Part shown: one piece after another, positions 1 through 64,000 of the stretch
Layout of the letters: each line of letters begins with the position of its first letter
How positions within the stretch are numbered: position 1 is the stretch's first letter
NCBI GenBank assembly: GCA_016176605.1
Contig: JACOWW010000005.1
Span: 127 to 64,126, forward strand
Origin: Candidatus Saccharimonadota bacterium
GTDB lineage: Bacteria; Patescibacteriota; Saccharimonadia; Saccharimonadales; UBA10212
Direction of reading: 5' to 3'
Length of the DNA: 64,000 nt
The notes under the pieces: generated by a model
Seen by the model: only the letters and a program-made list of their open reading frames with translations
Told to the model about the DNA's origin: nothing
The model's database searches: none
Translations under genes and position numbers: made by a program

Positions 1-810
1 TTCTTCCTTGCCCTGATTGCCAGCGCCGGAACTTACGTTGCCGCCGCTTTTACGTTAATGGCGGCCGCCCAAGGCATCCAAATGAGAGTGCCGCTTTACC
101 TGACATCCATAGCGGAACTTGCCGGTTCGTTTGCTAACCGGTTTACCCCGTTCGGCATAGGCGGTTTTGCATTGACCAGTAGATATTTGCAGTGCTTCGG
201 CAGCAGCAAAGCACAATCCATTGCTTCGGTCGCTCTCCCAGTAGTTGCCGGTACAATAACTACCACCATTTTGATGGCAATTGTTGCCCCTAGCGCCGTA
301 GGCGACCTGCTTAAAGGGATAACTATAGATTCAAAAGCCAAGCTGGTTGTAGCACTCACTGGCAGCCTATTGGCGGTTGGCACATTGATATTTATGGTCT
401 TTAGCAGGAAAACCAGCCAGTTTATTCAATCGGCCTTAAATAGTGCCATCATTTCGGGGAGGCAATTGGCACAGTCCGGAAGGGTCATAAGACTGCTCTT
501 AGGGTCGATCCTGATAACATCTACCTACGTTTTAGCGCTGTTTGCTTCTGTTAAAGCTTTCAGTCTCGATCTAAGCATTATTCAAGCTTTCGTGGTTTAT
601 GTCGCCGGATCAACGATTGGGCAAGCTACTCCCACACCGGGCGGCCTTGGAGGTAAAGAAGTGGCCTACGCCGCTGGGCTAATAGCCTTTGGAATTACGG
701 CTAGCGGCGCAATAGCTGCGGTATTACTATTTAGGTTACTGACTTTTTGGCTGCCTATGATTCCCGGAGCGATAGCTTTTCGTTACCTAAAACATTCAGC
801 ATATTTTTAA
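1..810 (+). CDS. Multi-pass membrane protein, UPF0104 / lysyl-PG-synthase-TM (flippase-like) type; 5' end runs off the window
   Basis: The frame is open from nt 1, with no stop before the listed Met at 58. The profile is hydrophobic and multi-TM. The C-terminal 'TPTPGGLGGKEVAYAAGL' motif is typical of this family. Confidence 0.6.
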   Translation, partial: FFLALIASAGTYVAAAFTLMAAAQGIQMRVPLYLTSIAELAGSFANRFTPFGIGGFALTSRYLQCFGSSKAQSIASVALPVVAGTITTTILMAIVAPSAVGDLLKGITIDSKAKLVVALTGSLLAVGTLIFMVFSRKTSQFIQSALNSAIISGRQLAQSGRVIRLLLGSILITSTYVLALFASVKAFSLDLSIIQAFVVYVAGSTIGQATPTPGGLGGKEVAYAAGLIAFGITASGAIAAVLLFRLLTFWLPMIPGAIAFRYLKHSAYF

Positions 811-1029
811 GGTTATTTACAGAAAAATAAATACCAACACCGCCTCCTAGTAGTTTTATAGCCAGACGTTTCCTCTTAAAATAAAAGGCTATGACCGAAA
901 CAATTGGTATAGTTAAAAAACCCAATTGTTAACAAACCGAAAAACGCTTATTTCCCACTGTGCTATGTTATCGCTAAGAGCCATCAATGTAGCGGTAATT
1001 AGCAACGCCAGTGCCACATGTTTTAGGTC

Positions 1030-1104
1030 TGGTGGACCGAGAGGGATTTGAACCCTCGACCCCTGCAATGCGAATGCAGTGCTCTACCCCTGAGCTATCG
1101 GCCC
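1030..1104 (-). tRNA. tRNA-Ala(CGC), CCA encoded
   Basis: Manual cloverleaf: acceptor GGGCCGA/TCGGTCC with G3:U70, anticodon loop TTCGCAT, T-loop TTCAAAT. Confidence 0.9.
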
Positions 1105-1451
1105 GCAAACATCAACCTATTCTATATTATCCTACGAATAAGCTGTGCAAAATCCGTCTATCGACAATTAAGAACCACTATCCCAAGTTCTCTAGTTCTG
1201 CAGAACTAGAGAACATTTACGTGCAATTTGATCAACTCTAGTAATGCAAAAGGCCGCGCTTGCGAGAAGGCGGCCTTTTGTCACTTAACTTCGCGCAGCC
1301 CACCCGTGGGCCCCAGCCCTAAAATTTGCGAGAAATTTTAGGGCTGGGTAAGCCGGGCAATGTTTGTATATATGTTTATAATGTTTATTTCTCGGCTTTT
1401 TAAAACCCGGTGCGCGAAGCCTACCACCATTATCGCTTACGCTTATCTAAA

Positions 1452-1531
1452 GTCAACCCAGCACTTAGATCCAAAACTATCCACTAGAGGTGGATACTTA
1501 CGTAGCACTTGGTCCTAAGTGCTGGGTCAAC
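1452..1531. repeat. Inverted-repeat element with 13-bp perfect arms ACCCAGCACTTAG / CTAAGTGCTGGGT
   Basis: The arms lie at 1456-1468 and 1515-1527. A second element with near-identical arms lies at 22113-22189. Confidence 0.7.
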
Positions 1532-1546
1532 CCCATTCGCTTTAAC

Positions 1547-1572
1547 AAAATTTGAACATATGTTCAAATTTT
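1547..1572. terminator. 26-bp perfect AT-rich palindrome immediately 3' of rdgB
   Basis: AAAATTTGAACAT|ATGTTCAAATTTT lies 7 nt past the rdgB stop. Its terminator function is inferred. Confidence 0.4.
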
Positions 1573-1578
1573 GCATGT

Positions 1579-5067
<3,489 letters not shown>

Positions 5068-5074
5068 ACTATTA

Positions 5075-5362
5075 TTATATCTGAGTCAGAAGTGTTTTGC
5101 CGCCTTTGAAACCGGTAGCACCGCAACCCTTACAAGCCGTTTGGGCAAGATAATTTCTGTACTTCATCACCTTATCGGTGCTGACGCCTTCCTCAAGCTC
5201 AAGCTGGGTTAACGACCAATCGGTCCATTGGTAATCCTCGCCGCCACAGGCATCGCAAAACTGGAGATCAAGCACGGTTTCTAAATTTACCCCTAGCAAG
5301 GCAGCAAAATTAATTTGACGAACCAATAATTCGGTATTTGGTTTGACCGTCAATTCGCTCAC
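5075..5362 (-). CDS. Hypothetical small Cys-containing protein
   Basis: The 95-aa ORF has a GTG start 2 nt after the htpX stop. It contains 'CDACGG' and 'CKGCG' pairs, a possible zinc ribbon. There is no SD. Confidence 0.45.
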   Translation of the reverse strand: MSELTVKPNTELLVRQINFAALLGVNLETVLDLQFCDACGGEDYQWTDWSLTQLELEEGVSTDKVMKYRNYLAQTACKGCGATGFKGGKTLLTQI

Positions 5363-5364
5363 GT

Positions 5365-6234
5365 TTATAACTTCATTTCGTGGAGAGCTTTAACCCGGGC
5401 TTCAACCGGCGGATGGGTGCTGAATAGGTTGGCGATGCCGCCGCCGTGCAGCGGATTGGCGAAAAACATGTGGGCGGTTGCGGTATTTGGTCTTTTGAGG
5501 GCGCTGCCGTATTTGCCGATTTTTTCCAGCGCTGACGCTAGGCCGTCCGGATATCTGGTGGTTAGTGCCCCAGTAGCATCGGCTAAGTATTCGCGGCGGC
5601 GGCTGATGGCCAGCTGTATCAGTGTCGCGGCTATTGGCGCTAAAATAACCGCCACGATCGCTAAGATGTATATTAGTTGGTTGCCTTCCCGCCGATTGTC
5701 GCCGCCCCAAAAAGTAATATGCCAAAAAAAATCGGCAATCATTGAAACTATCCCAACTAACGCAAAGGCTATGGTGTTAACGCGCATGTCCAGGTTCTTG
5801 ACGTGGCCAAGCTCGTGAGCCATAACGCCTTCTAATTCGCTATCATCCATCATTTTCAGCAAGCCGGTGGTGGCACAAACGGCTGAGTGGCTAGGGTCGC
5901 GGCCAGTGGCAAAAGCGTTGGGCGCCGGATCTTCCATGATGTAAACCTTAGGCATGGGCAGGCCTTCGGTAATTGCCAAATTCTCGACTGTGCGCCATAG
6001 CCTAGGATCATCTTTTTTGGTTATTTCTTTGGCCCGGTTGACGGCCAGCGCCATCTTGGCTCCGGCGAAATAACTAAATATAGCGTAGCTTAAAGAAAAC
6101 AGCCCAATAAAGAATAGCAATCCTGGATTATCATAGGCTTTGCTCATAATGTAGGCAAAGCCCCACAGCAGGCCTAAAAAGGCCAGCAGTAAAATTGCCG
6201 TGCGCCGTTTATTAGAACTTACTTGCTCATACAT
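5365..6234 (-). CDS. htpX: Zinc metalloprotease HtpX (M48 family)
   Basis: It has the 'HELGHVKN' HExxH motif, four TM segments and an AGGAG SD. Confidence 0.9.
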   Translation of the reverse strand: MYEQVSSNKRRTAILLLAFLGLLWGFAYIMSKAYDNPGLLFFIGLFSLSYAIFSYFAGAKMALAVNRAKEITKKDDPRLWRTVENLAITEGLPMPKVYIMEDPAPNAFATGRDPSHSAVCATTGLLKMMDDSELEGVMAHELGHVKNLDMRVNTIAFALVGIVSMIADFFWHITFWGGDNRREGNQLIYILAIVAVILAPIAATLIQLAISRRREYLADATGALTTRYPDGLASALEKIGKYGSALKRPNTATAHMFFANPLHGGGIANLFSTHPPVEARVKALHEMKL

Positions 6235-6272
6235 AAGTTAGCTCCTAGCCATTAGCCCATAGCTATAGCTGT

Positions 6273-6842
6273 TTAGGCTTTTGTGCCACCGAAGTCGACT
6301 TTGACCGGTTCGGTAACAGCGGCGGCTTCGGCCCCACCTACTTCGAAGAATTCGCGTAACTTAAAGCCCATCATGCTGGCAAAAAGGTTAGTCGGAAAAG
6401 TCTGGATCTTAGTATTAAGATCGCGCACGCCACCGTTATAAAAACGGCGGGCGGCCTGGATTTTGTCTTCGGTATCAGTCACTTCATCTTGCAGCTTCTG
6501 GAAGTTTTCAGTGGCTCGCAGCTGAGGATAAGCTTCGGCGACGGCAAACAGGCTTTTGAGTGCTTTTTGGAAATCGCCCTCGGCCTGGCTGACTTCGCCA
6601 ACGGTTTGGGCACCTAAGGTTTTGGCGCGAGCCTGGGTAACCTTTTCGAATACAGTGCTTTCGTGTTTGGCGTAACCTTTGACTGTTTCGACCAGGTTTG
6701 GGATCAGGTCGAAACGGCGTTTCATCTGGACCGTGATATCGCTCCAAGCTTCGTCGACACGTACTTTGGCCCTAACTAAGCTGTTATATATAAGCACAAT
6801 ACCCAGCAAAATTACGCCGATAATAATTAACGTGACAACCAT
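6273..6842 (-). CDS. lemA: LemA family membrane protein
   Basis: An N-terminal TM helix is followed by 'NSLVRAKVRVDEAWSDI...KRRFDLIPNLVETVKGYAKHE'. The start was moved to the ATG at 6842, which has a GGAGG SD 5 nt upstream. Confidence 0.9.
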   Translation of the reverse strand: MVVTLIIIGVILLGIVLIYNSLVRAKVRVDEAWSDITVQMKRRFDLIPNLVETVKGYAKHESTVFEKVTQARAKTLGAQTVGEVSQAEGDFQKALKSLFAVAEAYPQLRATENFQKLQDEVTDTEDKIQAARRFYNGGVRDLNTKIQTFPTNLFASMMGFKLREFFEVGGAEAAAVTEPVKVDFGGTKA

Positions 6843-7016
6843 TTTAACCTCCACATATTTCTAGATAAATTATACCCCGTAGTGAGCCTCCGCGACAATC
6901 CGTTTTTAGCCGAATATTTTGAAAAGTAAGTGAAGGTCAACTACGAAGTTATACACTGGCTGTGTGATAGGTTGAACCTATCACAAGGCAAAGAGATACT
7001 GAAGGAGCGATGCTGT

Positions 7017-8207
7017 ATGATGTCAAAGGAGATGAAATTCAAAAAAATAGCCTTAGTTGTAGCTGTACTTTTCCCGCTAGCATCCGTTTATCAATACAGC
7101 CGGCCGGTGCCGGCGGTCCAGCCGCAGACCAATTTCGCTCAGCCCAAAACCAGTTCAGCTGTGGCCTTGCCGTGGCCGACTTATGGTCAAGCGGCCATTG
7201 GCGCGGTTGACTATGGCGTTTTTGCCACTCATGGCGAGCAAAAACCGGTACCAATTGCTTCAATTACTAAGATAGTCACGGCACTGGCCGTGCTAAAGCA
7301 AAAACCGCTGAAGCTGGATGAAAAAGGACCGAACATCACGATCACTGATGAAGACGTCGCCATTTACGATGAATTTTATTCGCAGGGCGGTTCTGTGACG
7401 CCTATTACTAAAGGTTCGCAAATCAGTGAATATGACGGTCTGCAATCAATGCTGATACCTTCATCAAACAATATGGCTACCACCGTGGCAAAGTGGGCTT
7501 TTGGCTCGGTAGACAACTATGTTAAATATGCCAACCAAATGCTTGCCGATCTGGGTTTTGCGCAAACACATGTGGAAGAAGCCAGCGGATTTTCCGCCAG
7601 TTCCGCCAGCACGGCAACTGAACTCATAAAACTGGGTGAGTTAGCTCTTGCAAATGAAGTAGTCGCCGATATCGTCAAGAAAGCCAGCGCTAACCTGCCG
7701 GTAGCCGGCGAAGTCAGAAACATCAATACACTGGTTGGCACTGAAGGAGTAATTGGGATAAAAACCGGCAATACAGAGGCAGCCGGCGGCTGTTTATTGT
7801 TTGCTGCAAAGCATGATATCGACGGCAAAACAATAACGATCATTGGGGTAGTTTTAGGCGCGCCGACCCGGGCCACGGCGATTGCCGATTCCAAGACGCT
7901 GCTGCAATCAGTTGATAAAGCCTTCCAAGCTGTTACGGTTGTCAAAAAAGGCCAGGTAGTCGGCCATTACGAGGCGCCGTGGGGCGCTAAAGCTGAGGCC
8001 GTGGCGAAAGAAGATTTAACTTTGCTTGTTTGGCGCGGAACCGAGCTGAAAACAGATGTGAAACTGAATCAGATTGAAGCTTCTGCCAACACCAACTCTG
8101 ATATCGGGTCGGTTACAGCCACGGCCGGCCAAAAAACCTCAAACGTGCCCGTAATTCTTAAAGATAAACTATCCAGACCATCAGTAGGCTGGCGCATTTT
8201 TAGATAG
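7017..8207 (+). CDS. D-alanyl-D-alanine carboxypeptidase (serine peptidase S11)
   Basis: It has SxxK ('SITK'), SxN ('SSNN') and KTG ('KTGNT') motifs and an N-terminal TM or signal segment. The start was set at ATG 7017 after a GAAGGAG SD; the listed GTG at 6930 has none. Confidence 0.85.
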   Translation: MMSKEMKFKKIALVVAVLFPLASVYQYSRPVPAVQPQTNFAQPKTSSAVALPWPTYGQAAIGAVDYGVFATHGEQKPVPIASITKIVTALAVLKQKPLKLDEKGPNITITDEDVAIYDEFYSQGGSVTPITKGSQISEYDGLQSMLIPSSNNMATTVAKWAFGSVDNYVKYANQMLADLGFAQTHVEEASGFSASSASTATELIKLGELALANEVVADIVKKASANLPVAGEVRNINTLVGTEGVIGIKTGNTEAAGGCLLFAAKHDIDGKTITIIGVVLGAPTRATAIADSKTLLQSVDKAFQAVTVVKKGQVVGHYEAPWGAKAEAVAKEDLTLLVWRGTELKTDVKLNQIEASANTNSDIGSVTATAGQKTSNVPVILKDKLSRPSVGWRIFR

Positions 8208-8260
8208 TTGGCTTTAAAAATCATTCGCCCGAATATATCGGGCAACAAAGCGCGAAATGT

Positions 8261-8266
8261 TACAAT
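8261..8266 (+). promoter_or_regulatory. -10 box TACAAT placed 6 nt before ATG 8273 (leaderless-type promoter)
   Basis: The sequence is TACAAT-TCATAT-ATG. The same geometry recurs at several other genes in the window. Confidence 0.45.
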
Positions 8267-8272
8267 TCATAT

Positions 8273-8527
8273 ATGATTGACCCAGGACTTGCGAAGAAAC
8301 AAGCTCGTGAATCCGCTTATCGTTTGGTCGCCATCTTAACTCCCTTTTTATTCATATTCTGGCTAATATTTAACTTCGCTATTGATGTTCCCGGTGGTGT
8401 GACCGATTCAGGAACTTCAAAAACATTTTTAAATAGTATGTTTGGCGTTTTAAGCGTTCTGGTTATACTAGCCGCTGGATTAGCAAGATACCGTCAGGTT
8501 CTTCGACGGAACATGAAGAACGATTAG
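8273..8527 (+). CDS. Hypothetical small membrane protein
   Basis: The 84-aa ORF has two hydrophobic helices and leaderless-type promoter geometry. Confidence 0.45.
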   Translation: MIDPGLAKKQARESAYRLVAILTPFLFIFWLIFNFAIDVPGGVTDSGTSKTFLNSMFGVLSVLVILAAGLARYRQVLRRNMKND

Positions 8528-8567
8528 TTTCTACACCAAACCTTGTTGGGGTGGATTTGTGAATTTC

Positions 8568-8654
8568 TGGTGGGCGAAAGAGGACTTGAACCTCCACGAG
8601 CTTGCACTCACTAGCTCCTGAAGCTAGCGCGTCTACCAATTCCGCCATTCGCCC
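8568..8654 (-). tRNA. tRNA-Leu(CAG), long variable arm, CCA encoded
   Basis: Manual fold: acceptor GGGCGAA/TTCGCCC, anticodon loop TTCAGGA, T-loop TTCAAGT. Confidence 0.88.
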
Positions 8655-8723
8655 TTACCTCTGTTATTTTAGCACAGAAATTAGTGATAAATGATATCAT
8701 AGCTTTTAGTATCGGGAGGGGTT

Positions 8724-10355
8724 TTGAACAAATTAGCGTATTATTTGCAGGAACATTTGAACGGCGAAGTTACTTCGGCCATTGATGTACGCCGGCATTT
8801 TGCCCACGACGCCAGTATCATGCAGATTATGCCGGCCGTGGTTGTTTATCCCCGAGGCGAAAGCGATGTGCGTAAAGCTGTTCGTTTCGCCTGGCAGCTG
8901 GCCGAGCGTGGCAAAAAATTGCCCGTCACCGCGCGCGGTATGGGCAGCAGCACTTCCGGCGCGGCTATTGGCAGTGGCGCAGTATTAGTTTTTCCGGCCC
9001 ATATGAACGAACTGCTGGCCCTCAATACCAAAAAACGCTTTATCAGCATTGAGCCAGGCGCCAATTACGGGACAATTGAACAGACTCTGAATACTCATGG
9101 GTTATCACTGCCAGCTTACCCCCCGTCAAAAAATTACACCACGCTGGGCGGCGCCATAGCCAACAATGCCTTGGGTGAAAAATCCGTCAAATACGGCGCT
9201 ACCGGAAATTTTGTCCAAAGTTTGCGGGTTGTTTTATCAAACGGCGAAGTCATTGAAACGGGCCCGCTAAACAAAAAGGAGCTTAATCATAAGCTGGGTT
9301 TACAAAGCTTGGAAGGTGTAATATACCGCTCGCTGGATACAATGTTAGAGGAAAACGCCGATTTTATAACCCGTTGCCATAATTCCATCAAAACCCGCCA
9401 CAACGCGGCTGGCTACAACATACGCAATGTTAAAAAAAATGGCGAATTTGACATTACTCCACTGTTTGTCGGCTCCCAAGGTACCCTTGGCATAATTACC
9501 GAGGCCACTTTGGACGTGGTTAAGCATAGCCCAAAAACAACTATAGCCCTGATTAGCGTGGATGACCTTGGCGACCTATATGACCTACTATCAGAAATTT
9601 TGCGACTTAAACCGAGCATTTTGGATATGCTCAATCGAACGACCGTTGAGCAAGTAAAGGAACTTAACCCCAATCAGCTGGCGGGCAGTTTGTCGCGCGA
9701 AAAAGCAGCCATGCATCTTTTTGTACAGTTCGATGAGCCAAAAGACGGCGACCGCCAAAAAGCCGTTAAACAGCTAACCAAGATTGTTGGCAGTGCCGGC
9801 GCCTGGCTGGAAGTTTTCGAAACACCCGATAGTCAGGAGCGCGTCCGTAAAATTCGCGACAGCGTGGGCAGCATTTTGATTGAGCCCCGTGGCCAAGCCA
9901 GAGCCGTGCCGGTAGCCGAAGATGTTTCGGTCCCAGTTGACCGCCTAATCGAATTTCTGACAGAAGTAGACAGCGTTTATAACGAAGTGGGCTTAGCGCC
10001 GGCCGCGTGGGGACAGGCCGGCAGCGGCGTGGTACGTATGTGGCCGCCCCTTGATCTGGGCAAAACCGGCGACCGGCAGAAGTTGTTCAAAATCCAGAAC
10101 CATTTATACGCTGCGGCAGTGCGCTTAGGCGGCAGTATTAGCGCTGCGGCTGGCGACGGCCGCGTCCGGGCGCCTTATCTTGCTTTGCAGTACGGCGAAG
10201 AGCTGAGCAGCCTGATGCTGAAAGTCAAAAAAATCTTCGACCCGCACGGTATCTTAAATCCGGGAGTAAAAACGGCTTCGACGGAAGAAGTTAAGGCCCT
10301 CCTGCGTACCGAATACAGCTTGTCCAACTTTTACGACTATCTCCCCCGAAGTTAG
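8724..10355 (+). CDS. FAD-binding oxidoreductase (GlcD / D-lactate dehydrogenase-like)
   Basis: The N-terminus matches the FAD_binding_4 type ('PVTARGMGSSTSGAAIG'). The C-terminus matches FAD-oxidase_C ('KKIFDPHGILNPG'). It uses a TTG start after a GGGAGGGG SD. Confidence 0.85.
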   Translation: MNKLAYYLQEHLNGEVTSAIDVRRHFAHDASIMQIMPAVVVYPRGESDVRKAVRFAWQLAERGKKLPVTARGMGSSTSGAAIGSGAVLVFPAHMNELLALNTKKRFISIEPGANYGTIEQTLNTHGLSLPAYPPSKNYTTLGGAIANNALGEKSVKYGATGNFVQSLRVVLSNGEVIETGPLNKKELNHKLGLQSLEGVIYRSLDTMLEENADFITRCHNSIKTRHNAAGYNIRNVKKNGEFDITPLFVGSQGTLGIITEATLDVVKHSPKTTIALISVDDLGDLYDLLSEILRLKPSILDMLNRTTVEQVKELNPNQLAGSLSREKAAMHLFVQFDEPKDGDRQKAVKQLTKIVGSAGAWLEVFETPDSQERVRKIRDSVGSILIEPRGQARAVPVAEDVSVPVDRLIEFLTEVDSVYNEVGLAPAAWGQAGSGVVRMWPPLDLGKTGDRQKLFKIQNHLYAAAVRLGGSISAAAGDGRVRAPYLALQYGEELSSLMLKVKKIFDPHGILNPGVKTASTEEVKALLRTEYSLSNFYDYLPRS

Positions 10356-10378
10356 TCACCAGCCAAAATACTTAACTA

Positions 10379-10452
10379 GCTACGCCCCGTACCAAAACCT
10401 GAGTGGAGAAGTCTGCAATCAGATTACGAAACATCAAGTTATGGTGCTGGGG
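10379..10452 (+). repeat. Hairpin element copy A (family of four)
   Basis: It is the reverse complement of copies B-D and lies 3' of the plus-strand oxidase gene. A further 20-bp stem encloses it (10357-10376 / 10452-10471). Confidence 0.8.
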
Positions 10453-10466
10453 TCAAGTATTTTGGC

Positions 10467-10552
10467 TGGTGGGTGAGAGAGGATTTGAACCTCCAAGCCT
10501 TGCGGCACCAGAACCTCAATCTGGCGTGTTTACCTGATTTCACCACTCACCC
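10467..10552 (-). tRNA. tRNA-Leu(GAG), CCA encoded
   Basis: Manual fold: acceptor GGGTGAG/CTCACCC, anticodon loop TTGAGGT, long variable arm. Confidence 0.88.
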
Positions 10553-10611
10553 GAAATGTACTGCTAATCATGTAAATTATACCATTCAATCTGTTATAAT
10601 AATCATTTGTC

Positions 10612-10688
10612 GGGCGCTTAGCTCAGTTGGCTAGAGCACCGCATTTACACTGCGGGTGTCGGGGGTTCGAGTCCCTCAGCGCCCACCA
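10612..10688 (+). tRNA. tRNA-Val(TAC), CCA encoded
   Basis: Manual fold: acceptor GGGCGCT/AGCGCCC, anticodon loop TTTACAC. A TATAAT box lies at 10595-10600. Confidence 0.9.
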
Positions 10689-10806
10689 CGGCGCTTTAGC
10701 TCCCGCGCTTCGCTCTCGCATACGCTTGAGCTTCGGCGGACAGGCAGTTGGTTACCAACTTCGCAAGCTTGCCCCTCGGAGCTCCGGCATAGCCGGAGCA
10801 TAGTGG

Positions 10807-10882
10807 GGCGCTTTAGCTCAGTTGGTAGAGCAGAGGCTTGAAGAGCCTTGTGTCCTCGGTTCGAGTCCGAGAGGCGCCACCA
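10807..10882 (+). tRNA. tRNA-Phe(GAA), CCA encoded
   Basis: Manual fold: acceptor GGCGCTT/AGGCGCC, anticodon loop TTGAAGA, T-loop TTCGAGT. Confidence 0.9.
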
Positions 10883-11172
10883 TCCACCGTCGCTCGATCC
10901 TAGCGGTCGAGCTATGGCGGATCGATAGGTCGTTTCGAGGACGAGAACCGGTATAGTTCGGTGCACGCAGCCGCGCAGCAAAATCGTGTTTACATGATTT
11001 TACCGAGCAGCGAGGGAAAAGTGCGAAGCACGCTGTCCGAGAGGCGCCACCATCCTTCGCATAAAGCTACGGATGGCAAGCCACATAACATTGCCAACGC
11101 CAAACCTAGCGGCCTGCCTGCCGGGGTCAAAATCTTGACGATATAATGAAGTCACTAATTAAGGAGGTGCTC

Positions 11173-11493
11173 ATGCAATATGACATCCGCAGTGGAGTTA
11201 AACACCAACAAATCAAATTTAAAAAATTAATTATCGCTGCAGTCGCAGCCATCGGCATGCTGGCAGCGGCAACAGTTCCAGCTTTGGCAGATCGTCCGGG
11301 TTATGGGGAGCAGCCTGGATACTCGCAGGCTTCAGCTTGCGGCCAAGCTCACGGCTCATTCGCATACTTCGACGGCGATACTAATTTAGGTGTCAATAGC
11401 CTTGGCCCAGGTACTCCGACATACCATGTCGGTGCTGTCGGGCAGGAGCCGGGAGCAACGGGCTACAACAATTCCCATACCAACTGCCAGTAG
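11173..11493 (+). CDS. Small secreted Gly/Pro-rich protein, function unknown
   Basis: An AAGGAGG SD lies 5 nt before ATG 11173. It has a signal-like segment 'LIIAAVAAIGMLAAATVPALA' and three Cys. Confidence 0.55.
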   Translation: MQYDIRSGVKHQQIKFKKLIIAAVAAIGMLAAATVPALADRPGYGEQPGYSQASACGQAHGSFAYFDGDTNLGVNSLGPGTPTYHVGAVGQEPGATGYNNSHTNCQ

Positions 11494-11523
11494 TAAAATT
11501 AACAAAATAAATTTAGCCTAAAG

Positions 11524-11560
11524 AAATGCGCGGGCAAAAATGCCCGCGCATTTTGCTTTT
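11524..11560 (+). terminator. Rho-independent terminator
   Basis: The hairpin is AAATGCGCGGGCA-AAAA-TGCCCGCGCATTT, followed by TGCTTTT. Confidence 0.75.
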
Positions 11561-11602
11561 ACAGGGGTTTTTGCTACAATCTAGGCTATTGCCAGAGGCA
11601 AA

Positions 11603-11700
11603 GCATTTTGCATTTTACAGTTTGCATTTATCATTAATTTTTCATTGATCAATGATCATTGTTAATTCATTGAAAATTGTGAATTGATAATTGATAATTG
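11603..11700. repeat. Degenerate heptanucleotide (period-7) tandem tract
   Basis: It reads GCATTTT GCATTTT ACAGTTT GCATTTA TCATTAA TTTTTCA TTGATCA ATGATCA TTGTTAA TTCATTG AAAATTG TGAATTG ATAATTG ATAATTG. Confidence 0.75.
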
Positions 11701-11721
11701 CTTTTGCCAAAAGGCAAAAGC

Positions 11722-11798
11722 GCGGATTTAGCTCAGTTGTTTAGAGCGCTTCCTTGCCAAGGAAGAGGCCGCGGGTTAGAGTCCCGCAATCCGCACCA
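11722..11798 (+). tRNA. tRNA-Gly(GCC), CCA encoded, unusual D and T loops
   Basis: Manual fold: acceptor GCGGATT/AATCCGC, anticodon loop TTGCCAA. The D-loop is AGTTGTTTA and the T-loop is TTAGAGT. Confidence 0.85.
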
Positions 11799-11838
11799 AG
11801 CATAAGCGTTGTAGTTAAATCTTTGATACCATTAATTT

Positions 11839-12318
11839 ATGAACAAAAAACAGAAAGGGTTCGGTGCAGTTGAAGGTTTATTAATAATTATCGTTCTGGC
11901 GATTATAGGGGTAGTTGGCTGGATTGTATACAACAACTATCATAAAGTACCAACTATCACTTCCAATCCAAAAACTAACTCATACGCAATCTTGCCGCCT
12001 GCCACAGTGCCTTCCAAAGCAAGGCTATGTAGCGACTCCACAGAGCAACAAGTTGCTACAGGCTTAAGCGTCAACTTAACTTGCAGCAGTGGCGATCTCA
12101 ATATTGTAGCTTGGGAACGAGCTGCCAAGGCAGAAGGCGGTAAGCCAGTTATGATGACCCTAGGTTATGACGCGACAGCCTCACAGGTTTGCAATGCCTA
12201 TGGGGCCAACTTCGTAACTGGGACATTGGCTAGTGAAGTTTACCAGCTGGCGGCTCAATACTATGGATGGCATTTTACAGAAGATCCAACAGTGGCAGCA
12301 TTGAATGGTAAGTGTTAA
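11839..12318 (+). CDS. Type IV pilin-like / pseudopilin protein
   Basis: The N-terminus 'MNKKQKG|FGAVEGLLIIIVLAIIG' fits a prepilin cleavage/methylation signal (G, then F, with E at +5, then a hydrophobic helix). The C-terminal domain has four Cys. Confidence 0.7.
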   Translation: MNKKQKGFGAVEGLLIIIVLAIIGVVGWIVYNNYHKVPTITSNPKTNSYAILPPATVPSKARLCSDSTEQQVATGLSVNLTCSSGDLNIVAWERAAKAEGGKPVMMTLGYDATASQVCNAYGANFVTGTLASEVYQLAAQYYGWHFTEDPTVAALNGKC

Positions 12319-12440
12319 AGCGAAACTCCCACCTTTCGCCCACTGTGCAAATACTCCTGATGCGGCACCTCAAGTATTTTCCTCCAACATACTCCACTAC
12401 GCTTATTGTTATTAACCAAAACAGCTTTTACAATTAGGTG

Positions 12441-13235
12441 GTGAAACAAACGCAGCGTGGATTTGCCATTTTTGAGTTGCTTATTGCTGTTTTTGTCATC
12501 GTTATTATAGCCGTTGCTGGTTTTTTCTTTGTTAAAAATAAACCGGCAAATAAAGATGATGGTAAAACAACTTCTATCTCTACCACAAGTTCTGAAACCA
12601 ACACAAAAACGGACAGCGCAAAGATTAAGCATTTGGGCGTAAATTTAGATTATTATGATCCCGCTACCAAAAAAGCGGGTGATTTTCTGTTCACCAATGC
12701 CGAAGTATTTGCTAATCAGATTTTTATGAACTACGGGTACTTAATACCTGCTTCGCCTGACTACCCTGCAAAGCGGAACCCACAACCGACTTTTTTCTTA
12801 CCTTTAGGAACGAAGGTGCATTCACTCGTAGATGGCAAGGTTTTTAGAGTGCCCAAACTATATAGTGATGATTACAGCGTGCAGGTGCAGACGGAGGGAA
12901 GCGAGCTTATATTTGAAGCCGAGCATGTTGTTAACGTCAAGGTCAAAGAAGGCGACACAGTCAAGGCGGGTGATATTATTGCCGAAGTAAGTCCCTTTGG
13001 CTCACAATCTGGAAGTGGCTTGGGATTATTTGAAATCGGTATCTTAAAGGGTGGTAACCCGCCGTCCCACATTTGTCCGTTTGATTATCTTGATGATTCA
13101 ATCAAAGATGATCTGCTGAAAAAAATTACCGCCTTCCAAAAATCATGGGAGGAATATAAGGGGAATAGTAATATTTATGATGAGTCGCAAGTCGTTATTC
13201 CCGGCTGTGTTAGTCGTGACCCAATTGAAGGCTAG
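12441..13235 (+). CDS. Pilin-like N-terminus fused to a degenerate M23/LytM-like beta-barrel domain
   Basis: It has the prepilin signal 'KQTQRG|FAIFELLIAVFVIVII'. The C-terminal segment 'GTKVHSLVDGKV...VKVKEGDTVKAGDIIAEV...LGLFEIGI' resembles M23 but lacks the His ligands. The start was set at GTG 12441, 6 nt after TACAAT; GTG 12438 is also possible. Confidence 0.65.
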   Translation: MKQTQRGFAIFELLIAVFVIVIIAVAGFFFVKNKPANKDDGKTTSISTTSSETNTKTDSAKIKHLGVNLDYYDPATKKAGDFLFTNAEVFANQIFMNYGYLIPASPDYPAKRNPQPTFFLPLGTKVHSLVDGKVFRVPKLYSDDYSVQVQTEGSELIFEAEHVVNVKVKEGDTVKAGDIIAEVSPFGSQSGSGLGLFEIGILKGGNPPSHICPFDYLDDSIKDDLLKKITAFQKSWEEYKGNSNIYDESQVVIPGCVSRDPIEG

Positions 13236-13241
13236 TGCTTC

Positions 13242-13280
13242 TTAATAAAAAATCCTCAAAACTTGAGGATTTTTTATTAA
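13242..13280 (+). terminator. Rho-independent (bidirectional) terminator
   Basis: The sequence is TTAATAAAAAATCCTCAA-AACT-TGAGGATTTTTTATTAA. Confidence 0.8.
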
Positions 13281-13308
13281 GAGTTTTGTGAGGTGGTTTT
13301 GGTTTTTT

Positions 13309-13443
13309 TTAACGGCTACGCAAGTCAGATACTTTGGCGTTGCCGCTAACTATCGCGATAGCAATCGCCAGAAGCAGTACGCCAACGCCAGCCATTAGCA
13401 CAAAAAGGCCCAGTGCGACAGGCGAGCTCCAATCCCAAGTCAT
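13309..13443 (-). CDS. Possible 44-aa single-pass membrane peptide
   Basis: This ORF is below the track cutoff. A GAGGGG SD lies 8 nt before the ATG. The sequence is 'MTWDWSSPVALGLFVLMAGVGVLLLAIAIAIV...'. Confidence 0.3.
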   Translation of the reverse strand: MTWDWSSPVALGLFVLMAGVGVLLLAIAIAIVSGNAKVSDLRSR

Positions 13444-13519
13444 AGGTGATTCCCCTCTACCCACCGCTTACCTATTTGTGCCTTTACGATAACGCTTATT
13501 TATAAATTATGCAACTTTT

Positions 13520-13605
13520 TGGTGGGCGGGGAGGGACTTGAACCCTCAAGCCTTTTGGGCACAGCATTTTAAGTGCTGCGCGTATACCTGTTCCGCCACC
13601 CGCCC
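13520..13605 (-). tRNA. tRNA-Leu(TAA), CCA encoded
   Basis: Manual fold: acceptor GGGCGGG/CCCGCCC, anticodon loop CTTAAAA, long variable arm. Confidence 0.88.
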
Positions 13606-13607
13606 GG

Positions 13608-13681
13608 TGGAGGCGCGTACGAGAGTTGCACTCGTGTTGAAGCTTTTGCAGAGCTTTGCCTAACTCCTCGGCCAACGCGCC
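13608..13681 (-). tRNA. tRNA-Cys(GCA), CCA encoded, non-canonical T-loop
   Basis: Manual fold: acceptor GGCGCGT/ACGCGCC, anticodon loop CTGCAAA. The T arm is ACGAG-TGCAACT-CTCGT. Only 2 nt separate its CCA from G1 of tRNA-Leu. Confidence 0.8.
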
Positions 13682-13737
13682 TTAAACATAGTATATACTA
13701 CTATAATTTTGTTATGGTAAAGACGAAATTACTCCAT

Positions 13738-13743
13738 TATAAT
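13738..13743 (+). promoter_or_regulatory. -10 box TATAAT placed 6 nt before ATG 13750 (leaderless-type)
   Basis: The sequence is TATAAT-TAGAGT-ATG. Confidence 0.45.
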
Positions 13744-13749
13744 TAGAGT

Positions 13750-14250
13750 ATGCCGAAAAAACGTTCTTGGACAGATAACCAGCTTATCGAAGCCGTAACA
13801 AGATGTAAAAGCTACCGAAGTGTTTTAATTGAATTGAAGCTTATACCTGCTGGTGGTAATTATGATCAAATAAAGCGCCGCGTAAAAGAATTGCAAATTT
13901 CTACAGACCATTTTACCGGAAAAGGTTGGAATGTTGGAGGAATGTTTATTCCCAGGCCTGCACCACCCGTGGAAATTTTACTGGTGGAGAATAGTGATGT
14001 GCAGAGTTACAAACTCAAGGCGAAGCTCTTCGCTAAAGACCTGAAAAAACCCAAATGCGAACTATGTGGATGGGCTGAAGAAGCTCCAGATGGCAGAATT
14101 CCAGTGGAACTTGATCATGTTAATGGAGTTCGCAGAGACAATCGGTTAGAGAACTTGCGTATACTTTGTCCAAATTGCCATAGCTTGCAGCCAACACATC
14201 GAGGGAAGAACAAGAAAGTAAGCTTATCAAATTTAATAGCGGCTGAATAA
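13750..14250 (+). CDS. HNH endonuclease (homing-endonuclease-like)
   Basis: It has the C-terminal HNH motif 'CELCGW...ELDHVNGVRRDNRLENLRILCPNCH'. It is a free-standing gene in a tRNA cluster. Confidence 0.85.
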   Translation: MPKKRSWTDNQLIEAVTRCKSYRSVLIELKLIPAGGNYDQIKRRVKELQISTDHFTGKGWNVGGMFIPRPAPPVEILLVENSDVQSYKLKAKLFAKDLKKPKCELCGWAEEAPDGRIPVELDHVNGVRRDNRLENLRILCPNCHSLQPTHRGKNKKVSLSNLIAAE

Positions 14251-14255
14251 GCCTT

Positions 14256-14283
14256 GTGGGTTCGAATCCCACCTCGCCCACCA
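14256..14283 (+). pseudogene. Orphan tRNA 3' fragment (T arm, acceptor 3' strand and CCA)
   Basis: GTGGG-TTCGAAT-CCCAC-CTCGCCC-A-CCA starts 5 nt after the HNH stop. No matching 5' half (GGGCGAG...) lies upstream. Confidence 0.7.
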
Positions 14284-14398
14284 CACTTCGCCAAGGCTTC
14301 GTGTGGCAGGCCACACATAGCTTCAAGCGGTGGTGGAAGCAGGCCACGCATGAGAAATGCGAAGTGCGCCGCCCGTAGCTTTAGCGAAGGGTGGCTTA

Positions 14399-16204
14399 TT
14401 ATTTAATAGCTTGGCGTTTTTGGCGGACCATCCAATTTTCGACATTATAAAAGCGGTCCGCCGCTCCATTATCTACTTTGCGGTCATAACCGTAGACTGG
14501 ACCGCGGGTAACGTATATATAGTTTGGTTGATAAAGGGCCAACGCCGGAACATCTGTAGTCCAGGCAGTCAAAAAAGCTTTGTACTTAACCTCACGGACG
14601 GCATTATCTGTCCGGGTTCGTCCAGCCTCTAAAGCCTCATCGGCAGACGAGGATTTGTATTCACTCAGATTGGAATGTCCTTGTGAGGTAATACTAGCCT
14701 GCGAGCTATCCCAGTAAGCAAAGACATCCGGGTCAGCGCCAATATTTATGCCGTATACCAAAATGTCATAATCATGCGTGGCGACAACCTGGCCCTGCAA
14801 ATCATCGCCGCTGTAGTAAGTGAGATTAATTTTGACGCCTAATTTCTCCCATTGCTGCTGCAAATATTGAGACGTTAAAGAGTACTGCCGAGTATCTTGC
14901 GAGCGCAACGTGAATTCCAAAACCTTACCGTCTTTGTAACGTAGATTCTTATCTCCGCGTTTGTAGCCAGCTTGGTCCAGCAGCTGGTTGGCTTCATCGT
15001 AGTTGTAGCCGCGCTGGATAATATCGGGATTATAGCCTACTTGTCCCCGCAAAATCGGGCTATCTACCAACCCCGTGGGCTGGCCGGCTATAGTGACCAG
15101 CTGTTGCCTATCAACCCCCGAAGCCAGAGCTTTGCGGACGAGGGCCTCTGCCAGCGCACCGCGCGAATTATTAAAAAAAGCCATCACGATACTGGTCAAC
15201 GGCGTGGTATAAGCTTGCACACCTTTATCATTTTTCAGTTCATCCGGTATGGCTTCCAGGCCGCTCATAGCACTGACCTGCTTTTTTTTAAAGGCCGCTA
15301 TAAGCAGCTTTTCATCGCCATAAGTAATTAAATTAAAGCCATCTAATTTTGGCCTGCCGCCCCCGTATTTATCAAAAGCCGCCAGCGTAATTCTTTGTTG
15401 CCGGTCAGTAGTAGGACTGCCCAAAACTTCGACAAACTTCCATTCAAACGGCCCAGCGCCCACCGGCGCTGCATTAAACGGCGAACTCCTAAGAGAGGCC
15501 GCCGGAATATCTTTAAGCAAATGCTCTGGAATAATGCCGCCTGTCAGTGAGTGCGGGAATGAAGCCAGCGGGTTGGGCAAATCAAAGTTGACGGTGTGAT
15601 CGTCTGGCGCTGAAACATCTATATCCTTCCAGGCGTTATAAAGTGATGATTGGGCTTCAATATTTTTAATAGTGTTATATGTAAAGACAACGTCAGCCGA
15701 TGTCAGCGGTTTAGTGTCGTGCCAAGCCAGGTTTTTTTTAAGATGCACTGTGTAGTGCGTTGGAGCCGGCCCCATTGTCCAGTCCTGGGCTAAATTTCCC
15801 ACTAAATTATTAGCGTTATCGTATTTGAGCAGGCCGGCAAAAACTAATCGGCTGATGGCAGAATCGGGCGCACTGGAAGCATAAAGCGGATTAGCATTGG
15901 TAAAGGTGCCGACAATACCCTCGGTGTAGATACCGCCCGGCACCGGTTGCATTGATTGGTAGTAGGGCGAAAGCGCCCGCGATTGGAAAAAGGTTGCCAA
16001 AATGAGCACCACGAACAGTAAAGTCCACAAAAAAACAAAGCGGCGGACTGATAGTAAGCGGTCAAAACGCCTCAGTAACAGTTTTTCGATCTGTTGGTCG
16101 GCAGCCTGCGAGAACTCCAGCGCGCCGCGGCGGCTTTTACGAAATCCCCGGCGCCAGCCTTGCCTGCCGGCCGGCAGGCGCTTTTTGGTCGCGTCATCCA
16201 CCAT
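14399..16204 (-). CDS. ABC-type solute-binding protein, family 5 (peptide/nickel type), TM-anchored
   Basis: The body is SBP_bac_5-like over about 500 aa. A basic N-terminus and one TM helix replace a lipoprotein signal. No permease or ATPase gene is adjacent. Confidence 0.8.
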   Translation of the reverse strand: MVDDATKKRLPAGRQGWRRGFRKSRRGALEFSQAADQQIEKLLLRRFDRLLSVRRFVFLWTLLFVVLILATFFQSRALSPYYQSMQPVPGGIYTEGIVGTFTNANPLYASSAPDSAISRLVFAGLLKYDNANNLVGNLAQDWTMGPAPTHYTVHLKKNLAWHDTKPLTSADVVFTYNTIKNIEAQSSLYNAWKDIDVSAPDDHTVNFDLPNPLASFPHSLTGGIIPEHLLKDIPAASLRSSPFNAAPVGAGPFEWKFVEVLGSPTTDRQQRITLAAFDKYGGGRPKLDGFNLITYGDEKLLIAAFKKKQVSAMSGLEAIPDELKNDKGVQAYTTPLTSIVMAFFNNSRGALAEALVRKALASGVDRQQLVTIAGQPTGLVDSPILRGQVGYNPDIIQRGYNYDEANQLLDQAGYKRGDKNLRYKDGKVLEFTLRSQDTRQYSLTSQYLQQQWEKLGVKINLTYYSGDDLQGQVVATHDYDILVYGINIGADPDVFAYWDSSQASITSQGHSNLSEYKSSSADEALEAGRTRTDNAVREVKYKAFLTAWTTDVPALALYQPNYIYVTRGPVYGYDRKVDNGAADRFYNVENWMVRQKRQAIK

Positions 16205-16229
16205 CTATACTCGCTCCATTGATGGTCTA

Positions 16230-16445
16230 CTACTGGGCGACAATTGTTATCAAAATGCTAGCAGCAAAGATAAAAACTAAGATGATAGTCAGCTGGTGCA
16301 ATGTTTTGTCTGACCCGCGCCGAATGGTGTTGACTTCGCCGCTACCGCCCAAACCGGCCCCCAAGCTAGCGCCCCGTGTTTGAATCAAGATCAAAATTAT
16401 CAGCAGCACGACCGAGACGATGGTTACATAATTCCAAATATTCAC
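16230..16445 (-). CDS. secG: Preprotein translocase subunit SecG
   Basis: The 71-aa protein has two TM helices and 'LIQTRGASLGAGLGGSG'. A GGAGG SD precedes the GTG start. Confidence 0.85.
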   Translation of the reverse strand: MNIWNYVTIVSVVLLIILILIQTRGASLGAGLGGSGEVNTIRRGSDKTLHQLTIILVFIFAASILITIVAQ

Positions 16446-16488
16446 AACGCACCTCCGGCGCCATTAACCATTTTCGATTTACCTTTTA

Positions 16489-16562
16489 CCCCAGCATTAA
16501 AGCTTGATGTTCCATAATCTGATTGCAGACTACTCCACTCAGGTTCTAATGCGGGGCAAGCC
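16489..16562 (-). repeat. Hairpin element copy B
   Basis: See the finding. It lies in the intercistronic spacer between the DUF360-like gene and secG. Confidence 0.8.
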
Positions 16563-16570
16563 ATACATTT

Positions 16571-16654
16571 ACCATTAACTATTAACCATTGATCGTGGAT
16601 AACGGAAAACGGATAACGCACGGTAAATGGTGAAAGGTGAACGGTCAACGGTTG
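16571..16654. repeat. Degenerate heptanucleotide tract
   Basis: It reads ACCATTA ACTATTA ACCATTG ... GGATAAC GGAAAAC GGATAAC, then GCACGGT AAATGGT GAAAGGT GAACGGT CAACGGT. Confidence 0.75.
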
Positions 16655-16656
16655 AT

Positions 16657-17022
16657 TCATGTTTCCTCCATAATTTTGGTTACCAAGAAGTTAACCAACC
16701 CAACAATTATACCAGTAACAATGGCCACGCCGAGGTTTTTGACGTACAAAGGATCGTATAACCAGCTGGCAATTAAAATCAAAAAGCCGTTTAGCACCAG
16801 CATGAACAGTCCAAGGCTGAAGATGATGGCCGGGAAAGATAGGATAACTAAAATCGGCTTTAGCGCCATGTTGACTAAGGCCAAGAAGAACCCAGCGCCA
16901 ATTACCGTACCAACACCTATGCCTACGCTCAACCGGTCAGGCCCCAGTAGTGAAGCGGCGATCCACAGTCCAAGTCCAGAAATAATCCAGCGGACAAAGA
17001 AATGCGTTAAGAAATGCTGCAT
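16657..17022 (-). CDS. DUF360 / phage-holin-4-2 family membrane protein
   Basis: The small protein has four TM helices with a family-like layout. The start was set at ATG 17022, 8 nt after TACAAT; the listed TTG at 17040 is an alternative. Confidence 0.65.
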   Translation of the reverse strand: MQHFLTHFFVRWIISGLGLWIAASLLGPDRLSVGIGVGTVIGAGFFLALVNMALKPILVILSFPAIIFSLGLFMLVLNGFLILIASWLYDPLYVKNLGVAIVTGIIVGLVNFLVTKIMEET

Positions 17023-17238
17023 TTGCTCTAATTGTATCAAAGGCGCTTGCCCTTATCTTTTTTCGGCCGCTGCCTCACCGTGAGTAGCTGTTGGTCAAAA
17101 CCGAGCTCGCCTTTGGAACTCCTCCCCCGACGTATCGTCGGGGTTCGTCAAACATCCAAAGGAGGCCAAGCCCGCTCAGTTTTGACAACATCTAATCAGG
17201 GCTCGTTAGATGTCCGAAAAAAGCTAGGGCTTGCTTGG

Positions 17239-18696
17239 TTATTTCATGACAGCGAAGTATTTTGCTAAGGCTTTGGCCATTTTGGGGCCTATTACCTGTC
17301 TTAGGTCGGCTTTACTGGCGACTACCACACCACGCGTCGAGCCAAATCGTTTAATAAGCTTTTTGCGCGTTACCGGCCCGATGCCCGGTATGTCATCAAG
17401 TTGGCTGGCTGTTTGGCGGTGAGCTCTTAGCGTGCTGTGATAGCTAATAGCAAAACGGTGCGATTCGTCGCGGATGCGCTGCAGTAGCTTCACGAGATGG
17501 GAATTTGCTGGCAAATTAATCACTTCATAAGTATTATTTTTCGAGATAATTACTTCTTCGAAGCGTTTGGCTAGGCCAATCATCGGAATTTGCGATAGAT
17601 TCGCATTATTTCTGGCTTGCATGGCAGCGGATAATTGCCCTTTACCGCCGTCAATTAAAACCAGGTCCGGTATTCCCCATTTTCTGCGATTTACTTCGCG
17701 AAAACGCCTGCTAACGGCTTCACGCATGTGGGCAAAGTCATCGTTGCCAGGCAGTCTCATTTTGAATTTGCGGTAATCGGTTTTGCACGGCACGCCATTT
17801 ATAAAAACCACCAGGCTGGCTGTTGTATCCGTGCCTTGGATATGGCTGATATCAAAACCTTCTATCCTCCTCGGCGGTTCTTTAAGTTTGAGCAGTTGAG
17901 TCAACTCGGTAAGCGCCAGGTCCTTGCTAGCGTCCAGCGTCTCGTGGTCGGAAAATATTACTTGGCGATTTAATGCTTGCAGTGAGAACAGTTGGTTGCG
18001 CAGTTTGGCGGCAGTTTCAAAATCTTTGGCTTTAGCCGCTCGTTTCATATCTCGCCCGATTTCACGCACCAAAGCCACCCGATTACCGCGCAGATATTGC
18101 ATCAGCTTACGAAGGTTAGCGCGGTAATCTTCCAAGCTAGTCCGGTCCTCTTCCAGCCCCGGATCCAAGCCCAAATGGTAATGCAAGCTGGCCCTCCGCC
18201 GGCTGGCGGATTGGTTAAGCGGCTTAGAAATGGCGTAGGGGAAGGCCCGGCGTAAGAAACGCAAGGCTTTTTTGACTTCGAAGGTACTTATATATGGCCC
18301 AAAATACTGCGCGCCGTCATCCAGCGGCCGGCGGCTAAATGTGACAGTTGGGTAATCACTTTTATAATCAATCCGTACGTAGCTCAGGCTTTTATCATCG
18401 CGCAATAAGATGTTATAAGGCGGCATGTAGCGCCGCACCATTTCGGCCTCTAAAAACAGCGCGTCAACTTCGGTTTCGACCGGCGTCCAATCAATGTCAG
18501 CAACTTCCTTAATCAGAGCGGCTGTTTTTGCGTCAGCAACCCTGAGCGAAGTCGAAGGGTGGAAATATTGGCGTACCCGATTGCGAAGGTTTGCCGCCTT
18601 GCCAATATAAATAATCTCCCCAGCGGCATTTTTATGAAAATACACCCCGGGCGAACTCGGTAGCTTGGCTAATTTATTCTCCAGTTTCTTACTCAT
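17239..18696 (-). CDS. uvrC: Excinuclease ABC subunit C (short form)
   Basis: It has the GIY-YIG N-terminus ('GVYFHKN...IIYIGKAANLRNRV'), an RNase-H-like endonuclease domain and a C-terminal (HhH)2 'IPGIGPVTRKKLIKRFGS'. A GGAG SD precedes ATG 18696. Confidence 0.92.
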   Translation of the reverse strand: MSKKLENKLAKLPSSPGVYFHKNAAGEIIYIGKAANLRNRVRQYFHPSTSLRVADAKTAALIKEVADIDWTPVETEVDALFLEAEMVRRYMPPYNILLRDDKSLSYVRIDYKSDYPTVTFSRRPLDDGAQYFGPYISTFEVKKALRFLRRAFPYAISKPLNQSASRRRASLHYHLGLDPGLEEDRTSLEDYRANLRKLMQYLRGNRVALVREIGRDMKRAAKAKDFETAAKLRNQLFSLQALNRQVIFSDHETLDASKDLALTELTQLLKLKEPPRRIEGFDISHIQGTDTTASLVVFINGVPCKTDYRKFKMRLPGNDDFAHMREAVSRRFREVNRRKWGIPDLVLIDGGKGQLSAAMQARNNANLSQIPMIGLAKRFEEVIISKNNTYEVINLPANSHLVKLLQRIRDESHRFAISYHSTLRAHRQTASQLDDIPGIGPVTRKKLIKRFGSTRGVVVASKADLRQVIGPKMAKALAKYFAVMK

Positions 18697-18793
18697 ATTT
18701 GCTCCAATATGATAACAAAGGTTTGTCACCTTAAACGTAAGGTGTTATTATTTAGCGGACTATTAACTAACAGGAAGAAAGGAGCAGCCAAAA

Positions 18794-18847
18794 ATGAAAA
18801 TTGAAAAATATTACCTAGCAGACCTGGTTGCTCCAGCAGCCTGTTAA
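18794..18847 (+). CDS. Possible 17-aa upstream ORF (MKIEKYYLADLVAPAAC)
   Basis: A strong GAAAGGAG SD lies 7 nt before the ATG. The ORF lies 65 nt upstream of the ABC exporter gene. It is too short to score. Confidence 0.3.
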   Translation: MKIEKYYLADLVAPAAC

Positions 18848-18912
18848 CTGCTTTAATAAACACTTCTTCAACAAAAATTTGCTATTTAACGCGCGACTAG
18901 GAGGCCGCGCCC

Positions 18913-20694
18913 ATGGAACAAGAACGTAACGTCAAGGCCGTAAGGTTGGCCGTAAAACATTACTGGCAACAGGTCCTGCATGATTGGTATCTGGCAGGGC
19001 CAGCTTTGATATTGCCTGGCCTTGGCAATATCCTTGGTTTTTATGTACCGCCACTTATTGTCGCCAAAATTCTTGCTAACTACGCAGGTGGGATCCATCC
19101 GACCATAGGCAACCTTATCCCATATATAGCCTTATTTGCCGGACTATGGCTAGTGGGCGAAGCGTTGTGGCGGATAGCCCTGCTGCTGCTTAGCCGGACC
19201 GAAACCCGTGGCATGAAGCGTCTTTATATACAGGCTATGGAATATTTATTCGCTAAAGACCAGGCTTTCTTTAACAGCAATTTCGCCGGATCGCTGACAA
19301 AGAAAGCCATCGGTTTTGGCAGGCGTTACGAAGATATCATGGACACTATGGCTTTTTCTGTAACCTCCGCTTTAATTCCTATATTTTTTGCCGGTTTTAT
19401 TTTGTGGGGTTATTCTCCATGGCTAGTCGTCGCCTTGGTCGGTCTGCTTATTTTTGCCGGCCTTATTGCCGCACCGCTGATCCGGCGCCGGCAGAAACTG
19501 GTAACCAAAAGAGAAGCTGCCAGTAATGTCATGGCCGGTAATATTGCCGATACTATTGCCAATATGGCAACTGTGCGTTCATTCGCCCAGGAAAAATACG
19601 AAGCCAAAAGGCATCGCCTAAACGCCGAGGATTACATGTCCAAGACCCTAAAGGCTTGGGACTACAATACTCTGAGAATAGAAATGGTCCTTTCGCCGCT
19701 TTTTGTCTTTACTAACGCCGTCGGCCTTATTATTGCGCTGGCCTTAAGCGCTAATGGCTCTATTAATATTGAAGCTGTCTTCGTGTCGTTCAGCTACTTT
19801 GCCCAAATAAGCGGCGTAATGTGGAAATTTAACCAGATATACCGCAATGTTGAGTCAGCTATCACCGATGCAGCCCAGTTCACCGAACTGCTGATTGAAG
19901 CCCCGGCTGTGAACGATGTTGAGGACTCTAGCAATTTCAAGCCGCGCAAAGGCCTCGTTGAGTTCAAGGATGTGACCTTTCAGTATTCTGACAGTGCCGG
20001 TAAACACTTATTTCGGAATTTAAACCTGTCTATAAAAGAGGGCGAAAAGGTTGCTTTAGTCGGCCATTCAGGAGGCGGCAAGACTACCATAACGATGCTT
20101 TTGCTGCGTTTCATGGATATCGATAGCGGCCAAATCCTGATTGACGGCCAAGACATAGCCAAGACTAAACAACGCCAGTTGCGGGCGGCGATTGGTTATG
20201 TCCCGCAGGACCCGGCGCTTTTTCACCGAACTTTATCCGAAAACATCCGCTACGGCAGATTTGGAGCGCTTGAACAAGAAGTAGTGCGGGTTGCGAAGAT
20301 GGCTCACGCCCATGAATTTATAAAGGAGCTCCCTTACGGTTACGAAACTATGGTTGGCGAGCGCGGCGTTAAGCTTTCTGGCGGCCAAAGACAGCGGATA
20401 GCCATTGCCCGGGCCATGCTTAAAGACGCGCCTATTTTGGTGTTAGATGAGGCCACAAGTGCGCTTGACTCAGAAAGCGAGAAACTCATCCAGGCCGGCC
20501 TTTGGAAACTTATGGAAGGCCGGACAGCCATTGTCATCGCCCACCGTTTAAGCACCATCCAGCGTATGGATAGAATAGTAGTTTTGGAAGAAGGAAAAAT
20601 CGTCGAGGAAGGTTCGCATAAAGAACTACTGGAAAAAGACGGAGTCTACGCTAAACTGTGGGCCCACCAATCCGGCGGCTTCTTAGAAGACTAG
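18913..20694 (+). CDS. ABC exporter, fused permease-ATPase (MsbA / multidrug type)
   Basis: It has a six-TM N-domain, Walker A 'GHSGGGKTT', signature 'LSGGQRQR' and Walker B 'ILVLDEATS'. A TAGGAGG SD is present. Confidence 0.93.
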   Translation: MEQERNVKAVRLAVKHYWQQVLHDWYLAGPALILPGLGNILGFYVPPLIVAKILANYAGGIHPTIGNLIPYIALFAGLWLVGEALWRIALLLLSRTETRGMKRLYIQAMEYLFAKDQAFFNSNFAGSLTKKAIGFGRRYEDIMDTMAFSVTSALIPIFFAGFILWGYSPWLVVALVGLLIFAGLIAAPLIRRRQKLVTKREAASNVMAGNIADTIANMATVRSFAQEKYEAKRHRLNAEDYMSKTLKAWDYNTLRIEMVLSPLFVFTNAVGLIIALALSANGSINIEAVFVSFSYFAQISGVMWKFNQIYRNVESAITDAAQFTELLIEAPAVNDVEDSSNFKPRKGLVEFKDVTFQYSDSAGKHLFRNLNLSIKEGEKVALVGHSGGGKTTITMLLLRFMDIDSGQILIDGQDIAKTKQRQLRAAIGYVPQDPALFHRTLSENIRYGRFGALEQEVVRVAKMAHAHEFIKELPYGYETMVGERGVKLSGGQRQRIAIARAMLKDAPILVLDEATSALDSESEKLIQAGLWKLMEGRTAIVIAHRLSTIQRMDRIVVLEEGKIVEEGSHKELLEKDGVYAKLWAHQSGGFLED

Positions 20695-20702
20695 CGCTCG
20701 CA

Positions 20703-20801
20703 CCATTCAAAAAAGTGTGCGTTGCGCCGCCGGGTTGCCCGCCGCCCGCAGGTCCGGTCAACTCGGGTCTGCACTCCGCAGAAACACACTTTTTTGAATG
20801 G
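20703..20801. terminator. Long hairpin between convergent genes: 17-bp arms and a 65-nt GC-rich loop
   Basis: The arms are CCATTCAAAAAAGTGTG and CACACTTTTTTGAATGG. Confidence 0.5.
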
Positions 20802-20831
20802 AGCTCGCTTGTCAGCTAAATACTTAACAAA

Positions 20832-21284
20832 TTAAATATTTTTGTTGAGGGTGGAGTCGAAGAAATTTTGGCCAGACTTGATGGCTTCAAGATAATGGCT
20901 AACAACAGGAAAAATAGGACTCGGCAGTTTATTAAGCGGGAACCATTGCCAAAGCTCAACTTCGTCCAGGCCGCTATCGTCAGGCTCGCCACTTATCCAA
21001 TCCGCCACGAAACTAACGTCAACATAGTGATTGGGATAAAAGTCCGTAAAATTACAAACCGCCAAAAAGCGCGGTTTACTAATAACTATGCTTCTGCCAG
21101 CCTCTTCGTGGAATTCCCGCAAAGCTGCTTCCAGCAGTGATTCTCCCAGTTCTAAATGACCTCCCCCGGTTCCCCAAAATCCTCCGCCAAGATTTCCTTT
21201 TCGACGGTGCATAAGTACATGACTGCCATCTTTTATGACAATAATTCCTACCCCGACTTTCGGTAAGGAGGTTGAGCTTTTCAT
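20832..21284 (-). CDS. NUDIX hydrolase
   Basis: It has the Nudix box 'GGGHLELGESLLEAALREFHEEAG'. Confidence 0.85.
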   Translation of the reverse strand: MKSSTSLPKVGVGIIVIKDGSHVLMHRRKGNLGGGFWGTGGGHLELGESLLEAALREFHEEAGRSIVISKPRFLAVCNFTDFYPNHYVDVSFVADWISGEPDDSGLDEVELWQWFPLNKLPSPIFPVVSHYLEAIKSGQNFFDSTLNKNI

Positions 21285-21296
21285 AAGATATCTAGG

Positions 21297-22019
21297 CTAT
21301 TTTTCTTTTTGGGCTTCTTCAGAAGCGGTGGCTTCGACTTCACCACCTTCTGCGGGTTTGGCTTCGCCTTCAGCGACTTCTTCACCTTCAGCAACGGCAG
21401 CTTCGGCGGCTTGGGCCGCAGCGGCTTCGGCTTCCGCGGCTAGCTCTTCCTCAGATATCATAGCCTTGGTTTCAACGACCCGAGCAATGGGGTGCTCGGC
21501 ATCAGTCAAAATAGTTACACCATCTGGAACAACAAGGTCGGCGACCGTAATTTGATCGTTCAGTTCGGCCAGTTTGCCAGCGTCGACTTTCAACTCGTCA
21601 GGCAGGTCTTTAGGTAAAGCTTCAACTTCAACAGCATCGAGTTGGCGCAAGATCATCAGGCCAACTTTTTCGGCTGGTATTTCGCCCTCTAAGTGGACTG
21701 GTACTTCGGCTTCGACTTTTTCGTCACGGCGGATAGCTTGAAAAACCACATGATCCATGCGGCGTTTAGCTGGATGAAAATGCACATCTTTGATTAAAGC
21801 CAAGAATTTTTGGTCGCCCACATCTAAATTTAAGGGGTGGTGCTTGCCGGCTTCGCGATAAACTTTACCGAGTTCAAGTGCTGGCGCCATGACGTAAATA
21901 GATTCCTGTCCGTGGTTATGAATGACGGCCGGCACCATGCCTTGGGCGCGCAAAGACACCAGTTGTTTGCGGACAACCGTTCTTTGCTGCAACTGCAGTG
22001 GCGCATCTAAATCGGTCAA
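21297..22019 (-). CDS. rplY: Ribosomal protein bL25 (Ctc form) with an acidic Ala/Glu tail
   Basis: The L25/TL5 N- and C-domain pattern is present ('GMVPAVIHNHG...', 'LHLEGE'), followed by a long EA-rich C-terminus. Confidence 0.85.
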   Translation of the reverse strand: MTDLDAPLQLQQRTVVRKQLVSLRAQGMVPAVIHNHGQESIYVMAPALELGKVYREAGKHHPLNLDVGDQKFLALIKDVHFHPAKRRMDHVVFQAIRRDEKVEAEVPVHLEGEIPAEKVGLMILRQLDAVEVEALPKDLPDELKVDAGKLAELNDQITVADLVVPDGVTILTDAEHPIARVVETKAMISEEELAAEAEAAAAQAAEAAVAEGEEVAEGEAKPAEGGEVEATASEEAQKEK

Positions 22020-22112
22020 CTAATTTCTCCTTTGCCCGCCTAAACTTCTTCGAAGTTTTTGCGGATAAAATCCCAGGAATTATAACAGATGTTATCAGTA
22101 ATTTAAACTGTT

Positions 22113-22189
22113 ACCCAGCACCTAGTGCCCAGTTGCTTCGCAAGATTATCCGTCTATCTATGGGATAGTCTGGGACCTAGGTGCTGGGT
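22113..22189. repeat. Inverted-repeat element with arms ACCCAGCACCTAG / CTAGGTGCTGGGT
   Basis: It belongs to the same arm family as 1452-1531. The right arm abuts the -10 box (22190-22195) of dedA. Confidence 0.7.
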
Positions 22190-22203
22190 TACAATCAAAG
22201 CAA

Positions 22204-22860
22204 ATGTTTTTTGACAGCGAACAAATTATCCAAAGTGGAGGGTTGTTATTAATCGCTTTAATCGTTTTTGCCGAAAGTGGCCTGCTTTTCGGCTTTATAT
22301 TCCCCGGCGACACCCTGCTGCTGGCCGCCGGTTTTTTTGCCGGACAAGGTAAATTACCAATTGTCTGGCTGATAGTTGTCGTAGTAATTGCCGCCGTTCT
22401 TGGCGATAACGTCGGCTACCGTATCGGGCGCCGGCTTGGCCCCAAAGTTTTTAAGCGTAAAAACGGCCTGTTGTTTCGCCGCGAATATATTCAAAAAACG
22501 CAGGCCTTTTATGATCGCCACGGCGGGAAAACAATTGTTTTGGCGCGCTTTGTTGCCTACATTCGAACGTTCGCGCCAGTGGTTGCCGGCATGGGAAAGA
22601 TGCAATGGCAGTTGTTTGCTTTTTACAATTTTTTTGGCGGCTTGCTTTGGGGCATCGGGTTGCCAATGGTCGGTTATTTTATCGGCAGTTCATTCCCCAA
22701 CATTGACAAGTATTTTATCTGGTTTTTGATAATTTCCGCACACATTTTGTTGATAATTGCTCTTTGGCATATTTTTCGCAAGCCAGATACCCGCCGGAAG
22801 TTTGCCGCGATGATAAAAGAAGATTGGCACCATTACTTCAGTCGCAGCCGTAAAGACTAA
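22204..22860 (+). CDS. DedA family membrane protein
   Basis: It has 'FAESGLLFGFIFPGDTLLLAAG' and 'RFVAYIRTFAPVVAG' motifs. TACAAT lies 8 nt before the ATG. Confidence 0.88.
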   Translation: MFFDSEQIIQSGGLLLIALIVFAESGLLFGFIFPGDTLLLAAGFFAGQGKLPIVWLIVVVVIAAVLGDNVGYRIGRRLGPKVFKRKNGLLFRREYIQKTQAFYDRHGGKTIVLARFVAYIRTFAPVVAGMGKMQWQLFAFYNFFGGLLWGIGLPMVGYFIGSSFPNIDKYFIWFLIISAHILLIIALWHIFRKPDTRRKFAAMIKEDWHHYFSRSRKD

Positions 22861-23147
22861 TCAGATTTTTTTTGACCGTAAATCATCAAGTGGGCAATAG
22901 TACCAAAAATCAGTTTATCTTCTAAAGGTTGTATCTCCCTTTCGGCCAGCAGTTTCGTCTGTCTAAGCTCTTCTTTCAACGTAAACTTAACAGATTCTTT
23001 TAGCCGAATTAGGCTTTCCGGCGTTTGCTCTGGCAGCAAATCTAAGCGCCACTGCAGTTCCTGATCGCTAACCAAAGGATTATTCTGCTTTAATTGGGCA
23101 ATTTCCAAATCACAAACTAACCCAGTAGTACGCTCTATATTCAACAT
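22857..23147 (-). CDS. Hypothetical protein
   Basis: The 96-aa ORF is immediately downstream of uvrA (2-nt gap). It is predicted helical and shows no recognisable motif. Confidence 0.5.
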   Translation of the reverse strand: MLNIERTTGLVCDLEIAQLKQNNPLVSDQELQWRLDLLPEQTPESLIRLKESVKFTLKEELRQTKLLAEREIQPLEDKLIFGTIAHLMIYGQKKSD

Positions 23148-23149
23148 TT

Positions 23150-26041
23150 CTACCCAACTATTAACACTTTCTTTAAAAATTGTCCAGTATAACTGACTCT
23201 GTTTTTGGCGACCTTTTCGGGTGTGCCTTGCGCAATGATTCGGCCGCCCCCGTCGCCACCTTCTGGGCCCATATCTATAATATGGTCGGCCGATTTTATG
23301 ACGTCAAGGTTATGCTCGATAACAATCATGCTGTTGCCGGCATCAACCAGCGCCTGTAGCACATGCAGTAATTTATCAACATCGGCCATGTGCAGGCCGG
23401 TAGTCGGTTCATCCAGAATATATAACGTGCGGCCGGTTGGCCGGCGTGACAACTCAGTGGCCAGCTTTACACGTTGGGCTTCACCACCAGACAAAGTTGT
23501 GGCTGGTTGGCCGAGAGTTATATAACCCAGGCCGACATCGACCAATGTTTGCAGTTTGCGGGCAATGCTTGGAATATTGGCAAAAAATTCTAGGGCTTGT
23601 TCGCAGGTCATTTCTAACACGTCGCTGATGGTCTTGCCTTTATAATGAATCTCCAGGGCTTCGCGATTATAGCGCTTGCCGCGGCAAACTTCACAAGTTA
23701 CATAAACGTCCGGCAAAAAATGCATTTCGATTTTAATGACCCCATCGCCAGAGCAGTTTTCACAGCGTCCACCCTTAACATTGAAGCTGAAACGCCCTGG
23801 TCTGTAACCCCGAATTTTAGCTTCCGGCGACTGCGCAAAAAGTTCACGAATAGGAGTAAAAACGCCAGTATAGGTCGCCGGATTGGACCGCGGCGTACGG
23901 CCAATTGGCGATTGGTCAATAACAATAGCTTTGTCCAGTTGTTTAATGCCTTCTATGTCATCGTGCCGGCCGGGCACCGTTTGGGCGCGCATCAGGCGGG
24001 CCGAAAGTTCACGTGCTAAAATATCGTTTATTAAACTCGATTTGCCCGATCCACTAACTCCGCTAACCACTATCAGTTGACCCAATGGAATGTCAACGTT
24101 GATATTTTTAAGGTTATTTTCACGGGCGCCTTTAATAACCAGTTTTTTGCCGTTGGCCGGCCGGCGCTGGCTTGGCGTCTTAATCCTAAAGTCGCCTCGC
24201 AGGAACTGTGCGGTTACGCTATTTTTGGCTTTGGCTACTTGGATCGGAGTACCGGTGGCTACTATTTCGCCGCCGTGTATACCGGCGCCGGGGCCTATGT
24301 CTACCAAAAAGTCAGCGCTTCTAATGGTTTCTTCGTCATGTTCAACGACAATGACCGTGTTGCCAAGATCGCGCAGCCTTTCCAGTGTATTTAGCAAACG
24401 TTTGTTGTCGCGCTGGTGCAGGCCAATGCTCGGTTCGTCCAGTACGTAAAGCACGCCTTGCAACCCTGAACCTATTTGTGTTGCCAGACGTATACGCTGG
24501 GCTTCGCCGCCGGCTAGGCTAACGGCACTTCTTGCCAGAGCCAAATAATTAAGGCCGACGTCCTGCAAGAATTTCAGGCGGGCATTGATCTCTTTTAAAA
24601 TTTGATGGGCAATCTGGGTCTGGGTGCTATCCAATTTAACATTTTTAAAAAAATCAGCGGCTTTATCAATGTCCAGCTCACAAATATCCATAATGTTTTT
24701 GCCGACAACTGTAATTGCTAAAACTTCGGGCTTCAAGCGTTTGCCGCCGCAGACATGGCAGGGCCGCTCCTGCATGTATTTTTCAATGTCACGGCGGATA
24801 AAATCGCTTTCGGTTTCTTTGTGCCGGCGCTCGAGATTCGGGATAACTCCTTCATAAGTCGTATTAAACGAGCGGCCGATGCCTAGAGAAATTCGGTAAG
24901 TTTCGCTGCCGGTGCCATAAAGGATTTTATCAAGCTGCGGCTTAGTCAGTTCAGCAGTTGGCACATGCAAGCTAAAACGGTACCGCTCAGCCACGGCTTG
25001 GAGTTTTTTCATCCACCAGGCATCAGTGTTAATACGGTTAAAGGGCCGAATAGCGCCTTCGGCAATCGTCAGCCGGCCGTTAGGGATGACAAGTTCTGGA
25101 TCTACCTCGAGCCGGTTGCCCAGTCCCGTACAAACGGGGCAAGCGCCGTGCGGCGAGTTAAAACTAAAGGTCCGCGGTTCCAACTCCGGAATAGCCACAT
25201 CTGGGTGATCGACACAGGCATACTTCAACGAATAGTGAAACTCCTTGTGAAAGGTCCGTCCTTTCACAGCTTCCGTATAAATTAGGGTATTGCCATTAGC
25301 GTGAAAGGACGGACCTTTCACATCGTCGATGGCTAGAACGCTTAGCAAGCCGTCGGCCAAGTCCAATGCTTGTTCGACGCTCTGGGCTAGCCGTGTGCGG
25401 CTGGCTTCGTTATTGACCAAACGATCAACCACAATATCGATTTTATGTTTGAAGTTCTTGTCCAACTGCGGAAATTCATCAAGCGCGTAAATCACGCCAT
25501 CGACCCGGGCGCGGGCAAAGCCGGCGCGTTGGAATTGTTCGGGAATATGTTCGAAGGCGCCTTTTTTATCAATAACAATCGGCGCCAGCACAATAATTTT
25601 GGTATTCTTAGTCGCTTCAACTACCTGGTCTAAAATAGCGTTTGAGGTTTGACGGGTGACCGGCTGGCCACAGATAGGGCAGTGTGGGATACCAACGCGC
25701 GCAAAAAGCAGGCGTAGATAATCATAAATTTCGGTGACAGTTGCCACCGTACTGCGCGGGTTACGGCTGGTGGATTTTTGGTCGATGCTAATGGCTGGCG
25801 AAAGCCCATCAATCTGGTCGACATCGGGCTTTTCCATGATGCCTAAGAACTGGCGAGCATAAGCGCTGAGTGACTCCACGTAGCGACGTTGGCCTTCAGC
25901 GTAAATAGTATCAAAGGCCAAAGAAGATTTACCGGAGCCAGAAAGACCAGTTATAACCACCAACTTCTCGCGCGGAATCTCCAAGCTAATATTCTTGAGA
26001 TTATGTTCCCTCGCACCAACAACTTTAATCACATTACTCAT
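23150..26041 (-). CDS. uvrA: Excinuclease ABC subunit A
   Basis: It has two Walker A sites ('GLSGSGKSS', 'GVSGSGKSS'), two ABC signatures and zinc modules ('CPICGQ', 'CHVCGGKR', 'CENCSGDG...CEVCRGKR'). Confidence 0.97.
25247..25321. repeat. 75-nt composite insertion in uvrA: two inverted copies of the 21-nt hairpin motif flanking 33 nt
   Basis: GTGAAAGGTCCGTCCTTTCAC lies at 25247-25267 and its complement form GTGAAAGGACGGACCTTTCAC at 25301-25321. The unit encodes '[25 protein letters not shown]'. Confidence 0.8.
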
Positions 26042-26131
26042 AAAACCAAGGGAGTGATTATACAGAATTTTTCGGTTTTTTTCCAGTGTTTGTCTTAATT
26101 AATTAAAATAAGCATTAGTAATATAAAGTAA

Positions 26132-26160
26132 TTGATTATTTTGCAATTTAGTTGTAGAAT
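26132..26160 (+). promoter_or_regulatory. Sigma-70-like promoter TTGATT-17-TAGAAT
   Basis: The -35 box is at 26132-26137 and the -10 box at 26155-26160, about 60 nt upstream of ORF 26222. Confidence 0.45.
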
Positions 26161-26221
26161 GTAATCAGATTAAAGGTTGGGCCGCCATCCGCCTTAGACG
26201 GATTGCGGCTGAAATGTAAAA

Positions 26222-26425
26222 ATGTTAGATTTTCTGTTAGTTCTAGGCCAGATTCCTGGCACAAATATTCAAATCTCTTTTTGGCAGCTAGTTTTTGGTA
26301 TCCTTGGAATCTGGTTGGCTATACGTTTGTGGCGCCGCCCGGCCTTGCGCCGTAAATATATTTACTGGTTTGGGTTAGTTTCATTTTATATTTATTTTCG
26401 CTATCGCCACTTACGCCAGCGGTAA
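26222..26425 (+). CDS. Hypothetical small membrane protein
   Basis: The 67-aa ORF has two hydrophobic helices and no SD. Confidence 0.4.
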   Translation: MLDFLLVLGQIPGTNIQISFWQLVFGILGIWLAIRLWRRPALRRKYIYWFGLVSFYIYFRYRHLRQR

Positions 26426-27835
26426 AATTGATTGGCCATACAATTTTAGCTCTTCCAGCAAGTATTTTTGTTCTTTATTAAGCCGTGGCTGTTTGCTTAG
26501 CTCTTCAATCCGCTTGAAGTACTTGGCGACCGGGCTGGCTTCGCCGCCGCCTTGCAAGCGCTTAGTTTTGAAAGTTTCCCACCACTTCTTTTGGGAACTT
26601 GATAAAACTTGCGGGAAATTGCGGGCTTTATATAGCGGCAGAATAAATTTTAGCCTGTCATCGGCAAAGCCGGGGTCAAAGTCGGCCAGCTCATCCGGGC
26701 CGGCCGCCCGCACGGCGCTCATCTTGGTTTTATCCAAGTCACTGACAAAGCCATCGTAAAGCTGTTCGTCAACTTTTTGCTCATCGACAACCAGTTCCGG
26801 CTGGCGCGCAGGATAAATAATTTCCAGCGCCGCGACTAAATTTTTAGCAAAGTCTTTGGCAGTTTTTAGTTTTTTGAAGTTTTTATCAACTTTGTTCTGG
26901 TCCAGCTGGAGGCGCTGGGTGCTGGCTTGATCTAAAACCGACAACGGCGCGACAGCCGGACATCTATTATATGACAGTAGTTTCACTGGAAAGTATGGCA
27001 CATCTTCTCCGCGTGCCGACCATTTGGCCGCCAATTCTGAAGGATCCAACTTTATAAATTCTGAAGGATCTATACGCAGGTCATACATCAACATCCCCCG
27101 CCCCTCCGGATGTGGTGCTATGGCTACAGCTACAGTCGTTTTTTGGTGTTCACTGGGGTAGCGGCCGCTGGTATAAACCAGCGGATCGCGCTTGTTAACC
27201 AAAACTTCAACCTTGGTTTTATCACGCAAATTAAGCAAATAATCAAACAACTTTGGCTGGCTGTTGTGGATCATCTGTGCCACAGCTACTAGGGTTTTAA
27301 CATCACTCAAGGCATCATGCGCGCCGTCGTGCTTTAGTTTATTCATGGAAGCCAGATATCCAAGCGCAACAGTTGCTTTACCGTCTGGCGCGAACGGCCA
27401 TTTAATACCTTCTGGCCGCAACGCCCGAGTCATCCGCGCCACATCCAGCAAGTCCCAGCGACTGCGGTTATTCTTCCATTGCCATTCGTAAGCATCGTAA
27501 AAATTGCGCCACAGTAGATGACGAATAAATTCGTCGTCAAAACGGATATTGTTGTAGCCGACAGTTATTGTATCTTTGGAAAATACTTGAGCGGTTAAGT
27601 ATTTTGCAAACTCAGTTTCGTTGACACCTTCGGCTTTAGTTTTTTGCGGCGTGATACCATGGACCAAAACGGCGTCCGGTTCGGGCAAAACGTCGTCCGT
27701 TAATTTAATTAGAATGTTGTCCGGCTGGCCGATTGGTTTTAAATTCATATCTGTACGTTGGCCGCCAAATTGCATAATCCGGTCAGCCCTTGAGTTAAAT
27801 CCGCTAGTCTCCAAATCGTAAAAATAAAAGGTCAT
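26411..27835 (-). CDS. sbcB: Exodeoxyribonuclease I
   Basis: It has the DEDDh N-terminus 'FYFYDLETSGFN' and 'HDALSDV', with an ExoI-length C-terminal SH3 and helical region. Confidence 0.88.
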   Translation of the reverse strand: MTFYFYDLETSGFNSRADRIMQFGGQRTDMNLKPIGQPDNILIKLTDDVLPEPDAVLVHGITPQKTKAEGVNETEFAKYLTAQVFSKDTITVGYNNIRFDDEFIRHLLWRNFYDAYEWQWKNNRSRWDLLDVARMTRALRPEGIKWPFAPDGKATVALGYLASMNKLKHDGAHDALSDVKTLVAVAQMIHNSQPKLFDYLLNLRDKTKVEVLVNKRDPLVYTSGRYPSEHQKTTVAVAIAPHPEGRGMLMYDLRIDPSEFIKLDPSELAAKWSARGEDVPYFPVKLLSYNRCPAVAPLSVLDQASTQRLQLDQNKVDKNFKKLKTAKDFAKNLVAALEIIYPARQPELVVDEQKVDEQLYDGFVSDLDKTKMSAVRAAGPDELADFDPGFADDRLKFILPLYKARNFPQVLSSSQKKWWETFKTKRLQGGGEASPVAKYFKRIEELSKQPRLNKEQKYLLEELKLYGQSILPLA

Positions 27836-27868
27836 CTCAACCCGCAGTCTATCTTATCAACCCCTAAT

Positions 27869-27900
27869 AACAAAATTCTGACATATGTTAGAATTTTGTT
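27869..27900 (+). promoter_or_regulatory. 32-bp near-perfect palindrome overlapping a TAGAAT -10 box; candidate autoregulatory operator
   Basis: The palindrome is AACAAAATTCT-GACATATGTT-AGAATTTTGTT. TAGAAT (27889-27894) lies 6 nt before ATG 27901. Confidence 0.5.
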
Positions 27901-28464
27901 ATGCAAACTAAAAAGGCAATTAATGCTGTGCTGCAACTACTGGGCGTAAGCGGACTGTCTGGTATAACGATCGCCGCGCCCAATGCTTTGCAGGCCTTTG
28001 ATATATTTCTTCGCAAAAATAGTAAAATCAAAATTTTTGATAATCAAAAAATATTTTACGAGCTAAAAAGGCAGGGCTTAGTTCACGTTAGCCAGTTTAG
28101 CAATGAGACAACTTTTACCCTTACACCGGCAGGCGTTTATCGCTTACAACGACACATCATTGAGGCACTAAAAATACCCCGGCCCAAAAAGTGGAATATG
28201 AGATGGCGACTGATAACTTATGACGTGCCCAACAAGCAATCACGCCAAAGAGCTTGTTTTACAGCACGACTAAGTTCGCTGGGATTTTACATGTTACAGC
28301 GAAGTGTCTGGGTACATCCCTTCCCTTGTTTTGATCAAGTGCAGCAGATAGCTAGCCATTTCAACGTGTTAAGATATTGCGTCTTTTTGGAAGTTTCCAA
28401 GATTGACAGGCATTCCGAGCAGCGCTTACTGCGCCGCTTTGAGCCGCTGCTTCCACGCCGCTAG
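27901..28464 (+). CDS. PaaX-like / wHTH regulator
   Basis: The central 'KWNMRWRLITYDVPNKQSRQRACFTARLSSLGFYMLQRSVWVHP' matches the PaaX-family core pattern. Confidence 0.55.
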   Translation: MQTKKAINAVLQLLGVSGLSGITIAAPNALQAFDIFLRKNSKIKIFDNQKIFYELKRQGLVHVSQFSNETTFTLTPAGVYRLQRHIIEALKIPRPKKWNMRWRLITYDVPNKQSRQRACFTARLSSLGFYMLQRSVWVHPFPCFDQVQQIASHFNVLRYCVFLEVSKIDRHSEQRLLRRFEPLLPRR

Positions 28465-29738
28465 TAGTCAATAGTACCAATAACCGGGTCGCCGATTTGG
28501 ATTTTTTGGCTGGGCGCTATCCCACGGCGCTCCAGTTCCTTCATAATCCCCATTTTATACATGATGTCACGCAGGCGCTGCTGGCCGTGATAGTCGCCGA
28601 AGTGAGTACGAGCCGCAAAGCGTTCGATTTTTCTGCCGGTGATCACAAATCCCTCTTTGGTCTTTTTGATTATCCAGACATCCTCATCCTCACGCAAGCC
28701 AATGACAGGCAGTTCGGCTTTGGCCTTTTTATGCGGGGGCTGCTTTTTGATTTGTTCAACCTTTTTTTGCACCGTACGCAGTAGCGCTTTCACCCCTTCG
28801 CCGGTAGGGCTGGCGATGGCCGTCACTATCACAGTTCGTCCAGCAATCTGCTTAAGGGCTCCCAGTTGTTTTTCGACCTTGCTTTTATCTACCCCGTCTA
28901 TTTTGGTTAGGGCCACGATTTGCGGCTTTTTACTTAAATCTATTTTATAGTCGCGCAGTTCCTGCATGATAGTTTGGTAATCCCCGGCGATATTTTGGCT
29001 GTAGACGTCAACCAAATGGACCAGCAGACTGGTGCGCTCGATGTGCCGCAGGAATTCATCGCCTAGACCTTTACCCTGACTGGCACCTTCGATAAGACCT
29101 GGGATATCGGCAAACAGCAGACTGGTTTTTTGGTCGATGTCTACCACTCCCAGATTTGGCACTAAAGTTGTAAAAGGATAGTCGGCAATTTCCGGCTTGG
29201 CGTTGCTGATAACAGATAGCAAAGTCGATTTTCCGGAGTTTGGCAGGCCAATTAGCCCGACATCGGCAATCATTTTCAGCTCCAGTGCAGCTTGGAGCAT
29301 CTCTCCCGGCTCGCCCTTTTCTGCGACTTTAGGAGCCTGGCGGGTGGAGCTCACAAAATGGGCGTTACCGAACCCCCCTCGTCCGCCGCGTGCTAAAACC
29401 TCCAACTGACCATCGACTGTAAAATCGGCCAAAACTCGACTGGTTTGGTCGACCACAACTGTGCCTACTGGCACAGCCACCTCTAAATCAGCGCCGTTTT
29501 TGCCGTGTTTTTTATCGCGCATCCCCGGTCGGCCGTTTTCGGCCTTTAGTAATTTTTTATAACGGAGGGCGGCTAGTGTGTTTTGATCATGACTGGCGCG
29601 CAGGATAACAGCGCCGCCATGCCCGCCGTCACCGCCGTTAGGCCCACCAAGTGTTCTAAACCGCCGCCTGAAACTGACAATGCCGTCACCGCCATCGCCC
29701 GCTTTTACGGTCACATTAACTCGGTCCACAAAACTCAT
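28461..29738 (-). CDS. obg: GTPase Obg/CgtA
   Basis: It has the Gly-rich Obg fold ('GDGGDG', 'GGRGGFGN'), G1 'GLPNSGKST', G3 'DIPGLIEGA' and G4 'TKID'. Confidence 0.95.
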   Translation of the reverse strand: MSFVDRVNVTVKAGDGGDGIVSFRRRFRTLGGPNGGDGGHGGAVILRASHDQNTLAALRYKKLLKAENGRPGMRDKKHGKNGADLEVAVPVGTVVVDQTSRVLADFTVDGQLEVLARGGRGGFGNAHFVSSTRQAPKVAEKGEPGEMLQAALELKMIADVGLIGLPNSGKSTLLSVISNAKPEIADYPFTTLVPNLGVVDIDQKTSLLFADIPGLIEGASQGKGLGDEFLRHIERTSLLVHLVDVYSQNIAGDYQTIMQELRDYKIDLSKKPQIVALTKIDGVDKSKVEKQLGALKQIAGRTVIVTAIASPTGEGVKALLRTVQKKVEQIKKQPPHKKAKAELPVIGLREDEDVWIIKKTKEGFVITGRKIERFAARTHFGDYHGQQRLRDIMYKMGIMKELERRGIAPSQKIQIGDPVIGTIDY

Positions 29739-30003
29739 ACCTAAAGAGTACCGAGTCCTTAGTCCTTAGTCCACAGCTAACCCCCCATCATTGACTGTCA
29801 AGCGAGCCCCAAAAATGAACAAACCCCGAGCAAACGGATGAAGCTAGGCTCAAGCGAGAGCCGAATAAAGCCAAAAGATAGTCCTGAACCTCATCTAAAG
29901 AAAGTGAAGGGCCGACTGTAAGGAGTCCTTTTGGCGCGGCGCAGGTCCAGTTTAGATTCAATCGTGCTTTGCGAAAGGTTTGTGAGGTTTTGGGGTGAGC
30001 GCC

Positions 30004-31125
30004 CTATTGATAAATGTAATTTTGGAAGCGAGTAATAGGTGTCCAGTCACTAAAGCCAACCCGGCCCCAACCGGCCAGGCCGTTCATATCGGAATACTTA
30101 ATCATCGTGCCGTCAGCTGAAACCTCGCTAACAACCCCTACATGCCCTAGCCAGCCGGCGTTGGTTTGGCCGATAGCACCGGGACGTGGAGTAGTACTGA
30201 CAGTCCAGCCGGAAGCTGCCGCATAATTATCCCATGTGTTGGCATTGCCCCAGTTGTTGGGCACGGTAACCTTGCCAGCCACGTAGTAAGTACAGTAGCC
30301 GAAGTCATAACCATTGCCGCCATAACTGGCCACGAATACTCCATAGGTTAAAGGCGCGGATTTACTGGCGTTAGGAATTATTATTTGTTCGCCAAGTTTC
30401 AAGCCATTTATTTCAGCATCGTTATAGGTAATGATTTGGCTCTCATCGGCGCGGTATTTGGTGGCTAAAGCGGCTGGCGTATCACCGGCCTTGACCGTAT
30501 AGACTATCCCGTTAACCGGCGGTATCGATAATTTGGTGCCAGCCGCAATGGCATTGCCCGACAGGTTATTGGACCAACGGACGCTGTCGGCACTAATGCC
30601 GTATTTATCGGCGATTTTCGCGATAGTATCTCCAGCTTGGGCGGTGTACTGTATGATGCCTTGCTTGGACTTTTGGACAGTTGGCACAATCTGCGGTTTG
30701 GCTAAAATAGTGGTATCGCTGGGGGTCATAGCCAGTAAGATACTGTCGCTGTCGGCTTGGCTGCGGACGGCTTTTATCTCAGGCAGTTGGGCCATCTGGG
30801 CCGCAGTCAGGGCGATTTGGGCGGCCGATAACTGGTCCAGCGGGCTTTGTTGGGCGCTGGCCGTCGCGCTCACACTATTAACCGTACCAGTGCGGATGGT
30901 CTGGCTGGCCGAGCGATTGCTAATAATAAAAGTGCCAATTCCCAAAAGCAGTACCAAGTTACCAACGACCAGCCCCCAGCGGGTCACGCGCCGCTTGGAT
31001 TTTTTATCAAGCCTGTCGTATCTTTGTTTGGGCAACGAGGAAATAGAGTCCAGCGAAGGGACCTTTCGACTAATATCGGAAAGTTTGATCTGGGGTTTCT
31101 TAAGCTGCGGCCTAGAAATATTCAT
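30004..31125 (-). CDS. Peptidoglycan hydrolase with two LysM domains and a C-terminal CHAP domain
   Basis: It has LysM repeats ('YTAQAGDTIAKIADKYGI', 'YTVKAGDTPAALATKY'), a CHAP-like 'GYCTYYVAG...WGNANTW...GHVGVV' and an N-terminal TM anchor. Confidence 0.85.
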   Translation of the reverse strand: MNISRPQLKKPQIKLSDISRKVPSLDSISSLPKQRYDRLDKKSKRRVTRWGLVVGNLVLLLGIGTFIISNRSASQTIRTGTVNSVSATASAQQSPLDQLSAAQIALTAAQMAQLPEIKAVRSQADSDSILLAMTPSDTTILAKPQIVPTVQKSKQGIIQYTAQAGDTIAKIADKYGISADSVRWSNNLSGNAIAAGTKLSIPPVNGIVYTVKAGDTPAALATKYRADESQIITYNDAEINGLKLGEQIIIPNASKSAPLTYGVFVASYGGNGYDFGYCTYYVAGKVTVPNNWGNANTWDNYAAASGWTVSTTPRPGAIGQTNAGWLGHVGVVSEVSADGTMIKYSDMNGLAGWGRVGFSDWTPITRFQNYIYQ

Positions 31126-31244
31126 CCTAAAAATACGAAAGGTAAGCTAGAGGCAGGACAAAGACCTTTCGTAGGTATTATTATATCAATCCACTCCGCC
31201 AATAGGCGCCTCTGACCACTGTTTGTGTATCCCTTGACAAAGTC

Positions 31245-32288
31245 CTACCTGAGGCATAGATTAGTGCAGTATTTTTTAACTGCTTCCTCGTGCTCGACTT
31301 GGGTGCGGCTAAAGTGAACTTCAAGGTCGTCCCCAGCCACGAAGAAGAGGTAGTCGGTAGTCGCCGGATTGGCAACCGCACGTAAAGCGTCATAGGTCAT
31401 GTTGCTGATCGGCCCGGGCGGCAAGCCGTCGTTTTTATAAGAGTTATAAGGAGATTCAATGGCCAGGCTGCGCTGCATCCCCTGGATGGCTGAGGCATAA
31501 AAGGCAGTGGGGTCGGATTCTAGGCGGATACCTTGTGACAGACGTTTGTAAAATACCTGGGCGACTGTCGGCTGGTAGCTCGGGTTATCCGTTTCCTGAG
31601 CGACTATGGAAGCCAGCGTTATACCTTGAAAAATACTAAGTGAATGGGCGCCAAAGCCATTAATAACTTCAGGGGTAAGATATTTTTGCATTTCGTCCAG
31701 CGATTCCCGGACGATAGTGGAGGCCGGTGTGTCGGCTTGCTTCTGAAAAGAGTCGGGGTATAAATAACCTTCCAGTGAAGCACCCAGCGGTAAACTTGCC
31801 AGCGCCGGATGGCCACTGTAAGCTGCCGGGTTGAAAGCAGTTTCAATTTCCGATTTGGAGTACCCAGCCGCCGCGAAAGCCTGCTTAATTTCATCTAGTC
31901 TTTTTTGCGGCAGGATGGTTAATAAATTTTTAGCCACATCGCCGTCAACCATTTTCTTAACTATTTGGCTGACGGACATCGAGGAACTCAAAGAATAGGT
32001 TCCAGCCTGCAATTTGTTGTGCAGTTCGTTGCTGCGCACGTAAGTTTCAAAGACCCGGGTGTTACGGATCAAACCAGCGCTTTTAAGCTTGACGCCGATT
32101 TGGTGCAAACTGGACCCGCTAGTAACTGTAAAATAGCGGGTTTCGGCTGAAGTTGAAACCGGCATCAGGTTATTGTTATACCAGCTGCGCAGGCCAATGA
32201 TAACGCCACCCAAAGCCAAGGCAGCTATTAAAATAACTACCGCCAATATTTTGGATGACTTGCGCGGTAGCTTGATCATGCTTTGCAT
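31245..32288 (-). CDS. mltG: Endolytic murein transglycosylase MltG (YceG-like)
   Basis: It has an N-terminal TM helix and the YceG pattern ('LASIVAQE', 'SPYNSYKNDGLPPGPISN'). Confidence 0.88.
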   Translation of the reverse strand: MQSMIKLPRKSSKILAVVILIAALALGGVIIGLRSWYNNNLMPVSTSAETRYFTVTSGSSLHQIGVKLKSAGLIRNTRVFETYVRSNELHNKLQAGTYSLSSSMSVSQIVKKMVDGDVAKNLLTILPQKRLDEIKQAFAAAGYSKSEIETAFNPAAYSGHPALASLPLGASLEGYLYPDSFQKQADTPASTIVRESLDEMQKYLTPEVINGFGAHSLSIFQGITLASIVAQETDNPSYQPTVAQVFYKRLSQGIRLESDPTAFYASAIQGMQRSLAIESPYNSYKNDGLPPGPISNMTYDALRAVANPATTDYLFFVAGDDLEVHFSRTQVEHEEAVKKYCTNLCLR

Positions 32289-32291
32289 AGG

Positions 32292-32705
32292 TTAGCACAT
32301 TATCCGTTGGTGAGGGGGCGCGTCTAAAAAATCCTGTAAAATGGCTGCCGCCGCCAGCGCATGCTCATCATAGGAGCTCTTAGCTCTTAGCTCATAGCTC
32401 TTAGCCTTGATGCTGGTCAATGCCTCGTCCTGGAAGTAAAAAGGCAAGCCAATCTCTTTTTGGGCAGTTTTTACCCACTCCCGTACCCAACGGGTTTGAC
32501 CGGTGTCTTCGCCGGATAGATTCCGGGGGAGACCAATCACAATAGCTTCCACTTTATTTTGTTTAATTAACTCTTGCACCCCGGCTAAAGCCTCACTGGT
32601 TTTAACAGTTTTTAGCGGCTCAGCCAGCCGCGCCGCACTCGAGCCGCGCGCCATCCCGACTTTAGCTGCTCCGACGTCAAGGGCTAGTATTTCCATTGCT
32701 GTCAA
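32292..32705 (-). CDS. ruvX: Putative pre-16S rRNA nuclease / Holliday-junction-resolvase-like YqgF
   Basis: It has 'ILALDVGAAKVGMA' and 'IVIGLPRNLSGEDT' motifs and the expected length of about 137 aa. Confidence 0.85.
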   Translation of the reverse strand: MTAMEILALDVGAAKVGMARGSSAARLAEPLKTVKTSEALAGVQELIKQNKVEAIVIGLPRNLSGEDTGQTRWVREWVKTAQKEIGLPFYFQDEALTSIKAKSYELRAKSSYDEHALAAAAILQDFLDAPPHQRIMC

Positions 32706-34407
32706 CCTGCTGCTGAATAACCGTTATTTTACCCGGTTTTTTGGGAGCTTTACTGACCCAAAAGGGGCTAAGTTTAACATCGACTTCTTTGACGCCAGGC
32801 AGGACCGATAGTGTCGAGCGGATATCGCCGCTCTTTTGGCCGCCGACAGTCTTTTTGACATTCACCTCATCTATGATTGGCACGGCTGTAGTTTCTTCGA
32901 CAAGCTGCAGGGTAACTTTGTTTGGCGACTCCTGGTTTTGGACGCTAACGCTCAGGCCCTTTAGTACATCTTCATTGCTTGGCTTTTGCTGGCTGGAATC
33001 GATTTGCTTATTAAGTTGGTTGGTGACAACCTTTTTAAGGTCGTCTTTTTTAACGCTTAGGATACTGTAGGTTATCTTGACGGTGATATTAGCAGTTGTC
33101 GCCGGCGAACCGACCGCCGGCGAAGACGTTGCCGCAGTGTCGCCAAGTTTTAGAGTAGATTCGATAACGTATAGATCCTGGTCCTCCAGGGATTTTTTGA
33201 ATTCTTTGGTAAATTTGTCGGTGTCGGCAGCAGTAATCTTTTGTTTAGCCCCGTCAACGTCGCCCTGGCTCAATATCGTAGCAATGTTGTCCGTGCCGCC
33301 GCTGGCACTACCGCTGGCGCTGACGTCCGAACGACCGGCTACGCTAAAAGCGGTTCCGGCGCCAATGTTGTATTTAGAGCCGCCGGTTTGGGCGGTAATA
33401 GATGTAGACCCGCTGGATTTAAAATAAATACAACTATTTTTTATCTGGTCAAAAACAAATGAGGTTTTTTGTTGAGTTATATAAGTCAGCCCGCTGGCAC
33501 TTATACCTGAGCCGGCCGGTACGTCAGCTGGCGTGGCTACGCTATTGCATACCTGAGCAGACATTGTTACTGAGCCTTTAGCTTTATCGCCGTTATTTTG
33601 CTGACCAGTGGCGTTAACGGTAGAAGTGGCGGTTTGGTCTTTTTTTTGAAGGACTGCCGGAATAACGCCTTTTTCCTCATCCAAAGTTTTGGCGGCCGTG
33701 TCCGCCGTTAGATTAAAATTGGCAGAAACCGGCAAGCTGGTCGTTTTGATAGTTATGAGCGCTTTGGGCAACACGGAAGTGGCCAGATAAATGAATACAA
33801 TCAGTAAGATCAGCCCAACACTCCCCAGCCCTAGTAATAATCGGAACTTATTGAAGTTTGGAACTTTCAAATGCTTATCTTTAGGAGTTTTTGGCTTGGC
33901 AGTCGATGTCCCTGCCGCCTCTTTAGCGGCTTCGTCTTCGCTATCCAGCGGGATAGTCTCTGGCTCTTCAACTTCGTGCCCGGCGGCCAGTTCACCAATG
34001 CTGCGGCCATAGTCAATTTTGGCGTTGGCCTCATCAATTTCTTCTTCGGTCTTGGCCTCGGGCGCCTCATTACTGGGCGGCGCCGCAGCTTCGTGCAGCG
34101 GCACTGGCGAAGGGGGAATATGTGGTTTGCTTTGTAAACTTTTAGCGACGTGGAGCTGCGCTGCGCCAGCCAACGGTAAAATTGCTGAGTCACTGGTTAT
34201 CAAAACGATGTTTTTACCGGCATTTTCGGCGGCGCGTTTAAGCAAACGCATATTGACGATACTTTGTAAAACCGCTGCCCGCTTGGGCAAAACCAGCGCG
34301 ACTACTTTGGCGCCGGCAGTTTCGACTTTATCGATAATCGAGGTTATTTCGTCGTCAAGGTCGATATAAACGGTGTCTTTACCTGGCTTCTTGGCCTCTG
34401 TCGTCAT
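32677..34407 (-). CDS. Hypothetical protein: cytosolic N-domain, acidic linker, one TM helix and a large Thr/Ser-rich extracytoplasmic region
   Basis: The start was set at ATG 34407 after a GGAGG SD. The TM segment is 'FRLLLGLGSVGLILLIVFIYLATSVL'. I recognise no family. Confidence 0.6.
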   Translation of the reverse strand: MTTEAKKPGKDTVYIDLDDEITSIIDKVETAGAKVVALVLPKRAAVLQSIVNMRLLKRAAENAGKNIVLITSDSAILPLAGAAQLHVAKSLQSKPHIPPSPVPLHEAAAPPSNEAPEAKTEEEIDEANAKIDYGRSIGELAAGHEVEEPETIPLDSEDEAAKEAAGTSTAKPKTPKDKHLKVPNFNKFRLLLGLGSVGLILLIVFIYLATSVLPKALITIKTTSLPVSANFNLTADTAAKTLDEEKGVIPAVLQKKDQTATSTVNATGQQNNGDKAKGSVTMSAQVCNSVATPADVPAGSGISASGLTYITQQKTSFVFDQIKNSCIYFKSSGSTSITAQTGGSKYNIGAGTAFSVAGRSDVSASGSASGGTDNIATILSQGDVDGAKQKITAADTDKFTKEFKKSLEDQDLYVIESTLKLGDTAATSSPAVGSPATTANITVKITYSILSVKKDDLKKVVTNQLNKQIDSSQQKPSNEDVLKGLSVSVQNQESPNKVTLQLVEETTAVPIIDEVNVKKTVGGQKSGDIRSTLSVLPGVKEVDVKLSPFWVSKAPKKPGKITVIQQQVDSNGNTSP

Positions 34408-34424
34408 AATCTTCCTCCAGAAGC

Positions 34425-34497
34425 AAAGTTCAAAAACCAAACACCAAACACCAAACACCAAAAATTGAAATTTGGTAATTTTAGTTTATTTGAAGTT
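34425..34497. repeat. Degenerate heptanucleotide tract
   Basis: It reads AAAGTTC AAAAACC AAACACC AAACACC AAACACC AAAAATT GAAATTT GGTAATT TTAGTTT ATTTGAA. A second short run, GTTTGAA GTTTGAA, lies at 34541-34563. Confidence 0.75.
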
Positions 34498-34570
34498 TGC
34501 CCGGCCTTCGCAGCCAAGCTTGCTTCGGCGAAGTAGGCAAGTTTGAAGTTTGAAGTTTTGAATAACGAAT

Positions 34571-35899
34571 TCATACACGCAGTACCTTGTTAATCTTATC
34601 TTTAACTGAAGCCCGTTCGTCGGCCGCACCGGAGTTTAGCGTATCCATGCCGACGCGCAGTAAGCCCATTGCTGTTATGTAGGTATGATCAGAGGCATCG
34701 CCTGTGGCATCAGTTATTCCAATAACTTCATCGGGCTGGATGTGCTGCACAATAGGTTTTTTGGTAAACGGCAGGTTTTTATGCCAATCGCTATCTTCCA
34801 GCCTATGTACTAACATCTCTAAACTGGAGCCGCCGCCGCACAGCAAAATTCGATGAGGTAAGTGATCTAGTTTATTCAATTCGGCCAAAGCTAGTTCGAC
34901 GCCAGAGGTCCAGACATTTAGTGTCCTGCCGAGCACCTTTTCGATGGCCGGTTGTTGTTTAGCGGCTACCAAGTTGCCGCCCAAGCCAATTTTTAAGGCT
35001 TCGGCTTTGATAAAGTCAATGTCCAGTTCCCGTTCAATAGCATGGGTAAAGGCCCGGCCGCCGATGCCAAACATTTTAGTGCCCTCCACGCCGCCCTCGT
35101 TAACTACCGCGATATCGGTCGTGCCGCCGCCGACGTCCATCAGCACGGCGCTGACATTGGTGTTGGGGTCATCGCCGACTACCGAGCGCGCCACGGCGAA
35201 TGGTTCGGCCGCTACCGCCAGCAGTTCCAGATCTAGTTCTGTGGCGGTACGTTCCAAGGCGCCAATGTGTATCATCGGCGCAAAAGCGGTGTACATTTCA
35301 ACCACCACGTCTTTACCCTGAAAGCCAACGGGGTTGGTCACTTTATAGCCGTCAATATCGATGCGCACTAAAGCGCTATTAACTAGGCGTACTTGTACGT
35401 CTTGGCCGCCAAGCTCCCAGGCCAGCTGTTGGCGAGCTTTTTGCTCGGCGCGTTCTTGAACCAGCTCGATAATACGCTCCATTTCTTCAATGTTCAGTTC
35501 TTTAGAGGGGTTATTACGAGTAAAGCGCACAGTCGAGGTGGTGCCTTTGACCAGTTCGCCGGCTATACCGATAATAACTGTGCGGGCTGAAACGCCAGCC
35601 TGTTGTTCGGCGGCCGCCAGCGCTTGGTCGCAGTTGGCCGTAACTGCGGCAATATCAGCGATGGCACCAGCCTGCATATCGGCCAGTTCCTGGTGGGCCC
35701 GGCCAACACCAATAATTTCCACTTCGTTACCCACCACCCGGCCAACCAACGCTTTTATAAATTCTGTACCGATATCCAGCGCTACCAGATAATTTTCAAC
35801 TGGTTTACCCCGACCGAAATGGAGGGGTTTGCCCCGCTTTCTTGTGACATTTGGTAGTTTACTTTTTAGGTCTTTTACCCTGTTAAGCATAGGCGTCAT
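34571..35899 (-). CDS. ftsA: Cell division protein FtsA (actin-like ATPase)
   Basis: It has 'LVALDIGTEFIK' and 'DVGGGTTDIAV' phosphate motifs and a C-terminal amphipathic tail. PilM-type is not fully excluded. Confidence 0.8.
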   Translation of the reverse strand: MTPMLNRVKDLKSKLPNVTRKRGKPLHFGRGKPVENYLVALDIGTEFIKALVGRVVGNEVEIIGVGRAHQELADMQAGAIADIAAVTANCDQALAAAEQQAGVSARTVIIGIAGELVKGTTSTVRFTRNNPSKELNIEEMERIIELVQERAEQKARQQLAWELGGQDVQVRLVNSALVRIDIDGYKVTNPVGFQGKDVVVEMYTAFAPMIHIGALERTATELDLELLAVAAEPFAVARSVVGDDPNTNVSAVLMDVGGGTTDIAVVNEGGVEGTKMFGIGGRAFTHAIERELDIDFIKAEALKIGLGGNLVAAKQQPAIEKVLGRTLNVWTSGVELALAELNKLDHLPHRILLCGGGSSLEMLVHRLEDSDWHKNLPFTKKPIVQHIQPDEVIGITDATGDASDHTYITAMGLLRVGMDTLNSGAADERASVKDKINKVLRV

Positions 35900-35953
35900 T
35901 CAGGTTGAATTATAGCATACCAACACCTCTACTCTCCGTCTTCCAACTCTCCA

Positions 35954-35989
35954 CATATTTCTATGTTTCTTAAGAAATATAGAAATATG
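35954..35989. promoter_or_regulatory. 36-bp near-perfect palindrome between divergent ftsA and the ArsR-like gene; candidate operator
   Basis: The sequence is CATATTTCTATGTTTCTT|AAGAAATATAGAAATATG, with one mismatched pair. Confidence 0.55.
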
Positions 35990-36002
35990 GTAGGGTGGAG
36001 GT

Positions 36003-36272
36003 ATGTTAAGCACTAAGAGGCTGCAAAGGCATATGAAGGGTGTAGCGAACCATCGCCGGATCAGCATTCTTTTATTACTAGAAAGGAACCCTGGACTTTC
36101 CCTGCTGGACATCGCCGAGCGCCTAAAATGGAACTTCAAAACGACAGCTGATCATTTGCAGCGGCTTACTTCAGCCGGGTTAATTATCAAAGGTCGCCAC
36201 ACGGGTAGTGTGCCGCATAAATTAACCAAGCGCGGCCAAACTGTTCTTGAGTTCTTAAAAACATTAGAATAG
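36003..36272 (+). CDS. ArsR/SmtB-family winged-helix regulator
   Basis: It has 'ANHRRISILLLLERNPGLSLLDIAERL...TTADHLQRLTSAGLI' and a GGTGGAGG SD. Confidence 0.8.
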   Translation: MLSTKRLQRHMKGVANHRRISILLLLERNPGLSLLDIAERLKWNFKTTADHLQRLTSAGLIIKGRHTGSVPHKLTKRGQTVLEFLKTLE

Positions 36273-36278
36273 TTTCAA

Positions 36279-38168
36279 CTATTGGAGAGTTGCTTTAATT
36301 CTTCGTACTCCAGCAGAAGAGGCTTCTTCTTTGACGATTTTGAAACGCTTGCCGCCTTCACCAATGATTCCAGTGTGTTCCACGTGCGGGCCGCCGCAAA
36401 TTTCGCGGCTGAATGGTCTGGCTGGATCACCGATCGTGTAAACCTTAACTCTGTCGCCGTATTTATCACCGAAGGCGCCCGACGCACCTTTTTTGAAGGC
36501 TTCGGGCGTTTTTTCTTCTTTCCAGCTGACCGGCAAATCTTCCTTGATTTTTTGATTAACTATATCCTCGACTTTCTTAAGCTGCTCAGGTGTAACTTTT
36601 TGCGGATGGCTAAAATCAAAACGGGTACGTTCGGCTGTGATATTACTACCTCGCTGGACTACATGGTCGCCCAAAACATCTTTTAGAGCGCGGTACATTA
36701 AGTGGGTCGTGGTGTGCAGTTTAACCACCGCCTCAGAGTGGTCGGCCAAACCACCTTTGAACATACCGGCGCTGGCGGTTTGGCTGCGCTTTCGCTGTTC
36801 CTGCATTTGTTGGTTAAACACCTTATCAGCATCATCCGCAATTTTTATTCCTCTTTTTCGTGATTCTTCTTTGCTTAGATCGACAGGGAAACCGTCTTGA
36901 TCATAAAGCTTGAATAGGAGCTCCCCAGTCAAAGTCGATGGGGCAGGTTTATAGTGCCCCATTTTTTTAATTTTTTCTTCCTGGGTAGCTGTTTTTGTAT
37001 CATATTCTTTTGCTGGTTTGAAATATGCTTCAAATTCTCGGAGGCCGTGGCGGAGGGTTTGGCGGAAGAGTTTTTCCTCTCGTATAAAGGCTTCGATTAC
37101 TTCTTTCTCAGCCTTTTCGACCTCCGGAAAGTCAGGTTTATAGATATCCACAACTATTTTTGCGACTTTTTCGCATAAATCGTGCTCGATGCCTATATCT
37201 AGCGCGTACCTGATAGCCCGCCTCAGTAGGCGCCGTAAAACATATCCTTGCGTCTTATTGCTCGGCATAACACCGTCCACCGCCAAAAAGATAGCCGCCC
37301 GCATGTGGTCAGCTATAACCCGCATGCTTTGTTGATGTTCGGCGTATTTTTTGCCAGATAACTTTTCTAAACCTTCAATAATTGGCCAAATTAGGCTGAT
37401 TTTGAACATATCGGGGTTGTTGTTAACCGCCGCCGCCAGCCTTTCCAGCCCGCCGCCAAAGTCAACGTTAGGTTTTGGCAAAGGCTCAAAGCCTTTGGAC
37501 TTTTTTTTGTAAGCCATAAAGACGCTGTTGCCTATTTCCCCAAACCGCCCGCAGTCACAGTTAGGGTGACATTTTTCGCTGTATTTATTGTCATGTTCTA
37601 CCCCCGTAAATTCATAAAATACTTCACTGTCAGGTCCACCGGGCTCGCCATCGCGCATACGGCTCGGTTCGCCCTCACGGCTCCACCAATTATGCTCAGC
37701 GCCATAGAAAACAATCTTATCTTCCAAAACTCCGAGCTTTTTCCAAATGGCAGCCGATTCATCATCGCGCGGTATACCTAATTTCTTATCGCCTTCGAAA
37801 CAAGTCGCCCACAGCCGGTCTTTGGGCAATTTCAATTCTTTAGTCAGGAATTCCCAGAACCACGGCAATTGTTCTTCTTTGTAATAATCGCCCAAGCTCC
37901 AATTGCCGAGCATTTCAAAAAAAGTTGTGTGGCGGTTATCGCCGACTTCGTCCATGTCTTCTGCCCTGAAACAGGTTTGGCTATTAACCAACCTTTTACC
38001 AGCAGGGTGCTTTTCGCCCAGTAAATACGGTACCAATGGCTGCATGCCGCTGCCGGTAAACAGGGTTGTTGGGTCATCCTGCGGCACCAAACTGGCTCGT
38101 GGAATCACTTTGTGCCCCTTTTCCTGAAAATACTCGAAGTATTTTTTACGTATCTCCTGCGCGTTCAT
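36279..38168 (-). CDS. alaS: Alanine--tRNA ligase, short form lacking the C-Ala domain
   Basis: It has the class II core ('FTGSGMQP', 'FFEMLGNWSLGDYYK') and the editing domain ('HTTTH', 'CGGPHV'). It ends at 'GVRRIKA' at 629 aa. Confidence 0.95.
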   Translation of the reverse strand: MNAQEIRKKYFEYFQEKGHKVIPRASLVPQDDPTTLFTGSGMQPLVPYLLGEKHPAGKRLVNSQTCFRAEDMDEVGDNRHTTFFEMLGNWSLGDYYKEEQLPWFWEFLTKELKLPKDRLWATCFEGDKKLGIPRDDESAAIWKKLGVLEDKIVFYGAEHNWWSREGEPSRMRDGEPGGPDSEVFYEFTGVEHDNKYSEKCHPNCDCGRFGEIGNSVFMAYKKKSKGFEPLPKPNVDFGGGLERLAAAVNNNPDMFKISLIWPIIEGLEKLSGKKYAEHQQSMRVIADHMRAAIFLAVDGVMPSNKTQGYVLRRLLRRAIRYALDIGIEHDLCEKVAKIVVDIYKPDFPEVEKAEKEVIEAFIREEKLFRQTLRHGLREFEAYFKPAKEYDTKTATQEEKIKKMGHYKPAPSTLTGELLFKLYDQDGFPVDLSKEESRKRGIKIADDADKVFNQQMQEQRKRSQTASAGMFKGGLADHSEAVVKLHTTTHLMYRALKDVLGDHVVQRGSNITAERTRFDFSHPQKVTPEQLKKVEDIVNQKIKEDLPVSWKEEKTPEAFKKGASGAFGDKYGDRVKVYTIGDPARPFSREICGGPHVEHTGIIGEGGKRFKIVKEEASSAGVRRIKATLQ

Positions 38169-38182
38169 CAGGTCTATTGTAA

Positions 38183-38256
38183 CCCACGCACCAAAAACTT
38201 GAAGCTCTATAATCTGATTACAAACTACTCCGCTCAGGTTTTGGTGCGGGGCAAGC
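38183..38256 (-). repeat. Hairpin element copy C
   Basis: It fills the mnmA-alaS spacer. Confidence 0.8.
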
Positions 38257-38267
38257 AGAGGTAGAAA

Positions 38268-39392
38268 CTAAACAACAATCCCGCCGCCAAGACAGACGTT
38301 ACCAGAGTAGAAGACGGCGGATTGGCCGGGAGTTAGGGCGCGGATTTCTTCATCAAGTTTAACTAAAGCTTCAAAATTACTTAACAAGTTAAGTTTTTTG
38401 ACTGGAATAAGTTTTGCCCGATGGCGTGTTCGCACCTGTAGGGACTGTTCCTGCAACGGTGCTTCGTTAATCCAGTGGATATCAGCCAGATTAATCTGGT
38501 TGCTCCAGAGCTTTTTGTCTTGGAGGTCGGTCGTTACGTAAACTTCGTTCTTTTTCATATCCTTGCCAGTGACATAGTATGGTAAACCACCACCCACATC
38601 TAGACCGTGGCGTTGACCGATGGTGTAGAAAATAGCCCCATCGTGCTCGCCAACTGTCCACCTCCGCCGGCCGGCGGATTGGTCAATGATTTTGCCCGGC
38701 TTTTTATCAACATATTGGCTTAAAAAATCTTTAATGCCAATCTTACCTACGAAACAAATGCCCATACTTTCTTTTCGATCGGCCGAAACCAGTTTGTGCT
38801 TTTTGGCTAGCGCCCGAACCTGCGGCTTGATTAAATTACCAAGCGGGAAGATAGTTTTTTGTAGAGCTTCTTGAGTTATGCGGTATAAAAAGTATGTCTG
38901 ATCCTTATTGGCGTCTTTTGCTTGCAAAAGACGAGGAACTAGTAATTGGGAATTAGGAATTAGCTTTTTGTCTGCCTTTTTACTATTTTCTATTTCCTGA
39001 TTGCTATTTTCTATTTGGGCGTAGTGGCCGGTGGCTATATAATCCGTTCCGTCATCAATTGCCGTTTCCAAAAATAGCCGAAACTTGATTTCTTGGTTGC
39101 ACATGATATCCGGATTTGGTGTGCGGCCAGCTTTGAATTCGGCCAGCATATAGTCAACAACTTTGTGCCTGTACTGCTTTTCGAAATCGTACATTTTGAA
39201 GTCGATGCCTAGCTGTACGGCCACGCGCTTAGCGTCCTGATAATCATCTTTCCATGGACACTTAACTCCCGGAAAATCCTGGCTCCAGTTCTTCATATAG
39301 ATGCCAACAACTTCATAGCTCTGCTGTTTGAGCAGCAAAGCCGCCACAGAGCTGTCCACTCCTCCGGATAATCCGACATATACCTTTTCCAT
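38268..39392 (-). CDS. mnmA: tRNA 2-thiouridine(34) synthase MnmA
   Basis: It has the PP-loop 'GLSGGVDSSV', 'ATGHYA' and 'KDQTYFLY'. It carries an internal low-complexity insertion. Confidence 0.95.
   Translation of the reverse strand: MEKVYVGLSGGVDSSVAALLLKQQSYEVVGIYMKNWSQDFPGVKCPWKDDYQDAKRVAVQLGIDFKMYDFEKQYRHKVVDYMLAEFKAGRTPNPDIMCNQEIKFRLFLETAIDDGTDYIATGHYAQIENSNQEIENSKKADKKLIPNSQLLVPRLLQAKDANKDQTYFLYRITQEALQKTIFPLGNLIKPQVRALAKKHKLVSADRKESMGICFVGKIGIKDFLSQYVDKKPGKIIDQSAGRRRWTVGEHDGAIFYTIGQRHGLDVGGGLPYYVTGKDMKKNEVYVTTDLQDKKLWSNQINLADIHWINEAPLQEQSLQVRTRHRAKLIPVKKLNLLSNFEALVKLDEEIRALTPGQSAVFYSGNVCLGGGIVV
38941..39016. repeat. Heptanucleotide-repeat tract inside the mnmA coding sequence
   Basis: The plus strand reads GGGAATT AGGAATT AGC... 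and CTATTTT CTATTTC CTGATTG CTATTTT CTATTTG. It encodes 'QIENSNQEIENSKKADKKLIPNSQLLV'. Confidence 0.7.
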
Positions 39393-39409
39393 GCTGTACC
39401 AGCTTAACA

Positions 39410-39487
39410 GAGGTCCGACCTTGTATAAAGAGCGGTAAAACTTTGCAGTTTTAATTTATATTTTGGCTTTATCCAAGGTCGGACCTC
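39410..39487. terminator. 14-bp perfect inverted repeat with a 50-nt loop, between the atp operon end and the mnmA start
   Basis: The arms are GAGGTCCGACCTTG (39410-39423) and CAAGGTCGGACCTC (39474-39487). Confidence 0.45.
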
Positions 39488-39500
39488 GGACTGGCAGTGG

Positions 39501-41190
<1,690 letters not shown>

Positions 41191-41997
41191 TCATTGAACA
41201 TTAAGCTGTCGCCTGGCTCTAGAGTAGGTCCAATTCAAGTCAAAGTGGGTGTCGTCTGACTTTTCGTGTGCTACTCGCATGGCGCGAAAACGGCTGGCGT
41301 ACTGGGCCAGCTTTGATTCCAAAATAACTTCAGATAGGGCAATGCCTGTCATGGCGCTTTCCAGGTGACCCACTACGGCTAAAGTAGTGGGCTCAAAAAT
41401 ATAGTTGCTTTCGCTGATGATTTCTTCCCCTGGTTTAACATTGGCGCCGCGCGCGGCTATGGTCGCGCCCAGAGCTATAGTTTTAACGTCCTGCTGCATG
41501 AGCGAAACGTAAGTTTGATAATAAACCACAGTCGAGTTGTATTTTTGGACTTGGGCGACAATCGGTGCGATATTGATATTGCGTTCGCTGCCGGGTAACT
41601 TGAAGTTTAGCTTGGCCTGCAGGCGGCGCTGGGCCAGTTGGGCAATGCCGTGGTAGCCGATAACTATAATGTCGTTTTTCTTTGGATCGTAGTGCGCCAG
41701 CGCCTCAGTAATAAGCCTTAGGTCAATATCACCGCTAAAGCCGCCTTCAGAAGTAATAAGGATCATCAGCTCCTTGTTTTCGGCGGCGTGGCGTTGGGTA
41801 CGTCCAAAATTAAACGAGCTACCTACCCGTATCTGTTCATAAATACGCCACAAATCGTCGAAGAATTGCCCACTGCGCAGTACTTGGTCTTTGATTTGGG
41901 CTATACGAGTACTAGCAATACCTTCAAAAGCACTTGTCAGCTCAACCATCACAACTGATAGTTCCAGTTCCGAGCGCAAATCATTTAGGCGCCTCAC
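41191..41997 (-). CDS. atpG: F-ATPase gamma subunit (short)
   Basis: It has 'ILITSEGGFSGDID' and 'YIFEP', and a C-terminal helix 'ESKLAQYASRFRAMRVAHEKSDD'. It uses a GTG start. Confidence 0.82.
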   Translation of the reverse strand: MRRLNDLRSELELSVVMVELTSAFEGIASTRIAQIKDQVLRSGQFFDDLWRIYEQIRVGSSFNFGRTQRHAAENKELMILITSEGGFSGDIDLRLITEALAHYDPKKNDIIVIGYHGIAQLAQRRLQAKLNFKLPGSERNINIAPIVAQVQKYNSTVVYYQTYVSLMQQDVKTIALGATIAARGANVKPGEEIISESNYIFEPTTLAVVGHLESAMTGIALSEVILESKLAQYASRFRAMRVAHEKSDDTHFDLNWTYSRARRQLNVQ

Positions 41998-42082
41998 CCC
42001 AGGCCGCCTCTCTTCGAGTCTGAGCCTGAGGGCTCATCCCTCAGAGTCGAATGACCGGCGGCAAATCTCAATTTACAATTAT

Positions 42083-42155
42083 CCTCAGCATAAAATCTTG
42101 AAGCTCCGTAATCTGATTGCAGACTACTCCGTTCAGGATTTAATGCGGGGCAAGC
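42083..42155 (-). repeat. Hairpin element copy D
   Basis: It lies in the 259-nt atpA-atpG spacer. Confidence 0.8.
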
Positions 42156-42159
42156 AATT

Positions 42160-42250
42160 TTTAATGATTTATCATTGATCATTTTCCAATTGTTAAATGG
42201 CAAATGTGAAATCAACGGTGAATGGTGAATGGTGAATGGTAAATGGAGTG
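42160..42250. repeat. Degenerate heptanucleotide tract
   Basis: It ends with CAACGGT GAATGGT GAATGGT GAATGGT AAATGGA (42213-42247), directly 3' of the atpA stop on the transcribed strand. Confidence 0.75.
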
Positions 42251-42256
42251 ATGTAG

Positions 42257-43699
42257 TCATTTTTGGGCTCCTTGCAAGGGCACCACAGCTTTTTCCTTTA
42301 ACCTAGCCAGAACTTTGGCATAAGCTTCACCGGACTTAATATAGCTGCTAACTTCGGCGGCGGCTTTTTTCAGTCGGTCGACCCTTAAGCCCGGTATAGG
42401 CGTGTCAGATAATATCAAATCAAGCATCAATTGTTGGCTTATCAGCCCGTATGTTTCGCCCGGTACCTGTGTAAACAACTGATGTAACTGATTACCGGCG
42501 GCTAATACTTTGTGGGTAGTGGCAGCCATTTCGGTGCCAAAGTGCGAAAATTTTTGGGCTTTGGCGTAGTCCGCCATAAGTTTTAAGGCCGTAGCGCTTT
42601 GACTTTTTTGCCGGGCATTTTGTCCAACCCCGCCGACACGAGTTACTGATAAACCCGAGTTTAGCGCGGGGCGCAGGCCCGACCTAAAGACATCCATATC
42701 TAAAATCCACTGGCCATCGGTTATTGACATTATGTTGGTGGGTAAATAAGTTGTTATGTCACCAGCTTCTGTCAAAACCACCGGGATCGCCGTCATAGCG
42801 TGGTGGTTAGCTTTTAACTTACCGGCCCGTTCCAGTAAGCCGGAGTGCGCATGAAATATGTCGCCCGGGTAAGAGTCGCGGCCGGGGTTGGTGCCAAGCA
42901 ACAGTGAGATTTCGCGGTAAGCGTGGGCGTGGGCGGTCAGATCGTCATAAATCACAACTACGTCCTGGCCGGCCTTCTGCCAGAGGTATTCCCCCAGCGC
43001 ACAGCCGATATAGGGTGCCAAATAACTATTCACCAACGACTCGAAAATGGTCGAAACAACGACTATAGATTTTTGCAGAGTGCCAGCATCGCTTAAGCGC
43101 GACAACAAGATATCTACGTCACTGCGGCGTTTAGCGATAAGAACATAGACTACGACCTGGTCTGTGCTGCGTTGGTTAATGGCAATTTGGGTGGCCAGGG
43201 TGGTTTTGCCAGACTTACTGTCACCCAAAAGCGCTATACGCTGGCCCCTCACGATAGGGAACACTGTATCTATTAGCGTAACGCCGGTTTCTAGTTGAGT
43301 ATCTAGAAGTTCCCTTTGGTAAATCGGCGGCGTAGAATTAAAAACTAGCCAGTAAGCGTCGGCGGCAATGGCGCCCTTGCCGTCCAATGGTTCGCCAGTT
43401 ACTGAAATTACCCGGCCAACAAAGTCCTTGCCAACCTTAGCCGTTAAATTTTCTTCAGCGACAACCGCTAAGGTACCTATTTTGAGTTGTGATGTCCCCT
43501 GCCTTAGCACCATTACCCGATCTTCCAATATATCGCGCGTGAAGCCGCGGCTGCCATCTTCGAAAATTACTAACGAATGGATACTCACCGGCTGGAGGCC
43601 TTTAACCGTTATTAAGAAACTGTTTATGGCCACAATTTCGCCTACCGGACGGCCGGCATCGACCAGTTTTTGGAAATGTTGCGAGGCCTGGGTCTCCAT
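42257..43699 (-). CDS. atpA: F-ATPase alpha subunit
   Basis: It has the P-loop 'GDSKSGKTT', 'PGRDSYPGDIFHAHSGLLERA' and 'NSGLSVTRVGG'. Confidence 0.9.
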   Translation of the reverse strand: METQASQHFQKLVDAGRPVGEIVAINSFLITVKGLQPVSIHSLVIFEDGSRGFTRDILEDRVMVLRQGTSQLKIGTLAVVAEENLTAKVGKDFVGRVISVTGEPLDGKGAIAADAYWLVFNSTPPIYQRELLDTQLETGVTLIDTVFPIVRGQRIALLGDSKSGKTTLATQIAINQRSTDQVVVYVLIAKRRSDVDILLSRLSDAGTLQKSIVVVSTIFESLVNSYLAPYIGCALGEYLWQKAGQDVVVIYDDLTAHAHAYREISLLLGTNPGRDSYPGDIFHAHSGLLERAGKLKANHHAMTAIPVVLTEAGDITTYLPTNIMSITDGQWILDMDVFRSGLRPALNSGLSVTRVGGVGQNARQKSQSATALKLMADYAKAQKFSHFGTEMAATTHKVLAAGNQLHQLFTQVPGETYGLISQQLMLDLILSDTPIPGLRVDRLKKAAAEVSSYIKSGEAYAKVLARLKEKAVVPLQGAQK

Positions 43700-44238
43700 T
43701 ATTCTTCCACCGCTGCACCTGGCGCTATCTGGTTCAGGGCTGCGCCTTTTATAAGTTCGATTAAGTATGGCTGCTGTTTCTCAAAAGAGGCGCGCAGACT
43801 GAGGTCGAAGATTTTATTGGGCGTGCGCAGTATACAGCCGGCGGCGATAGCCGGCTGTAAGCCAATATCTAGCAGTACGTAGCGGTGGACATTGCCGCGC
43901 AGCCAAGAAAGTATAGCTTGCGTAACTTTGGGCGAAGGTTCGGCCGCGAAACTAATGTGCACCATCGGCGCCTGGTCACGGACATCAGTTAGTATTCGGG
44001 TGAGTTTTTGGCGATCGCTGGCTATTTTCAAATCGTAACTATTGCCAGCAGCGGTTTGAGCCAGCTCATTTGTCACTCTTAGCAGTGTGTTTTTTTGGCT
44101 GGCAGACAAACTGGTTTGACCTTTGAGCTTTATCAGTTCAGATTCAAGTAACTCCAGTTCGCGTAGTAGACTACTGATATCCGCTTTTCCGACAATTTCT
44201 GGCGGCAAATTGAACAATTTCTTGTTATTAAGAACCAC
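43699..44238 (-). CDS. atpH: F-ATPase delta (OSCP)-like subunit
   Basis: It holds the position between the b-like gene and atpA. The C-terminal 'VLLDIGLQPAIAAGCILRTPNKIFDLSLRASFEK' fits the OSCP C-domain pattern. Confidence 0.65.
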   Translation of the reverse strand: MVLNNKKLFNLPPEIVGKADISSLLRELELLESELIKLKGQTSLSASQKNTLLRVTNELAQTAAGNSYDLKIASDRQKLTRILTDVRDQAPMVHISFAAEPSPKVTQAILSWLRGNVHRYVLLDIGLQPAIAAGCILRTPNKIFDLSLRASFEKQQPYLIELIKGAALNQIAPGAAVEE

Positions 44239-44893
44239 GTTTTATATCCTCGATTATGTCAGCTTTATTATTTTCCAGTTCAGTCAAAATAAATTCCAGT
44301 TGGTCGGTCAAATCTATCTGGTTACCTATGGCTTGCATGACGTAGTGGTTGATAATGGCGGCCATTTGGGATTCAAAACGGGCGATGATTTGGTTGCGCT
44401 GGGCCTGGGCCTGGGTCTGCATTTGAGTCTCCATCAGCTGGCGCTGCTGCTCGATGGTAGTGACTGTTTTTTCAATTGAGTCCAGAGCGATTTGCTTGGC
44501 ATCAACTATTGATTGTTCGTATTTTTTAAACTCTTCTTGCAATGTACGGGTGATTTCCGCCCGCATATAATCGTTAAGCTGGGTAGTGGTTTGGCGTAGG
44601 TCCTGTTGTAGGAACATGGCGTTTTCGCCAATGATTTTTTCGAAGTGCAGCCGGCCGCGGTTGCGCAGCTCCTCGCGGAATTCATCATTAAAAATATGCT
44701 CAACGTCTTCTTTAGCACTGACTATGGTCTGGGGCTGCGCGTCTATAGGGAGTTTCTTAGCCTGTGATGTTGTCGGAGCGGGCGCAGCCGGTTTTTTGGC
44801 CCGAGGGTTCTTTACGCGCCAGTCGAAGTAAAGAACCACTGCTATTGCCAGCAGCGCCCCGCCTGTTATCATCAATACCCCACCGTTATTCAT
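44228..44893 (-). CDS. F-ATPase b-like stator stalk (N-terminal TM helix plus a long coiled coil)
   Basis: The call rests on architecture and operon position only. The helical region is rich in Gln, Glu and Lys. Confidence 0.5.
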   Translation of the reverse strand: MNNGGVLMITGGALLAIAVVLYFDWRVKNPRAKKPAAPAPTTSQAKKLPIDAQPQTIVSAKEDVEHIFNDEFREELRNRGRLHFEKIIGENAMFLQQDLRQTTTQLNDYMRAEITRTLQEEFKKYEQSIVDAKQIALDSIEKTVTTIEQQRQLMETQMQTQAQAQRNQIIARFESQMAAIINHYVMQAIGNQIDLTDQLEFILTELENNKADIIEDIKRGS

Positions 44894-45697
44894 CTATACC
44901 CTCAATAATAAATATATACCGAATAAGCCGCCGGCAAAAACGACCGTCGCGGCCACGATGACTTGTGCCAAATTCTGCATAATTAAGTGCTTGCTTAGCG
45001 GGTTGCGGCCGATGGATATCATGCCGCTGCGGACACCTACCCAAAGCAAGCCGAAAGCGATAGCCGCGGTTATGATAAAGATCAGCAGCGCTGAATAAAT
45101 CCTGGCCGCCGAAAGCGGTTTGCCGGCAATCGATTCGACAAATAGCCGAAGGGGAAGCGGTACGGCCGTACTCTCACGCAGCTGCGGGTTTCTGCCGGGA
45201 ATAATTTCGGCATTGATTTTACCAATCTTCGCGCCACGGTTGCCAGTGCCAATAACCCCTGTGCTGCCATCGAAATTTTCCGAGGACCGGCCGATTATGA
45301 ACGTCTGCCGGCTGGTAACCTTGGCTGCCACGCCGTCCGAGGAAGACATCGAAAGGTAATCGCCGGTTTTTATGGCACCGTTTTCGGTACTGGCTACTAC
45401 TGGATAGACACCGCCGGTGGCCACAAAGACTGTCCGACCCGGCTGCTCAACTGTCGCCGGCGCAGCCTTTTGTTCAATTGCTACACCGTAGATCCGGTTT
45501 GGGTCGTCCGCCGGCGCCAGTTCCACGATGGTGTTATCTGAAACGCTAAGTGCCACAACCCTGCCTGGTTCCACGTTGCCCTTGGCATAGAAACTACGGG
45601 CGATGGTATCCGCATAAGTTGGGGCTGCGAACAAGGCGGCCGAAACCGCCGCGAGTAAGCATAATTTGATAATTCGCCTCAAGGGCAGACCCTTCAT
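44894..45697 (-). CDS. Signal-peptide protein with a beta-rich extracytoplasmic domain and a C-terminal c-subunit-like TM hairpin (no carboxylate)
   Basis: It has the signal 'LCLLAAVSAALFAAPTYA'. The last ~75 aa form TM - 'IGRNP' loop - TM, resembling the c-subunit R(Q/N)P hairpin. It sits at the atpE position. Confidence 0.55.
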   Translation of the reverse strand: MKGLPLRRIIKLCLLAAVSAALFAAPTYADTIARSFYAKGNVEPGRVVALSVSDNTIVELAPADDPNRIYGVAIEQKAAPATVEQPGRTVFVATGGVYPVVASTENGAIKTGDYLSMSSSDGVAAKVTSRQTFIIGRSSENFDGSTGVIGTGNRGAKIGKINAEIIPGRNPQLRESTAVPLPLRLFVESIAGKPLSAARIYSALLIFIITAAIAFGLLWVGVRSGMISIGRNPLSKHLIMQNLAQVIVAATVVFAGGLFGIYLLLRV

Positions 45698-45723
45698 CTT
45701 AAGCCTAATTATACTGCTTCCGC

Positions 45724-46893
45724 TTATTTTTTATAAGAGGTGAACCCGCCTAAAAGCTGGATTGTTTTTTTGATGTCAGCTTCGGTAGTAGCGCGGCCAA
45801 AGCTAAAGCGCAAGGTGGAGCGGGCTTCTGCCTCGCTCAGGCCGATAGCTGCTAAGACGTGTGATGGTTCATCGCTGCTAGCGCTGCCCTGTACCGTCTG
45901 GTGCAGGGCGCTGCAAGCGCTGCCGGTGGCCGTCTGCACGCCCCGCTCGTCAAGTTCCATCATCAGCCGCTCGTTATCATAACCTGCAAAGGTGACGCTC
46001 AATATGTGCGGCGCGTGGTACTTACCCGACCCATTAATGGTCGCCTTTGGCACATTTTCTTTCAAACCAGATATAAATAGCTGCCTTAGGCTGGTGACTC
46101 TTTTGGCTTCACTTAGTCTCTTTGTGTTTGCCAGTTTAAGCGCCGTCGTAAAACCGATGGCGCCGGCGACATTTTCGGTGCCGGACCTCAGCCCGTTTTC
46201 CTGGCCGCCGCCCAAAATTAAAGGTTGCAGCTTAACGCCTGCCCGGACGTACAGAACGCCGCTTTGCTTCGGTCCATAAATCTTACCGCCGTTAATGGTC
46301 ATTAAATCGACGCCCAGCCGCGACATGTGCAAATCAAAATAGTTCGGCGCCTGGGCCGCATCGGTATGTAAATATAACGGTAGATCCTTTGGTCCGCGCA
46401 AATTACTTAACTTGTTAAGTATTTTGGCGATGTCGGCTAGCGGCTGGATGGTACCGATTTCGTTATTGACCAAGCCGATACTAACTAAAATGGTCTTAGC
46501 GTTAATCATTTTTTCTAATTTGCCAAGGTCTACCCGACCCTGGTTGTCTACAGGTACGACCCGGTGATTGAAGATGTTGGCTGGCGCCAAAATAGATTCG
46601 TGCTCGATGGCACTAACCAATATTTCACCTTTTGGGTATGCCCACATAACGCCCTGGATTGCCAAGTTGTTGGCTTCGGTGGCACCAGCTGTAAAGACGA
46701 CTTCGCCCGGCCGCGCGCCCAGTATCTGAGCAACTGTGCTCCTAGCGGCTGCCAGTGCCTGGTTAGCCGCTTTGCCAGCCAGATAAATTGACGAGGGGTT
46801 ATAAAACTGCTGCGAAAAGTATGGCTGCATAGCCATTACCACTCTTGGATCCATCGGAGTCGCCGCGGCGTAATCTAAATAAATATATTTCAC
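45724..46893 (-). CDS. Cysteine desulfurase (class V aminotransferase, NifS/IscS-like)
   Basis: It has 'HTDAAQA', the PLP-Lys region 'INGGKIYGPK' and the active-site 'TGSACSA'. The GTG start overlaps the tatD stop (GTGA). Confidence 0.88.
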   Translation of the reverse strand: MKYIYLDYAAATPMDPRVVMAMQPYFSQQFYNPSSIYLAGKAANQALAAARSTVAQILGARPGEVVFTAGATEANNLAIQGVMWAYPKGEILVSAIEHESILAPANIFNHRVVPVDNQGRVDLGKLEKMINAKTILVSIGLVNNEIGTIQPLADIAKILNKLSNLRGPKDLPLYLHTDAAQAPNYFDLHMSRLGVDLMTINGGKIYGPKQSGVLYVRAGVKLQPLILGGGQENGLRSGTENVAGAIGFTTALKLANTKRLSEAKRVTSLRQLFISGLKENVPKATINGSGKYHAPHILSVTFAGYDNERLMMELDERGVQTATGSACSALHQTVQGSASSDEPSHVLAAIGLSEAEARSTLRFSFGRATTEADIKKTIQLLGGFTSYKK

Positions 46894-47723
46894 AATATTT
46901 TCCCCGTTTGCGAGGTCCGTCCTTGCAAACCAAGGAGGTTGATAGCATTACGGGTGGTATAACTGGCCAGCTCATTTATATCTTCGCCGCGCAGCTCGGC
47001 TAGAAATTTAGCGATATCGAATATATGTTTTGGCTCGCAGATTTGGCCGCGGTATAGTTTGGGCGCCAAAAAAGGCGCGTCGGTTTCTAATAATAAGCGG
47101 TCTTTGGGCACTTTTTTGGCCACTGCCAGTTGCTCTTTATCAGTTGTAAAAGTCATGATGCCATTGAGTGCCACATAAAGCCCGCGGCTCAAAGATTGAT
47201 CCAGCTCTGTTTGGCTGGCGCTGAAGCTATGGACAACGCCGCGCACTCCTTGATAAGAGTCTATAATCTCAAAAAACTTAGCCCAAGCCTGCCCAGCACC
47301 AGACTTGTCTTGGTGCTGGGCATCGCGAATATGGAAGATATACGGCAAGCCGCTATCTAAGCTTGTTTCTATCTGGAGCCTAAATAGTTTTTCTTGGTCG
47401 GCTTTTGGTGAGTAGTTTTTATAAAAATCCAGGCCAATTTCTCCAACTGCCACAACCTTTTTACTACCAGACAACATTTTTCCCATTTCCAGGGTGCCAC
47501 CCTGGAAATTAAAGTCTTTGGCTTCGTGCGGGTGGACGCCGACTGTCGCCCAGATATTTTTATACTTATCGGCGTATTCAGTGGCTTTTTGGCTGTCGGA
47601 TACGGTTGTGCCGACGCAGATGAGCCGAGTTACGCCCACGTCATTAGCATCTTTGATGACTTGCTCGATATTGCCGGCGAGCTTATCAAATTGTAGGTGG
47701 CAGTGCGTATCTACGAATTCCAT
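46890..47723 (-). CDS. tatD: TatD-family metal-dependent DNase/hydrolase
   Basis: It has 'VDTHCHL', 'GEIGLD', 'HSF' and 'LLLETDAP' motifs. Confidence 0.9.
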   Translation of the reverse strand: MEFVDTHCHLQFDKLAGNIEQVIKDANDVGVTRLICVGTTVSDSQKATEYADKYKNIWATVGVHPHEAKDFNFQGGTLEMGKMLSGSKKVVAVGEIGLDFYKNYSPKADQEKLFRLQIETSLDSGLPYIFHIRDAQHQDKSGAGQAWAKFFEIIDSYQGVRGVVHSFSASQTELDQSLSRGLYVALNGIMTFTTDKEQLAVAKKVPKDRLLLETDAPFLAPKLYRGQICEPKHIFDIAKFLAELRGEDINELASYTTRNAINLLGLQGRTSQTGKIL

Positions 47724-47726
47724 GAA

Positions 47727-49190
47727 TCAAATTGCCGATGCAGAAGCGGCTTCGTTTTTGGGAAATAATGAACTCGGTAACGGTTTTAAAATCCCCGTGC
47801 TGAAAACTGATTGTATTTTGGCGGCTGTTTCGGGCATGAAGGGCACCAGCAAGCCGGCAATTTCCAGCAAGTTGGCCACAAGATTGGCCAGGACTTCGCG
47901 CAGATGTTCTTCGTCGCGTCCGCCAGCTGGCGGATTGGCGATTTCCCACGGTTTGGCTTCGTCTATATATTGGTTAAGGCCTTTCACCTGTTCCCAAACC
48001 AGCTCCAGCGCTTTGTCAAAACGGCACGAAAGCATTGCTTGCTGGAACGGAGCAATGTCATGCTGCGGCGGCGGGGTGTTGCCGATTATGCCGTTTTGAT
48101 ATTTGGTTATCATAGCAGCCGTTCTGGAAACAGCGTTGCCTAGCTGATCAGCCAGTTCGCTGTTGTAGGCCGCTTCAAAAAGCTCCCATGTAAAATCACC
48201 GTCGCTATAGCTCGGTATGTGCCGCAGGAAAAAGTAGCGGAAGGCATCAACACCGTATTTTTCAACGATTTCCAGAGGATCAACAACGTTACCTAGAGTT
48301 TTGCTCATCTTTTTACCGCCGCTGGTCACGAAACCGTGCACGTAAAGCATTTTTGGCACTGAGATGCCAAGCGCCAGCAGCATGCCGGGCCAGATAGCCG
48401 CATGGAAGCGCAAGATATCTTTGCCGATTACCTGTACGTCTGCCGGCCAGTAAGTTTTGAAGTCGGCGTGTTCCGGATAGCCAATAACCGTAATGTAATT
48501 CATCAGCGCTTCAAACCAGACGTACATAGTTTGAGTATCGTCGCCAGGCACTGGGATGCCCCAAGGTATCTTATTTTTGGGCCGGCTGACGGAAATATCT
48601 TGTAAACCTTCGTTTATGACTGCCATGATTTCATTTTTTCTAGAGGCAGGAACAATTTTGTATTGATCGGTTTCAATGACCTGCTTGACTTTGGCCGTGT
48701 ATTTGCTGAGGGTAAAAAAGTAGTTTTCTTCTTCGACCTTTTCATACGGGCGGTTGTGCAGCGGGCAGATACCTTTGGTTTTTTTGACGTAGGCTTCGTT
48801 TTTAAACTCTTCACAACCGACACAGTACATACCAACGTAAGCCTTTTTATAAATATCCTTAGCCAGCGTCCGCCAAATAAGCTGCGCCCTTTGTTCATGT
48901 CCCGAATCAGTCGTTCTAATAAAGCGGTCGTTACTGATATTGAGTTTTTTGAGGCCCTCACGAAACTGCACGCTGACTTGGTCGACGAATTGCTTGGGCG
49001 GCAGGCCGGCTTTTTGGGCCGCTTCGGCGACTTTGCCGCCGTGTTCATCTGTTCCGGCGCTAAATAAAACTTGCTCGCCAAGCTGACGGTGGTAGCGGGC
49101 CAGAACATCGGCGTACAAATGCAGCAAGGCATGCCCCAGGTGCGGCTTGTCATTTACATACGGGATTGCCGTCGCAACATAAAACTTCAT
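47727..49190 (-). CDS. metG: Methionine--tRNA ligase (short form)
   Basis: It has the HIGH-type 'PHLGHA', 'KMSKT', and a zinc knuckle 'CVGCEEF...CPLHN'. Confidence 0.95.
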   Translation of the reverse strand: MKFYVATAIPYVNDKPHLGHALLHLYADVLARYHRQLGEQVLFSAGTDEHGGKVAEAAQKAGLPPKQFVDQVSVQFREGLKKLNISNDRFIRTTDSGHEQRAQLIWRTLAKDIYKKAYVGMYCVGCEEFKNEAYVKKTKGICPLHNRPYEKVEEENYFFTLSKYTAKVKQVIETDQYKIVPASRKNEIMAVINEGLQDISVSRPKNKIPWGIPVPGDDTQTMYVWFEALMNYITVIGYPEHADFKTYWPADVQVIGKDILRFHAAIWPGMLLALGISVPKMLYVHGFVTSGGKKMSKTLGNVVDPLEIVEKYGVDAFRYFFLRHIPSYSDGDFTWELFEAAYNSELADQLGNAVSRTAAMITKYQNGIIGNTPPPQHDIAPFQQAMLSCRFDKALELVWEQVKGLNQYIDEAKPWEIANPPAGGRDEEHLREVLANLVANLLEIAGLLVPFMPETAAKIQSVFSTGILKPLPSSLFPKNEAASASAI

Positions 49191-49242
49191 CTGTTTTATT
49201 GTATCTTAACCCTCCTAAAGTTTCACGGAAACTTTTGACGGA

Positions 49243-49749
49243 TTAAAACAGCGTGCCCTGCTGGCTTATTTTGGGCGTAAAGTTAACATTCAATTGCTTG
49301 GCCAATCTCTTTAGAAATTCAACCTGGGCCGGTTGAAGTTTTGACGAAGCTGTATTGATATCGAACCAAAGCGCTTTATCGATTTCTGGGAATTCTTGCA
49401 TTTTACCGGATTTTGGCGGCCACTCCATCTCAAAGGCGTTACTTTGGACTTTATTTTCATTCACATCACCCTCTGCTGCCCAGGCGTGTATGGTTTTGCC
49501 ATCTTTTCTTTTTATTTCGCCCAGTTCTAGATATGGCTCGCTTGGCGGGGGCATTCCAATTTCTTCTTCATATTCACGTTTGGCGGCCGTAAATGGATCT
49601 TCATTGTCCTCATACAAGCCTTTTGGTATAGACCAATTTCCATTATCTTTTTTGACAAAAAATGGTCCCCCTGGATGGACTATCAAAACCTTTAACTCAC
49701 CTTCGTCAAATTTGTATAACAAAATCCCCGCACTCTGTTTTTTAGCCAT
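49243..49749 (-). CDS. NUDIX hydrolase
   Basis: It has the Nudix box 'PKGLYEDNEDPFTAAKREYEEEIG'. Confidence 0.8.
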   Translation of the reverse strand: MAKKQSAGILLYKFDEGELKVLIVHPGGPFFVKKDNGNWSIPKGLYEDNEDPFTAAKREYEEEIGMPPPSEPYLELGEIKRKDGKTIHAWAAEGDVNENKVQSNAFEMEWPPKSGKMQEFPEIDKALWFDINTASSKLQPAQVEFLKRLAKQLNVNFTPKISQQGTLF

Positions 49750-49763
49750 GTGTCAATTATAAA

Positions 49764-49925
49764 CTACGGGTTACTTGAGAGGTGCCAAAGGTTGCAATGG
49801 CGGCATTTGTAGGCTTTGAGTTTCATGTCACGCCGCCACTTGATAACCCGGGCTTGGTCCTGCGCCTCTTTTTCGCTGTCGAAAGCTAGTTTATCGGCGC
49901 ACTCTAATCCTGGAATATCATCCAT
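49764..49925 (-). CDS. Possible 53-aa zinc-ribbon-like protein
   Basis: This ORF is below the track cutoff. It has the protein-like sequence 'LECADKLAFDSEKEAQDQARVIKWRR...YKCRHCNLWHLSS'. There is no SD. Confidence 0.35.
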   Translation of the reverse strand: MDDIPGLECADKLAFDSEKEAQDQARVIKWRRDMKLKAYKCRHCNLWHLSSNP

Positions 49926-49959
49926 ATCTAAATTATATTCTTGTTTGATCTCTTTGCTT

Positions 49960-49999
49960 CATGTAACAAAAATCAGCGATCGCTGATTTTTGTTACATG
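49960..49999. terminator. 40-bp perfect palindrome centred on GCGATCGC
   Basis: CATGTAACAAAAATCAGCGAT|CGCTGATTTTTGTTACATG lies downstream of the trehalase gene. Confidence 0.6.
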
Positions 50000-50055
50000 G
50001 TTTCATGATTAAAACGAATGTTGTGTGAATAATTCAGTCCGTTAACTTGGTGAAG

Positions 50056-51333
50056 TTATTTCATAGGGCCGATGAATTCTTTGCAGAAAAGTTCAAAGAT
50101 GGAATTAGTCCAGCCAAAGCCCGTCTGGCTTGGATATACCCCTTTGGCCGGTGGCTTACCAGGCGTTACTACATTGTACTTTTCCAAAAAAACGCCGTAT
50201 CTGTTGAACCAGTCAAGATTAGTTTTTAGCCATTTTAGGGCAATCCGCCGAGCATCTTCGTGATAGCCATAACGCTGTAAGCCTTTAACCACAATAAAGT
50301 GCAGTGGTGCCCAACCATTGGGATAAGCCCACTGCATAGGCTGAGCACCCGGCATTAACTGGCTAACCTGCGCATTATCGGTCGTAGCCAAACCGCCCCT
50401 TTTTTCAAATTTGCGTAAATCGGAAACTAGATGTAGTGCCTGTTTGTTGCTGGCTAAACCGGTCCAGATAGTGTAATAGGCCGCCAGCGAATCAACGTTG
50501 TTTCGCTTTCGCTTGACATAGTTGTAGTCATAATAAAAGCTGCGCAAATCGCTCCACATTAGTCGGTTGATAGTCATCCGTCGGTCATGGGCAGCCTTTT
50601 CCCATTGGTCAGCCTCTTTATCTTTACCGAGTATGCGATCAGCACGAGCAAAATCCCGTTCGTACTTATAAAGTAAGCAGTTTAAATCTACCGGTAAATA
50701 GTTTAGGGCGTGGTGGTTGAAGCGCGGCGTGAAATCCCAGCCACTTTCGGTCTCGGCCAAGTTATCAAGGTAATTAATATCATAGTAACGGCTAAGGCCT
50801 TGGTAAACTAGGCGGGCGTTTGGTTTTTTATCGCCCATCCAGACAGTCCGGTACTCATCTTTGGCAACGGCCATGGTCTTGGCCAACCATTGTTTATCCA
50901 GATTATAAACTTTGTAAACATCCATAATGAAACTAGTCAGAAACGGCGGTTGGGAACGGCCCATTAGATAAGTGCGAGAGGCATTGGGGATTATATTGAA
51001 ACGCTGGAATAGGCTGAGTAAATCTTCTAAGATACCGAGTACTAGTTTTTTGTGTTCTTGGTCAAGAATGCCCTGGATGATAAAATAGCTGTCCCAGTAG
51101 TAGAGTTCGTCAAAGTCAAATTCGTGGCCTGCCTCGTGGGCCGGCACTAAGTACGGTTCCGGAAGACCCAGCAGGTTGTCGTTATCTTGAGGGTGGAAGC
51201 GAGTCAGTTTTGGCCAATAAGCAGCGATGTATTCGCGGGCCGCTCGAACATCAGCAGCAGTCAGTTCTTTGTCGACTATCCTCAATAATCTGGGGAGGTG
51301 TTTTGTCAAATTGTTTGTTTTGGATAAAACCAC
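50056..51333 (-). CDS. Trehalase (GH37-like)
   Basis: It has 'YYWDSYF', 'ESGWDFTPRF' and 'GFGWTNS' motifs. Confidence 0.85.
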   Translation of the reverse strand: MVLSKTNNLTKHLPRLLRIVDKELTAADVRAAREYIAAYWPKLTRFHPQDNDNLLGLPEPYLVPAHEAGHEFDFDELYYWDSYFIIQGILDQEHKKLVLGILEDLLSLFQRFNIIPNASRTYLMGRSQPPFLTSFIMDVYKVYNLDKQWLAKTMAVAKDEYRTVWMGDKKPNARLVYQGLSRYYDINYLDNLAETESGWDFTPRFNHHALNYLPVDLNCLLYKYERDFARADRILGKDKEADQWEKAAHDRRMTINRLMWSDLRSFYYDYNYVKRKRNNVDSLAAYYTIWTGLASNKQALHLVSDLRKFEKRGGLATTDNAQVSQLMPGAQPMQWAYPNGWAPLHFIVVKGLQRYGYHEDARRIALKWLKTNLDWFNRYGVFLEKYNVVTPGKPPAKGVYPSQTGFGWTNSIFELFCKEFIGPMK

Positions 51334-51537
51334 ATTTTTAGGTTATGCCTAATGGGCCAGCTAGTCAATTAGCTGGTACTAATTTAGAAAAGAAAGGGAG
51401 GGAGCCCATGGGGCGAACCCAGCCGTAGATGCTCAGAGCATCTACGGCTGGGCGAGAACTTGTGCAGCTTCTTCAGCGCGCGGCGCTGGCGAAGGTGTGG
51501 CGGCCAGCCAGTTCCTCTCTGTTGGGTTTCTCTGGCC

Positions 51538-51744
51538 CTACACAACAGCCGATTCTGCCACCGTTTGCGTCTGCTCCTTGAGCCCAAGGCGTACTTCGGC
51601 CTTTGCAGCAGACATCTGTCGTTTCAGCTCTCGCTTAGATATCCGAGCGCCAAGCTGTCGATAACGGCGGCGACCGGCTGCCTGGTCGCCACTGAGGAAG
51701 CACTTTGCTGCCTCGAGCGCCAGCGGATGAATCTTTTTCGCCAT
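51538..51744 (-). CDS. Hypothetical 68-aa basic helical protein
   Basis: A GGAGGAG SD lies 4 nt before ATG 51744. The sequence begins 'MAKKIHPLALEAAKCFLSGDQAAGRRRYRQLGARISKRELKRQ...'. A 15-bp perfect hairpin lies downstream at 51421-51455. Confidence 0.45.
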   Translation of the reverse strand: MAKKIHPLALEAAKCFLSGDQAAGRRRYRQLGARISKRELKRQMSAAKAEVRLGLKEQTQTVAESAVV

Positions 51745-52093
51745 CACTCCTCCTGTCAGTTTTGCCTTTACAAATCTGCCTGCGGATCGAGTGTTAGTCA
51801 CCTCCCTTTCTTTATAGATTGTGTGGTACAACCCACCTCACATTAGCGGGTCCCGTTTCTTTGGAGCCTTGCGGCCCCATCCCTCACCTCCCGTAGTGAA
51901 AAAGGTGAGGGATGGAGCCCCGACTTACGCATCTGGATGCAGTGCAAGGAAGCGACGAGGAGCGAGCGAGCCGTATACAGACATACGGTAAGCGAGCCCC
52001 GCAGGAAGCTGACACAGCAATGCGCCAGAAGCGCTAGCGGTGCGGCCCCGCCACGGCGGGGACGGCAGGCTAGTGCGGTGCGTGGGTCGGGAG

Positions 52094-52140
52094 GCAACAA
52101 AAAAACCGGACTCTTTTTGCTGTAGAGTCCGGTTTGTTGC
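52094..52140. terminator. Bidirectional Rho-independent terminator
   Basis: The sequence is GCAACAAAAAAACCGGACTCT-TTTTGCTGT-AGAGTCCGGTTTGTTGC. Confidence 0.75.
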
Positions 52141-52240
52141 TTCTTCTGGTCGAATGGTTCTTAAACGCGAACTACAGCATCATCTCGCATGACGAGGATG
52201 ATAAAACCTGTAAATACGCGCTTTTGGACCATGCGTACTG

Positions 52241-52888
52241 TTATACGCCTCTGACACTTAACCTGTCAAGCACTTTGAATTTTCTGGTATAAATGTCAAT
52301 CAGAACCAACAGCAAAACTACTCCGTAAAAATACCAAACCCAGCGGAACCAGCCGTGCTGGAGGTTTCCGCCCAGGCGCAGGCCATGATAAAAAATGGCG
52401 ACCATAGCAGCATCACCGGCGTACTCGAAATATCTCCACCACTTCTTGCCCCTGTACCTAAAACGAAGTTCATACGCCAAAAAGACAAACCAACTAACCG
52501 TGCCCAAAATAGCGACCCATTTTAGTGGCGGCGCTACGTAATGTTGCAAATAACTCTCAGGAGGGAGTCCGAAACCGTCACGCCACAACTGCCACCACAG
52601 TAGACCAGGATGTGCCAAAATAGCCGCTAAGATCAAAATACTAAGGATTTTGTAATAATTACCCAGCTCCGAGGCTTCAATTTTAAAGCGGCGCCGCAAA
52701 AATCCGACCGCGTACACGGATAGCATCAGGCTAAAGGCCAGCAGGCCGAAAAGAGGAAATATTCGATAGGTCGAGAGGTCGTTGAAATTCCAACGCACTC
52801 CCTGCCCCCAGGCAACCACTGCCAATAGCGCCACAAACGTACTAATAAACCACGCAATTATCCTTGTAGATTGCGTAGAAAGTTTCAT
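52241..52888 (-). CDS. Polytopic membrane protein, possibly heme-binding ferric-reductase/MsrQ-like
   Basis: It has five or six TM helices with conserved-looking His residues ('AHPGLLWW', 'FYHGLRLGG'). The family call is tentative. Confidence 0.45.
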   Translation of the reverse strand: MKLSTQSTRIIAWFISTFVALLAVVAWGQGVRWNFNDLSTYRIFPLFGLLAFSLMLSVYAVGFLRRRFKIEASELGNYYKILSILILAAILAHPGLLWWQLWRDGFGLPPESYLQHYVAPPLKWVAILGTVSWFVFLAYELRFRYRGKKWWRYFEYAGDAAMVAIFYHGLRLGGNLQHGWFRWVWYFYGVVLLLVLIDIYTRKFKVLDRLSVRGV

Positions 52889-52898
52889 CCGTCCTTAT

Positions 52899-53342
52899 TT
52901 AACGGACAACAATAGTACCGGTTTGAGTGGGATCAAGGTGGTTATGATAACCCCAGGAACCAACTTGGCTAATACTAAAACTAGTATTTTTGCCAACCTC
53001 TATCTGGCCCAGGTTTAATTCCGTATTGTCGGTATGTACCGGATGCGGAGTAGATTCAACATCGACAGGAACTGAAGAATCGTTCTTAATTGTGATAGTG
53101 TCGCCTTTGTTAACCGTGACTTGGCTGGGGCTGAAAAGGCTGCCGTTATAAGTAATTACCGTTGCTTCGTTCGTCGCCGAAGGCTCGGCATTATTAGTGG
53201 TTGGCTGTTGCGGCGAAGAGGTTGTCGGCTGGTTTGTGCTTTGTTGACCACCGTCGTCATTGTTCCCGCCAAAAACCAAGACAGCAGCTATCACCAAAGC
53301 TATGCCAACAAGACCAGTTACGATTATGCCTGATTTACCCAT
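52899..53342 (-). CDS. Membrane-anchored cupredoxin-like domain protein
   Basis: It has an N-terminal TM helix and a Pro/Thr linker. The segment 'VTVNKGDTITIKNDSSVPVDVES...HPVH...WGYHNHL' is cupredoxin-like. Confidence 0.6.
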   Translation of the reverse strand: MGKSGIIVTGLVGIALVIAAVLVFGGNNDDGGQQSTNQPTTSSPQQPTTNNAEPSATNEATVITYNGSLFSPSQVTVNKGDTITIKNDSSVPVDVESTPHPVHTDNTELNLGQIEVGKNTSFSISQVGSWGYHNHLDPTQTGTIVVR

Positions 53343-53394
53343 CTAAAAACCTCCGCTTTTATAGATTTATTATAACCTACCCTTAAGCTGGTTT

Positions 53395-54024
53395 TTAAAA
53401 CAGGGTCTGCCAATAATACCAAAAGTGGGTCAACAAAATGCCAAAGAATATAACATACCAGGTAGTTAGAACTTCCCAGTGGAAGCGCAGCAAAAAATGC
53501 TTGATTTTTTCGCCTAGTCCAAGCTTAATATTACCGGCCTGCAGATTATAAAGGGTGGTGTAAAGCAACACCGGCGGCATTATCACCCATACAACAAAAC
53601 AATACGGACAAATGGCATTTATTCGGTAAACCCCCTCAAAAAACAGATACAAAGAAAAAATAAAGCCAGCTAAAACTCCAGTGTTCAGCAGCTGCCAAAT
53701 TTTTTTGTGAACTTTTGAGCCAGTGGCCAGTAGCAACCCGACAAATAACAGTACGCTAAAACCAGCGATGCCAAAAACGGTATTGGGCAGTCCCAACAAA
53801 TCGGCTTGCTCGGTTTTCATTACCGTACCGCAGCTAATTATCGGGTTGATGTTGCACGACGGCACATAGGACGGGTCTTTGAGGTAGTGGATTTTGTCAT
53901 AGGTCAGCACAAATGAAGCCGCTAAGCCGACAGTAGCCGCAACCATATACAGATACGGTAGTTTAAACCGATGTTTCACAGTTATATTATGGATGGCCGT
54001 CAACGCCTTAATTATCCTACACAC
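53395..54024 (-). CDS. Vitamin K epoxide reductase (VKOR) family protein
   Basis: It has a loop Cys pair ('SCNINPIISCG') and 'CPYC' in a TM helix. The true start may be the internal Met ('MVAATVGL'). Confidence 0.78.
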   Translation of the reverse strand: MCRIIKALTAIHNITVKHRFKLPYLYMVAATVGLAASFVLTYDKIHYLKDPSYVPSCNINPIISCGTVMKTEQADLLGLPNTVFGIAGFSVLLFVGLLLATGSKVHKKIWQLLNTGVLAGFIFSLYLFFEGVYRINAICPYCFVVWVIMPPVLLYTTLYNLQAGNIKLGLGEKIKHFLLRFHWEVLTTWYVIFFGILLTHFWYYWQTLF

Positions 54025-54058
54025 ATAGAAATTTTAGAAGGGCGCAGGTAAGTAAAGG

Positions 54059-55432
54059 CTAGTCCTTTAGTTTTTTAGCCAGCCGGAGGTAATACTCTGG
54101 GTCACGCCGGCCACTGTCGAGATAGGCTTCTTGTAGTTTGGTCAGGATTTGGCCAAAGCCCGGCCCCGCGGCTAAATCCGGAAAGTGCCGAGCCAGCCAA
54201 TGACCGTCAATACCTAAATCTTTTTTTAGCGACGGGGTGCGTTTTTGTGGCGGCCGGCTCTGATAGGCGCGCCAAAGCGATTCAACTTGGCCAAAGCGCG
54301 GTTTGGCCCTAAGCCGGCCATGCCAGCTAGCAGCGGCGTCGGCCCGATGCAGTTCAAATAAATCACCGAATGCCGAATGAGGCAGCACTTTGTGCTGGCG
54401 GCTGGGCTTCATCTTGGGTAAATCATCAATGTTAATGTGGTGGTATATCATCCAGCAGATATTTTCGATGTCGCTTTTAGAAAAACGCAGGCGGTTGAGA
54501 ACTTTCCTGGCCATTTCGGCGCCAATCTCATAATGGCGGTTAAAGCGGATCCGGTCATCGGTTGAGACCGGCAAGGTTTGGGTTTCGGTTTTACCAATAT
54601 CGTGCAGTAGTGCCGCCCAGACCAGCTGGCGGCTAGGATGTTTTGGCAAGGCTTCCATTACTAAGAGCTGGTGCGCCCAGACATCGCCCTCGGCGTGGAA
54701 CTGTTTAGGCTGCTGGTAGAGTTTGCCGGCGGCGACTTCGGGCAGAAACTCCTCAAGCAGGCCAAAATAATCCAGATCTTCCAGAGCTTGGCGGCGCGAG
54801 GGGTGGATTATCATTAGCGTTAATTCTTGGCGCAGACGGTCAACGGCTATGGCCTTATGCCTGCCTGAGCCGACGGCAGCCTTGATGGCTTTAACGGTTT
54901 CGGGGGCGTAAGCAAAACCCAGATCGTTGCGCAGGCGGATGGCCCGCAAAATACGCAGGGGGTCTTCTTTAATCCGCTGGCCCGCCGGGCCGATAAAACG
55001 AATTGTTTTTGTTTCTAGATCATCTAGCCCGCTGGCAAAGTCAATGACCTGGTCAGTCTGGAAATCCAGGGCCAGGGCATTGATGGTAAAATCCCGTCGC
55101 GCTAAGTCTTCCTCTAAGCTGGCAAACTCGACCTGCGTACGTTTGCGCCCGCGGTGGGCTCCAATGTCTTTGCGAAAAGTCGCCAGTTCCGTAACGTGGC
55201 CGCCAAATTTGATACGCGTGACTCCGTAAGCCTGAGCGGTATCTTTATAAATCGCTGATTCTAAACCCCGTACCGCCTCAATTTGCTGGGGCAAAGCATT
55301 GGTAGCCAGATCAAAATCTTTTGGCTGGCGCCCCAGCAGCCTGTCGCGGACACAGCCGCCAATAAAGTAAACTTCGAAGCCGGCGTCGCTAAGTAATTGC
55401 GCCACTTGGCGGGCTGCCTGATAGGCACTCAC
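54059..55432 (-). CDS. cca: CCA-adding tRNA nucleotidyltransferase with an HD domain
   Basis: It has 'YFIGGCVRDRLLG', 'DFDLAT' and the HD motif 'LLHDIGK'. Confidence 0.88.
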   Translation of the reverse strand: MSAYQAARQVAQLLSDAGFEVYFIGGCVRDRLLGRQPKDFDLATNALPQQIEAVRGLESAIYKDTAQAYGVTRIKFGGHVTELATFRKDIGAHRGRKRTQVEFASLEEDLARRDFTINALALDFQTDQVIDFASGLDDLETKTIRFIGPAGQRIKEDPLRILRAIRLRNDLGFAYAPETVKAIKAAVGSGRHKAIAVDRLRQELTLMIIHPSRRQALEDLDYFGLLEEFLPEVAAGKLYQQPKQFHAEGDVWAHQLLVMEALPKHPSRQLVWAALLHDIGKTETQTLPVSTDDRIRFNRHYEIGAEMARKVLNRLRFSKSDIENICWMIYHHINIDDLPKMKPSRQHKVLPHSAFGDLFELHRADAAASWHGRLRAKPRFGQVESLWRAYQSRPPQKRTPSLKKDLGIDGHWLARHFPDLAAGPGFGQILTKLQEAYLDSGRRDPEYYLRLAKKLKD

Positions 55433-55435
55433 AAT

Positions 55436-56917
55436 CTAGCCCTTAATAACAATTAGCGGCAAAAGGCGGGCAACTTTTTTGGCGATGCCGACGCGCTGGA
55501 CAATATCAACTACTTCATCGACGTCTTTATAAGCATAGGGGGCTTCTTCACTTAAGTATTTAACAGCCGGGGTTTTAACGATGATTCGGCGCTTGGCTAG
55601 CTCGGCTTGTAAATCCTTACCGAGCTGAAGTTTTTTGGCCCCGTGGCGCGACATCGCCCGCCCGGAGCCGTGGCAAGTCGAACCAAAGGACTGGCTCATC
55701 GCGCCCTTTGTGCCAACCAGCACATATGAAGCAGTACCCATGCTGCCGGGGATTATTACCGGCTGGCCCTGGCCGCGGAAAGCCTTGGGTATTTCCGGCT
55801 GGCCCGGGCCAAAGGCCCGGGTGGCGCCTTTACGCTGAACTAAGACTTTTTGCAGGGCACCATCAATTTCGTACTCCTCCACTTTGGCAATGTTGTGGGC
55901 TACGTCATACAGCAGCTCCAGTCGTCCCTGCCCGCCAAAGATGTTTTGCCAAACTTGGCGGACTAGACATGTCAGCAATTGCCGGTTAACCCAGGCGTAA
56001 TTGGCAGCCGCGGACATGGCAGCGTAATATTTTTGTCCTAGCTCCGATGAAAATGGCAGGCAGGCCAGTTCGCGGTCTGGCACCTCGATGCCAAATTCTG
56101 GCATTTTTGCCTGCATTAGCTTTATGTAATCACTGCCTACTTGGTGCCCCAGCCCGCGCGAACCGCTGTGGATTAAGACCGTAATTTGCCCTGATTTTAG
56201 GCCAAAAGACTCAGCGATTTTTTCGTCAAAGATTGCTTGGACCACTCCGACCTCGGCAAAGTGGTTGCCGGCGCCCAGTGTCCCCAGCTGCCTCTGGCCA
56301 CGATTTTTAGCCTGCACCGATACGGCCGTAGCGTCAGCTGCTTGGAGTCGGCCTTCTGATTCAGTATGCTCGAGGTCTTTTTGCGAGGCGTAGCCATTTT
56401 TTAGCGCCCAGCGGACTCCTTGATTAAGGACTTTGTCCAGCTCGGCAGATTTAAGGTCGAATCTGCCGCCGCGGCCGGTGCCGGCCGGGATAGCGCGGGA
56501 CAGCTCATGGGCCAGAGTTTCTTGTGCTGGCCGCAAATCCTTGGCGCCTAAATCGCTTAGCAACAGACGCACGCCGCAGTTAATATCGTAGCCGATGCCG
56601 CCGGGTGAAATAGCGCCATCAGGCAGCCGGCTAGCGGCCACGCCGCCGATTGGGAAGCCATAACCTTGGTGCATGTCCGGCATGGCCAAGGCGTATTTAA
56701 CTACGCCGGGCAAGCAGGCAACATTCACTAGCTGAGCTAACGAGCGGTCTTTGAAAGCGTCTTCGAACATTTTTGGGCTGGCAAAGAATATAGCCGGCAC
56801 CAGCATATCGGCGCGGTAAGATTTGGGAATTTCCCATACGTAAGGTCCCGCTTGGACTACGTCTTCCCGCTTGACCATTGGCAGCCGCTCGCTAATACCT
56901 TTTTGGAAAGCTCCCAT
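55436..56917 (-). CDS. rtcB: RNA 3'-phosphate ligase RtcB
   Basis: It has 'GYDINCGVRLL', 'HSGSRGLGHQ' and 'CHGSGR' motifs. Confidence 0.95.
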   Translation of the reverse strand: MGAFQKGISERLPMVKREDVVQAGPYVWEIPKSYRADMLVPAIFFASPKMFEDAFKDRSLAQLVNVACLPGVVKYALAMPDMHQGYGFPIGGVAASRLPDGAISPGGIGYDINCGVRLLLSDLGAKDLRPAQETLAHELSRAIPAGTGRGGRFDLKSAELDKVLNQGVRWALKNGYASQKDLEHTESEGRLQAADATAVSVQAKNRGQRQLGTLGAGNHFAEVGVVQAIFDEKIAESFGLKSGQITVLIHSGSRGLGHQVGSDYIKLMQAKMPEFGIEVPDRELACLPFSSELGQKYYAAMSAAANYAWVNRQLLTCLVRQVWQNIFGGQGRLELLYDVAHNIAKVEEYEIDGALQKVLVQRKGATRAFGPGQPEIPKAFRGQGQPVIIPGSMGTASYVLVGTKGAMSQSFGSTCHGSGRAMSRHGAKKLQLGKDLQAELAKRRIIVKTPAVKYLSEEAPYAYKDVDEVVDIVQRVGIAKKVARLLPLIVIKG

Positions 56918-57058
56918 GTTACCTCTACTTTCATGTTTATTTTAGTCTTTAAGCGATAATTTAACAGTGAGCCTTGTTACAACCGTTGCTAAAAGTGATT
57001 TATGTCACTGCAAAACTTAAGAGTTTCGTTTTTACTGTAGCTAGAAAGGAGGCGCTAA

Positions 57059-57355
57059 ATGCAGTCGGTTGATATTGAGCCAAACAAAGAAGAAAAGCTG
57101 GAAAAGCTAGAGCAAGATTGGGATAAGCCCTTCTCGCCGCCGGCTTTGGTAGAAGAAAGGGAACGACTGCCTAAAAACCATCCGGCCCTAGACACCGGCA
57201 TTGACGCCCACGAGTGGTATGACGAAGGCCGCGCCGGCGCCGCCGAAATACCGGATACGCCCAAAAGGGTCATACTCGGCTACATCCCGAGAGTTATCAA
57301 AAAGAATAGTCAGAAACTGCGAAAAATAATGAAGTCTGTCGTCCCCGAGCGCTAA
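57059..57355 (+). CDS. Hypothetical acidic protein
   Basis: An AAAGGAGG SD lies 6 nt before the ATG. The 98-aa protein matches no family I recognise. Confidence 0.6.
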   Translation: MQSVDIEPNKEEKLEKLEQDWDKPFSPPALVEERERLPKNHPALDTGIDAHEWYDEGRAGAAEIPDTPKRVILGYIPRVIKKNSQKLRKIMKSVVPER

Positions 57356-57356
57356 T

Positions 57357-57400
57357 GGTCAACCCTAAAAAGCGGGCAGCCCAGCCTTTTAGGGTTGACC
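57357..57400. terminator. Bidirectional hairpin with 14-bp arms GGTCAACCCTAAAA / TTTTAGGGTTGACC
   Basis: It sits between convergent genes. A similar CCCTAAAA...TTTTAGGG hairpin lies at about 1311-1347. Confidence 0.6.
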
Positions 57401-57402
57401 AC

Positions 57403-57948
57403 CTACGATGCATGTCCTTCGCCAAGATCTAGCAACAGCTTTTCAAGATGGTCCCTTTCAATATTCCGACAATCGATATCCCGTTCGTACGCGATAATGT
57501 ACCCTTGCAACAGGCACTGAAGTTTTATGGCGTGGCTGCGCCACAAAAAATGTATGGATTGCGGGTTGGTGAAAAAATAGCGCGAAACCAGCTTAATTTG
57601 CCCAAAAAATGGGCCGGTATCTACTTCGACGCTTAAAATATCGCGGACGGGAACGCTAATTGTCCTGCCAACGAAGAAAAAGAGATGCTCGGCAATAGTC
57701 AGCTTTTCCCTGTCTATAACAACCGTGTCTGGAAAAAGGTCAAATGGAAAGACAGTTTTTGCCTTGAACATTATTTCATGAGAACGCAAAGTTACTTTAT
57801 TTAACTCTCTTTCAGAAGGATCAACTCCTTCTGCTTCCGGTTGCGCGGGCCTTATTTTTTTGAGTTTTCTTATAGCTTTTTTAATCGCCACCAAAATATC
57901 TATCGGAGAACGGCGGGTATCTTTCCAAGTATCCGTATTGTTTACCAT
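57403..57948 (-). CDS. Hypothetical protein with a bacterial PH-like (DUF304-type) core
   Basis: It has 'FPDTVVIDREKLTIAEHLFFFVGRTISVPVRDILSVEV' and a GGAGGGAG SD. Confidence 0.5.
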   Translation of the reverse strand: MVNNTDTWKDTRRSPIDILVAIKKAIRKLKKIRPAQPEAEGVDPSERELNKVTLRSHEIMFKAKTVFPFDLFPDTVVIDREKLTIAEHLFFFVGRTISVPVRDILSVEVDTGPFFGQIKLVSRYFFTNPQSIHFLWRSHAIKLQCLLQGYIIAYERDIDCRNIERDHLEKLLLDLGEGHAS

Positions 57949-58074
57949 ATGGTTCTCCCTCCGTGCATTATTTTGGCTTGAAGGTGGCAGAAATTCAGTG
58001 ATAATAATTACAGTTAACAGATTGTACTTGGGAAAGGCGCTTGGCGGGTGACCTTTAACGTATAATTATCATCA

Positions 58075-58665
58075 ATGCATAATCTGCTCGATCCTGGCCA
58101 CTTGGTTAAGGATTTTGGCTATTTAGGGATATTCACCGCCCTGTTTTTGGAGTCCGGCGTCTTTTTTGGCTTTTTTCTACCCGGCGACAGTTTGCTTTTT
58201 ACGGCCGGCCTGCTGGCCTCCCAGGGGTATTTAAATATCGTCGGGCTGATAATTATCAGTGTGGCGGCCGCCGTTTTGGGTAATAACGTCGGTTATTATA
58301 CGGGCCAAAAGACTGGCCCGGCACTGTTCAACCGCAAAAAATCCTTTTTTTTCTCACCAAAACGCGTCGAGGAAGCCCACAAATTTTTTGAAAAGCAGGG
58401 CCCGCAATCGCTAATTTTAGCCCGTTTTATCCCGGCGGTACGGACTTTTGTACCAATCGCCGCCGGCATCGGCAAGATGGATTACCGCAAGTTTCTGCTT
58501 TTCAATGGCCTGGGCGGCTTGCTGTGGGGCATCGGCGTCCCAATATTGGGCTACACTCTTGGCAAAAAAGTTCCCAATATCGATAAGTACCTATTGCCGG
58601 TAGTCCTGGTCATAGTTATTTTATCGGCTCTGCCAGTCCTGTTCGCCTATCTGCGACGCGCCTAA
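58075..58665 (+). CDS. DedA family membrane protein (second copy)
   Basis: It has 'LFLESGVFFGFFLPGDSLLFTAG' and 'RFIPAVRTFVPIAAG'. TATAAT lies 8 nt before the ATG. Confidence 0.88.
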   Translation: MHNLLDPGHLVKDFGYLGIFTALFLESGVFFGFFLPGDSLLFTAGLLASQGYLNIVGLIIISVAAAVLGNNVGYYTGQKTGPALFNRKKSFFFSPKRVEEAHKFFEKQGPQSLILARFIPAVRTFVPIAAGIGKMDYRKFLLFNGLGGLLWGIGVPILGYTLGKKVPNIDKYLLPVVLVIVILSALPVLFAYLRRA

Positions 58666-59324
58666 TTTATAAACTTTAAAATATCGAACAGGTCTTTGGA
58701 TTCAACATGGTGAGTAACCACTTCCACCAGCTTCTCCGACTTGCTGTTAAAAGCAATTGAGGTACCGGCCGTCAAAGCTGCCTGGACATCGTTTTCATTG
58801 TTGCCTACAAATACGCAGTTCTTTATATCTACTCCATATTTTTGGGCCATATCTTTAATACACTCAGCCTTATGTTCCATGTCGTATTCCGTAGCTGTAG
58901 CCCCTGTTAATTTGCCGCTTTCATCAAATTGGAAGCGGTTAATAAATACTGCCTCGAATAGTTTTTTGGCCTCATCGCCATAGACTGCTTCGACTACCAA
59001 ATCAATGCCGTCAGACACAACGAATATTTTGTAACCGCGCTCCTGAAGCGCCCGGATTGTAGCAATAGCGCCTTGCATGGGATGCAGAGTCATAATGGCG
59101 TCTAATATTCCACGTCTGGTTGCCCCCGCATCCTGAAGCAGTTTGACATCATTTTGCACCCAATCGGAGTAGCTAACTTCTTTGGCAATATATTGCCTAA
59201 GAACTTCTCTGGTTTTAGCTTTATCTACGCCAAAATATTCCCAAAGGTGTTGGTAAATATATTCCATGCCATCTACAAGCGTGCCGTCGAGATCGAAAAA
59301 TACGAGTTTTGTTTGGTTGTTCAT
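58662..59324 (-). CDS. HAD-superfamily phosphatase (phosphoserine-phosphatase-like)
   Basis: It has 'LVFFDLDGTLVDG' near the N-terminus once the start is set at ATG 59324, and 'GNNENDVQA' as motif IV. Confidence 0.82.
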   Translation of the reverse strand: MNNQTKLVFFDLDGTLVDGMEYIYQHLWEYFGVDKAKTREVLRQYIAKEVSYSDWVQNDVKLLQDAGATRRGILDAIMTLHPMQGAIATIRALQERGYKIFVVSDGIDLVVEAVYGDEAKKLFEAVFINRFQFDESGKLTGATATEYDMEHKAECIKDMAQKYGVDIKNCVFVGNNENDVQAALTAGTSIAFNSKSEKLVEVVTHHVESKDLFDILKFIN

Positions 59325-59508
59325 AGTTTTATGATACCAGAAACAAAAAAGCCTAAAAATCTGACTCACTAAACAATATTCTTCCCGTTTGCAAGAACCG
59401 TCCTTGCAACAACAGATAACTTTTACCTTTCAGCTTGCAGTTCCAGATGGTTTTGAGATAAAAAGGCGACTATCCCTTCATAGCAAGTAATCAGAGTATA
59501 GTTAAGTT

Positions 59509-59700
59509 ATGATTACTGATGTTGAGAGACGCGAAGACGGTAAATTCGTACTGACAGTTAACGTAACTGGACAGATTAAAGCTGTTCAAAAAGGCGACAT
59601 TTTTAAATTTGAAGGCAGAAAGTATCAGGTCGAATCTGCTGAATCTATTTATGACGGAACACTAAAGTTTATTGCTGTAGCTTTTGCAGTTGGCAAGTAA
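59509..59700 (+). CDS. Hypothetical 63-aa protein
   Basis: TATAGT lies 6 nt before the ATG (leaderless geometry). The sequence is beta-rich with no motif. Confidence 0.4.
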   Translation: MITDVERREDGKFVLTVNVTGQIKAVQKGDIFKFEGRKYQVESAESIYDGTLKFIAVAFAVGK

Positions 59701-59721
59701 TTAGCAAGTAAACAGTAGAAC

Positions 59722-59901
59722 CTAACTTTTCATTCTGTCGGATAGCTTGCCCAGAAGCTCAGCAACCACTCCGACAGCTAAACCTATGAGCAAGGCATAT
59801 ATAACGGTCTTCCAATAATTGTCGGTAAAAAAACCGTAAATCAGACCAACTAAAAGTCCTAGCGATGCACCGCCACCAATTGCAGTTCTTTTGTCCTCCA
59901 T
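59722..59901 (-). CDS. 59-aa Gly-zipper-like membrane peptide
   Basis: This ORF is below the track cutoff. An AAAGGAGG SD lies 5 nt before the ATG. The sequence begins 'MEDKRTAIGGGASLGLLVGLIYGFF...'. Confidence 0.5.
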   Translation of the reverse strand: MEDKRTAIGGGASLGLLVGLIYGFFTDNYWKTVIYALLIGLAVGVVAELLGKLSDRMKS

Positions 59902-60068
59902 AAGCCTCCTTTGTTTATTTATTGTAGCGCACTATTGCAACAGAGTAACCACTGAAGGTAATATGTAACTAGAAGAACACGTCTGCACGACGTGTTTTTT
60001 TGTACCCAAAATTAGAAGTGTTAACAGACTATTTTACCGTTAGCAGTTTTGTGCTGCAATTAGATGAT

Positions 60069-60141
60069 GCCTGAGTAGCTCAGTGGATAGAGCAGTTGCA
60101 CGCTAAGCTTCAGGTCACGGGTTCAAATCCCGTCTCAGGTT
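60069..60141 (+). tRNA. tRNA-like gene with a degenerate anticodon arm (possible pseudo-tRNA; no CCA)
   Basis: It has a canonical acceptor (G1-U72), D arm (AGTGGATA loop) and T arm (ACGGG-TTCAAAT-CCCGT). The anticodon stem GTTGC/GCTTC has two U-U mismatches, and the loop ACGCTAA lacks U33. Confidence 0.5.
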
Positions 60142-60156
60142 TCAGTTCATACAATT

Positions 60157-60188
60157 TAAAAAAGTAGAGAGCCTCCGAAAAGGCTCTC
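60157..60188 (-). terminator. Rho-independent terminator of the minus-strand two-gene cassette
   Basis: On the minus strand the hairpin is GAGAGCCT-TTTCGG-AGGCTCTC, followed by TACTTTTTTA. Confidence 0.7.
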
Positions 60189-60320
60189 AGTTGCACGCTG
60201 TCTATATTCTAGCACAGCGCCAGCTTGAAGTCCTCTACAACCGCCAAGAGGTCGGTTTACTTTGTCAAAAAATAACTCACAAAAATACAACTTTAATTAG
60301 TCGTTTGAATAGTTTTTTAC

Positions 60321-60701
60321 TCATAGTAATTGTGGTATCTTTTCTGTATCGCTTGATTCTAGTATATGCCCTTCATGAACAACATTCCCGTTAATAGGTG
60401 TTGGTTCTTGGAACGAGTAGCCCTTTTTATATTTCATTAAGTTCTGAACTAAATGATTATCTAATGGAAATACACCTACTCTCGCAATTTCTTGTAGTTC
60501 TGCTTTACTCAAATACTTAATAAGAAGGTCGACTAAATGTCTGAACATTGCATTTCTCTTTTTTGCGTCCTGTAAATCTGACGCACTATAAACAACTGAC
60601 CAACGGTCTGTTACGTCGTCCATTTTAAGAATAGCCAAGAGGGACACAGGCTTATTAGCCTTCTTCAGCTCTTTTAAGATTGTTTTTATTTTTTCTACCA
60701 T
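60321..60701 (-). CDS. Hypothetical 126-aa protein, partner of the HEPN-like gene
   Basis: It overlaps the upstream gene by 7 nt. It is AT-rich and matches no motif I recognise. Confidence 0.55.
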   Translation of the reverse strand: MVEKIKTILKELKKANKPVSLLAILKMDDVTDRWSVVYSASDLQDAKKRNAMFRHLVDLLIKYLSKAELQEIARVGVFPLDNHLVQNLMKYKKGYSFQEPTPINGNVVHEGHILESSDTEKIPQLL

Positions 60702-61144
60702 CGTCTATTCCTTTTGATGGTTTCGATAATACTATCACTATCATCATACAGGGTTTTAGCCAATTCCTTAACAGTCATCTCATCGAATTTAGCCGACACG
60801 TCCTCATACCGCATAATCGTCCAAGCTCCAGGATAGTTAATAGTGAAAGCCGACCAGTTATTATACGCTGGCGATAAACTAACGCTACCAAATAAATCAC
60901 TAAGTCCACTCACTGCAAGCAATTGTTCAAATTCATGCGTTTTGAAGCCTAATACTTCACCTCGACTTTTTAGTGGAGGGTAAGTTGCGAGTCTCAATGC
61001 TTTGCACGAAGCCGCTTTCAATGCACATTCAAGGACATACCCCATTAAATAGGCGGCGACCTCCCATTCCTCTTCTTTAATTAAGCGTTTTATGGTCCTA
61101 ATTTTCTTATAGGTTAAAGCTCTTAGCTCAGTCCCAGTATGCAT
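60695..61144 (-). CDS. HEPN-like domain protein
   Basis: The 'AAYLMGYVLECALKAASCKAL...GFKTHEFEQLL' pattern resembles PF05168-type HEPN helices. The start was set at ATG 61144, 7 nt after TATACT; the listed TTG at 61177 is an alternative. Confidence 0.45.
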   Translation of the reverse strand: MHTGTELRALTYKKIRTIKRLIKEEEWEVAAYLMGYVLECALKAASCKALRLATYPPLKSRGEVLGFKTHEFEQLLAVSGLSDLFGSVSLSPAYNNWSAFTINYPGAWTIMRYEDVSAKFDEMTVKELAKTLYDDSDSIIETIKRNRRW

Positions 61145-61218
61145 TAACCAAAGTATATCATCCGTAACATCTCCCAATAATTGCTTGAGGCTACTTGCTG
61201 TCAGGGGGTAGTTGTCAG

Positions 61219-61990
61219 CTAAAGTTCTTGCTTATGTTTTAGGTAAGTGTTATAATGTTCAACGTACCTTGAGTTTATGAATTCATTCCCTCTTTGGGGC
61301 TTACCAATTTTGTGAAAACACGCAGTGCAGGTTTTTGCAAAATTGAGAGGAGTAGCCACAGCGCTAAGCCGAAGCTTTTGTCGATCCGGCAAAACAAGGC
61401 AAGCTCGTAGGCTTCGACGAGGGGCTGATTTCAGCTTGACGGTGTACTTTACCAACTAGTTTGCAGGTCGGAATGCACTGAACGTTATCCGGTGCAAACC
61501 AAACAAATGCAATAGCATTTATTTCAGGAGGCGGTTTACTAGCTGCTTTCCGAAAGCGATTTTCAAATCCTTTCAAGGCTTTGGCTTTCGCACCAGCTTA
61601 CGTCTAAAACACGTTTAGCCGCGCATACATCGACACCAGATAGAAGTTAATGCGTGTCATATCATCTGGTTGCTCGAGACTTACTTTCCATAAGTCTCGT
61701 TAAGACTTCGGAATAGGAAACGCCACTTTTTGACCATTTACCGGTAGCATTTCCAAATAAGGGCCTGCCATGCAAGATTACTCAATCTGTGAACAATCCT
61801 TGACGCAATCAAGCAATTTTTTGCTTCTCACCGTATCGTTCAGATACGCTTTGTCGTAAGAAAATTACTTGCTTATCGCCAAATTATTGCTCTCAAACCT
61901 TGAGTACCTTACATGGCAGACCCTATCAAATGGCCTAAACCTGTAGAAGACTAGCTAGATAAAACATCGGACCCGGTTGCAATCACCGGC
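61219..61990 (-). pseudogene. Probable decayed gene, with protein-like fragments in several frames
   Basis: Minus-strand fragments such as 'ILHGRPLFGNATGKWSKSGVSYSEVLTRL', 'DDMTRINFYLVSMYARLNVF' and 'KGFENRFRKAASKPPPEINAIAFVWFAPDN' are separated by stops or frameshifts. The identity is unknown. Confidence 0.25.
61228..61256 (+). promoter_or_regulatory. Near-consensus extended -10 promoter TTGCTT-17-(TGT)TATAAT facing an ORF-poor region
   Basis: The -35 box is at 61228-61233, TG at 61248-61249 and the -10 box at 61251-61256. Confidence 0.5.
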
Positions 61991-62005
61991 AGCTCCACCA
62001 AAAAC

Positions 62006-62030
62006 GCCTGACGATTTGTCGGGCTTTTTT
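62006..62030. terminator. Bidirectional Rho-independent terminator
   Basis: The hairpin GCCTGAC-GATTT-GTCGGGC is followed by TTTTTT on the plus strand and flanked by an A-run on the other side. Confidence 0.7.
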
Positions 62031-62034
62031 GTTT

Positions 62035-62469
62035 TTAGAGGGCTTTTAGGAGGTGGGAGACGGCGCGGTCAAAGGCTTTGACTTCGCGATCATCGAGCAG
62101 TTTTAGTAACTCTTTATGCTGGGCTGACAGGATTTTTTCGGCTTTAGCGAAAGCTTTGCCGCCCTTGGCGGTTAGGGCAGTTTCGCGCAGGCGTTTATCT
62201 TTTCTGTTACGGGTAATACTAACCAAGCCTTTCTTTTTGAGCAGCTGCAGCTGGCGGCTGACGTTGGCTTCTGTCTGGTAAAGTTTTTGAGCAATGGCGC
62301 GCTGGCTCAGAGGTACGGAGCGGTGCAGGGCCTGCAAAATTTGTACCTGGCCAAAGCCTACCCTAAGGGAATTACGTAAAAGCGTATCTGATTTATGTTG
62401 TAAAATAAACTCCAAGCGGTGCAGGGAAGTGAGAGGAGAATATGGTCCGCGTTTTTTTATAGCATTCAT
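62035..62469 (-). CDS. MarR-family transcriptional regulator
   Basis: It has the wHTH 'LSQRAIAQKLYQTEANVSRQLQLLKKKGLVSI...DKRLRETALTAKG'. The start was set at ATG 62469, 6 nt after TACACT. The listed start at 62505 lies inside the operator palindrome. Confidence 0.88.
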   Translation of the reverse strand: MNAIKKRGPYSPLTSLHRLEFILQHKSDTLLRNSLRVGFGQVQILQALHRSVPLSQRAIAQKLYQTEANVSRQLQLLKKKGLVSITRNRKDKRLRETALTAKGGKAFAKAEKILSAQHKELLKLLDDREVKAFDRAVSHLLKAL

Positions 62470-62486
62470 AGCATAAGTGTAAACCA

Positions 62487-62512
62487 AAAATACTTGACTA
62501 GTCAAGTATTTT
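62487..62512. promoter_or_regulatory. 26-bp perfect palindrome containing TTGACT in both orientations; candidate MarR operator and -35 box
   Basis: The palindrome is AAAATACTTGACT|AGTCAAGTATTTT. The minus-strand TTGACT lies 18 nt upstream of TACACT. Confidence 0.6.
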
Positions 62513-62894
62513 CAAATAGAGCAGGGGGTCGCTCGCACATTATCCAAAACAGGGCGCTACACGCAGGTCCGCCTAGGGCGGATCCGGTTGCACTCAGCAA
62601 ACCAACCCTGTTTTAGGTAATGTGCTCGCTCTACACCAACTCCGACAGTTTATACCATTGCTCGAGGGAGAGTTCTTGGGCGCGAGCATCTGGATCAATA
62701 CTGGTCTTTTTTAGCAATTTGTCGGCAAAAGTACTTAAGTTTAAGCTCGAGGATTTTTCGTAATGGACCATGGAGAGTTTTTAATAACTGCTTGACTCCT
62801 TCCTGTTTCTTGCCAATACTTGGATGTAAGGACTTTAGGGTGGGCTAGTGTCCGCCAGTTATCATGTTATGGTTGGGGGTTGATAGGAAATATT

Positions 62895-64000
62895 ATGTTT
62901 ATAAAGCTTCTAAATAGACTAACGCGTTTCTCGGGAAGACATATGGTGGCCTTGGTTTTATTGTTTCTAGCTGTTGGCATGTACGGCGACAGCGCCCGGG
63001 CGTTGATTGTTACCAAAACCCTTGGCAATACTACTGTCGGTACCCAGTTGGCTGCCTTTGCCAAAGACGTCAAGTGGGGCAATAAGCGTGTTCTTAGCGA
63101 CGTCGCTGAGGTTTCTAAGCTGACGCTGGATTCTGTAGGCGGCAGCTCGACGGCTCACGTTAAGGGCATGATCTACGACGCTGATGGCTCTGGTATGCCC
63201 GGCGCGTTGGTGGCTACAACTGATGAACTGACATTGGCTGCCGGGGCAACCAGAAGCTGGCGTGACCTGACTTTTGCTACACCGCCAACTCTCCAGCCTG
63301 GTACTTATTTCCTGATTATGATCACCGACTCCAACAGTGGGCAGCACGGTTTTAACCCGGTTTCCGGTGTCAAGGAGTACTACAATACCGACAGTTATGT
63401 TGATGGGCCAGCCAATCCCTTTGGCTCGGCCACTATTTCCGGAGGTAATTACGATGATTCCTTTTACATGACTTATACGACATCAGTATCGGACCCTCCG
63501 CATAATTTTGCAACCGGCAGCATCCCGGCTCCAAAATACGGTGTCTATGAGGTTGTTCTGACTGGCGATGGCTCAGTCAGTAACCCTTTTGACACTGTGG
63601 CCACAGTGACCTTCATCCCTCCATCGGGTTCGGGCAGTGCCAAGACCATTGAGGCTTTTTATGATGGCGGCAATACCTGGAAGGCCCGGGTCTATGCCTC
63701 CGAAGTCGGTGACTGGACGTGGTCGTCAGCTTCGGCAGCCGACCCTGGACTCGACGGTCAGAATGGCAGTTTCAGCACGACAAGCTCTGAGCTGCGCGGT
63801 ATGCTGCGTAAACATAGTACCAACTCCAAACAGTGGATGACCGACAACGGCCAGACTTTCCTAGGTATCGGTGACACGGCTTACTATCTATTTGCCAGAA
63901 CCAATAAAGACGGCACGACAATTTCCGAGCCAACCTTCCAAAAATATGTCCAGGATGACGTAGCCTTAAACATCAACAGCATCTTTGCCGACCTTAACGG
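62895..64000 (+). CDS. Secreted protein, DUF5060/DUF4038 (glycoside-hydrolase-like) type; 3' end runs off the window
   Basis: An open frame runs from ATG 62895 to the window edge; it is not in the ORF track because it is incomplete. It has the signal-like 'VALVLLFLAVGMYGDSARA'. The segments 'YGVYEVVLTGDG...FYDGGNTWKARVYASEVGDWTW' and 'FLGIGDTAYYLF' resemble those domains. Confidence 0.55.
   Translation, partial: MFIKLLNRLTRFSGRHMVALVLLFLAVGMYGDSARALIVTKTLGNTTVGTQLAAFAKDVKWGNKRVLSDVAEVSKLTLDSVGGSSTAHVKGMIYDADGSGMPGALVATTDELTLAAGATRSWRDLTFATPPTLQPGTYFLIMITDSNSGQHGFNPVSGVKEYYNTDSYVDGPANPFGSATISGGNYDDSFYMTYTTSVSDPPHNFATGSIPAPKYGVYEVVLTGDGSVSNPFDTVATVTFIPPSGSGSAKTIEAFYDGGNTWKARVYASEVGDWTWSSASAADPGLDGQNGSFSTTSSELRGMLRKHSTNSKQWMTDNGQTFLGIGDTAYYLFARTNKDGTTISEPTFQKYVQDDVALNINSIFADLN

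Follow-up and report, generated by a model that had tools for sequence, protein, structure and literature searches.

In many prokaryotes heptanucleotides outnumber all other classes of long simple repeats (LSSR), and polymerase slippage has been proposed to generate them (Mrazek, Guo and Shah 2007, as that work is cited in PMC4679880 and PMC4692102). Their excess in bacterial genomes has been reported since 2007 (PMC4679880, PMC4692102), and the original prediction that heptad tracts of this kind belong to no described system is to be withdrawn on that point. The tracts described here resemble the prokaryotic heptanucleotide LSSR, as these are outlined in the two later papers (PMC4679880, PMC4692102), in the diversity of their 7-base units, in being over-represented and mainly intergenic, and in their patchy occurrence across lineages. 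They differ from the LSSR outlined there in their host phylum, Saccharibacteria/CPR, and in that about half of the arrays occur as hairpin-forming pairs that have spread in cassette families. Locus counts quoted in the same papers are 169 sets in the ‘Maribeggiatoa’ draft genome and 186 in Xanthomonas campestris pv. campestris; the density found here, about 380 period-7 rows per Mb, is apparently several-fold above these published figures, the counting methods being different.

The GGGAATC and GGGGA(T/C)T heptamers of Xanthomonas and Nostoc form intergenic arrays of about four units that vary between species, some of them in convergent inverted pairs (PMC4692102). The arrays of the present genome share with them the intergenic location, the number of about four units, the variation of length and sequence at the same gene pairs and the inverted pairing. 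GGGAATC arrays are, however, built from a single G-rich unit capable of forming G-quadruplexes (PMC4692102), while those found here are AT-rich, of more than 100 kinds and devoid of G-tracts. In marine Beggiatoaceae and in some Cyanobacteria and Bacteroidetes, the TAACTGA repeats consist of 2–6 copies of one dominant heptamer, related heptamers being rarely repeated, and are placed a few bases upstream of start codons (PMC4679880). Short intergenic heptamer arrays, also within ribosomal-protein operons, are common to that system (PMC4679880) and to the one described here, which differs in that no unit dominates, that TAACTGA is found at one locus and that arrays lie at a median of 55 bases from the start codon that follows. 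The locus in question is a perfect TAACTGA x3.9 array in the rpmJ-rpsM spacer (C7:254662-254688, beyond the window), and its sharing of a heptamer with the marine Beggiatoaceae is probably a coincidence, given the 109 unit classes of this genome. Heterocystous cyanobacteria carry the STRR units CCCCAGT, TTGGTCA and CAACAGT, which are absent from the 40 commonest unit classes of the present host, a Saccharibacterium.

Rickettsia palindromic elements (RPE) are palindromic repeats that are tolerated in frame inside housekeeping genes and are not built from heptads. An in-frame insert of 23 codons in the gene mnmA (see below) is like them, by description only, whereas the elements found here have heptad arms and most copies are intergenic. 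REP/BIME and MITEs are small palindromic dispersed repeats, and the present elements are likewise dispersed, imperfectly palindromic, intergenic, non-coding and non-autonomous (review PMC3184786). Unlike REP/BIME and MITEs, their arms are tandem heptads and not unique sequence, neither terminal inverted repeats nor a target-site duplication could be established, and the genome that carries them gave no match to a transposase of the RAYT or another type. None of the literature searched reports heptad repeats in Saccharibacteria or CPR. The tracts are a very dense example of the known bacterial heptanucleotide repeat class, occurring in a clade of groundwater Saccharibacteria. What is new is the pairing of arrays into regular hairpins, their dispersal as cassette families and the presence of junction cassettes that keep translation coupled.

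The period-7 signal and the tracts of the window

The window, namely the whole stretch of 64,000 nucleotides that was analysed, is part of contig 6 of a 728-kb assembly in 7 contigs, 89% complete and here called G000. Tandem Repeats Finder (TRF) returned 39 rows for the window, 15 of them of period 7 against ~1.3 expected from genome-wide shuffles scaled to its length. The whole genome yields 275 period-7, 84 period-14 and 9 period-21 rows among 671, compared with 11–17, 1–6 and 0–2 in five order-3 Markov shuffles, and other periods are near chance. A second and stricter tandem detector, written for this analysis and covering periods 4 to 15, identified 91 period-7 tracts against 0 in shuffles, each other period giving ≤6 save the harmonic 14. 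Exact tandem duplications of 7 bases in intergenic DNA number 122 for 4 expected, those of 5, 6 and 8–12 bases being close to expectation; the excess is 30-fold, and 26-fold for exact 2-copy duplications. A genome-wide spectrum without a period-7 peak had been put forward as the outcome that would overturn the claim. The autocorrelation that was run has intergenic peaks at lags 7 (0.304), 14 (0.286) and 21 (0.279) over a background of ~0.26, and coding DNA has period 3 alone. Tract coverage amounts to 7.1% of intergenic bases versus 0.37% of coding bases. The tracts are thus real, pervasive and mostly located in spacers, as had been proposed, and have the attributes of heptad repeats: head-to-tail 7-base units, an excess over composition, the prominence of 7 among unit lengths and depletion from coding DNA. 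Copy number in the 275 TRF period-7 rows has its median at 4.1 and reaches 9.7 at most, and the units fall into 109 classes. Pooled together, the tracts are unbiased in strand, composition and position relative to genes; the distance to the next start codon ranges from 12 to 194 bases between the 10th and 90th percentiles, with a similar spread from the upstream stop codon.

All example tracts pointed out initially were found at or adjoining their expected positions, the one at 41105-41190 being weak, and in the heptad layout the units diverge through point changes while the register is kept. Strands are given below for the features to which one was assigned. The flagged tract at 11603..11700 comprises ~14 phased heptads running from GCATTTT to ATAATTG, seen both in TRF rows (GCATTTT x3.9 at 11603-11629 and ATTGATA x4.6 at 11669-11700) and in the heptad layout. 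It is flanked by a terminator-like hairpin and tRNA-Gly, is a member of the largest dispersed cluster (cluster 1, 66 loci), and its + strand folds with a modest edge over shuffles (z = -2.0). Just upstream of the tract and tRNA-Gly, at 11525-11560, the inverted repeat AAATGCGCGGGCA...TGCCCGCGCATTT is rich in G+C and looks like an intrinsic terminator. Three adjoining heptad arrays at 16566..16652 (TRF and layout) are arms of the CCATTAA / ACGGTGA family. A copy of a ~74-base hairpin core described in the next section is found at 16492..16561 (+ strand, BLAST) within the left heptad arm of this composite element, and near-identical composites of the 16566..16652 element occur at five further genome sites (C7:262690, 119628, 297951, 58760, 340595). 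Two TRF arrays are private, both being singletons in the clustering of loci: the short AAAAATG x2.9 in a divergent spacer (18790..18809) and the perfect AGTCCTT x2.7, with 100% matches (29754..29772).

The long hairpin at 34425..34565 (TRF and fold) has z = -3.6 on the + strand and -4.6 on the - strand, and a fold of this quality was reached by 0 of 200 shuffles. Its outer arms (CAAACAC)n and (AAGTTTG)n correspond to the TRF arrays CAAACAC x4.6 (34431-34462) and AAGTTTG x2.9 (34539-34558), each heptad providing 5 pairs and one 2x2 internal loop. The element at 41105..41190, in the spacer of a minus-strand operon, is a degenerate copy of the TCAATGA / CATTGAx family recognised in the heptad layout. 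Only its segment 41119-41135 (CAAGTGT x2.4) reaches the TRF score, the remainder being degenerate, and its fold is no better than that of shuffles; similar copies are present at C7:136595 and C3:22340. A second full copy of the ~74-base core, with heptad arms directly after it, occupies 42075..42160 (+ strand). The flanking arms at 42160..42250, TGATTTA.. / GGTGAAT x4.3 (TRF; GGTGAAT array at 42217-42246), belong to cluster 1 and fold on the + strand with z = -1.8. Elsewhere in the window, a tmRNA match (61421-62000) spans 580 bases on a model of 374 positions, and this gene may therefore contain inserted sequence.

Two of the tracts lie inside genes. In mnmA, a hairpin cassette at 38934..39016 (TRF arrays 38934-38963 and 38979-39016; cluster 2, 30 loci) belongs to the dispersed AGnAATn / CTAnTTn family and is inserted in frame, adding 23 codons (69 bases) that are lacking in 8 relatives (tblastn). 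In ruvX (ORF 32292-32705, minus strand), the TRF array AGCTCTT x4.4 at 32375..32405 lies in a variable loop near the C-terminus, the net length being the same as in the orthologue of the related genome G001. The suggestion that tracts are tolerated in frame because three heptads equal 21 bases, or seven codons, describes neither case, as one is a 23-codon insert and the other leaves the length unchanged. Beyond the window, the match to the catalytic domain of DinB, a Y-family polymerase, at C7:144279-144806 measures 528 bases compared with 435–453 in nearly all relatives; its length suggests an in-frame insert of ~25 codons.

Hairpins, dispersed families and junction cassettes

Of 114 pairs of neighbouring arrays, 67 consist of inverted partners (unit distance ≤2), for 21 expected, while the direct relatedness of neighbours is at chance level. 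About half of the neighbouring arrays are inverted pairs, and 50 hairpin loci with heptad arms were defined. Example folds are long, weak and periodic stems with 5 pairs and 2 mismatches or unpaired positions per heptad. The copy numbers of the two arms are uncorrelated (Spearman -0.17, n = 46, not significant), so that concerted growth of the arms gets no support. When all hairpins are pooled, the better-folding strand has no preference for sense (18 vs 14). Polarity is seen in individual families only, namely in the junction family treated below and in the CCATTTA family, which is oriented 21:7 such that the sense strand is the better-folding one, with G-U pairs.

Clustering of 216 heptad loci assigned 117 (54%) to dispersed families (of 66, 30, 7, 5 and so on) and left 99 (46%) as singletons. 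Matches in the DNA of other clade members were obtained for 66% of family loci, 14% of singletons and 12.5% of control spacer pieces. As family loci match relatives while singletons remain at the control level, the genome holds both shared dispersed families and private arrays. Two of the three origins entertained at the outset fit these data: a duplication process specific to 7 bases is supported by the 99 private loci with unique units and the 30-fold excess of exact 7-base duplications, and a mobile or copied repeat by the 117 family loci and their recurrence in related species.

The ~74-base hairpin core (CCCCAGCAC...GTGCGGGGCA, with the invariant apical loop TAATCTGATTGCAGACTAC) is present in 21-22 copies here, 8 in G001 and ~0 in the related genome G012 (BLAST). 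Its copies in the window are at 42075-42160, 16492-16561, 38193-38257 and 10405-10428. About 10 of the 22 copies have heptad arrays in their flanks, and some copies beside tRNA genes keep the loop with different stems. The same heptad is found on both flanks, where it is indistinguishable from the array itself, and no fixed-length target-site duplication was established. Rfam contains no family that matches either this core or the cassettes.

The largest well-defined family is the AGnAATn junction family, with 29 copies. Its full-length cassettes sit exactly between cistrons, many of them within the ribosomal-protein operon, whose tract density (38 rows in 20 kb) is ~4-fold the genome average. 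A cassette opens with TAATG, in which the upstream stop codon overlaps an ATG, followed by the mini-hairpin ATGCTNCGCAT, ~4.5 heptads, a loop and ~4.5 complementary heptads. Next come a small hairpin presenting the ribosome-binding site (SD) and the start codon of the downstream gene. Of 22 copies located between co-oriented genes, 21 point in the direction of transcription. A mini-ORF of 32–35 codons that begins at the ATG of TAATG is open through the cassette in all 13 aligned full-length copies; it ends in a stop codon overlapping the next start codon in 8 of them, and in the other 5 no stop codon occurs before the trimmed sequence ends at that start. Shuffles give a chance of ~10% per copy for such a frame to be open, the copies being related and not independent. 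Full-length copies have a constant size of 65–68 bases between borders, and hence act as fixed elements and not as hypervariable tracts. Variable positions fall at unpaired sites of the consensus fold, and compensatory change was seen in only 2 of its 28 pairs. A strict search of the genome collection for the cassette pattern retrieved two other species only, RIFCSPHIGHO2_12_FULL_47_17 and _47_16b (Candidatus Saccharibacteria bacterium). The heptad hairpins might be regarded not as passive debris but as clade-specific cassettes of fixed architecture that insert or exchange at operon junctions, namely mobile elements for translational coupling or RNA processing that are moved or made by an enzyme working in 7-base steps and that are conserved above the flanking genes; such a proposal, taken as a whole, is a long shot.

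Distribution, turnover and candidate genes

Density was expressed as TRF period-7 plus period-14 rows per 10 kb, for which the null is ~0.25. Four genomes are strongly rich, G003 (5.6), G000 (4.9), G005 (2.7) and G002 (2.0), and two, G007 (1.2) and G001 (0.95), are weaker but above the null. These six form one clade in the RpoB tree (support 94/92). The 14 other genomes of the same family and order have null-level density. For a 20-kb region in which G000 has 26 period-7 and 12 period-14 rows, 20 genomes belonging to 12 further families of the class gave 0–2 rows of period 7. The trait is limited to one clade among the ~40 genomes sampled. Values reach 18.8 in the ribosomal operon of a sister species and 10 in RIFCSPHIGHO2_12_FULL_47_17 and _47_16b. 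Non-coding DNA totals 99 kb in G000, whereas G001 has 66 kb and G012 62 kb of it.

An exact match to the IF-1 protein retrieved contigs that belong to the sister species and are 80–91% identical in the region. The rpmJ-rpsM spacer, which carries (CAGTTAT)x3.9 here, is occupied by (AAGAATG)n-loop-(CATACTT)n in the sister species, and ten sister-species contigs from different samples have an identical array in this one spacer. Copy-number variation among close strains, the hallmark of phase variation, was not seen at this locus in the ten contigs; exact-protein look-ups for strain variation found only the source sample for FtsA and none for L16. At the L17-L13 junction, sister strains have either the AGnAATn cassette or an unrelated AGCCTAG/AGCTCTT cassette within the same borders. 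In the sister species, AGCTCTT, which is the unit of the ruvX tract, makes up one of the two arms of a junction cassette (contigs L160, L162, L164). The orthologous L5-S14 cassette is ~96% identical between species while the flanking genes are ~79% identical, which argues for selection on the cassette or recent copying and not for neutral decay. Another sister-species cassette finds its nearest match at a paralogous junction of the present genome rather than at the orthologous one. Among the orthologous spacers of the window, those of G000 and G003 differ in their units, and those of G001 and G002 are without arrays and shorter. A different element was observed in the infA-rpmJ spacer of sister contigs L149-L158 (~1720-1870), where an insert of ~100 bases, bounded by ATCCCGTTAGAGC...GCTCTAACGGGAT, is located shortly before the start codon of rpmJ. 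It is found in 9 of the 10 contigs and is missing in L151 and G000, which indicates a presence/absence polymorphism of another hairpin element family.

MutS_V (mismatch repair), SbcD_C (hairpin nuclease) and RecJ_OB had zero matches in the 21 genomes of the order sample (G000-G020). A background without MutS, SbcD and RecJ matches is permissive in that it tolerates slipped loops and hairpins, but it is found also in period-7-poor relatives and so is insufficient alone to explain the trait. None of seven gene families tested over the 21 genomes tracks period-7 richness. XseA is patchy and uncorrelated with it (absent from G001, G004, G005, G006, G009 and G015), reverse transcriptase is uncorrelated as well, and DinB is present in nearly all genomes. 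Y1_Tnp (PF01797, IS200/RAYT-like) occurs in 4 of 6 clade members (G001, G002, G003, G007) and 0 of 6 other genomes of the family, but G000 and G005 lack it and the period-7-poor G013, G017 and G019 have it. Searches of G000, 89% complete, for Y1_Tnp, reverse transcriptase and other transposase-like matches found none. Comparison of G000 with the complete genomes G001 and G012 gave 274+57 candidate genes. Filtering on the partial DNA of other clade members left three proteins, of which one is a stand-alone four-helix bundle, one resembles deoxyribosyltransferases and one is a membrane protein; none is a convincing candidate.

The IS200/RAYT-like Y1 protein encoded at 176-799 of L116 (G002 contig C1) is 207 residues long and contains the HUH motif SHFHLL. 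G002 has 5 copies of it, several relatives carry it too, and a period-7 array, AGCTATT x4.9, lies ~700 bases downstream of the gene. Two ORFs of G000 beyond the window (C7:803-1345 and 2941-3552), absent from G001/G012, carry the LAGLIDADG-like motifs LAGFADGEGSF and LLGDGTL; judged by eye, they are possible homing endonucleases.

Origin of the heptad tracts and its significance

The preferred explanation, to which a guarded preference is given, is a clade-specific bias toward 7-base duplication combined with the spread of hairpin cassettes, selection filtering the sites and no sequence-specific binding function being needed. A duplication bias in the 7-base register, most simply strand slippage in replication or repair, would create arrays from arbitrary sequence, and fold-back or template switching could then turn arrays into hairpins. 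Some hairpins would become non-autonomous cassettes that spread by copying or gene conversion. Selection would merely filter the sites of survival, namely spacers, translation-coupled junctions and tolerant in-frame protein loops, and a sequence-specific binding function would not be required. The points in favour of this combined explanation are the strict intergenic period-7 excess, the 109 unit classes, the inverted pairing with periodic stems, the coexistence of families and singletons, the fast turnover, the orientation and open frame of the junction family, the restriction to one clade, the permissive background and the larger amount of non-coding DNA. Those against it are the identical arrays of sister contigs, the constant cassette size, the ~96% identity of one cassette, the uncorrelated arms, the lack of a trait-tracking gene and the occurrence of the permissive background in period-7-poor relatives as well; no slippage event was observed directly.

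The tracts might instead all be copies or fragments of purely mobile hairpins akin to MITEs or REPs, with arms that happen to be repetitive inside, mobilised in trans, for example by an IS200/RAYT-type Y1 protein, without any genome-wide 7-base bias. This is rather unlikely. Several observations speak for it: dispersed families are common to several species, cassette size is constant, a cassette can be more conserved than its flanking genes or closer to a paralogous than to the orthologous junction, sister strains have two different cassettes at one junction, the ‘private’ ruvX unit AGCTCTT is a cassette arm elsewhere, and within the family Y1_Tnp is limited to clade members, four of six having it and all six other genomes lacking it. 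Mobility of this kind does not account for the 99 loci with genome-unique units, whose matches to relatives are no more frequent than those of control DNA, nor for exact 2-copy 7-base duplications 26-fold over expectation, and it leaves unexplained why the arms are of 7-base units in every family. The transposase matches lacking in the 89% complete G000 and the occurrence of Y1_Tnp in period-7-poor genomes also weigh against it.

It is improbable that the tracts are selected cis-modules acting at the RNA level, for example intercistronic structures that adjust translational coupling or the stability or processing of mRNA, or that they are arrays to which an RNA- or DNA-binding protein attaches, as proposed for TAACTGA. 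Support for this possibility comes from the junction family, with its co-orientation in 21 of 22 copies, TAATG, SD hairpin, start codon and open mini-ORF, from the 21:7 orientation of the CCATTTA family toward the better-folding sense strand, from the ~96% conservation of one cassette between species and from the ~4-fold tract density of the ribosomal-protein operon. Close relatives with the same operons, however, have no elements, and the same spacer has wholly different units in sister species. Strand, composition and position are without overall bias, the sense preference of hairpins is absent (18 vs 14) and compensatory change is confined to 2 of 28 pairs. Co-orientation and a frame kept open would also be expected of selfish insertions that have passed a survival filter. 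Binding arrays for a nucleoid or partition protein, one of the functions first suggested, are unlikely because there are 109 unit classes, placement is unbiased and whole arrays are exchanged for unrelated units at the same sister-species spacer.

Chance, or a low-complexity artefact of AT-rich spacers, is refuted: tracts are indeed AT-richer (67%) than spacers overall (58%), but order-3 Markov shuffles that keep composition give ~15 period-7 rows against 275 observed, periods 5, 6 and 8–12 are at or near expectation, and relatives of similar G+C content are without tracts.

Since 2007 the surplus of heptanucleotide repeats in some bacterial genomes has stood as a puzzle without an explanation. 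The clade described here provides a compact natural comparison, with genomes of 0.6–0.7 Mb and the same gene order that have either ~5 arrays per 10 kb or essentially none, the rich and the poor ones differing by ~35 kb of spacer DNA. Such a contrast between otherwise like genomes makes the cause testable, be it a property of replication or repair or a mobilising enzyme. In practical terms, heptad repeats break assemblies and yield spurious small ORFs in CPR annotation. The junction cassettes show how selfish DNA can persist in extremely streamlined, operon-dense genomes through coupling of the ribosome across the insert.

Follow-up and report, generated by a model that had tools for sequence, protein, structure and literature searches.

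To our knowledge, nearly all work on REP-RAYT systems has dealt with large-genome Proteobacteria, in which the repeats lie between genes. For the RPEs of Rickettsia we know of no dedicated enzyme, and RPE-1 is, at ~100 to 150 bp, much longer than the 21-nt repeat treated here. In-frame intragenic REPs, both single and dimeric, have been described in Opitutus terrae, Thioalkalivibrio, Thauera, and Rickettsia conorii (Di Nocera et al. 2013, PMC3733652). The genes interrupted in those hosts include uvrA (with double inserts) and those for DNA polymerase I, DNA ligase, and tRNA modification, with ~20 to 30 residues added per dimer, so that intragenic REPs in uvrA, polA, and the DNA ligase gene of other phyla are already known (PMC3733652). 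In Pseudomonas chlororaphis, REPINs at orthologous positions match the predominant RAYT of the genome (REPORTH preprint, bioRxiv 10.1101/2024.10.14.618302). The inserts in the uvrA and ligA genes described here are genuine copies of a small hairpin REP. The 21-mer is very probably the repeat of a REP-RAYT system that is widespread in Saccharimonadales and whose RAYT cassette has been lost from this genome; the kind of system is known, and the bacterial group is new. A literature search found no paper tying a RAYT to Saccharibacteria.

The window, i.e., the whole stretch of DNA analyzed (64,000 nt), belongs to a 728-kb Saccharibacteria genome, and its relevant features are collected in Table 1. 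On the + strand, positions 25247-25267 read GTGAAAGGTCCGTCCTTTCAC and positions 25301-25321 read GTGAAAGGACGGACCTTTCAC, with 33 nt separating them, and the complement form is also present at 3642-3662 inside ligA. The initial annotation, made from the sequence of the window, had given the motif, its complement in uvrA with the 33-nt distance and the total of 25 codons, and the third copy exactly, in sequence and in coordinates. Dinucleotide shuffles of the window gave no match to the 21-mer (expected number, 0.00). Genome-wide, eight exact copies were counted and none with one or two mismatches. All eight are intragenic, being located in uvrA (two copies), ligA, polA, mpg, tsaD, rsmA, and a methyltransferase gene, which agrees with the earlier proposal of a dispersed palindromic repeat residing in frame in essential or housekeeping genes. 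Each copy lies in a long ORF: seven are read in phase 0 and encode VKGPSFH or VKGRTFH, one is read in phase 1 and encodes CERSVLS, and none is in the phase that reads TGA.

Table 1. Coordinates of the host genes, repeat copies, and spacer in the window
Feature	Coordinates	Strand	Remarks
Host gene ligA, NAD-dependent DNA ligase, 676 aa	2121..4151	-	
REP copy in ligA, VKGPSFH	3642..3662	-	Adenylation domain, before EVRGE motif
Sub-family B REP GTGATAGGTTGAACCTATCAC	6964..6984	.	Immediately upstream of a gene start
Host gene uvrA, 963 aa	23150..26041	-	
REP copy 2 in uvrA, inverted	25247..25267	-	Coding strand GTGAAAGGACGGACCTTTCAC = VKGRTFH
uvrA doublet spacer, 33 nt	25268..25300	-	Encodes 11 residues; unique in genome
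REP copy 1 in uvrA	25301..25321	-	Coding strand GTGAAAGGTCCGTCCTTTCAC = VKGPSFH, residues 241-247

Together with a nearly constant flanking T and A, the 21-mer makes up a palindrome of 23 nt whose stem has 9 bp and whose loop has 5 nt. Folded as DNA, the 23-mer has an energy of -8.2 kcal/mol (z = -6.5), i.e., it is a stable hairpin of the kind that characterizes REPs. The argS gene of this genome holds a decayed copy. The sub-family B REP of the window differs from the 21-mer by a compensatory A:T to T:A stem change and is of the type that flanks the RAYT gene in the relatives G002 and G023. The 21-mer was not found in viral contigs, and there is therefore no hint of a phage origin.

The uvrA insert (75 nt) starts after ...LAIDD, directly behind the UvrB-binding domain and ahead of the ELEPRxFSFN segment (PDB 3ZQJ, 2R6F, 3FPN). 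Its two REP copies pair to form a 75-nt hairpin of -26 kcal/mol (z = -9.4), the fold expected of a REPIN. The spacer has no second copy in the genome even when up to 8 mismatches are allowed, and only the uvrA orthologue from the sister species has kept it (ANGNTSIYTEA); the repetition of the same doublet, spacer included, at several sites, as is typical of REPINs, was not found in this genome. The spacer also bears a weak resemblance (GCTARTG...) to the spacers upstream of RAYT genes and to REP-adjacent tails in tsaD, in polA, and at C5:40722. At the insert site, the UvrA proteins of 26 of 29 relatives have a tight turn, and Mycobacterium tuberculosis UvrA (3ZQJ) has 5 residues where this UvrA has 24, in line with the expectation that the inserts occupy loop positions missing from most orthologues and that few residues are found there elsewhere. 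When orthologues were aligned, the extra residues proved to be lineage specific: REP-derived residues were seen only in the close relatives G002 and G023, and homologous residues in unrelated lineages, which would have pointed to ancestral sequence, were not seen. In two relatives, one diverged REP stands alone at this codon of uvrA, so that the site is old and was remodeled later. These single REPs and the unique spacer contradict the earlier treatment of the 75 nt as one unit.

The ligA copy does encode VKGPSFH before the EVRGE motif, but it is not a plain insertion of seven codons, since the site comprises 6 residues in REP-free relatives versus 8 in this genome. In an alignment with Escherichia coli LigA (4GLX), a 7-residue gap falls at the insert site. 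The net length change at the ligA, rsmA, and methyltransferase sites is 0 to +2 residues rather than +7, and either extra deletions or a replacement process is therefore needed. For the mpg site, no homologue was found in the five relatives searched. Of the exact target, only T at -1 and A at +1 are established, the relatives being too diverged and the loops having been trimmed by later deletions.

The partner gene was identified in sister strains. In four sister-strain metagenome contigs (L050, L062, L064, and L065), the exact 21-mer brackets an ORF of 208 aa that matches Pfam PF01797 (Y1_Tnp) with 42.6 bits (cutoff, 23) and NCBIfam REP_Tyr_transpos with an E value of 1.6e-10, although it stays below the equivalog cutoff of the latter (41 versus 80 bits). 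The protein contains the motifs YHVYNRG, HFH, and Y-x-x-x-N-P, the last being the signature of class-2 catalytic tyrosines (PMC6006769). Residues H77, H79, Y137, N141, and P142 are invariant among 30 homologues, so that both the HUH and the class-2 tyrosine signatures are present. The cassette is arranged as REP, 39 to 53 nt, REP, ATG...stop, REP, and a Y1/HUH gene bracketed by its own repeat was also found in 30 GTDB loci. The hairpins flanking a RAYT orthologue are a variant particular to that orthologue, with stem changes that compensate each other, i.e., repeat and enzyme covary. Searched against the PDB, the single RAYT sequence gave no match at E <= 1, and a profile of the 30 homologues did not reach E. 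coli TnpA-REP (4ER8), giving only a weak match to ISDra2 TnpA (E = 0.09). An AlphaFold2 model from a 4-sequence alignment had a mean pLDDT of 43.6, too poor for structure comparison.

Of 401 genomes from the order Saccharimonadales, 116 have RAYT homologues. The position of the gene is fixed, with a response-regulator gene on one side and murD on the other, and this arrangement recurs at 14 loci (the four sister-strain contigs and L075-L084, the closest homologues) spanning MurD identities down to ~45%. Up to 7 RAYT paralogues are present per genome, and these are only 45% to 55% identical to the query; the gene thus keeps a conserved locus and is not multiplied as identical copies, as is expected of an immobile enzyme gene. 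RAYT type and the MurD phylogeny are discordant, and vertical codivergence alone therefore cannot account for the pattern. In the genome studied here, no Y1 transposase homologue was found (the assembly is 89% complete), so that no enzyme is present to act on the REPs, and the canonical locus is intact and empty (C5:19655-19697), which makes the REPs orphans. The eight perfect copies are orphans of a recent RAYT loss, with the proviso that, at 89% completeness, a copy elsewhere is possible.

With all sites taken together, the family comprises 77 unique sites, 43 in phase 0, 8 in phase 1, none in phase 2, and 26 intergenic; with 51 of the 77 sites within long ORFs, the family departs from the extragenic location by which REPs are usually recognized. 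The base before the REP is T at 67 sites and that after it is A at 71. Among the 10 hairpin variants, all stem cells (100%) pair, and three pairs show compensatory double changes, a result matched by 0 of 500 shuffles. The foot of the hairpin is T-GTGA in all variants, in place of the GTAG that marks the classical groups. In a comparison with the sister species, 6 of the 7 REPs that both have show 0 differences, whereas identity in the flanks (+-150 nt) is 77%. The same inserts in the sister species were found on independent JGI metagenome contigs (L051/L061 and L052/L053/L059), which speaks against an assembly artifact. G002 and G023 are occupied at orthologous sites among ligA, uvrA, tsaD, the methyltransferase gene, rsmA, and polA. 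The REPs in ligA, tsaD, and the methyltransferase gene of both relatives, and also that in rsmA of G002, are of the type flanking the RAYT of the respective genome. Decayed copies are seen in polA (G002) and in uvrA (both), and several other relatives lack the inserts entirely.

Other classifications were rejected as well. The 21-nt word is met with in two reading phases and both orientations and also between genes, which makes a peptide function unlikely, and a conserved peptide motif was discarded on these grounds. A DNA uptake sequence was rejected because the family has only 1 to 16 copies per genome. The element does not qualify as a MITE, as no target-site duplication is visible and the 75-nt unit is single copy, nor does the enzyme gene qualify as an IS200/IS605 insertion sequence, its locus being fixed across genomes and its paralogues divergent.

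The likeness to RPEs put forward in the initial annotation holds for the behavior of the repeat but not for its class. A family of RPE-like selfish hairpins that has no dedicated enzyme, is spread by a host process, and survives in permissive loops would agree with the in-frame position of all eight copies within genes and with the lack of a RAYT in this genome, and some Rickettsia RPEs are indeed REP-like repeats without a known transposase (PMC3733652). However, this is very unlikely, because in the sister strains a Y1/HUH transposase gene lies between exact copies of the 21-mer, every orthologous RAYT has its own covarying hairpin, and the REP type tracks the RAYT genome by genome; REP-RAYT is the better class. 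Another idea is that the hairpin, or the peptide VKG[PR][ST]FH, is retained for the benefit of the host, e.g., as a site for protein binding or regulation in the DNA or mRNA of repair and tRNA-modification genes, with selection producing the uniformity. The near invariance of the REPs between less similar flanks, their perfect state in a RAYT-less genome, and the presence of REPs in uvrA, polA, and the ligase gene of unrelated phyla (PMC3733652) would all fit, but the same sites in relatives hold different sequences that match their own RAYTs, several relatives do without the inserts, and copies have decayed in G002, in G023, and in argS here. We therefore consider a host function very unlikely.

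It is highly improbable that the 75-nt unit was moved as a whole by a classical (DDE) transposase, leaving the solo 21-mers as remnants. The perfect 21-nt inverted ends and the folding of the 75 nt into one hairpin are what such a unit would show, whereas a core without a second copy, perfect solo 21-mers that far outnumber doublets, flanks without a visible target-site duplication, and relatives that have one REP rather than two at this uvrA codon are not. An assembly or sequencing artifact can be dismissed almost entirely: assemblies from other projects contain the same inserts, and none of the copies disrupts the frame of the long conserved gene in which it lies.

For the REP-RAYT system favored here, we infer a catalytic mechanism from E. 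coli TnpA-REP and IS608, taken as analogues. The RAYT would bind the hairpin on single-stranded DNA, cut at its foot (approximately between T and GTG and between CAC and A), and rejoin the strands, by which REPs could be copied to new sites and resident REPs replaced. As the unit is 21 nt, an intragenic copy preserves the reading frame. Copies in the TGA-reading phase are purged by selection, and, the genome being almost all coding, the survivors are those in surface loops of housekeeping genes that tolerate them. The sites in uvrA and ligA are old landing pads common to the relatives, at which the resident REPs of each genome would have been homogenized to the type of its RAYT; uvrA has gained, in addition, a second, inverted REP and the 33-nt spacer, giving a REPIN-like doublet. 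Translated as 7 to 25 extra residues, the inserts are probably neutral. A bolder version, which we regard as possible but doubtful, is that the landing pads in uvrA, ligA, polA, tsaD, argS, mnmA, tgt, and valS predate the genera and that a new RAYT allele arriving at the murD locus overwrites every resident REP in place. If this were true, RAYTs would be site-specific cassette exchangers acting on coding DNA, and the recurrent DNA repair hosts, seen in other phyla too, might signal a functional tie to repair or replication beyond mere tolerance.

Here a system of the REP-RAYT kind inhabits a genome of 0.7 Mb that has hardly any intergenic space, and its repeats survive in essential genes, translated as inserts of 7 residues. 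The reading frame offers a clear readout for the study of REP replacement, and the REP type may be usable as a lineage marker. The inserts can also mislead gene calling, orthologue alignment, and structure prediction of CPR proteins.

As outlined in the published accounts cited here, the E. coli TnpA-REP system with its REP/BIME elements and the Pseudomonas REPIN-RAYT system share with the present one a dispersed short hairpin, a fixed-locus Y1/HUH gene bracketed by the same hairpins, repeat-enzyme covariation, inverted doublets, and enzyme loss that leaves orphan repeats (PMC3333891, PMC3116915, PMC8266576). Unlike them, the repeat described here has the foot TGTGA and no GTAG tag, occurs in a very low copy number (1 to 16 per genome), is intragenic and in frame in about two-thirds of its copies, and is found as perfect singlets more often than as doublets. 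Up to 7 RAYT paralogues accompany it per genome, with a protein distant from E. coli TnpA-REP, and its host, a CPR bacterium, has a genome of 0.7 Mb. The REPs of Di Nocera et al. belong to GTAG- or CGTC-tagged superfamilies in other phyla, whereas here the codon positions are common to related genomes and the REP type is switched. With Rickettsia RPEs the element shares a palindromic repeat in frame in essential genes and at surface positions; here, however, there is a cognate RAYT, and host phylum and length differ. TIRtrons/TIRYT (TnpA-Y1 subclass 2.1) resemble the cassette in having a RAYT-like class-2 Y1 protein (Y-x-x-x-N-P) with a C-terminal extension and inverted-repeat flanks without GTAG (PMC3733652, PMC6006769), but the flanks here are short self-complementary hairpins of a dispersed family and not long terminal inverted repeats. 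The REPIN conversion in P. chlororaphis concerns extragenic sites in genomes less than 4% diverged, whereas the sites compared here lie in coding sequence and the comparison spans genus-level divergence. The switch of REP type at shared sites matches the proposal that RAYTs replace REPs in place (bioRxiv 10.1101/2024.10.14.618302), and the same codons with genome-specific REP types give that proposal independent support from another phylum.

The palindromic 21-mer that the initial annotation had described as an inverted pair in uvrA and a single copy in ligA was confirmed in both genes, and shuffles of the window contained no match to it. It consists of an 8-bp stem and a 5-nt loop. The identities of uvrA and ligA were confirmed by PDB matches to 3ZQJ (E = 5.6e-56) and 4GLX (E = 1e-41), respectively. 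A genome-wide count, suggested at that time as a check, yielded eight exact copies and none with 1 or 2 mismatches in the 728-kb genome (7 contigs, including the window; assembly 89% complete). All eight reside in long ORFs, namely, uvrA (two copies), ligA, polA, mpg (3-methyladenine glycosylase), tsaD, rsmA, and a methyltransferase gene. Seven are in phase 0, giving VKGPSFH or VKGRTFH depending on orientation, and the rsmA copy is in phase 1 and reads CERSVLS; the third phase, which would read TGA, is used by none. A second subfamily, GTGATAGGTT[C/G]AACCTATCAC, differs from the 21-mer by a compensated A:T-to-T:A stem change and a different loop, and its four copies in the genome are all located between genes.

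Coordinates of the features (window positions unless a contig is named; C3, C5, and C7 are contigs of this genome and L064 is a metagenome contig; REP, 21-nt hairpin repeat; RAYT, Y1/HUH tyrosine transposase gene bracketed by REPs)
Feature	Coordinates	Strand	Description
uvrA	23150..26041	-	963 aa, long ORF; hosts 75-nt insert
uvrA REP, first copy	25247-25267	+	GTGAAAGGTCCGTCCTTTCAC
uvrA REP, second copy	25301-25321	+	GTGAAAGGACGGACCTTTCAC, reverse complement of first copy; 33 nt between
ligA	2121..4151	-	676 aa, long ORF; hosts 21 nt read as VKGPSFH
ligA REP	3642-3662		complement form of 21-mer
Further 21-nt hairpin	46908-46928		TTGCGAGGTCCGTCCTTGCAA; junction of two minus-strand ORFs
tgt doublet	C3 ~31100-31160		in frame; TTTAAGGGTCGTACCCTTAAA-GGG-GTTAAGGGTACGACCCTTAGA
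valS doublet	C3 146656-146725		in frame; CTACGGGTACGACCCGTAG, 32 nt, then CTACGGGTCGTACCCGTAG
Other hairpin family	C7:40940-40979		in frame
Type B REP	C5:40722-40742		intergenic; then ACTAATGCTTATTCC
Response-regulator/murD spacer	C5:19655-19697		clean 43 nt, response-regulator stop to murD start
RAYT stop codon	L064:8076-8106		provided by downstream REP (..GAC TTG TGA AAG..)

We scanned public collections with the 21-mer, its loop left free at three positions. Loci were found in GTDB genomes (11 loci, 8 of them in Saccharibacteria) and metagenome contigs (25 loci), and none were found in viral contigs. In four metagenome contigs (L050, L062, L064, and L065), an ORF starting with MPSRN.IKEF.P.SYYHVYNRGVEKR has exact copies of the 21-mer on both sides, and the cassette is laid out as REP, 39 to 53 nt, REP, ATG to stop codon, and REP. 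Its 208-aa product scores 42.6 bits against Pfam Y1_Tnp (PF01797; cutoff of 23) and also matches NCBIfam REP_Tyr_transpos (E = 1.6e-10), the latter under the equivalog cutoff of the model. Invariant in 30 homologues are H77 and H79 (HUH motif) and Y137...N141-P142, which matches the Y---NP signature of class 2 TnpA-Y1 proteins (PMC6006769). Of 401 genomes sampled from the order, 116 have homologues, with a maximum of seven in any one genome. For the closest ones (L075 to L084; 60% to 68% identity) and all four metagenome copies, the neighbors are a response-regulator gene on one side and murD on the other, a locus shared down to MurD identities of ~45%. The RAYT structure model (pLDDT, 43.6) was too poor for use. 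In L064, the upstream REP adjoins the RAYT ATG in frame with start codons further upstream, and RAYT translation may thus run through its own hairpin.

Every RAYT homologue has a hairpin variant of its own on its flanks (e.g., GTGAGAGGTCCGTCCTCTCAC, GTGATAGGTTAAACCTATCAC, GTGAAAGGATAAACCTTTCAC, and GCGGGAGGTCCGATCTCCCGC), and more distant paralogues are flanked by TTTCCAAGG....CCTTGGAAA and similar sequences. Among 10 variants, pairing is found at every stem position, with compensatory double changes in three stem pairs, a result reached by none of 500 shuffles; in a control with slid partner columns, pairing dropped to 35% to 69%. Taken together, the bracketed Y1 gene, the fixed locus, and the covarying hairpins define a REP-RAYT system. 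The further hairpin in the window has the same TCCGT loop as the 21-mer and a different stem, and it resembles the REPs flanking distant RAYT paralogues (L086 and L088).

No RAYT homologue was detected in this genome by family search, local tblastn, or protein search. The response-regulator/murD locus is intact, with no REP in the spacer. At 89% completeness, the assembly could conceivably have missed a RAYT copy outside this locus; the best reading of the eight REPs is as orphans left after loss of the enzyme gene. Several additional families of perfect 19- to 21-nt hairpins (e.g., TTCCAGGGTGCCACCCTGGAA, at the top of the tally, TTGCAAGGCCGAGCCTTGCAA, TTACAGGGTTCAACCCTGTAA, and AAATCAGCGATCGCTGATTT) are present although the genome is without any Y1 transposase gene. 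Contig C6 ends in the reverse complement of the C1 start, its own start overlaps the C7 end, and it is joinable to both.

The UvrA insert lies directly after the UvrB-binding domain, where 26 of 29 relatives have the tight turn V-[HN]-[ND]-A-D-x-K versus 25 extra residues in this genome; in M. tuberculosis UvrA, only 5 residues align with 24 of the query. At the same codon, the relatives G002 (same genus) and G023 carry a single diverged 21-nt hairpin (GTACAAGGTCAGACCTATCAC and GTGATAGGTTTAACCTCGCAC, respectively). In LigA, the RLR-to-KFL stretch comprises 6 residues in relatives lacking a REP versus 8 in this genome, and E. coli LigA has a 7-residue gap at the REP site, in the adenylation domain before EVRGE. 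Perfect subfamily B hairpins occur at the same codon of ligA in G023 and G002. The proposal that the extra residues are lineage specific is thus borne out by the tight turn in most UvrA orthologues, but with the site filled in G002 and G023 as well, the inserts are not private to this genome. The 75-nt uvrA doublet folds into one hairpin (-26 kcal/mol) and looks like a REPIN, a doublet of inverted REPs with a short spacer. Since no second copy of the 33-nt spacer was found in the genome and the relatives have a single REP at this site, the doublet is a local elaboration and not a dispersed unit.

Five relatives were also compared at other host genes. The exact 21-mer is here called type A; types B (GTGATAGGTT[T/C]AACCTATCAC) and B' (GTGATAGGTCTAACCTATCAC) are exactly the REPs flanking the RAYT genes of G023 and G002 (L076 and L082).

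Occupancy of REP landing pads in this genome and five relatives
Site	This genome	G002	G023	G003	G001	G015
ligA	type A	type B' + tail repeats	type B	not recovered	empty	different insert, other family
tsaD	type A	type B' (1 mismatch)	type B	empty	empty	empty
Methyltransferase	type A	type B'	type B	GTGAGAGGTGCAACCTCTCAC	empty	empty
rsmA	type A	type B'	native	native	native	native
polA	type A	decayed copy	empty	empty	empty	empty
uvrA	type A, two copies	decayed copy	decayed type B	empty	empty	empty

The tsaD and ligA junctions (CAC/ACTAATGCTTATCC and ..AT/REP/AAR TT, respectively) are common to all three filled genomes, which points to one ancestral REP insertion per landing pad and not to repeated hits. 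At rsmA, the native sequence equals the REP-bearing version in length. In the UvrA and LigA trees, this genome is sister to G002 within a clade with G023 and G001, and from this placement, type B is probably the older state, with a switch to type A in this lineage. A sister species (Ga0209541/Ga0209542 contigs; 81% to 88% DNA identity to this genome) has type A REPs at these landing pads, along with a type A RAYT cassette; the ±150-nt flanks are 77% identical, and six of the seven shared REPs are without difference, the tsaD copy having two. RAYT type and MurD relatedness disagree (L050 and G023 are 84% identical in MurD and 66% identical in RAYT, and their REP types differ), so RAYT cassette alleles seem to move between lineages.

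REPs are also found in argS, mnmA, tgt, tsaB, and valS of other genomes, in the same loops. Here, argS has a decayed type A copy, and tgt and valS have doublets of two other hairpin families, which, like the C7 element, are in frame at landing pads carrying the 21-mer in relatives. The intergenic type B REP on C5 and its flank are nearly the same as in G023 tsaD (L167, ACTAATGCTTATCC), as if the REP had been copied along with ~14 nt of 3' flank. Similar tails (RCTAAWGCTTAT) follow REPs at polA and form the beginning of the uvrA spacer. In-frame partial arm repeats lie ahead of the REP in the sister-species uvrA (L051 and L061; GTGAAAGGACGG-GAT, adding VKGRD) and in tsaD (L071 and L162; GTGA[A/C]AGAT), with the same variant base in the partial arm and the adjacent REP.

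When 77 unique sites of the REP family were pooled, the preceding base was T in 67 and the following base was A in 71, making the conserved unit a palindrome of 23 nt, which folds at -8.2 kcal/mol as DNA. Long ORFs hold 51 sites; phase 0 accounts for 43 of these and phase 1 for the other 8, the TGA phase being unused. At 13 of the 77 sites, a partial REP-arm copy lies a few bases away (e.g., GTGATAG-att-REP-aat-CTATCAC), which suggests insertion into, or slippage at, a preexisting hairpin. By analogy to TnpA-REP and IS608, the RAYT would bind the hairpin on single-stranded DNA, cut at its foot, and rejoin the strands, a reaction that could both seed new REPs and overwrite resident ones. The 21-nt length would keep the host reading frame, and selection would purge copies that read as a stop codon or land where an insert is not tolerated.

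REPs inside genes have already been described (Di Nocera et al., PMC3733652) and are frequent in uvrA and in genes for DNA polymerase I, DNA ligase, recBCD, and tRNA modification, with double uvrA inserts in O. terrae and Thioalkalivibrio. The host genes found here (uvrA twice, ligA, polA, mpg, tsaD, and rsmA) repeat this pattern in an unrelated phylum. The same study equated some Rickettsia palindromic elements with REP families. The likeness to those elements drawn in the initial annotation fits the behavior of the repeat; the repeat itself, however, belongs to a REP-RAYT system, its exact copies bracketing a Y1 gene in four metagenome contigs. Our literature search turned up no report of RAYT in Saccharibacteria. 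According to the REPORTH preprint, extragenic REPINs of Pseudomonas chlororaphis behave likewise, matching the predominant RAYT of each genome at conserved positions. The present system departs from the classical REP-RAYT pattern in three respects: the GTAG tag is missing, most copies lie inside genes, and the NCBIfam score stays under the equivalog cutoff. It is therefore filed under the known REP-RAYT kind, in a CPR lineage, rather than among the classical group 2/3 RAYTs.

Follow-up and report, generated by a model that had tools for sequence, protein, structure and literature searches.

A previously undescribed, putatively mobile family of small hairpin repeats in Saccharimonadales genomes, with long target duplications

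Analysis of a 64,000-nt stretch of Saccharimonadales DNA (hereafter the window) and of related genomes and metagenomes points, on balance, to a previously undescribed family of small (~74 bp), non-coding and non-autonomous repeats that appear to be mobile, as comparisons between genomes suggest, and specific to the Saccharimonadales (Saccharibacteria/TM7, CPR). The members of this family are probably best read as MITE- or REP-like hairpins which would have been inserted with long target duplications and thereafter kept intact. A mobile hairpin of the REP/MITE kind was one of three candidate roles offered for the element in a first-pass annotation of the window, and it is the one now favoured by empty or different sites in relatives and by the long target duplications. 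Saccharibacteria and other CPR genomes are tiny and usually thought poor in repeats; the present repeat is conserved across many species, exhibits textbook covariation, and has apparently inserted even into ATP-synthase and ribosomal-protein operons.

Four copies were located in the window, at 10379-10452 (+; copy A), 16489-16562 (-; copy B), 38183-38256 (-; copy C) and 42083-42155 (-; copy D), with scores of 72, 82, 88 and 86 bits respectively in a covariance model, a search with which yielded no fifth copy in the window. The coordinates and strands first recorded for these copies were borne out, the 28-nt core CTGANNGGAGNAGTNTGNAATCAGATTA having four matches in the window at three or fewer mismatches against an expectation of 0.00 from 100 shuffles. 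Copy A lies 3' of a FAD-oxidase gene and is convergent with tRNA-Leu (10467-10552, minus strand), copy B lies between a PF04020 (former DUF360) gene and secG, and copy D occupies the atpA-atpG spacer, while copy C fills the mnmA-alaS spacer, starting 12 nt past the mnmA stop and ending 15 nt short of the alaS start. Pfam searches agreed with the flanking genes as originally named, identifying FAD oxidase, PF04020, SecG, MnmA, AlaS and the alpha (AtpA) and gamma (AtpG) subunits of ATP synthase, and the window proteins exhibited 60-82% identity with those of syntenic loci from Rifle groundwater MAGs, which assigns the window to a Saccharimonadales genome.

Alignment of the four window copies gave a mean column identity of 81% over 94 columns, and the fold predicted for each copy was a single long, irregular hairpin (-23 to -34 kcal/mol; z-scores against shuffles between -2.8 and -5.3). 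Three parts make up the core of copy D (42109-42136, minus strand): the 5' side of the middle stem, the GGA that belongs to the 3x3 internal loop of purines, and the apical stem of 8 bp, GUAGUCUG/CAGAUUAC, which is capped by a CAAU loop and in which one G.U pair is invariant. The arms of copy B are of the CAUUAGAA/UUUAAUG type and those of copy C of the CACCAAAA/UUUUGGUG type; the alignment upheld the arm sequences quoted in the first-pass annotation, inclusive of two C-G to U-A double changes in copy C relative to copies B and D, and likewise the C-to-U change with retention of a G.U wobble in the inner hairpin of copy C. Around copy A, a perfect inverted repeat of 15 bp, CCAGCCAAAATACTT / AAGTATTTTGGCTGG (window 10364-10467), lengthens the hairpin, and the copy may have been inserted within the loop of a pre-existing terminator common to the FAD-oxidase gene and the convergent tRNA-Leu. 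A nested arrangement like that of copy A was also recorded in MAG locus L027.

Scanning of one genome per species with the core GGAGNAGTYTGYAATCAGATTA returned 32 loci, 31 of which were in MAGs of Candidatus Saccharibacteria, Saccharimonadales or Patescibacteria; the remaining one (L023, Bacteroides) was rejected as a chance core match without arms, as was L085 (flagellin-like gene). Metagenomes yielded at least 120 loci with the core pattern, and the covariance model located ~170 copies among the matches listed, corresponding to 123 site clusters. With ~74 bp, ~170 copies at ~123 sites among those matches, and four copies in 64 kb, the family is thus small, non-coding, multi-copy and dispersed in the manner of MITEs. 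Exact-core copies nevertheless numbered only 1-4 per representative genome, with one in a complete 669-kb chromosome, which is unlike the bursts typical of MITEs and REPs and fits a selected host function as well. Searches of viral contigs with the core pattern, and BLAST searches against plasmids and phages, gave no matches. In line with the initial opinion that this was not a known RNA family, Rfam 15 recorded only tRNAs and tmRNA when the whole window was scanned at gathering thresholds, a single spurious lncRNA match of 4.6 bits for copy D at E<=10, and nothing relevant for variant copies in loci L043 and L051; known ribozymes, SRP RNA, tRNA-like RNAs and riboswitches were consequently set aside, Rfam giving nothing for them at E<=10. 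Literature searches on Saccharibacteria repeats, MITEs and structured RNAs found nothing relevant.

The consensus structure opens with a 5' lead, GCYU, beyond which lie a G+C clamp (GCCCCG/CGGGG), a variable stem rich in A/U, and a middle stem of 5 bp (CUGAG/CUUCAAG) in which a C.A mismatch is conserved and a U is bulged. Main-subfamily copies have, inside these stems, an internal loop of 3x3 purines (GGA versus RNA) and then the 8-bp apical stem, GUAGUCUG/CAGAUUAY, which includes the invariant G.U pair and ends in a YAAU loop; because most copies were found via an exact 22-nt core pattern, the apparent conservation of this core is inflated. Rarer subfamilies retain the arms and middle stem and carry a different apical hairpin, type 2 being characterised by a covarying apical stem with a GAAUA loop and type 3 by an extended apical stem, while one copy bears a larger insert. 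Such variant-apical copies were located at L051 123-214 (-), L043 1488-1578 (+), L113 1740-1831 (-) and 1634-1725 (-), L139 3205-3299 (+), and L065 3145-3259 (-). The two copies in L113 are both of type 2 and lie in tandem, ~106 nt apart, and two further tandem copies were seen in L032 (292-379 and 400-487).

The arms constitute two imperfect inverted stretches of ~27-30 nt that pair along their length, as would the terminal inverted repeats of a MITE, although their variation with compensation is atypical of transposase-binding inverted repeats. The compensatory changes first noticed in the window copies are real and were substantiated with 82-170 further copies: double (both-side) changes were present at 16 of 19 outer pairs in 37 sequences, and at 18 of 19 in 82 distinct sequences. 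Paired cells amounted to 90-92% compared with ~80% in column shuffles, not one of 500 shuffles reaching any observed measure, and fell to 31-50% when the partners were slid by 1-3 columns. Whole A-tracts were observed to flip to T-tracts, with the partner arm changing in step. Covariation in the apical stem is not judgeable from copies selected by pattern; in the less biased sample of nine copies found by the model alone, six had a U-A pair replaced by C-G. That the hairpin is not a structureless selfish repeat is strongly supported, because the covariation itself is so.

The same data bear upon the proposal that the repeat is a DNA-level host element, namely a cruciform or protein-binding site with a role in nucleoid organisation, replication, recombination or DNA uptake, which had spread by duplication. 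A precedent exists in the REP/BIME elements of enterobacteria, which bind host proteins, and the independence of position from orientation together with conservation in place would be compatible with such a role. A duplex or cruciform predicts no strand asymmetry, yet the top strand was the more stable in 119 of 122 copies (-33.3 versus -27.3 kcal/mol), and arm G.U pairs numbered 373 on the given strand and 128 on its reverse complement. The inversion of A-tracts to T-tracts with compensation argues, moreover, for pairing rather than for recognition of duplex sequence, and we know of no candidate binding protein, so that a DNA-level role of this type appears quite improbable.

The reading as a mobile hairpin draws principally on differences between relatives in the sites occupied. 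Within a syntenic cluster consisting of a 442-aa gene, alaS and mnmA, the element was present at three different sites: in the mnmA-alaS spacer and sense in the window, between alaS and the 442-aa gene and antisense in L002, and 3' of the 442-aa gene in L010. The site of copy B is empty in L004, where the PF04020 stop is directly followed by the secG start, compared with ~200 nt of intervening DNA in the window, and at the 3' end of ychF locus L025 is empty and L017 filled.

Direct duplications in exact ungapped register, such that the last L bases upstream of the element match the first L bases downstream, accompany many of the insertions. Duplication scores for 31 of 115 site representatives exceeded the 95th percentile of cross-locus controls (~6 expected), and those for 16 of the 115 exceeded the 99th percentile (~1 expected). 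Outside arrays of 7-nt period (heptamer arrays, vide infra) the duplications were variable in length, 31-59 bp, and were decayed copies of the target; inside such arrays, where window copies B and D lie, their lengths are ambiguous. Copy B has a possible flanking duplication of 31 nt (16560-16590 and 16456-16486, 19 of 31 positions identical), and none was detectable for copies A and C.

The content of the duplications, which includes relics of genes, tRNAs and terminators, indicates that they derive from the target. The 36-37 nt duplication in L017 covers the last eight codons plus stop of ychF, with a relic reading VEFKFNV-stop past the element and the gene end IEFRFNV-stop before it, while the 39-40 nt duplication in L002 comprises a C-terminal relic of alaS. 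In L051 a 40-nt duplication corresponds to the 3' end of tRNA-Leu (T-loop, acceptor stem and CCA), in L043 a second T-loop, acceptor stem and CCA have been copied from the adjacent tRNA-Gln, and in L066 a 54-nt duplication corresponds to a terminator hairpin. A tRNA-like interpretation of the variants in L043 and L051 was considered and rejected, their tRNA-like appearance being due to target duplication of the neighbouring tRNA-Gln and tRNA-Leu 3' ends. It follows from a long target duplication that the 3' end of the affected gene or tRNA stays intact, with the relic on the other side. In L002 (4380-4600) the stop of the upstream alaS copy has since been lost, such that alaS ends in the element (...EKVAGAPAPKT-stop), and the old C-terminal codons plus stop persist as the relic on the other side. 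This alaS is the only real gene found to read into the element; in-frame insertion into real proteins, comparable with the Rickettsia palindromic elements, was otherwise discounted as ORFs covering the element were mostly spurious.

A second and unrelated dispersed repeat of ~82 nt, with a terminator-like hairpin GAGGAACCCGCGTGGGGTTCCTC, was encountered at the 3' end of ychF in L007 (902-982, minus strand), flanked by a 30-nt target duplication of the ychF end (28 of 30 positions identical). Its relatives occur at L048 6280-6360 (identical), L040 1671-1719, L043 1300-1344, L057 3693-3763 and L060 743-791, and its 30-nt duplication implies that the long-duplication route may be general in Saccharibacteria genomes.

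Comparison with established systems places the element close to several of them without coincidence with any one. Bacterial MITEs, such as Correia/NEMIS of Neisseria, are likewise small, non-coding, dispersed through intergenic DNA in either orientation, bounded by terminal inverted arms, attended by target duplications, and divisible into subfamilies with common arms and different interiors. The element departs from them in its variable duplications of 31-59 bp in place of a fixed 2-10 bp, in its conservation of pairing instead of a fixed transposase-binding sequence, with a core more conserved than the middles of the arms, and in its low copy number; no parent insertion sequence is known for it. 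No transposase or other recurrent non-housekeeping gene was detected near copies in ~1 Mb of flanking DNA, in which the neighbouring genes had housekeeping functions (ychF, uvrA, ligA, ribosomal proteins and an RRM protein), and the same ~1 Mb contained no solo arms outside full copies that might betray an autonomous element or parent insertion sequence.

The REP/REPIN elements with their RAYT (Y1 HUH) enzymes, and the hairpin ends of IS200/IS605, resemble the element in combining a strand-specific imperfect hairpin, conserved irregularities, and pairing kept across copies with mobilisation in trans, which for the element is putative. Those systems, by way of contrast, make no target duplication, and REPs reach hundreds of copies with RAYT genes flanked by REPs, whereas no linked gene was seen here. 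The one arrangement suggestive of the latter, a pair of inverted copies 1 kb apart in L001, proved to flank rpsH and rpsN and not a RAYT-like gene. Integron attC sites are similarly a poor match, the copies being single, present in both orientations, and situated between atp, spc and alaS genes, with no attC boxes (GTTRRRY/RYYYAAC) at the element ends as read from the alignment. The ERIC/IRU repeats of enterobacteria also form a conserved imperfect palindrome, present in intergenic and operon spacers in both orientations in several species and with a possible effect on mRNA; they belong to another taxon, are ~127 bp in length as opposed to 74 nt, and bear no sequence relationship to the element, and we know of no description of long target duplications for ERIC.

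The closest parallel to the duplications is provided by insertions with long variable target duplications, as described for IS1630 (19-26 bp), IS1549/IS1634 (8-514 bp), and restriction-modification gene units with duplications of ~45-49 bp and longer, often over gene 3' ends and mostly in naturally competent species, no mechanism having been established (PMC2853133, PMC2266710). As in the cases treated by Furuta et al. (2010), filled sites with direct duplications of 30 bp or more of unique target could be set against empty ones (L017 against L025, L002 against L010), with no mobility gene alongside. The shared features are therefore long variable direct duplications, often over a gene or tRNA 3' end, and the lack of an adjacent mobility gene; the L066 copy further resembles IS1630 in that terminator-like inverted repeats were duplicated. 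The cargo differs, being a 74-bp non-coding hairpin rather than an insertion sequence or gene cassette, as do its recurrence at more than 100 sites and its CPR host, and a search of the literature by phrase brought up no small non-coding element with duplications of this kind.

Once inserted, copies have changed ~4-5 times more slowly than their flanks. Across ten site clusters with diverged members, some of which are paralogous or have one shared flank only, the flanks differed by 22% and 20% and the element by 4.7%, or by 6.7% when the 22-nt search core was left out. In the cleanest pairs, L136/L007 and L042/L075, flanks differed at 19-20 and 20-27 of 70 positions, and the element at 3 of 72 and 7 of 73. 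Copies with decayed duplications (mean identity ~0.57, an estimate itself biased by being measured at the best-scoring L) retained ~23 arm pairs, a number equal to that in copies for which no duplication was detectable. Such slow change implies that either selection or gene conversion keeps the copies intact; the copy-specific arms within one genome (window copies A and C versus B and D) argue against simple homogenisation. Slow evolution and kept pairing could, however, reflect host function or gene conversion and not the needs of mobility, and together with the low copy number leave room for a host function.

One such function, the first of the candidate roles originally offered, would be that of a cis-acting RNA in polycistronic mRNAs, selected for its effect on the host transcript, whether as a site of processing by RNase III or RNase Y or as a stabiliser of 3' ends. 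In the window, each of the four copies has the orientation of the gene immediately upstream, and all lie within or after operons, including highly expressed ones (atp and, elsewhere, the spc ribosomal-protein operon), and a stable hairpin with covariation and G.U asymmetry presents the usual RNA signatures, to which the more faithful retention of copies than of flanks may be added. The first-pass annotation had described the element as always on the transcribed strand, which holds for the window and fails for the family. Among 123 site clusters, with gene orientations that rest on crude ORF calls, tandem genes were associated with 43 antisense and 16 sense elements, and a further 18 clusters lay between convergent and 14 between divergent genes; the antisense placement in L002, between alaS and the next gene, was confirmed by a tblastn check. 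A single spc operon in L001 carries one sense copy and one antisense copy, namely the inverted pair mentioned above, and relatives have no element at the same operon junctions, such that no given junction needs it. Random orientation coupled with a lack of covariation had been proposed at the outset as the mark of a plain selfish repeat: orientation is indeed mixed, which by that reasoning argues against cis-RNA function, yet covariation is strongly supported. The intercistronic RNase III sites of T7-type phages, which are also repeated irregular ~30-bp hairpins with an internal loop between cistrons, differ in being all co-oriented and fixed in position where the family is mostly antisense and mobile. 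A selected cis-RNA is on these grounds unlikely. The transcript of an operon copy would nevertheless carry a hairpin with a predicted stability of -27 to -35 kcal/mol that could affect mRNA processing or stability, possibly as a secondary effect and not as the raison d'etre of the element.

Profiles of 45 nt on each side of ~107 copies revealed no conserved position beyond -2/-1, a flatness that implies no fixed promoter and no T-run. The terminator or attenuator role among the original candidates is consequently unsupported, nothing downstream being conserved and a T-run being absent; the lack of downstream T enrichment, the antisense bias, and the 14 sites between divergent genes are all foreign to an intrinsic terminator. 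The flank profiles similarly offer no promoter and terminator at fixed distances, as would be expected if each copy were a gene with a promoter of its own for a small RNA, equal to the structured strand, that acts in trans or binds protein. Strand-specific structure, a highly conserved apical core and the low copy number per genome could each be accommodated by such genes, and in the complete chromosome of L003 a canonical hairpin plus T-run terminator lies downstream of the single copy, which runs antisense to the ORFs on both sides. Over the ~107 copies, by way of contrast, there is neither a conserved upstream promoter signal nor a downstream T-run, many copies are only 10-20 nt from flanking genes (copy C, for example), no complementary target was found in the window, and sites are not orthologous between genomes, all of which renders an independent RNA gene very unlikely.

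With a mobile hairpin as the preferred reading, insertion has taken place at many unrelated intergenic sites, in either orientation, with duplication of a long and variable stretch of target. The form under selection may well be a folded single strand, to which the long variable duplications, the conservation of pairing over that of end sequence, and the strand asymmetry all point; single-stranded DNA would be a likelier candidate than mRNA, given that copies run mostly antisense to neighbouring genes and lack a promoter. An enzyme acting in trans, from a gene at some other place in the genome, would presumably recognise this form, with an insertion route of the 'long, variable target duplication' kind. 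A bolder proposal, to be entertained only tentatively, is that the element represents the first small non-coding recurrent cargo of this route, whereby an enzyme of the host, or an orphan one, would insert a folded strand (a hairpin of DNA or, conceivably, an RNA copy) into the reduced genomes of naturally competent CPR bacteria, selection thereafter retaining it as a structural module.

Copies B and D represent a subfamily that lies within composite units of ~200 nt that are rich in 7-nt-period arrays. The unit of copy B (16442-16660, minus strand), which is ~200 nt in length and absent from L004, has such arrays on both sides of the hairpin, and that of copy D (41994-42260, minus strand) combines CCATTCA arrays (42217-42246) and AATGATN/AATTGNN arrays with the hairpin. 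The unit of copy B contains a stop-free frame of 72 codons extending from an ATG that overlaps the PF04020 stop (ATGA) to a TGA that overlaps the secG start (GTGA), and the unit of copy D an equivalent 88-codon frame that leads from the atpA stop (ATGA) to the atpG start (GTGA). Similar bridging frames, with peptides inconsistent among copies, were detected in L001 (rpsH-rplF and rplE-rpsN), L010 and L081, and in all at 13 of 67 tandem sites, five of these spacers having lengths of 190-260 nt for which openness by chance is rare.

The exactness with which these frames join an upstream stop to a downstream start over 190-260 nt in copies B and D, L001, L010 and L081 might suggest that the element belongs to a gene for a small protein. 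From copy to copy, however, the frames are not the same; antisense copies use another frame; compensatory arm changes alter the peptide non-conservatively; Pfam searches of the copy B and D frames gave no match; and 54 of the 67 tandem sites have no bridging frame. A translated module is accordingly scarcely credible, and the open frame is more likely to have been selected for translational coupling than for a protein.

The retention of a mobile hairpin of this type in compact genomes may be explained by its long duplications, which keep whole any gene or tRNA 3' end that is struck. With its 74 bp and its recurrence as cargo in more than 100 natural insertions, the element would offer a far better handle on the long-duplication mechanism than sporadic gene cassettes have done. 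For annotation, it is a source of spurious ORFs in Saccharibacteria MAGs (of the 41994-42260 type, mis-annotated as hypothetical proteins) and of relic gene and tRNA ends, and a covariance model of it would serve as a clean lineage marker.

Several minor observations relate to the heptamer arrays and to the remainder of the window. Arrays of 7-nt period were frequent and mostly in intergenic spacers, being recorded at 11603-11700, 16566-16652, 18790-18809, 29754-29772, 34431-34462, 34539-34558, 38934-39016, 41119-41135 and 42217-42246, with units that included CCATTYA/TRAATGG, ATTGATA, CAAACAC, AAGTTTG and others; equivalent arrays were found in MAG loci L001, L006, L010, L080 and L081. All three frames of sense-strand CCATTTA arrays are stop-free. 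At 11690-11721, just before tRNA-Gly (11722), an AATTGATAATTG array of the kind that flanks the element elsewhere is followed by a perfect hairpin, GCTTTTGCC-AAAA-GGCAAAAGC, which could be either an unrelated terminator or a footprint of the element. Finally, the Rfam tmRNA match at 61421-62000 (+), which was not called by ARAGORN, extends over 580 nt against a 374-position model, which suggests a tmRNA that is unusually large or bears an insert.
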